Below are positions 1 to 32,695 of a stretch of 32,695 nt of DNA, one piece after another; the first letter of the stretch is position 1, and the number at the start of each line of letters is the position of its first letter. The notes beneath the pieces were generated by a model, which saw only the letters and a program-made list of their open reading frames with translations, ran no database searches and was not told where the DNA came from. Made by a program: the position numbers and the translations under genes. Source of the stretch: Basidioascus undulatus (Eukaryota); contig JTLS01000089.1 in NCBI GenBank assembly GCA_000826855.1, positions 1-32,695 on the forward strand, given 5' to 3'.

Positions 1-32
1 CTTCCTCCTTCCTCCTTCCTCCTTCCTCCTTC
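1..32 (+). repeat. (CTTCCTC)n pyrimidine tandem repeat in a NAP1 intron
   Basis: About 4.5 perfect copies of the 7-mer at the window start. Confidence 0.8.
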
Positions 33-100
33 TCCCTCTCCTGTTCTTTCTCTCTGTACGTGCTGCGATGCTGACACCACCCCACGCACCGCCCGCTAAG

Positions 101-648
101 ACACCAACCGTACCCGCGTCGTCAAGAAGGTCCTCCCCGCCGAGTCGTTCTTCAACTTCTTCTCCCCGCCCAAGCCGCCGACCGAGGATGACGACCGGTC
201 CGAGTCGGAGCTCGCCGACCTCGACGAGCGCCTCGAGCTCGACTACCAGATCGGGGTGCGTCTCGTCCTTTCCCTCTTCCCTCCCTTCCTTCTCTGCCTC
301 TTCCTTTTTGGCGGGACTGATGTGATGTGGGTTGTTGGCGTTAAAGGAGGACCTCAAGGAGCGCGTCATTCCCCGCGCGGTGGACCACTTTACGGGCAAG
401 TCGCTCGAGTACGAGGGCCTCGGCGACGACGAGTCGTTCGATGACGAGGACGACTACGATGACGTGCGTCGTCTTTCCTCCCTCCTTCTTTTTCCGCCCC
501 TTACTTCCTGCTTCCGCGGACGTGAGCTGACTTGCGTGCATGGTGTGTGGTACAGGAGGATGACGAGGATGACGATGAGGACGGGCCCGTGTCCCGTTCT
601 CACCCTCCTGCTGGGGCCGAAGGCCAGCAGGAGTGCAAGAACCAGTGA
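101..648 (+). CDS. NAP1: Nucleosome assembly protein 1, last three coding exons (101-255, 347-463, 556-648); 5' part lies before the window
   Basis: Spliced translation TNRTRVVKKVLPAESFFNFFSPP...LDERLELDYQIG|EDLKERVIPRAVDHFTGKSLEYE...|acidic tail...QQECKNQ*. SFFNFF and the ERVIPRAVDHFTG segment are NAP-family hallmarks. Ends in a CaaX-like motif as other NAP1 proteins do. GT-AG introns keep the frame. Confidence 0.95.
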
Positions 649-1456
649 CGCTCTTCGGAGTGTCGCTGGTTGTGCACTCAGGCCCCTAGGCCCCCCAGCA
701 AGAGTGTTAAGGTACGTCCTTTTCCTTCCCCCCCTTTTTTATTTTTTTTGGTTCGTTTGCTGACGCAGTGTTGCCAACAGGTCGTCCACGGCTAATGCTT
801 ATGGTGAGTCTCCTGAGTTTTTCATGAGTATGGGGCAATGCGCTGACCCGGTGTGGGATACAGGACGTCGGTGATTCTTTGTCTTCGTCTTTACCCAGTA
901 CCTAGTTCATCCTTGTCATCTTTGGTCCAATGAAAAATACACCCCATCCTGTCCTGTCTACCTCGGTCTACTTCGTCGTCGTTTCTCTCGCTTCATATTC
1001 ATCTCATCTCTCTTTACTTTTGGCTGCAATGTGGTGCCTCGGCTATGGTCTTGGACTTTCTGCGTCGTGCATCCAGCACAGTACAAGTGCGCATTGCTAG
1101 GTCACGTTCGTCGTGCATCGGCCGATGAGCGATTGCAGTTGACGCTGGAGGACGCAGCGAGGACGCAGCTTCGCTCCTCGCTGATCATTTCTGAGCTTCG
1201 GGAAGTTTTGACTGGATTATGGAATCCTATCTGGCGCTTGCTTAAATCTATGTATGTTCGTTTGATTGATGGTTGTATATACTAAGACTTTCGAGGCAAA
1301 AAGAAGACGGAGCGCGGATGGAGCACAACCGTAACGCCGTACTGCGGCTCTCCACACCGGCCGGGAGCGTCTTCTCGCACGACCATCACTCCGGTCTCAG
1401 CGGTTGCCTCACTTCGCATCAAACACCCACCGCAACACCCCCGGCGCACACTCACC

Positions 1457-2229
1457 ATGATCCGCCCTGCCCCCCTGCGCGCCCTGCGCCCGTTCACGCG
1501 CTCCCTCCCCACCGCCCCTCCGCCGCCCGAGCACCCCTCCTCGCTCTCGACGCACAAGCCCGCGGACATCCCCCCGCCCGACTCGTCCCTCAACTGGGAC
1601 CAGTACCTCTCCATCCGGCGGCGTCGGCACCGATGGGACTTGGCCGCGTCGATCCCGACGACCTTGGCCGGGTTTACCTTGGGTGGGGCCTACTTCGCCG
1701 GGCTCGAGACCGAGCCGGGCCAGTTGATTTTCGGCCTCGAGGCGATGTGGGTGTACGCGGGTGCTACCCTTGCCAGTGGTGGGCTGGGGTGGTTGGTCGG
1801 CCCGATTATTGGGAGTGGGCTTTGGCGTATTACGCACCGCAGGAGACTGCCCCAGATCGAGGCGAAGGAGCGCGAGTTTTATAAGCACAGTGCGTTGTTC
1901 TTCCCCCTCCCACATCTCTCCTCTCTCTTTCGCCTTCCATGCTGTCCACTGGTTAGTGTGTACTGAGAGACGCCGAGGGACGTCCGCAGTTCAAGCCAAG
2001 CGTGTCGACCCCTCGCGCCAGAGCGTGCAGAACCCCGTGCCCGACTACTACGGCGAGAAGATTGGGAGCCTGAAGGACTACAGGCAGTGGCTCCGGGATC
2101 AGGTGCGTTTTCCTCTTCCCCTGCTTTTCTACCTCCCTGCCTCCCTGCCTGGCAGGACACTGGCTGATGCGCGGGCGGGGTAAGGCGGTGTTCAGGAGGA
2201 AGGCCAGCTGGGAGGAGGCGGAGCGGTAG
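1457..2229 (+). CDS. PAM17: Mitochondrial presequence translocase-associated motor subunit Pam17 (exons 1457-1889, 1990-2102, 2185-2229)
   Basis: Arg-rich presequence-like N-terminus, [13 protein letters not shown], two hydrophobic segments (GGLGWLVGP), then [46 protein letters not shown], the Pam17 signature. Confidence 0.95.
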
Positions 2230-3463
2230 GCGGCTTGCGATGCCTGGGAGTTAGGGAGAAGACGGACCAGAGGACATCGGACATTGCATACAGAATACGA
2301 AACACTTCTCACGAGTGGTATGATCGAACTGATCCGCCTCTTACCGTGCCTTTACTCTCCGACAACGATCGTTACTCACCGTATTCGCTTCGATTGTCCA
2401 AACGAACCTACTTGCTTTCGATGCTTGTCGCATTCGTCATTTCCCACCACTCTCGAACTTCTCGACGCCGCTAACCCCATTCTCCCTTCACGCCATGCTT
2501 CATTCGCCCTTGGGCTCCGCACTTGACCGTATGCAGTCCGGACGAGCGCACTGGCGGCGTTCGCAGCATATACCTCGAGGCTTCGTGACTAGACATCTCC
2601 AGAGGACGGTCTTCGTGTCTGTGTCTATGACGCATTCCGTGCTCACGTTCAGGTCAATGTGCCTGCTAGATGGAAGCCTACAGGACCGGCGCTGAACGGA
2701 TTGGACACCCACTTTCCATTCTTTCTGGCTCGTTCGCTCGCTCGTCGGACCCAGCTGAACGCGCGGCTGCAGCGTTCCAGGCATTCGTTCGGCAGCACAG
2801 AACTGCGCTCCCCGAGGTTTCAGGGCATGGCTATACCGCGTATGAAGTGGGCTCGGCGGGCAATATATAAGTACGTACGGCCATCTACTATGTAGCGAGA
2901 CAGGGCGAAAAGCCCACAGCGTGCCGTTCATCGACAGTAGTTTCTCTCGAGAGTATCTCAACGTTTTGTCGTCGAGCACCTATTATCGGTAACGCAGGGC
3001 AGTTGGCGTAGCACGCTGAATCTTCTCGGATTTTCAAAGGAATATAGACGTACCCACCAGTGTCCTTGTGAATGTATGTAGTACAGGCTATTGAAGCGAG
3101 CGTTGCCTTCTTCGTTGGGAAGCAGCTGGTCCCTCTTGGGCCGGGTCCCAGACAACCTGCGTGCGCACTTCAGGGCTGGTGAATGGGGTCTTATTTGATG
3201 GATGTGTATCTCCTTGAACATTTCAGGCTTTGAGAGACTTGGCCGAAGCTCCTTCAGACGGTTAAGTGAAAGTCGATCCTGCACGTGAGCCCAAACGCGA
3301 ACCTCATTTAATCGACGCGTCCACGCCGCCCGCCTTGCCTCTCGCTTCGTTCCGCACCACCAACACCCAATCCACAGCAAACACCCTCCTCCCACCGTGC
3401 ACCCTCCTCTCTCTTTCTTCCCAACCCCACACAACATCACCAAATTCCAGTCCCGACCACACC

Positions 3464-4886
3464 ATGTCCCACCCCCGCTCCTCCTCCTCCTCCCCCCCTT
3501 CGCCTCCAAACACCCCCTCTGCCCTCCTTGCCCTCTCCCCTCTCGTCCAGCTCCACACCTTGCCGAAGCACCCGCACTCCCGCTTTCTGATTACGTCGCA
3601 CGTGCACGCGCGCGCGGACGATCAGCATATCTGGCGGGTGCATGCTGTCCACCTGGGTACGGGCGAGGGGTGGAAGGGGGGTTGGGAAGGGGATGAAAGG
3701 ATTCGGGCGGGGCTGGTAAGTCCGGGGGAGAAGCAGAGGGAGGGGGGAGAGGTGCTGATTGTGGTGGAAGATAGTTGAACCCACTGGACTGGGGACGATT
3801 GGTTAAGACTGTAAGGGAGGCGTGGAGGGTCGGGGAGATGGAGCTGGTTGGGTGGTCGAAGGGCGGGGAGAACGAGAGCATCAAGGCGCGTCCTTTTCCT
3901 CCTGCCCCGTCTCCTTCCTTCTCCTCCAAATGGCTTACGGACGCAACCACCCGCACCCGCAGCTCAAGCTCGACGGCAAGCGCACGCCCGTGACGATCCC
4001 CCTCTCCCGCATCAGCGCGGAGGAAACGAACAAGACTCTTTTGGGGCTCGCTACCGAAGTGCGTTCCCTCTCCCTCTGCCTTCTCCTCACTCCCCTCCCC
4101 CTTTTTTGCACGCTCCTTCTGACACTCTCCCACAGGTAGCGGAATCCGCCACCCGCCGCGCCGACTGCGTCCTCACCGGCCCGTCCTCCTCGTCGGGCTC
4201 CTCGCGCGCGGGGAGCCCGCCTAAGCCCGTTACGCCCAACAAGCGGCGGAAGGTTTCTGATGGGGCGGGTGCGTTTCCTCTTTCTTGTTCCTTCTCAGCC
4301 GTATATTACTGAGCGTTGGAGCTTGGGATGGCTCGGAATGCAGAGGAGGACGGCGTCGACACGCTGCGCCGGAAGTTGAGGGAGTCGGAGGTGCGTCCTG
4401 TCCCCCCACCTAATTCCCACATCCCCTTCCTTCAGTCCTTGAATATTCTGGTACTCACCTTCGATCGCGTTTCCGATCATGCAGGCCCAGAACAAGCGCC
4501 TCCTCCAGGAAGTCAAAGATCTCCGCAAGACGGCGACGGCCCAGCTCGAAAAGAAGTCGTCCCGTGCGTCCTCCCGAGCTCCCTCCCTGCTACCCCACCC
4601 CTACTCCCCCTCCCTTCCGACATTCGGATCTTCTGGTGCTTTGATCGTGGGTAGTTGTTGCTGACACACAGCGAAACGATCAGTGATCATCGTCCCCCCC
4701 ACTCGCAAGGGAGCGAGCATGGCGAACCCGAACCAGCTCAGGTGCGTGACGTCCACACATCCTCCCCTCCTTTTAGGAGAACGTCAGGAAATGGACTGAC
4801 TCATGTGTTGTGTGCGCGACAGGCGGATGAAGGCCTCCGCGGACTTCGACGACCCCGATGTGCCGGGGAGCTCGGATTCGGAGTAG
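3464..4886 (+). CDS. 283-aa, 8-exon protein; candidate PAXX-like (XRCC4/XLF superfamily) NHEJ accessory factor. Exons 3464-3715, 3775-3885, 3963-4058, 4136-4268, 4344-4390, 4485-4563, 4672-4741, 4823-4886
   Basis: All seven introns splice in phase to an 852-nt ORF (one GC-AG intron). Beta-rich head (RFLITSH...WRVHAVHLGTGEGWKGGW...LKLDGKRTPVTIPLSRISAEETNKTLLGLATEVA), coiled coil (LRRKLRESEAQNKRLLQEVKDLRK) and C-terminal GASMANPNQLRRMKASADFDD resembling the PAXX Ku-binding motif. Gene existence is well supported; the PAXX call is by-eye similarity. Confidence 0.7.
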
Positions 4887-6397
4887 ATTGCGGTCGAGAG
4901 GGTTGAGCTGGGTTGTCTGGGGGGTTTCTGTTCCTTCACTTTTCTTTCAGTTTCGAGTGCACTTCACGCCGCGTTATATGTCTCCCCTTTGCTGTTTCGC
5001 TACTTTCCACTTTGATCTTTCGTCGCTCGCACTCGCATCATGTCACTGCATCTTTCTCGTTATTTTCCTAGTCTTGCTAAATCGCAACGCATCGCATTAT
5101 GTACTCCGCTGCACTTCTACGATCATTGGATCGCACATTCAGATCTCCGCTCGAGTGAATGCCAGAATTGGGATGAGCGTTATCGCGCAGACGCGGGATG
5201 CAGCAACTTGACAGGACCAGCGATCGAACAAGATGGGGTACTAGCTGCCGGTCCATGTTTAGTAATTCATGTGGATATGCCGGCTTGTTGGGATCGAGAT
5301 TGCTCCATAGGACGTGTCGCAACGTTGAACATTTATTCTTTATTTTACAGGCAATCAAGGGTCCATACTAAAAGTGAACAATACTGTATACTGCTTGAGG
5401 CAACTCAAAGGAAGCCTGACCTCACCTCCCACAAACAACGTTCGAAACAGGATCCGCGGCTGCCTTCTTCCTTCTTCCGCCCTCCCTTCTCCACCACACC
5501 GTCCCCACTGTTTGAACCCAATCACCCAAACTCCGCTCGCTGTCCTTTCCCGGTAAACATGGTACGGCCTTCCCAAGCCTACTTTCCTAAACCAGACGGA
5601 ACGCAGCTCACTCCCTACGTGCTACACACAGCCCTCCCTCAAGAGCCGACGCACAAAGAGGCTGCTTGCTAAGGCGCTGGTCCGGAACAGGCGAGTTCAA
5701 TCTTCTCTCCATTTTTTTCAATATCCTTTTCAAAGCAGTAGGAGTTGAGCATGGTGTAGTTGTGTGAATGCAGACCCATCCCGCAGTGGTTCAGGATGAA
5801 GACGGACAACAAGATCCAGTACAACATGGTAAGTTCCGGATAGAAAGAGGGAAGAGGGTTGGACATGGTTAATTAAGAGGGGAAATAAGCTGAATTAGCG
5901 TGGAGAGAACAGAAACGGAGGCATTGGAGGAGGACGAAGCTGAAGATTTGAGGAGGGGCTGGCGGTGAGGGAGGGAAGGGACGTCCGGACGCAAGTTTCT
6001 GTGCGTCTCACACTTCTATTTGGAGTTACTGCTCAGTAGGATGTTTCCAGTGGCAACATTGATCCATCTGAAAACGCTGTGAGGGTGTTGGGCAGTCAGT
6101 TTGAAAGCCTGTCGTGCAGCGTGCACAGCAGTCGATGCATTGCCAGCCTTCGCCCTTGAGCAGCTCGCTCCATCATTTCGTGCTCAATGATCTTACACCT
6201 CCACTTCTCGACCTCCTTCACTTCGCCAAAGCGGATTCTCTCGCTGAAGGCGGAGTTGGGCGTTGTGTGCTGTGTGCCAAAGATAGGCACGTTTACATGA
6301 CATCACACTTCAACGGCTCCGTCGAGGGCCACGTCCTCCTCATCTCATCCTCATCCTACTCTCAATCTACAACCATCTCATCATCCATCCAAGCATC

Positions 6398-7373
6398 ATG
6401 TCCTCCGTAGTCATTTCCGGCGCGAACTCCGGCGCGAACTCCGGCGCGTTCCCTCCCCGTCACCTTCTCCCTCACGTACTAACGCACAGTGTTCTTCTTC
6501 CGCAGGCATCGGCCTCGCCCTCCCCTCCCCTCTACGCGCAGAACGACTGGGTCGTACACTCCCTGGACGTGCACCCGCCCTTGCACGAGCTGCGGAGACG
6601 TGACGTCCCTTACCGCCCAGGTGGACGTGAGCGACGAGGAGGCCGTCCTCAGCTAACGGCTGACTTGGAGGACGAGGACGTGGACTTGGTGTTCTCCGTT
6701 GCGGGTGCGTTGTTTGATTGCCAAGGAGGATGGAGGAAGTCAGGCTGAGAGATGGGGAAAAGGGATTTTCGAGAAGAAGGATGACTTGAAGAGCGTGAGC
6801 AAGAGACGTTCCTCCGCAACTTCGTCGGTGCGTTCTGCTTCCCTCCCACAACCTCACCCTTTCCGGGCTATGTTAAACTCGAATGGAAATCAAGCCCCCC
6901 CCTCTTCTCACCTGCGCCTTCCTCCCCCACCTCAAAGAAGAGCCAGAACCCAAACATCGCGATCGGGTTGCGAAGGTCCGCTCCTCCTACTTATTCTTCC
7001 TCATCCCTTGCTTTCAACCGCGTAGGTACTAAGGGGAAGAGGTGGCGTGCAACAGGCCGCCCTAAACAGCATCGGCAAGAGCCTCTCGTCGACGTCGACG
7101 TCCCCGTCCTGCTCCTTCACCCCATTCCCAAATCCCCACATCCTCACCTCCCCTGTCCCCCACTTCCTTTCCTTCCCGGTCAAAGCGCTGACGGCGTAAT
7201 TACCCGGAAACAGGCATCGTAAAGACCAACCTCGACCCTGCGCTCTCCTCGACGTCCGGCCAGGCCGTGAGCCCGCCAAGGCCGCGCACAAGTTGTTCGC
7301 GGTTGTTGACAAGGCCGGGAAGGAGCAGTTGGGACGGTTCTGGAATAGGGAGGGGGAGGAACTGCCTTGATAG
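6398..7373 (+). pseudogene. Short-chain dehydrogenase/reductase (C-factor/CsgA-like) pseudogene
   Basis: MSSVVISGANS(GANS)G|IGLAL Rossmann start; AALNSIGKSL; VPVLLLHP; GIVKTNLD; AKAAHKLFAVVDKAGKEQLGRFWNREGEELP then TGA TAG where the family ends ...ELPW*. Frameshifts near 7085 and 7268. Confidence 0.8.
6416..6448 (+). repeat. 12-bp tandem duplication (TCCGGCGCGAAC x2.75) within the SDR glycine-rich motif
   Basis: Directly visible; duplicates GANS. Confidence 0.9.
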
Positions 7374-8377
7374 AGTAGAGTGCTTGCTGATGGGCCAGTA
7401 GACCGCTGCTACACGAGGGACTGCGAATGGGAGGGTGGACTTTTGATGTTGAAGAGGCGAACGTGCTTGATATGAACTATGATACAGAGTTGCTTTGAGT
7501 GTGACGAATACTTGAGAGAGTAGTGTGCTTTCGGTCGATTACTTTCAGGTCTCAGTCCTCATCCTTGCAGCGCATGTTCCTTCTGCGCCATGCCCCGTAG
7601 CCAGGCCATACCGATCTCTTGAACTAGACAGGCGCCCTGAGGGGTAAATTAGTAGGGTTTCTTTCGAGTGAGAGCATGGAGAATTAATCTTGAGGGTCTC
7701 TTTCTGACACAGCTATCGTACTGAACCGGTGCTTGCGGATAAATTGCCAGCTTAAGCCAGAGACAGCGGTTGCAGCCAGTGATCTCTGCACACCTTCGAC
7801 GACAAGGAAAACGTCTTTACCCGGGTGGTCCTTAGCATAGTCGCTCGACCCTCCGTGTCTGTGGTGGTTAGATCGTGTACTGTAGAGGGCAAGCGTATCG
7901 CTGCCTCTTCTGCTTTGAAAAGTGAATCACAGTCGACATGCGATCCACGTCCGGTCTCGCCGTTCGTTGCACTGCACTGCCAAAAACTAGACTACCTTCT
8001 CATGCGCTGATGCACAGTATTGTTTTTAAAATGTTCGGAACTCCGAGGTGCTACGAGTTCAAGAGCAAGCGAAATGCATTGCGTGCCAGGCAGCGGTCGG
8101 TTGCATCAACAGCCTCCGCCGGCAGACCTCGGCTGCTTCGCGTGACTCGGGACTCCTCCTTCTTGGTCCACGACTTTCACACCGGCTTTCTCTTTACTCC
8201 TTTCCACAATCTCACTGACGAAGTAAACACCTTTCAATCGCTTTCTTCCTTCAACTCGGTGCTGCTCATCAGCGACTCGAAAGCCGCTCGCGACACTCAC
8301 GTCGTCCATCGCGTCGCGCAGCTTGTCGTTTCCTCGTCCGCTTCCTTACCCGTTTCTCGGCTCCTCAAAAGCAGAGG

Positions 8378-10420
8378 ATGTCCAAAACCCTCATATCAAT
8401 AAGCTCCACCGAAAATGCCCTCTCAGCCCGGAGGCCCTCCGCAACGAGCGTGACGTCCCGCGCGCCGGCATTCGCGTTCACCAGCACCGTCCCAGCGTCT
8501 TCGGCAGAGGCGCACGAGCTCTCGTCCTACCCCGCGACCCCAGCCGTCTCAGGGCGGAATTCCGTTTCTTCCGTCCAAGGTGCTGCTCTTCTAGACGACG
8601 ATGAAGGCTACCCCGAGGGCGGGTACGGCTGGGTCGTCACGCTTGCGTCGTTCGTGCTCGCGTTCCACTTCCTCGGTGCGCCGCGCCGTCAACCGGTTTC
8701 AAGCACCATAGAAACTCACTTTTCCTTCATCCTCCATAAAGGTATTTTATACAGCTGGGGCGTGATCCAATCGCAGCTCGAAGAAGCGCGCCTCGCGCCC
8801 GCATCGACCCTCGCGTTCATCGGCGGCCTCAGCGCGTTCTTCCCCGCCGCGCTGGCCATCCCGTCCAGCATGCTCGTCGCGCGCTTCGGGAACCGCCCAG
8901 TCGCGTGCGCGGGGATGACTCTCGTCGGGGTGGGGGAGACACTGAGCGGGTGGGCGACGAGGAGCGTGCCGGGCCTGTTTGTGCTTCAGGGTGGGTTTCT
9001 GGGAGTGGGGGGGAGCTTGTGCTTCATGGTAGGTCTTTTTGCGGGGTTTTGAAGATCGCGTTGAGAGGAAGGAGCTGAAAAGGGTTGAAGAGCACTTGCG
9101 GTCTGCCTGCGACGTACTTTAAGCGCAAACGGGGACTCGTGACCGGCTTTTACTGTGCGTCTTCCTTCTTCCTTTCATTTCTCGAGGTGAACAGACTAAC
9201 AACCCGATTCCGAACTCGCAGCCGCCGGCGCCGGGATCGGTGGTGCTGTCTTCTCGGTCGTGACCGAGCGGCTGATAGACAAAGTGCCTATCTCTTTTCA
9301 TCTTTCTCTGCATCCCGCATTGCGAAGCCTCACTCGGCCCCCCGTCTCACGCTTCTTCCACAGATCGGTCTGCCCTGGACCTTCCGCGCCCTCGGCCTGG
9401 AGGTGCTTCTTTTCGGGCTGCCCACTTGCTGGCTCCTCCGCCCAGGCGTCACGCCTCCCCCCGCGTCCGCGCACGCCGTGGGCGGGCCTAGCGTGTTCAA
9501 GAACAAGGCCTTCATCTTCCTCCTCGCCAGCTGCGTCATCGTCTCGTTCCCTTTTTTCTGTCCGCCAGTACGTCCCCCACCCTCTTCAAAGTGACCCTCT
9601 CAGTAACTGAGTAACTGATTCGTTGGGTGTGTATGCAGTTCTTCCTCCCCCTGTACGCGCGCTCCATCAGCCTGTCGCCCGCCGCGGGCGCCGCGCTCGG
9701 GGCGGGGTACAACCTGGCTTCAGCGGCGGGGAGGTTTGGCTTTGGCGTCGTTGCGGACTTTTCGGTCGGGAATATCACGGCGTTCGTGTTGGCTTTGGTT
9801 ATGGCCGGGCTGGGAGCTATGGTCGTCTGGCCACTTTCGACGTCGGCTGGGCCGCTGATCGTGTGCGTTTGTCCTCTCTGTTTTGCTTTTGAGGAATAAG
9901 CCGACTAACACTGGTTGTATAACACCACCGGATGTCATAGGTTCGTCCTCCTCTCCGGGATGGGCTGCGGCGGATACTTCAGCTTGCAAGTGCCGATCTG
10001 TGGTGCGTTGCCGTCTGCCCCTCCCCATCTTGCTTGTTTCCCTCGCCCCTTCCTCTCCCGTATCTCTCATCACTTGAGATTACACCCCACCTGCAGGCCA
10101 GATCCTCGGCTCCTACCGCGTCTCTACCGGCATCGGCTGGCTCGAGCTCGGCGGCTGCATCGGGTTCCTCCTCGGCCCCTCCACAGCCGGCTACCTCCTC
10201 GAGTCCTTCGGCGGTTCAGATGCAGGCGCGATCGCCTACAGGCCCGCAATGGTGTGTCACATCTCGCATCGTACGCGTTTACAGGCCGGTGCAAGATTGA
10301 TGACACTGATGCTCTCGCAACGGTTCGCAGTTTTACGTCGGCTCCACCACACTCGCCTCTGCGGTTCTGGCACTCGCAGTTCGCTTCACGTTGTCCCGCC
10401 GGGTATTTGTGAAAGTTTGA
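8378..10420 (+). CDS. MFS transporter, monocarboxylate porter (MCT/MCH-like) family, multi-exon
   Basis: YPEGGYGWVVTLASF (family N-terminal motif), GILYSWGVIQ, LVARFGNR, ATYFKRKRGLVTG, GLPWTFRALG, SAAGRFGFGVVAD, LLGPSTAGYLL; ends SRRVFVKV* at 10418-10420. No lesion noticed. Confidence 0.9.
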
Positions 10421-10904
10421 CATGGATTCCGGTGGAGCAGCCATGAAACAATTTGTCATGAGGCAACGGGTGTGGGGCTGGCATTGATCTTGGCAAGCCA
10501 CAGTGTATTTGGCTGAATTGGAGAGGATCACGCACGTACATGTTGAAACTCAGCAATTCAGGATGTTTTGACTGCTCAGTGGCGCAGATCAGTTGGTCTC
10601 ACGGATGAGGAGTCGGGCGGGGTAGTCTTCTCTTCGTCTGTAGACGTCCAATAATCGCCATGGTTGACCATATGGGCAATCAAGGAGCGGAGAGACGGAA
10701 GCGCCAAGCGCCGAAAAATGTAGTCGAGACCAAAACCGCCATCAGTGTCGTGCCAGGAGGGACAGCTTGCGGAAAGACTGCAGGCCTTGCGGCACCGAAC
10801 GAGAGAATTCTGGGTTTATTTTGTGCAGGAAGAGCTCGGTTTGGTAGTCTGGAACAATGTTTAAGCGAGTGTAGCTTGGGTAGCAGGTCTAGAAGTAAGA
10901 GCAC

Positions 10905-11339
10905 TTAGGGATATTCTTCGTTGCGCTTGAGCGAGCACTGCAGGCGCCCGGGGTACCCACGGGCTGCTGCAGCTGAATGGAAGAGCTGGAGGTCGGCCAA
11001 AACCCCGTCTTCCTCAGGAAACCCATCAACATCAAAGTGCATATAATTGTTGACATCCCGCTCGAGGCTGAGGTCGCGGACATGCCCCCGAAGCGCCGGA
11101 CGGAGCAGGACAGAGCGCAGAAAGAGGCGGAGGGTAGTGCGTGCGCCTATCCTCGTAGTCAACGCCCCGGATCGCGATAGTACGGTACAGGAGAGGCTCA
11201 GTGAGTTTTTGCAACCGGCGACAGACGAGAGAAAGACTTGCCAAGGCGGCGGTGGGCGCCGACCCAGGCGGCGGGTGGTGAGCGGTCAGTGGGATGATTT
11301 TGAGAAGCAGCTCGTTGGGGAGTCCGAGTGAACCGTCAT
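10905..11339 (-). pseudogene. F-box-like protein gene remnant (frameshifted, truncated)
   Basis: LGLPNELLLKII...ALASLSLVCRRLQKLTEPLLYRTIAI is an F-box-like motif. The expected continuation LRLFLRSVLLRPALRGHVRDLSL is in another frame, and the nearest ATG (11339) is out of frame with the F-box and stops early. Confidence 0.65.
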
Positions 11340-11710
11340 AGCTAGCACTATGAATGATAAGGGTTTGGAGTGCGGGTGTGGGTGTTTGTGTGTGGGTGAA
11401 GGGTAGTGGGTGGTGGACAGGAACAAGGAAGGCGACGGAGCGAGATCGGAGGACACTCGGATGGATGCACAACACGACCTCGATTTTGGGGATCGTTATC
11501 CCGGATGCTGAATGTTGTAGCTTGATGGCCTCACGAAGATTTTTGTCGTTTCCAAACCCAATAGGCCAATTCGAAGAAGACACCACTTGCAGACATCCAG
11601 TATGTAGTTTGGCGGTCAATCCCCGCGCGCTTGATCAGGGCCGGGCCCAGGGAGATTTAAGGGCGAGCAGTCTTCTCTCTTCCCTTCCTCCCTCTCTCCT
11701 CATCTTTCTC

Positions 11711-11749
11711 CTCCCTCCATCACCTCCCTCCATCACCTCCCTCCATCAC
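11711..11749 (+). repeat. 13-bp tandem repeat CTCCCTCCATCAC x3
   Basis: Directly visible in a pyrimidine-rich intergenic tract. Confidence 0.85.
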
Positions 11750-12684
11750 TTTCCTTTCCTATTCTCCACTCTATTGACCTTCGTGAGTCTTCCTTTCCGC
11801 TGTCCAATCATCACCACCCGCGTCGGTGCGCCAGCCGTCTATGTGATGAGCACCCGTGCCACCCCAGTCCGAGATTTCTGTCATGTGGATAAGCACTGCA
11901 ATGCCAAACTCATCTTATGCATCTCTGATCCCATTCGGCTAGCACCGACGCAATGCGCTCAGTCCATCATGTTCCAGAGCCGCAGTCGCTGACCTGCTTT
12001 CCCCGCTCGTTGAACAGCTTTACAGAAACGCGACTTCCCCCTCCGCCCTTCCAAACTTCGCCAACAGCTTTGTTCCCCAGCTATCGTGAGTTCCCGTCGA
12101 CGTGCTTGATCTGTCGTTGGGGTCTGCCGGAGGGGAAAGACGAAGAACTACATTCCATGCTAGTTCCGAACATGTGCCATGCACATTGAGGATAAACATT
12201 GTATTCATTTTTGCTATCCGACCCCTCTTTCCGAGCGCCTGTGTTTGTGTGGAGTGGCGCCGTGAACATGGTCTGGAGTTGGAGCAGACAAGCTGACCTT
12301 TCCGTCTCCATGAACAGGTTGCGTATGTTGTGCTCGACCACTTGTCTCCCTGTGCTCATTTATTATCCCTTCCATCTTCGTTGCTTGCCTCGTGTCCGCG
12401 TGTGCCATCGTCAGCTTCGTCAGATGATTCAGCTACGAGAGACAGTAGCGCTCTTAGCGACACACGCAACCTAGAGAAGGTTAGACCCACGAAGTACGAC
12501 CTTGGACTTTGCCGCGGCTTGCTCAACGCGGCACTCCGTTGTCTGGTCAGGTCTTGCCTCGTCAAGTAGCATACAGTCGAAGCACACCTCCACTTCGCCC
12601 AATCCAAGCGAAGTAAACGTGTAGAAATACAAGAAATACAAGCATGCATGGTGTCCGAAGTCCAAGCGTCCGCGCAATCCATCC

Positions 12685-15600
12685 TCAGGAAGCCTTCTTC
12701 CGCCGTCCGCCCTTCTTCGTCGTCGTCGTCGTCTCCGCAGCCTTTCCGCGAGCCTTCTTCGCCGGCGGGGCGGCGGGAGGCTCGTCGTCGTCGTCGAGAA
12801 CGACCACCTCCGGGCCCTTCGTCGTCGTAGTCGACGCGGTCGAAGCCGACCCCACCGACGCCTTGCGCTTGGTCCCGCGCCTCGTCGACGTCGTCGACGT
12901 GCTCTCGGGGACCGACGGCGTAGGCTGCGAGGGGGAGACGACCGAGAGCGCGCTGGGCGACGCAGCGGATGCGACGCCCGGTGTACGGCTGCGCGGGGCG
13001 GGCGTGGTATGCCGGGACTTTGTCGAGCTGCGCTCGTCGTCGTCCTGCGCCTCGAGCACGAGGCCTCGGCGGAAGTGTCGCGCGTAGACGGGGTCGCCCC
13101 CGAGGTCGTCGCCGTACGTACGCTCTGAGTCGAGCCGGTGCGGGTCGCCGAGCTCGAACTCGCGCTCGCCCGCGCTCGCCTGCGACGGCGAGGGAAGGCG
13201 GTCACGCGTGCGCCGGGAGCCGAGCACGGCGAGCGAGATGGGCCCGGTGTTCGGTACTGCGTCCGTTGAGAGGGTGGGATGAATACCCGGCGGTATGGTT
13301 GGTGCGGCGCTGTCAAACCACTCCCAGTTCCGGGCTTGAGCCTTGCGCCCGCGCAGGCCGTGGCCGGGCGTGAGGATGAGGTTCTGCACAACGCCGTCCG
13401 GCTGCGTGGGCGGGAGAAAGCGGGAGAGTCGGGTTCTTCGAGAGTTGGGGGACGAGATGGGACGGTCGTGTGACGGTGATGAGGAAGAGAGGGAAGCGAG
13501 GACGCCTTGGATGACGTTGTTGGCGCTTGCTCGAGCGTCGGGATTGAGCTCTGTCTTACCATCAGCCGCTAATTCGACGATGCATCGCGAGGGTTCAAGC
13601 TCACCTGCTAGGAGAGAAGAAGCGGTATCTAAGAGCAGGTTGAAGAAGGCCTCGTCCGCGTCGTCGTCGAGCATCTATTTGTGATGGGGATGTCAGCAGA
13701 CAGCGCCATGAGAGAAAGAGAGACGAACGTGCTTCGGCTGCGCGCATGATATGACAGAGAACATTGCTGGCGCGCTCCTTGAGGCTAGCTGACAAGCTCG
13801 TGCTGCAGCGCAGGACAAGGTGGAGCAGGCGGGCGAGGACGACTGCGAGCGGGCGGAGGAGCAGCGGGGCGGCCTCGTCGGGCTCCATGCCGTCCTCCTC
13901 GGCCGAGCCGGGCAGCAGGCGCGGGTAGACGAGCGCAAAGCACTTGGCGAGCGCGCCGAGGTACCGCTGAACGATGTCGTCGCGGAGCGGCGGGAGCGCC
14001 TGGAGAGGCCGTCGCGGCTGGAGAAGGACGTTGGCCATGATGTTGAGTTTGCCGTCAAGGTCGGGCACGGCCTCCTGCGCTTGTTCGCTCTCGAGTGACA
14101 GGCTCGACAGGTTCGCGAGCGCTTCGGAGATGCCATCCATGCCGAGGTTGGCAAACTGAGGGGGAGGAGGGTATTCAGCACGGGACCGGTTAGATAGAAA
14201 TGGTTCGAGATCACCTCTTCGGCTGCGACGCCGGTCATGCCCCGCAAGATGTCCGCGACGAGGTCGGCTTCGGGACTCGACAGAAGCGGGTAGAGGTGCT
14301 GCTTGGCCAGCGTGGGCACGCCCGCGCCCGGCGACTGCGGCCCGTTCGGCGTGTTCGACGTCGGCCCAAGGTGGTTCAGGAGCAGACGGAGTGCAACGCG
14401 CAGACGAGAGAAACGCCACGGGTCTGGGTGACCCAAGATCGACTGCCACTCGCCGTCTGGGTCGGCGCTCTTAGCGTCTGGATGTCATAAGAAGAGAATG
14501 AGCTCCGCGAGCACCAAGCGAAGGGGGAATGATCAACAAACCTGGCGAGGTCTCGTCGCTCAGTATCATCCGCAGCGTCTCCACTTCGCGCTGCTTGACG
14601 CCTGGCCGCAGTTCGCTCTCGCCGAGGCGATCTTGCAGGACGATGTCATGCACCGCGTCGATGTCCTGACAGCAAGCGGCGCAGAACGCCCGTTGCGCTC
14701 CGAGGGAACGCCGTAGAGCTTCGGACGACGCGGCTGTTCGCTCGCCCGCGGCGGCGTACTCCTCGTGCACGGTGAGCAGCGGGAGCGCGTGGGCGAGGCG
14801 GAGGACTTCGGCGGACCGGTAGACGCGCGTGCGGCGGGTTTCGAGGTGTTGGACTTCGGGGAGGGTCAAGCGGGGGAGGGTGTCGCTGTCGGGGATGGAG
14901 ATGGCGGCAGCGGCGGCGGCTTCCGGGGCGAGGAGGTTTAGGAGGAGGATGTTGAGGTGTGCGACGGTGAGGGAGCAGGAGGAGGACTCGTCGAAGTGCG
15001 GGGTGGCGAGCGAGACGGCGGAGCGCTGGAGGACGGGGAGGTAGAGGTGGTCGAGGATCTGCATCGTTGCGACGCAGCGGAGGACGACGAGCTGACGGAG
15101 GAGCATGACGAGGAGCGGTGCCGCGGGCCCCGCGAACGCACTCGAGAAGTCGCCGAGCTTGGCGTGGTCCGCGAGCCAGCGCACGAGCTGCGCCTCGAGC
15201 CCGTCCGGGATGTGGCTGTTCACCTCCGCGAGGAAGCGCGCATACTTGTACACGCATGCCTGCTGGTTCGTGAGCGGGATGCTAGCCGCCGCGACGTTTC
15301 GCAACGCCTCGACGGTGCTGCTCCACGCGGTGAGCCCCCAGTCGGGGAAGGACGAGTGCTTGTACCACAGCGTCGTGGCAAGGGCCTGCGGGGCGGCCGG
15401 GCTGGGATCCGTCGCGAGTCGAAGGACTTCGGGTACGACGGCGGGTGGTTGGGTTGGAGGATTAGAGAGGCGGAGAGACTGTCGATATGGAAATCAGCTT
15501 GCTGCAGCACAGCCGCATCGCTCGAATGAAAGACGAACCTTGTCGAGCGCGATCAAGGATTCGTCGAGCTGAGCAGACAGCTCGTCCGAAAGGTGGCCGA

Positions 15601-18573
15601 GCTCGCGCGCGGTGACGAGGAAGAGGAGGAGCGGGCGGAGCTGCGAGCCGCCGCTGCGGAGCGCGTGATGCTTGCTCGACACGGCGTCGATCAGCTGCCC
15701 GAGCGTGTCCATCGCGACCCACACGTCCCAGTGCCGCCGCGCCGTCTCCATGATGAGGAAGAGGAGGACCTTGTCCGTTGTCCGCGCGAGAAAGAAGAGG
15801 ATGAGCTGCGTAAGGCGGAGACGTAATACGGATGAGTTGCCAGACAGAATTGAAGCAGGAAGAGAAGGGAACGGAATACACACCTCGCGCATCGCGGAAT
15901 AATCTTTGATTAGCTCCAGCACGGCCACGACAATCGCGAGTTCCTCTGTTTCAAGCGGTACGCTGCGGGGCGATGCGCGATGCTTCAGCCCGCGCCCAGT
16001 CTTCCCGACACGCTGAACGTCCACGCACCCAGAATCCTCCACAAGCTCATATACAGCCGAAAGCAAGAAAGTCCGGACAACGCGACTCGAGTCGAAGAGG
16101 GGTGCGCTCGCAGTGCGCTTGAAGGACTGCGCCACCCCGGCCGGGTCGAGCGGTACGGACTCCTCTGCTGAGCGCACGTCAGTACTAGATTGACGGGGCG
16201 GGATTGCAGGGACGCTCAACTCACTCGACCGGTCAAAGATCCTCGGCAGCGCGCGGCGCAACTCGCGCCGGATCGCCGCGTCGCCCGACGTCGACTGCGT
16301 TCCCGAGACGCGCACGCCGTAGAGGACGACGCGGCGCTGGTTGACAAGCGAGGGAGGGGCGGTGAAGAGCGGGGTGTTGCGGAGGATCCGGAAATGGACC
16401 GAGGGCTGCCGCAGATATCCCATGCAATGTCAGCCTCCAGCCGTTCCCTCTAAGCGGGGTGGGTTTGAAAAGCTCACCCGACCCGGTTCCTCGCTCTCCC
16501 CGCGCGCCATAAGCCGCTGCAAATACCACCCATACGAGAACAATCCTTTTCGGACAAGCTCGCCCATGAGCTGGGCGAGCGCGCGTGCGTTCGCCTCGTC
16601 TCGGACGACGTCCGCCCTGTCGAGCCAGGCGAACACGTCCTGCTGGACCTGGGCGGGGGCACGCCCGGGCTCCGCGCGCCGCCACCAGTCGAGGAGGGAC
16701 GCGGCCGCGTACGCGCGGTGCGCGCCGGACCGCGAGGGCGTGACGGCCCAGACGAGGAGCGTGCCGAGCTTGGCGGGGAAGAGGCGGACGGAGGGCGAGG
16801 CGGAGAAGTAGGTCGAGGCGACGTCGGAGATGTGCGAGGTGTGCGTGATGCTGTCCAGAATCTGCGGATCCGAGCATCATCATCAGCTTTAATGATCCGA
16901 GGTTGGAAGAATGAAGGCGATGCGGACCTCGATATCCCGCATCTCCCGTTTCCGAGGACTGCCGTCCCGCTTGCACGGCGTGCCGAACACGAGCGCCTCG
17001 TTGCGCATGCGGACGTCGTCGAACCGCGCACGCAGGGCCTGGACGAGCTGGTCCGTGCGCGGCTCGCCCGCAAGGCCGAGGTGCGGCGTGTCGTGCAAGA
17101 TGGCGGTGAGGAGGGTGCAGTGGGGTAGCCAGAGCTTCGGGGAGACGAAGGAGTCCGGTGCAGCGAGGAAGGCGGTCTTGGGGAGCCCATGTCAGTTAAG
17201 CATCTTTTGGGATTGCGGAGCTGTGAAAGCGAGAAAAGGACACACTTGCAGAATGCGCACGAGCGTCGAGTCCAGCCGCGCGATGTGCTCAGCTCCCGCC
17301 GCCCCCCGCGCCTCTTTCAGCCGCCCAGCACACGCCCGCACGAGCCCGCTGCACAGCTCCTCGCAGCCGAAGAAGCTCTCGAGCGTGTCCTCCACGACGA
17401 ACAGGACGAACTCGAGCCGCGCAAGGTTGACGGACGCGACTTGGTCGAGCGCCCAGCGTAGGAGCGTCGGGCGGTCGACGAGACCTTGGGAGACGAAGGC
17501 TCGGAGGAGATCGAGGCTGCGCGATGAGGTGGTTGAGAATCCGATCAAGGGGCGTGATGGCGGGAAGAGACGCACAAGTAGGCGAAACGAGTGACCCAAA
17601 GCGCAAGGTCTGCCGGGCTCGGCTTGGGAGGCGCTTTAGGGGCTGAAGTTGGGGAAGGGACGGGGAGCTCGGAGAGTTGCTTGGTGAGCTGCTCGGCAAC
17701 AGCCTTCGTCCAGTCGACGGTATATTGTTGCGGGAAGTTTTGGCGATGTCGGGTAGCGGCCTGTTCCATTGATCTCGATTAGCCGTCCGACCGAAAGCGC
17801 CTCCTCCTAGCGCTGCAGCCTGACCCATCCTTGTTCGACCGCATTGTCTCATAGAAAACGACTCACAATCTCGTTCCCTCCCAGCGCTCTCACAAACCAC
17901 ACCGCCCTCTCCACCTCCACGCGCCCAGTCCAAAGCATCTCGAGCGCCTCGGCGCCCTTGAACCCGTGCGGTATTCGCGCGCTGAGCTTGCTCAGCGGGA
18001 CGCTCGAGTCCGCGAGGTCGCGGATGTACGCTTGGCGCTTGGCGTCGTTGAGCGTCACGCGCGCTGGGAGCGGGTGGAAATGCGCGGCGATGGAGGGGAC
18101 GATTGCTTCGCGGCGGGCGAGGACGGCAGTGAAGAGGGAGGAGAGGTGGTCGAGGACGGACTCGTTGTTGATGCGGTTGATAATGAGGCCATGCGCAGAG
18201 AAAGACTCGTTCTGCGGACCCCCGCCATAGCATTGTGAGACTGGGATAGCCCCGAGCTGGGCAAGAAGGCAGCGGGGCTCACAGAGGCGATAGGCTTCGC
18301 GTTGAAGCCGTTCTTTACGACGTTTTCAGACAAAATGTCCTCCTTCTGGCCCGCGCGTGGCGGGAAGAAGTCCGGGTATCCTGCACCGCCCATCGCAGCG
18401 TCAGTCCATCCATCAGCCCAAGCCTCCCCATCGCCTTCCCCACCCGGCGCACCTTGGGTCGCCGCTGAGCTGTGCAGCGGTGGGCGCCAGGCGGGTGGCG
18501 CTATGTCGTACGGCTGGGGGCAGGCGGACTCGGGCGTCGCCGAGGCTGCCACCTTGGCTGCCTTTGGAGCCAT
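12685..18573 (-). CDS. MED12: Mediator kinase-module subunit 12 (Med12/Srb8), multi-exon
   Basis: PYDIAPPAWRP, GYPDFFPPRAGQKEDILSENVVKNGF, NESFSAH, LPARVTLNDAKRQAYIRDLADSSVPLSKLSARIPHGFKGAEALEMLW...VERAVWFVRALGGNEI (Med12 N-terminal domain), GELVRKGLFSYGWYLQRLMARGE; basic low-complexity tail ending KKAS*. Start codon choice (18573) is uncertain. Confidence 0.93.
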
Positions 18574-19514
18574 GAACGATGGCGGGGGCGGGTATGCGGG
18601 CGCTGAGCGAGAGGTGTACGAGAGATGGTGCTGCACGCGGCACCGCGAGCCAGAGGAACTGTCCGGTCACGTGCAAGCTGTCTGTCAAGCCACTTGACGG
18701 CCACCTTTCAACACCACCTAAGTCTGTTTCATGGAAATCCGACTTGAAATATCTCTTGAGTTGACAAATGTGACCACCAATACTTGTTCTAGATCCCTAC
18801 CAACGGTCGACATCAGCAGACCGCAGCGCTCCCAGCCTCTGTGGTCAGCCTGCCGCCCTCCTACTGTCACAGCAGCAAGCGATGCCAGAGGTAATTTTGT
18901 GGCGGACCCAATTTACAAAGGAAAACTAATGTGCACGAATCCCGCTGTATGAATGGGGGACGTCGTGAGCCGGGGCTCGAAGCGAACCCACATCAAGCAA
19001 TGTTGAGATTGCCCGTTCAGCTTCGCCTAGCACACGCCCGCATGAGCTTGTGGTGAACCCTGGCCATCGAGGTCAATAGGGGTCCAATAGACCTTGAAAT
19101 GTCTTGCAATAATACTCAAAGAGCGAGGCGCCCGGAGACCTCGTCTTCCTTACCTACCACAGGCCGACCAACACTGCGGGCGAGAGTCCATGGCGAAGCT
19201 GACTCGCTCGTTCTTCCTGGAGAGAAGCACACCCTTTGCCATATTTGTCTCAATCTCGAGGGAAGTATTGGAGGTTCCTGTGCACATGAAGGAGGCAATG
19301 TGCATGCAGTGTTAGCCGGCACAGGCGAGGCGACACAGTCGAGTCAGGTGCCCATCACCAGATAAGATGCCCGGTATTGAGCTCTGAATCTTGCTTGCAT
19401 CATGGTTGAGAATTCGAAGCAGCGCAGAAGTTGAAAATATCCTCGGTCACTGTAGCGGGTTCGAACGGACGAGGAGTTGGGAATCTATGCACAATTGTAC
19501 AGCGTCTCCCCGTC

Positions 19515-22208
19515 TTAGACCCACTTCAGCCCCGCATCCCGACGCCGCTTCGCCTCGACCATGTACTCGAGGTCCTGTGGGACGGGCAGGTCGAGCTGTT
19601 TGCGGAGGTCGAACTTGGAATGCGAGGGGAGGCCCATGTCGTTGAGGAGCAGCTCGATGTCTAGCAAGTTTGGACGCTCAGTACCCTTGGCAAACGAGAT
19701 GCTTGGGGATCTGTCACTCACATCTCGGCCCCTGAGAAACCAGCAGAAAACCCGGGCGTCCTAGGTCCCCGATCTGGGCCCACGTCCACGCCCACCGCGC
19801 GGCCGTCTCGCGCCGCATGAGCTCCCGCGGCGGGAGGGTCGCGAGGATGGTGTTGTCGACCGACTTGCCCCACTGGGAGCTCGCGAAGGGCGTGAAGAGC
19901 TTGTGCGGGTAGGGGACGAGGAAGGAACCCTCTGGTGAAATATTGGAGATTCGAAGTCGGGATGAGTGTGTAATGTGACGCGCGAAGGAGGAGGGACGCA
20001 CTGAAGTAGTCGGCGATCCACTCGGCTTGGATTTGGATGTGCAGCGTGTTGGTGATGGTGATGACCATGCCCTATCCTTTTAAAGTCAGAAGAACATCTT
20101 CAAACCATCCTGCAGTTCGACGTACGCATAAAGCAATGTCCCTATCGTGCACCCTATCAATTGGGCACGGTCCCCCTAAACAACCGATTCGGGCTCGGCT
20201 TCGGGCCATTCTTGCTGTACTGCGGGCTAGTCCTGAACGGCCCGGGTGTGCATGTGCAGGTGAGCCATCTCGGCGGCGTCGAGGCTCGCGTAGCGGGCCT
20301 CGCGCTTCTGGAAGTCGAGGAGGTCGAGCGTGTCGGGCAGGATGAGATCGAGCTCCGATGCGCGCTGGGTCTTGATGAAGGGGTAGGTTGCGGTCAGGGT
20401 GAATCGGCGGGAATGAACAGCGCAAAGGACATTCAGCTCAATGCAGGACAGACTGGGCCCGAGAAGACAGCGCGCACCCGGTTCCGCAGACGCTTTGCAG
20501 ATGGTGACGGTGATTTGTGGTCAGTATCGAATGGAGAGCATCAAACGGGAGTACCACTCACCGTATCGGCCACGATCTTGCGCACCGGGCCCGTCGTATT
20601 GCTGACCTCGAGCTCGTAATACGCGCCGTCCGTGACGCCGTTGCGCATGAGGTCGACCTTCGCGAGGCCGCCGGCGGTGCCACTGATTCCAACAGATCTA
20701 TCAGCACAGCAGTCCCATTTAAACGGAAGGAAATCATCCCTCACTGTTGCACCTCGATCTTCCCCTGCTGAATCAGATCGCGGAGCTCCAGCTAGAACTG
20801 CGGGCGCGAGCGGTCGCCGAGGTGCCAGAAGCGGCCGAACATGAACGTGGCGAGGAACCAGACGAAATTGGCGATGATGTAACCAATGAACGTGTTGTTC
20901 TTTACGAAGCAAAACGAGAAAGCTTCAGACTCCGTTGCGTTTTCTCTCGGTGGCACGACGTACAAGGAACTCGCGAAAGAGCGTGTTGTTGCCTGAAGGA
21001 GGTTCAGCTTTGAGCTTGGAATTTCTGCACGGAATTTGACCTACTTGGACACCGGATCCAGTTGGAAGGGAATGAAGCGTGTTCCCAGGCCTGTACAGCC
21101 CCGTTTCTTCAGCCTTTACACGCAGCACCAGAGCGTTGGAACGGCTCACCTTCCCAGAAGAGGTGTCGACCCAGAATGGTGGCCCAGCGCTTTCCTAATT
21201 TCCCGTCGGGCTCACTGTCTGGAACGAGGTAGTGGCAGGTCCGTTGCAGGAGGACGACCTTGCGCCCGGCCTTCGCGAGGTGGACCGCGAAATCCGTGCC
21301 GCTCGGGTGGCTGCCAACGACAACGGCCCTGCCTGGACTTTTATTCCGCTTTGAAGTTAGCTTCAAGATTTACACTGCATTGAACATTTAACATACCTCA
21401 GATCACCAGGTCCCTTGAGGGTTTTGACGGCGGAGAAGTGCGCGTGGTCTTTGAAGGAGGTAGCGTGAACGACGCGGGCCGAGGGAGAGTCCGACGCGAG
21501 CAACTGAGCGAAGGGCGGAATGTTCTGAAGACCTCATTGAAGGTTTAGTAAGTAACACAACCTGACTGGTTCTGGTTGCATCGTACGCACCGGCTTCGAG
21601 AAAATACCCTGAGCCACAACGACCTTGTCGAAGTCTTCCATCATCACAGCCTCATCGACGCGCTTACGGCTTTGGACGACCTATCCGCCGCCCTGCCGCC
21701 GAGAAAGGTCGATAACTTCGGTGTTGAGGCGCGCGCGGCTCCGGACCCCCTACTGCTCAATCACGGCCTCGATCTCCTGGAGGATGCTTGTCGCTGGAAG
21801 GTGGCCGCCCACCCGAAGCCGGTCGGAGGTGTACGGCGGTCGCCCCGCCCATGAATCCGTAGGTACGGCCAGGCGTGCTGCGAACAATACCGATCACATC
21901 AGTCTTTGAAGGGTACGAAACATTTAAACGGTGAAAGGAGAAATCATGCTGCGTACTTGTTTGCGAGACCTTCGTATGCCTGACATGTCGACCACACGCC
22001 TGGATAGGACAGCACACCCTTTAGCCATCCATCCACAAGATCTCTGGAAGGTTGGTTGGAACTTGCCTCCAAGGTCTGAATTGGGCTCAAAGATTGTAAT
22101 TCGGCTCGGGCTGAAGCCAGCATTGACGAGAGAGACAAAGGAAGAGAATCGGGCCACGCCCGACCCAATAGTGGCGATGCGAGTTGAAGTTACCGAGCCC
22201 TCGTTCAT
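19515..22208 (-). pseudogene. Flavin-binding monooxygenase (class B FMO-like) pseudogene
   Basis: IATIGSGVAR...ITIFEPNSDLGG|VWS (FAD motif with last Gly replaced by Arg), RVVHATSFK, VVVVGSHPSGTDFAVHLAKAGRKVVLLQR (NADPH motif), ADT..VCGTG, RLFRGTVP, QIQAEWIADYF. Lesions: in-frame TAG at 20227-20229, a frameshift near 20200, an acceptor reading CCG instead of CAG at 20405-20407. Confidence 0.82.
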
Positions 22209-22706
22209 TGCCGTGTAGTGGAACGGAACTTGAGAGGGGTTCTGCTCGAAGCAGCAAGAGTTGGCACACAAAAGTCTGAAAAAGTACTGCTGCGTGAAGC
22301 CGCCAGAAGTCGGTTTAAGTGCCTGGCGTGCTCAGCATTGCGTGCTTCGCCTCGAGCATTGCGAGCAAGCCAGGCATTGTCGCCGGTGTAGCCCGCGGAG
22401 AAATGGCCGAATTAGCCGGTATTCAGCTTTTCAGGAGAGCTCGCGTGTCAATCCCGCCATCGGGCGGTGGTTCCTGACGGGCAAGCTTGGAAGTTCTGCT
22501 CCAACAAGATGGGTCCCGATTGGAGGAGCGGAGACGCCACGGCCAACCAACGCCAACGCACCAACTCGCCCGTCGGCACCGTCTTTGCCATCCGCAGTGT
22601 GTCTGGCGTCATTGTACCGTCGGAAAGCTTTCCAGGTCCAGGAAAATGCGAAGTCGTCCTTCGGCGTATGTTCCCTGTTTCACGCTGCAGCCGCTACCTG
22701 GTCATC

Positions 22707-23990
22707 ATGGTGAATAACGAGAAGAGCTCGACTCCTCCGTCGAAGGATGCCACCATTTCGACCGTTGGACATCCGCATGGGCAGGTTGAGTCGCTCCATA
22801 ACAACTCCGTATCGATTCGACGCCTCAAATAGACACCAGGCGAGTACCGGTCCTGGTCTTCTTTCTTCTGGTTGCGACCCCTGCCTGGAGATCCTGACTT
22901 ACCGCTCTTTTTCCAACCTTTGCAAGTCTCATCGTTCTCTTCGCTTTAAGCTTTTTGGACCGCAACAACTTGGGCAATGCAAAGATCGAAGGTCTCCAAA
23001 GGTACGTCAAGGTGTAAACTTGCTGGTCGACCCAGTTGGTTCTCAACGTCCGCCTCTTGCAGTGACCTGCACTTGAAGGGTCTTCAATTTAACTACACTC
23101 TGGCTCTCTATAGCCTAGCCTATGTAGTATTCGAAGTGCCGGGTGAGCATAGTTCCCTTTGCCGCAAAATTCTTGGCGCCTAGGACTGACAGGGTCAATT
23201 GATACAGCCAACATGGCGTGAGTGCGACTATGGCATACAAACACGAAGTAATTGACTTATGCAAATTCCCCAAATAGACTCAAACTTACCTCTCCTCGTG
23301 CCTGGCTTTCCGCGCTGGCGGTCGTACGTGTTTGAACTTGCTTGCTACACCTCTCCGCCTGCTGACCTTGTGTGTTTCAGACATGGGGAGTGGTGGCGAT
23401 ATGTCAAGGATTCGTAACCAATGCCGCGTAGATCAAACAAGACCTGTGGCACGATGGGCTGCTCTGACAATCGGGCATTTTTCCGCTTCGCAGTGAGCTA
23501 TACGCCATCCGATTCTTCCTCGCGGTGACAGAATCCGGTATCGTCCCGGCTGTTACGTACATCTTCAGTGCGTAACGCACTTGTGTTCAGATCTTCATGT
23601 CAAGCTGACCCGCCTGTTTCAGGCATGTACTATGTCAGGAAAGCGCGGGTAGGTTGGCATCCAACCATTTATTGACAACGAATTCGCAGATCTTTCGCGT
23701 CGCCATTTTCTTCGCAGCGCCGGCGCTTGTCGGATCGGCTTGGGGAATCCTGGCTTATCTGCTCGCAAAAATGGAGGGAGTAAACGGGCGACCGGGATGG
23801 GCTTGGATCTTCGTACGTTCGCTTCGTGTTCGCAGTCTACCGCCACGAGTTCACTTAGTCTTGTCGCAGATCATCGAGGGTTGCATTACCATCGCAGCCG
23901 GCTTGGTTGCCTACTTAATTGTAAGTTGAATTGGATGAAATCGCTGTCCTGCGAGCTTCCCTGATGCTCTTGTCCAGATGCCCATACCAT
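22707..23990 (+). pseudogene. MFS anion:cation symporter (ACS; Tna1/Dal5-like) pseudogene, N-terminal half (about TM1-6)
   Basis: RNNLGNAKIEGL, QFNYTLALYSLAYVVFEVP|AN, WGVVAICQGFV, LYAIRFFLAVTESGIVP, RVAIFF, GILAYLLAKMEGVNGRPGWAWIF|IIEGCITI. Early stop at 22830-22832 from a frameshift; similarity breaks off near 23990. Confidence 0.85.
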
Positions 23991-24359
23991 CCGCGCGCCA
24001 AAATCATATTTATTTTGTTTTTCGCCAGTTCAATAGAGCTTGGCTGGGGTAGTGGTAACCTGGGTCGTTGCCACCTGATTTCGACCCGCCCCGTGTTCGA
24101 TTCACGGGTCAAGCACATGTTTTTGTATTCGTCCCCCAGTGAGATTGTTGATGGATAAATCCTTACTTCAGAGGCATAAATAAAAGTAAGTAGGGCAATC
24201 TAATATTGACAAGTCACCGCAAACAGTGTCGTGCAAAATCATGCATGTAAGCACGCGTCTTCCGTGCGTGCAATGGCGGTTGAGCCGGTGGTCGGGCGTG
24301 CACAACCAAGTGAACTTCTGGTATTTGTTGAGACAGTGGGCAAAAGGTTTGAGGCCACC

Positions 24360-25890
24360 AAATGCGCTCCTTGGGGGTCGCCTTTCTCGCTTGGGCCTGT
24401 TTCTTCCGATATGCATAGAAGTGAACGTCGGTGCCGAGCAGCCAGTCCCCTGTGTAATCCACAAGAGTTGCTATCAGGGGGCAGCAGTAAAACACGAGGT
24501 TAAACGGAAAACTTGTGTACTGACACCAATGCAACATCCACGAAGCCCGCCCGGGTGAGTCAGCTAAAGCGCGAGTACGAGCGAGAACAGACAATATCGC
24601 ACGCGGAAGGAAGAGGAGAAGCAGTCGTGGAATTTACCTTGGTGACAGTCGTCTGGAAGGGGCATCTACCTGTCAGTCTCAAACTGGGATCTTGCAGGCT
24701 CAAGGTCGAGCTTACGGTGATCAGCCCCGGCCCAGAACGGCAGGAACTTGTTCAACGACCACGAGAAATTGTAGCCACTGTGGGAGTCTAAAGCAAGCAT
24801 GAATCGGGATTTTGCCTCCGGTAAGAGGGTTGAAGATAATACTCACTGATGGCTTGGAAAGTCAGACAACGATCCACACATACATGGTGAGGATGTGCAG
24901 ATTAGATGATCGGGCCCCCCACAGTCCCAAAACCTTTAAACCGACTTCAATGGGGTGAGCGTATACGGCGCACAGAAGTATAGGTGAAATCCATGGCGCG
25001 TGTTAGTGGGGTTAAGCGAAGCAATCAGAAAAGGAAGACTCACGAGACCGAATGGCGCAGAATACTCATGGTGGAGTTCGTGTACGTGGGTGTGCAGCGG
25101 ACGACAATGGAGCATTCGATTAAATACGTAGTGCCAGAGGTCTTCGAAGACAAAGAAAACGGCAATCTGCCATGCCATCGTCGAGAGCGAGCGGAAGGGT
25201 AGCTGGTACGTCTTCATCCCAAAATGTTCGGCGATCCTGTGGGGTGCAAGAGAGCGTAGTCAGAATAAATTGGCAGAATTGGGGAGAAGGACGCACGGAT
25301 GGAAAGTCCAAATCTGGGGAAGCTCGATTGTCAAGTGCTGCAGAAGGACAAGTTTGGTGCAGCGCCACTGATCCCAGGCGAGGGGACTTTGGCCTGGGGG
25401 ACATCCGAAGAGTTAGAAGTAGGCTCGGATACTATGTATGTTATCGGTAGCCATGTGCAGGGGCTGGAGAAGATAGGGAGACCAGGCGTACCGACTGCAA
25501 GAAGTACTTGCGGAAGAAAGGAATCGCGTCGATTATGGTCCAAGACAGCGAGCGACCGAAGTAAACAATCTATGGGACCGAGTGATACAGGGTCAGAAAC
25601 TTGTTAGCTTGTTCCGCAAAATCTACGCGAATTGTAAACCGAAAAGACGAACCTCGTGCATCAGGAAGCTCATCATTTCTGTGGCGATGACGGGGTTGCC
25701 CCACCAGATGTAATATTGCGCCCAAAGGTTCTAAAGCCCCAAAATTCTTAGGAAACTCTCCAGAATCTCCAAAAATCTTTAAGCGAGAAGGACGCACCTC
25801 GAACCAGTTAAGGCTGTCCAGAGGCTACATTCTCATAGCCGCCACTTCGAAGCCTGGCCCGCAATATGTCGGTGTCCACCTAGCTGCCAT
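24360..25890 (-). pseudogene. ERG25: C-4 methylsterol oxidase (ERG25-like) pseudogene with introns
   Basis: LNWFE|, YIWWGNPVIATEMMSFLMHE|, QWRCTKLVLLQHLTIELPQIWTFHP, FFVFEDLWHYVFNRMLH...[52 protein letters not shown]...FSSSFR, DWLLGTD. His box 1 has H>N, box 3 has H>Q, TGA at 24862-24864, frameshifts. 3' end approximate. Confidence 0.9.
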
Positions 25891-25944
25891 GGTGAGCCAA
25901 TTTTTCTCTCAGATCGTGTGATAGCATGATAAGCTTATCCTTAG

Positions 25945-26542
25945 GGTATTCACTCGGCCATGGGAATCAACCTCGGTTGGCCATCAGTCAACATCGGGCA
26001 CCAGACCAAGCGCAGGTGCGTACTGAGCAACAAAATTTCCTAATAACCCCTCGAACTTTCTTGTCTTGTAGCGTTGCACATGACCGTTGGCTGGGCAGGT
26101 ACGAGCGTTTTGGGGATGATAAAGGGTGGTTGCTGATCCTGTTACTTCGTTTTTAGATACGATTCCGGGCGTTCTGATCTACCGCGACAGCTGGGTGATG
26201 TCATACTACCGCAAGCCCCATGTTAGTACTCTTCCATTCGTCGTGCTCTCGCTGCAATGAAGTCGCTGAATCTGGCGGTCCCAGATCATTGCCATCGGGT
26301 AGCTATTCTGGACTATCTTCGGGCTTCAGTCCTTTGGTTCTATGGCTCGCGAGAACACGCTGCGGGACGGCGCGTCGAAGCTGTGGGCTGAAGGCAGCAA
26401 GCTTAGACGAGGAGGAGAAGTGGGAGGAAAACATTCGGCTTGGTGATAGGCACCCGGAATGGAGATACCATGTAAGCTCCCTTCCGCCTGGTTTTTGGTT
26501 GGACCACTCAGCTGACGCAGGCCTTGGGTTTGCCAGATTTGA
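25945..26542 (+). pseudogene. ACS-family MFS transporter pseudogene, C-terminal part (about TM10-12 and tail)
   Basis: GIHSAMGINLGWPSVNIGHQTKR|, LHMTVGWA, GVLIYRD...YRKPH|, IIAIG* (TAG 26300-26302), LWLAR..., EEKWEENIRLGDRHPEWRYH|I*. The TKR loop and LGDRHPx(F/W)RY tail are typical of fungal ACS transporters. Confidence 0.8.
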
Positions 26543-26824
26543 TGGGGATACCTGCAACGGCTCCGCCTCTTTCCAGTCCAGTCGAGTCTCTGTAGAACCT
26601 TATATATAGACCGTTTCCTTACGGGCTCGAAGTAAACTTTCGTCAAATTGCAAATGCTTGCGGCGATGTAATTGCACAGCAAGTCATCTTCTTACAACAA
26701 TGCACTGTGGTGCACTTGCTTTCGTCACGCAGCGAAGCTTTTTGACCACCAAATTATTCACTCATACTAATAAAGAAGGTGCATAGCGTCTCAGCACAGA
26801 TTTGACTGTCGGAGCAGGAAGTCG

Positions 26825-27320
26825 TTAGTCGTGTTCTTCGCGCAGCGGCACCGAACCGAACAGGCGTCCAGGCTTGTCCTGGTGCTGGCGCGACGGATGC
26901 CGCGACTGAGAGTCACGTTGATGTTCGGGATGCTCGTTATGACCTGGGGGCGGGAGGGTGACGGGCGCCTGAGTCGGGAGGTCCGCCGTGTGTGGGCGGT
27001 GGCGGAGGAGGCGGAAGACCGTGCTCTCGATGCGGGTCAGGGCGATGACCATGCTCATGCTTGGGAGGAGCGGACCCAGGGGGAGAGTACTGTGGCCCGT
27101 GGCGATCCCAAGGCGCGTGATGCGGCGGCGGCAAACGCTCCTCAGGCGGAGCGCCATGGTCTCCGGGAGGAGGGCCGTGATGAGAAACGTGATGATGCTC
27201 CGATGGAGGAGGAGGAGGAGGAAATTCGGGAATGTGAGGAGGACTACCGGTGGAAGGGCGGCCGCGTAGGGGAGGACGGTGAGGAGGAAGCTCGTGAGGA
27301 CCGGGAGGAAAAGTTCGCGG
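26825..27320 (-). pseudogene. 3' fragment of a His/Pro-rich low-complexity protein gene
   Basis: PPGPHELPPHRPP...SEHHHVSHHGPPPGDHG...PPPPPPPTHGG continues after a frame change near 26950 as GHNEHPEHQRD...REEHD*. No credible 5' end; family not recognised. Confidence 0.45.
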
Positions 27321-27349
27321 GCTGACCCACGTTCCCTCTTGTCCCACAG

Positions 27350-27486
27350 ACGTCGACACCAATCTGAGCGCCTTCAAGGACTACTTCGCGTTCAACAGCC
27401 TGCGCGTGTACACCGATGCGCTCAGCCGGATGGGTCGTGGCGGAGGACTACTCAACGGTAGGATCAACCTGATTGTTGGGCTTTGA
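27350..27486 (+). pseudogene. Isolated last exon of a fungal GH16 (Lam16A-like beta-glucanase) gene
   Basis: Branch point GCTGAC (27321), pyrimidine tract and CAG acceptor (27347-27349), then VDTNLSAFKDYFAFNSLRVYT, resembling the GH16 C-terminal YVxNNPSAFxxAYFxFxSLRVY pattern. No upstream exons or donor. Confidence 0.55.
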
Positions 27487-28387
27487 AGCTGGTACGTGTA
27501 GACGCGACCTTTGTTCCAGTTATCTCGGTGCTGAAAGGATGCCCAAGTAGAGGCGACGGTCGCTGATGCCTGTAAAGGAGTCCATGTATGAAAGATCTTG
27601 ATAGATTAGCGTCGTGAATGAAGTGGAATCTATGTCGGGAAACAGCAGACCGAGTATTTTTCTGAGCAATCGTTGAAGAGGTAGCAGGGCAGGTCTGGCA
27701 GGCCGCTGAAAATGACACACGTGTGCGCTGTCGCCTCTGCGAGGTGCTTGTTTGTCCTATCTGGTACAAAGCGAGGGTAATATACGACAACTACAGACCG
27801 TCCCCTTTATATTCCCAGAGCTACATGAACACTGTGGGTGGTCTGAGCTCTGCGAGTGAGCATGAATGCCGCCTTCGCGTCTGATAGAGGAAGGGTGTCG
27901 TTCTCCGCACTATTCTGTCTTTACCAAACTTTGACCCTAATTCTACACATATTATTAATTTGAGGATCTGGGTCAGATGGACCTGTAGTCGACAGAGGCC
28001 GCGCAAGCGTTAAGTATAACCTGTCTCACACTCCCAGGCAGATCTAGTAGGATCTTGCAAGGACCAATATAAGTTACTCCTATAGGTTTTAGAGCCTATG
28101 GTCTGTACAATTATTACAAATGCAACGGTACATACGACAACAACAAATGGCAGGAAGCTAGGAAGACGAAGCGGTATCAGTGCACCAGGCAGCCGACTCG
28201 TCCGACTTGTCCGAGCGGCCGAGATGCCGGCCTTGTACGCCGTCGGCTGCCCCTTCGATATCCACGATATCGACGATGGCGTGCGCGTCTTGGCCGTTGG
28301 ATTCATCGTCCACGCTGTTGTCCACATCCAAATCTTTCCTGCGCGCGGGCCTGCAAAAGGTCTTCCTCTTGCCCTAACCCACCCACC

Positions 28388-31300
28388 ATGCCCTCCTCAC
28401 CGCCGACCGAGCGCTCCCCGCTCCTCGGGCGCTCTCCACCACGCCAGATCCCAGGGCGCCCCCGCCGTCTGAGTCACCGCGCGCGCAGGTTGAGCTACAC
28501 CGAGCCGCAGCAGCCGGACTATGTCGGGCGTGGGGACAGTGACAGCGAGAGCAGCGAGAGCGAGGACGACGAGGAGACTGTTGCCGGCGATGAGGGGGTG
28601 GTTGCGGATCGCTCAGAGCAGCAGCCGGTGGAGCAGGCGACCGCGAAGAGCGCTGCGGATCTGGAGGCGGGGTTGGAGAAGATGGAGGCGATTGGGACGG
28701 CCAGGGCGATCGTTGTTATGTGAGTTTGTGTGCTTGCGTTTGTACAGTTGCGAGCGCAGTGTCGTTGATGCTTGGTTGAGGCTGCTAGGGCAGGACTGTG
28801 TACCTGCGCGTTTCTGTCTGCGATTGCCGGTACGATCAGGCCGTCGAGGTTATGATAACGAACTTCTGGCTCACATACGACTCTACAATGAAGCAACGCT
28901 CGTCGCGACCCTCCAAGCGTCCATAGGTGCTTCTTTCAACGCGACTGAGCTAGGTCACTGTGCGTCCCCCATGGCGTCCACTTCCCATTCTCGCCGTCCA
29001 CTTCGCATCTTTCCATTTTTTCTAACTACTTCCCGGTCGAGTTTCTAGGCCTCGTACGTCTCCAGCTCATCATTCCTTCGCGGTGTTCCCACAGCTTGCG
29101 TTGACATTCTCACCGCAGGGCACCTCTTTCATGCTCTCCACCCTCTTCTTTTCGCCCATCTCCGCCAAGCTCTCCGACGTCTTCGGCCGGCGCATCGCAA
29201 TCCTCTCAGCCCTGGTCCTCTTCGGCGTGGGGACGCTACTCTCCGCGCTCGCGCCGACGATGGGCACGCTCATCGCTGCGAGGGCACTGTCGGGGTGCGC
29301 TGTGCTTCCTCCTGAACAAAGGTGCTGAAAGGTGCTGATGCGCTGAATGGGGATGGGTTCGTGGTGGAATAGGCTGGGCGGGGGCGCGATGCAGACTGTC
29401 TCGTCTATCATCGTTAGCGACTTGGTGCCCATGCACCAGCGCGGGCTCTTCCAGGTCCGTTCCCGTTCCCGTTCCCCCTCGTCCTCTTAACCACACGCTC
29501 TGACTCACAATCCGCTGCGACTGCGACAGGGTCTGAACAGCCTCGCCCGCTCAATCGGGACAGCCATCGGCGCCCCAATCGGTGCGTCCCGTCCCTCCCG
29601 CTCCCACTCAGTCTATTCACCCACTCACCCTCCCCTCCCCACGCAGGTGGGATCCTCGCGGACGCGTTCGGCTGGCGCTCCGCCTTCTACGCCCAAGTCC
29701 GCCCTCCCCCTCTGCCCACCCACTGCGACCTCCTTTCTAATCACTTCCCCCTCACGCCCGACCTCCCGCACTGCACAGCTCCCCCTCTTCCTAATCTGCT
29801 ACATCTCCGTCTCCCCAAACACGCGCTTCCTCCCCCGCCCGCCCCCCTCCTCGCTGCGCACCAAGCTCGCATCCATCGACTTCCTCGGGGCGTTCCTCCT
29901 CCTCGCGGGCTTGTCCGCACTCGTCCTCGGCCTGAGCAACAAGACGGCCTTGGAACTCCCCTGGGGACATTCCGCTGTTGCTGGGCTGCTGGGGGCTGCC
30001 CCTGTGGCGCTGGCGCTGTTCGTGTGGGTTGAGGCGTGCTGGGCGAAAGAGCCGATTTTGCCGCTTAGGCTGTTGAAGAATATGGATATCAGTGCGTGGG
30101 AGATGCGGGGGTGCGGGAGTGGGAAGGGTGGCTGATTGGGGGTGAGGGGTACAGCGTTGATCTCGATCTCGAACCTCCTCATGTTTATGGGGTTGCGTCG
30201 CTGTTTCTTTCCTTCCGCTCCCTTTTCTCCACAGCACTGGGACCTAATCCCACTCTCCCTCAGCTGGTTCGCAGTGACCTACAACTTCCCGCTCGAGGTG
30301 CGCTCCCCACCCCGCCAGCCCTATCTCGCCCACCCCTCCGCCAACGCAGTGCACGCCCCCCCAACTCTCTCCCCGGCAGTTCATCGCCGTCCGCCTGACC
30401 TCGCAGACCGAGGCAGGGGCGCACATGTTGCCCAACAGCGTAGCAGTCTCCACCGGTACTTACCCCTCCCCCCTTTCCTCCTCCCTAACACTCCCCACCG
30501 CCCGCGTGCTCACTTCGCACCACCCGCCCGCCAGGCTCCCTCTTTGCGGGATGGGTCATCGCCCGCACATTGCGGTACAAGCCGCTCTCCGTCGGGCTCA
30601 GTGCGTCGCTCGCGAATGCAGGTAGGCGCCAAGGCTGGCTTAGCGCTGACGGGCGGGGAAACGGGAACGAAAGGCATCTTCCCCATCGTCAGCGCCGCGC
30701 TCATCGCCAACTGGACGGAGCGCACGGGGTCGTTCCAATCGTGGGCGAACGTGCGTTTCGGCTGTGTGTGGAGGATTATGATGCGACGGTACTGACGGTC
30801 CCCGCCGCTGTGGTACAGATCGCCCTCGGCGGATTCGCACAAGCTGCCATTGCGAACTCCACGCTGAGTGCGTCTTCCCACCATGTCTTCCCGCTATAAA
30901 CACGCAAATGCTGACGATCAAACTCGCGCCCAGTCGGCCTCCTCAGCTCCGTCGACAAAAGCGACCTCGCAACGATCACCGGCCACTCCTTCCTCTTCCG
31001 GTGCGCCGTGCCGTTTCGCGTCATTGTCCATTCTTCCTCCTCGTACAAAGCTGACCCCTTCTTTGTGTTCGTGACACCCAGCACGCTCGGCTCCCTCCTC
31101 GGCGTCTCCCTCTCCTCCGCGCTCCTGCAAGACGTCCTCGCCAAGCGCCTCGCAGTGTACATCACGGGCCCGGACGCCGCTGATGTACATCCCCTTCCCT
31201 CCTCCCTGTCCCATCACACTCTGACGCCGCGTATCGGCCGGGGCAGATCGTCGACCGCGTCCGCCGGTCCGTTAAAGCGATCCACCACCTCCCGCCCTCC

Positions 31301-31504
31301 CTGCGCGCAGCGTGCACGGCCGCGTACGCCGACGCGCTGCGCGTCGTCTTCATTTCCATCGCCGCTGTGGGCGTCGTCAGCTTGGTGCTCCTCCTGCCTA
31401 TTCGCGAGAACCCGCTGGTTACGAAAGGTAGGAAGAAGGGGCGCGCGCAACAGCAGCAGCAGCAGCAGCGCCAGGGTGGGAATGCGGATGGACGGACTGC
31501 GTAG
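28388..31504 (+). CDS. 14-TM MFS transporter, DHA2 / vacuolar basic amino acid transporter (VBA/Fnx-like), about 17 exons
   Basis: N-terminal ERSPLL acidic dileucine vacuolar signal; KLSDVFGRR, ARALSGLGGGAMQTVSSIIVSDLVPMHQRGLFQG, GGILADAFGWRSAFYAQLP, IDFLGA, WVEACWAKEPILPLRLL, AYADALRVVF. Exons splice in frame to TAG at 31502-31504. Confidence 0.9.
31448..31468 (+). repeat. CAA(CAG)6 microsatellite encoding Q7 in the transporter C-tail
   Basis: Directly visible. Confidence 0.9.
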
Positions 31505-31784
31505 ATCCTATAGAACCATGTTACTTCGCTTTCTCCTGGGACCATGAACCGTTTCCGCGTTTGCTTGCGCTAGTAGGCTTGGAACTGTCGTCTGAGGTTT
31601 GGGTTGTAGACAAGGAAGCGCACCCGAGGTATCAGCGATCATTGCAGCTGTGGTAGAGTGAGCATTGGCCAGGCGATCTCGCTCTTCAAACTCGCGCGGA
31701 TCATGCAATACAGCAATATTTCAACATCAATGAAACGATCGAAACAGAAGAGCTAGGACTGCACTTCGACAGCGGTGCGCCAGT

Positions 31785-32695
31785 CTAGGCCGGCATAGGT
31801 CCAATGTCTCTTTCCGCCTCCGCCATCTCCGCATCTTGCGCCCCATCCGCAGCGTCCGCCGCAAGGGCCTGTAAACACAAAGCGCGCAAACCGGCAATCA
31901 GCATGCGGTACCCGAAAGCTGAAAAGAGTTGGTAAGGACTCACCGCCTCGTTCAGCTCCTCTGCCTCGCGCATGACCTTCTCCTCCTCCAGCCCCTCAAT
32001 CGCCGCCGTCCGCTCGCGCTTCTCCTGCTCCAGCACCTTATGCCGTTCCTGAAGCTCGCGCTCCCTCCTCTCCAAGGAGGCCACCTCCTTCTGCAGGCGC
32101 GCAATACGCGCGGGGGCGTAGGAGCGCTCGAGATCGGCAAGGCGGGAGAACGCCTCGAGGTCGGTGGAGGTCTGCAAGTGCGCGTTGAAGGCGTCCAGGA
32201 GGCGCTTGCTGAGCGCCTTGCTCCGCGCGGCGTACCCGCCCAACTGCACACCCAGCTTCTTCTCCTGCTTCGCCGCCTTCGCCGCGTCACGCGCGACGCG
32301 CGCGCGCGCAGCGTCGAGGTGCGCCGTCGCGCCCGCGATGCGCTGCGCGGGGGTGAGGGTGGACTCGGGCACGAACGCCCTGGCGTCCACGGACCAGACG
32401 AGCTTGTCCGACGCCCAGGTGGACTCGTCCGAGACGTCCGCCTCGATCGCAGCAAGGATGCCGCGCTTCACGGCCTCCTCGTTCGCGCCCGGGAAGCCGA
32501 GCGCGCCCGCCAGCTCGGCGTGCACTGCCGCACGCGCAGCGGCGAGCTCGTCGTCCTCGAACTCGCGCAGGTCGGAAGTCGCGCCGCCCGCGTGGCGCGT
32601 GCCGGGGAGCGGGTACGCGATCGAGTCGTGCTCAACGAGGCGGACGAGCTCGGCGTCGATCTCGCGCGCGGCGCGCCCGAGCGCGTCTTCTCCGG
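31785..32695 (-). CDS. CEF1: Pre-mRNA splicing factor Cef1/Cdc5L, 3' part (continues beyond the window); last intron 31869-31943
   Basis: EIDAELVRLVEHDSIAYPLPG, AAKAAKQEKKLGVQLGGYAARSKAL and LQKEVASLERRERELQERH match the Cdc5/Cef1 C-terminal coiled-coil region. Confidence 0.88.
   Translation of the reverse strand, partial: GEDALGRAAREIDAELVRLVEHDSIAYPLPGTRHAGGATSDLREFEDDELAAARAAVHAELAGALGFPGANEEAVKRGILAAIEADVSDESTWASDKLVWSVDARAFVPESTLTPAQRIAGATAHLDAARARVARDAAKAAKQEKKLGVQLGGYAARSKALSKRLLDAFNAHLQTSTDLEAFSRLADLERSYAPARIARLQKEVASLERRERELQERHKVLEQEKRERTAAIEGLEEEKVMREAEELNEAVSPYQLFSAFGYRMLIAGLRALCLQALAADAADGAQDAEMAEAERDIGPMPA

Follow-up and report, generated by a model that had tools for sequence, protein, structure and literature searches.

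Human PAXX (C9orf142/XLS) is a protein of 204 amino acids whose parts run from a head to a bipartite C-terminal motif, an order that it shares with the fungal protein described here. In the text of PMC10413649 the head and coiled coil are assigned to residues 1-144 and the Ku-binding segment, the P-KBM, to residues 177-204. The P-KBM contacts Ku70 bipartitely, with patch 1 probed by the substitutions S184A and N187E and patch 2 by V199A and F201A, and each of the four is stated there to abolish or reduce Ku binding or recruitment (PMC10413649). The sequence of the human C-terminus is available as a 28-residue synthetic peptide (177-204) and from mutagenesis primers in PMC10413649, and from the plasmid list of PMC4831024. 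A sequence-only reading made earlier of the present locus had quoted this C-terminus, and the quotation agreed with peptide, primers and plasmid list. The human head-to-stalk sequence that it also quoted was searched for as four strings in the supplements of PMC4339890 and 0/4 were found there.

Two further systems are close enough to be compared. XLF/Cernunnos (Nej1), a member of the XRCC4 superfamily, is described in PMC4831024 as being recruited to Ku through its C-terminus, by a basic patch and a phenylalanine after it; this short motif is found at the very end of the chain (PMC4831024) and, according to the text of PMC10413649, binds Ku80. The C-termini of XLF and PAXX were grouped by Grundy et al. 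under the term 'XLF-like motif', defined by a basic patch and then a conserved Phe (PMC4831024). Arabidopsis AtPAXX is a PAXX-type protein from outside the animals and, like the fungal gene, was obtained by sequence mining. The text describing it (10.1101/2023.05.26.542399) reports a crystal structure and demonstrated binding to Ku and XRCC4, whereas the fungal protein is known from its sequence. In AtPAXX the key residue of the C-terminal Ku-binding region is Leu228 of 236, which indicates that a phenylalanine is not required and that the motif need not lie at the very end of the chain; the plant has no DNA-PKcs, and plant PAXX is reported in the same text to combine the roles of PAXX and XLF.

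According to that text, PAXX orthologs occur in Filozoa, C. elegans, amoebozoa, ciliates, excavates and plants, and an early eukaryotic origin was inferred (10.1101/2023.05.26.542399). With members in animals and in lineages as distant from them as plants and ciliates, the family predates the fungi. Fungi are not named among the PAXX lineages in the running text of 10.1101/2023.05.26.542399, whose Figure 1 and Table S1 may list fungal entries. Xing et al. reported PAXX to be absent in yeast (PMC4339890), in agreement with the claim of the sequence-only reading that budding and fission yeast have no recognised PAXX, and its further statement that it knew of no characterised fungal PAXX is in line with full-text literature searches, which found none described. 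As to the other end-joining genes, XRCC4 is said to accompany LIG4 almost always (text of 10.1101/2023.05.26.542399). A gene table in the supplements of a red-yeast functional-genomics study (PMC5922974), whose species may differ from that of the DNA studied here, lists DNL4/LIG4, and the strings XRCC4, LIF1, XLF, NEJ1, Cernunnos and PAXX were not found in the searched portion of these supplements.

Structure of the gene and its surroundings

The window, i.e. the whole stretch of 32,695 bases that was analysed, contains within positions 3464-4886 eight short plus-strand exons that are covered by no single ORF. Spliced by their coordinates (Table 1), the exons form an in-frame coding sequence of 840 nt whose only stop is the terminal one and which encodes 279 amino acids, and the ATG at 3464 is the earliest in the frame of ORF 3266-3778. 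All seven introns end in AG, six being of the GT-AG and one of the GC-AG type; the donor was GTGCGT in five introns, GTAAGT in one and GCGCGT in one. A CTNAY branch-like site was present 13-27 nt before the acceptor in 6/7 introns. The GC content of third codon positions (GC3) ranged from 0.79 to 1.00 per exon in the modelled frame, as compared with 0.32-0.74 in the two other frames, and was 0.85 in the neighbouring Pam17 exon. A minus-strand gene at this locus was considered and rejected given that the overlapping minus-strand ORFs carry no GC3 signal (0.57-0.65).

Table 1. Coordinates of genes and exons in the window and of parts of the predicted protein (residues numbered on the 279-aa model)
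Feature	Position	Strand	Description
NAP-family gene, 3' end	100-441	+	Pfam PF00956, 3.9e-14
Pam17 mitochondrial import protein, exon	1457-1888	+	Pfam, 5.1e-32
Transporter-like exons	8.2-9.0 kb and 29.5-30.1 kb	+	
Large gene, SRB8/Med12 ARM-like match	about 12.4-18.7 kb	-	5.1e-06
Cef1/Cdc5-like pre-mRNA splicing factor, C-terminal region	31785-32693	-	Pfam Myb_Cef, 1.5e-13; runs off the window end
Exon 1	3464-3715	+	aa 1-84; Ser/Pro-rich N-terminus, predicted beta-meander; GC3 0.79
Intron 1	3716-3774	+	59 nt, GTAAGT...AG; CTGAT branch-like site 16 nt before acceptor
Exon 2	3775-3885	+	aa 85-121; predicted helix aa 87-112; GC3 0.81
Intron 2	3886-3962	+	77 nt, putative GC-AG, GCGCGT...CAG; CTTAC 25 nt before acceptor
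Exon 3	3963-4058	+	aa 122-153; end of head and start of first long helix (crude propensity); GC3 0.84
Exon 4	4136-4268	+	aa 154-198; end of helix, Ser/Pro/Gly-rich linker, KRRK at 4241-4252; GC3 0.84
Exon 5	4344-4390	+	aa 198-213; start of second helical, heptad-like region; GC3 1.00
Exon 6	4485-4563	+	aa 214-240; remainder of heptad-like region; GC3 0.85
Exon 7	4684-4741	+	aa 240-259; alternative start 4672 gives 283 aa; G-A-S-M-A-N-P at 4710-4730
Exon 8	4823-4886	+	aa 259-279; R-R-M-K, A-D-F-D at 4839-4850, acidic Ser-rich end; stop TAG 4884-4886
Ser/Pro-rich N-terminus	aa 1-18		
Four-strand antiparallel meander	aa 23-81 (nt 3530-3706)		AlphaFold2 single-sequence fold of aa 19-84, mean pLDDT 73.8
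26-residue helix	aa 87-112 (exon residues 3-28)		AlphaFold2 on exon 2 alone; pLDDT 84-91 over first 20 residues
Further strand	about aa 130-133		Crude propensity scan
Helix, putative stalk	about aa 138-160		Across exon 3/4 junction; crude propensity scan
Ser/Pro/Gly-rich low complexity	from about aa 161 to about aa 190		15-aa windows containing 60% or more of S/P/G/T/N/Q begin at aa 161-176
KRRK	aa 189-192		After the low-complexity linker
Helical, heptad-like region	about aa 196-240		6/10 a/d positions of aa 200-236 are Leu/Ile/Val/Met
Tail	aa 246-279		Exons 7-8

Two of the junctions allow alternatives. The donor of intron 2, GCGCGT, is a one-base variant of the hexamer used by five of the seven introns, and with in-frame GT donors in its place the greater part of exon 2, with its high GC3, would be lost. 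For exon 7 an in-frame acceptor is available both at 4671 and at 4683, leading to products of 283 and 279 aa, respectively. The AG at 4671 follows a CTGAC branch-like site by only 7 nt and the AG at 4683 follows it by 19 nt, and as the spacing is 13-27 nt in the other introns with such a site, the 283-aa version appears the less likely of the two. The eight exons described in the sequence-only reading do join in frame, and the length of 283 aa given there is replaced by 279 aa as the favoured value. Neither choice, of intron 2 donor or of exon 7 acceptor, alters the tail motif. As far as can be judged from the sequence the gene appears to be real, its junctions being placed by splice signals.

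An MluI-box-like ACGCGT lies at 3315-3320, 144 nt upstream of the ATG. Such boxes in yeasts often mark G1/S and DNA-metabolism genes. The hexamer was found at only 5 sites in the window, as compared with an average of 9.1 in shuffled sequence, and one of the five is the site in this promoter.

None of the identified neighbours of the PAXX-like gene bears on DNA repair. The next exon frame (326-760) of the NAP-family gene encodes an acidic tail. The long minus-strand ORFs at 12400-18700 have a GC content of 0.64-0.66 and probably represent a large Mediator Med12 gene. On the two sides of the PAXX-like gene, in 1990-3300 and 4900-8200, the longest ORFs had no Pfam match and there was no obvious coding signal; gaps of this size are unusually long for a compact yeast genome, and GC content is 0.50 at 5001-6000. 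In the interval 23000-26000 the GC content was 0.505-0.519, as compared with a window mean of 0.587, and no ORF of at least 150 aa was present.

Comparison of tail and head with the XRCC4 superfamily

The peptides quoted in the sequence-only reading were all recovered from the spliced product, i.e. the VTIPLSRI... junction (exons 3/4), PNKRRK at 4238-4252, the heptad-like helical stretch (exons 5-6) and the tail. The parts follow one another as in human PAXX, with a predicted beta head, a helix, a Ser/Pro linker carrying KRRK and a tail motif, the heptad-like region preceding the tail. Nothing in human PAXX corresponds to this region, an extra helical segment of about 45 aa encoded by exons 5-6, and the fungal protein with its 279 aa is the longer of the two (204 aa in human).

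The tail was aligned by hand, with one gap, to the human P-KBM peptide. In the first half of the motif Gly249, Ser251, Asn254 and Pro255 are identical to human Gly182, Ser184, Asn187 and Pro188, so that the equivalents of both patch 1 residues are present (Ser251 and Asn254), with Pro255 falling on Pro188. In the second half Ala263, Asp266, Phe267 and Asp268 correspond to Ala196, Asp200, Phe201 and Asp202, the phenylalanine being flanked by the two aspartates as D-F-D, and between the halves lies a basic spacer with Arg259, Arg260 and Lys262. The alignment of G-x-S-h-h-N-P, basic spacer and D-F-D with a one-residue gap, as proposed from the sequence earlier, was thereby reproduced. Among the four Ku70 contacts validated by mutation, three (Ser184, Asn187 and Phe201) are identical in the fungal tail and the fourth, Val199, is replaced by Ala265; given that V199A is itself disruptive in the human protein, this substitution counts against a PAXX assignment. 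The tail differs from that of human PAXX also in its spacer, which is one residue shorter (16 residues from Ser to Phe versus 17), and in the 12 acidic or Ser residues that follow the phenylalanine, which in human PAXX is 3 residues from the C-terminus. Compared with the XLF motif, the fungal tail has the R-R-M-K and the phenylalanine, together with an extra upstream S-x-x-N-P and the 12 residues past the Phe.

The rate at which such a match arises by chance was estimated from 400,000 simulated tails per composition. A pattern restricted to the four validated positions was found in 0.1-0.55% of random 45-aa tails and one with Pro and Asp added in 0.5-1.5 per 100,000, and both rates overstate the significance of the match since the patterns were written after it had been seen.

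An XRCC4-type head is a seven-stranded beta-sandwich with a helix-turn-helix insert, which in PAXX is joined to a short coiled-coil stalk that forms a homodimer and in XLF to helices folding back on the stalk. For the fungal head, predictions were made on single exons, the TTG that begins exon 2 being taken as Met for its fold. The head of about 150 aa described earlier as beta-rich was borne out for aa 23-81, where four strands were predicted, whereas aa 87-112 were predicted to be helical. A search of the exon-1 model against PDB with Foldseek gave nothing at E <= 0.001. The XRCC4 chain 3q4f_C ranked 17 of 48,161 for this model with a score in the noise band, over an alignment spanning XRCC4 residues 1-55, the head portion that one would expect; a Pur-alpha/PUR repeat match likewise scored in the noise band, and PAXX and XLF chains were absent among the best 50 of the 48,161 chains. 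Two local features resemble patterns of XRCC4-family heads, namely a fourth-strand Trp that comes after a turn rich in Gly (look-alike at aa 66-80) and a last strand ending Leu-x-basic-aliphatic before the stalk (look-alike at aa 131-137). No sequence similarity to the human PAXX head was detectable in the exon pieces.

Pfam models, including those of PAXX, XRCC4, XLF and PurA, matched 0/7 exon pieces with E values allowed up to 10, which is a weak test as the pieces were single-exon fragments of 20-84 aa. Five exon pieces were compared with PDB sequences by phmmer, and no chain of the XRCC4 family was among the matches. Exon 1 yielded 63 candidates in a word search against longer proteins, 0 of them at E <= 0.01, and phmmer against 1.84 billion representative proteins gave 0 matches at E <= 0.001. 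Pattern matches to exon 1 in metagenome and prokaryote genome contigs were not confirmed by tblastn, its ESM Atlas features produced no usable match, and a word search with a 40-aa stretch of exon 2 returned no candidate with three shared words. The Pam17 exon of the same window (Pfam 5e-32) was used as a control and likewise had no relative in the word search (79-252 aa) or in the metagenome contigs. Given that a conserved protein was also without a match in the same collections, these blank searches are poor evidence that the gene is an orphan; the collections evidently hold no close relatives of the source organism.

Candidate readings of the gene and their significance

Of the readings considered, that of a PAXX-type Ku-docking scaffold ranks first, on account of the specificity of the tail match and the coherent order of the parts, and we favour it tentatively, at rather less than an even chance. 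From these parts we infer a head fold, dimerisation, a nuclear location, Ku binding and a role in end joining, as follows. As a member of the XRCC4 superfamily, the protein would serve in the nucleus as a small scaffold in the manner of PAXX, in which the N-terminal beta-plus-helix head and the short stalk would dimerise and the disordered Ser/Pro linker would carry the nuclear localisation signal. The C-terminal bipartite peptide (S-x-x-N-P, basic spacer, A-D-F-D) would dock in the Ku70 vWA groove, and the dimer would then hold together two DNA ends to which Ku is bound, in the course of non-homologous end joining. The more far-reaching proposal, that this is a true PAXX ortholog retained in a basidiomycete yeast and the first in Dikarya, which are regarded as being without PAXX, docking on fungal Ku70 by a conserved bipartite tail and feeding the strong end-joining bias that makes gene targeting difficult in these yeasts, is put forward with somewhat greater doubt.

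Among the other readings, a substantial minority chance is given to an unrelated nuclear coiled-coil protein whose tail resembles that of PAXX by chance, for example a PUR/Whirly-type nucleic-acid binder built of four strands plus a helix. A generic four-strand meander is all that ties the head to the superfamily, and the PUR repeat is likewise made of four strands and a helix. A chance origin is opposed by the strict tail match (Pro188, Asp200, Asp202 and basic spacer), expected in about 1 per 100,000 random tails, and by its terminal position in a protein that has its parts in PAXX order. As to the PUR variant, no exon piece matched the PurA Pfam model with E values allowed up to 10, and we know of no PUR protein with a Ku-binding-like tail. 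Errors in the gene model itself (for example a different junction between exons 2 and 3, additional exons or a transcript without coding function) could also have produced a misleading protein. The junctions follow from sequence signals and the searches found no ortholog to compare them with; intron 2 depends on a GC donor, around exon 2 several alternative pairs of junctions would also keep the frame, and exon 7 has its two acceptors. Against this stand the strong GC3 enrichment of the chosen frame in 8/8 exons with no such signal in the antisense ORFs, the branch-like site at a regular distance in 6/7 introns and the donor hexamer shared by 5/7, and a wrong model is thus considered very improbable.

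The gene could instead be the XRCC4 (Lif1) or XLF (Nej1) ortholog of the species, its tail being the generic basic patch and Phe of XLF and PAXX, a reading that we regard as unlikely. The grouping of the two C-termini as one 'XLF-like motif' in the text of PMC4831024 is compatible with it, as are the near-constant company of XRCC4 and LIG4 and the merging of PAXX and XLF roles in plants, both from the text of 10.1101/2023.05.26.542399. The red-yeast table of the PMC5922974 supplements, in which ligase IV is listed and the names of its partners were not found, points in the same direction for its own species, which may not be the present one: XRCC4 and XLF genes have to be present wherever ligase IV is, those of red yeasts may have gone unrecognised, and the present gene could belong to them. 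The upstream half of the tail, S-x-x-N-P, however, corresponds to the PAXX patch 1 residues on Ku70 as given in PMC10413649 and not to the short XLF motif as given in PMC4831024. An assignment to XRCC4 is also opposed by the first helix after the head, which in the crude propensity prediction is short (about 25 aa) and is broken after about 25-28 residues by the Ser/Pro/Gly-rich linker of aa 161-190. XRCC4 carries its site for the ligase IV BRCT region on a long unbroken stalk, and a broken helix therefore fits it poorly.

If the PAXX-type reading is correct, a fungal PAXX would fill a gap in the distribution of the family and would offer a genetically tractable system for studying the redundancy of PAXX and XLF without DNA-PKcs. 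Even if the gene turned out to be the missing XRCC4 or XLF the annotation would be useful, given that the red-yeast table in the supplements of PMC5922974 lists ligase IV only. In oleaginous basidiomycete yeasts deletion of KU70 is the usual tool, and a YKU70 deletion background appears in the same supplements (PMC5922974); a PAXX-type scaffold, if this is what the gene encodes, would be a new knockout target for raising the frequency of homologous recombination in these yeasts.
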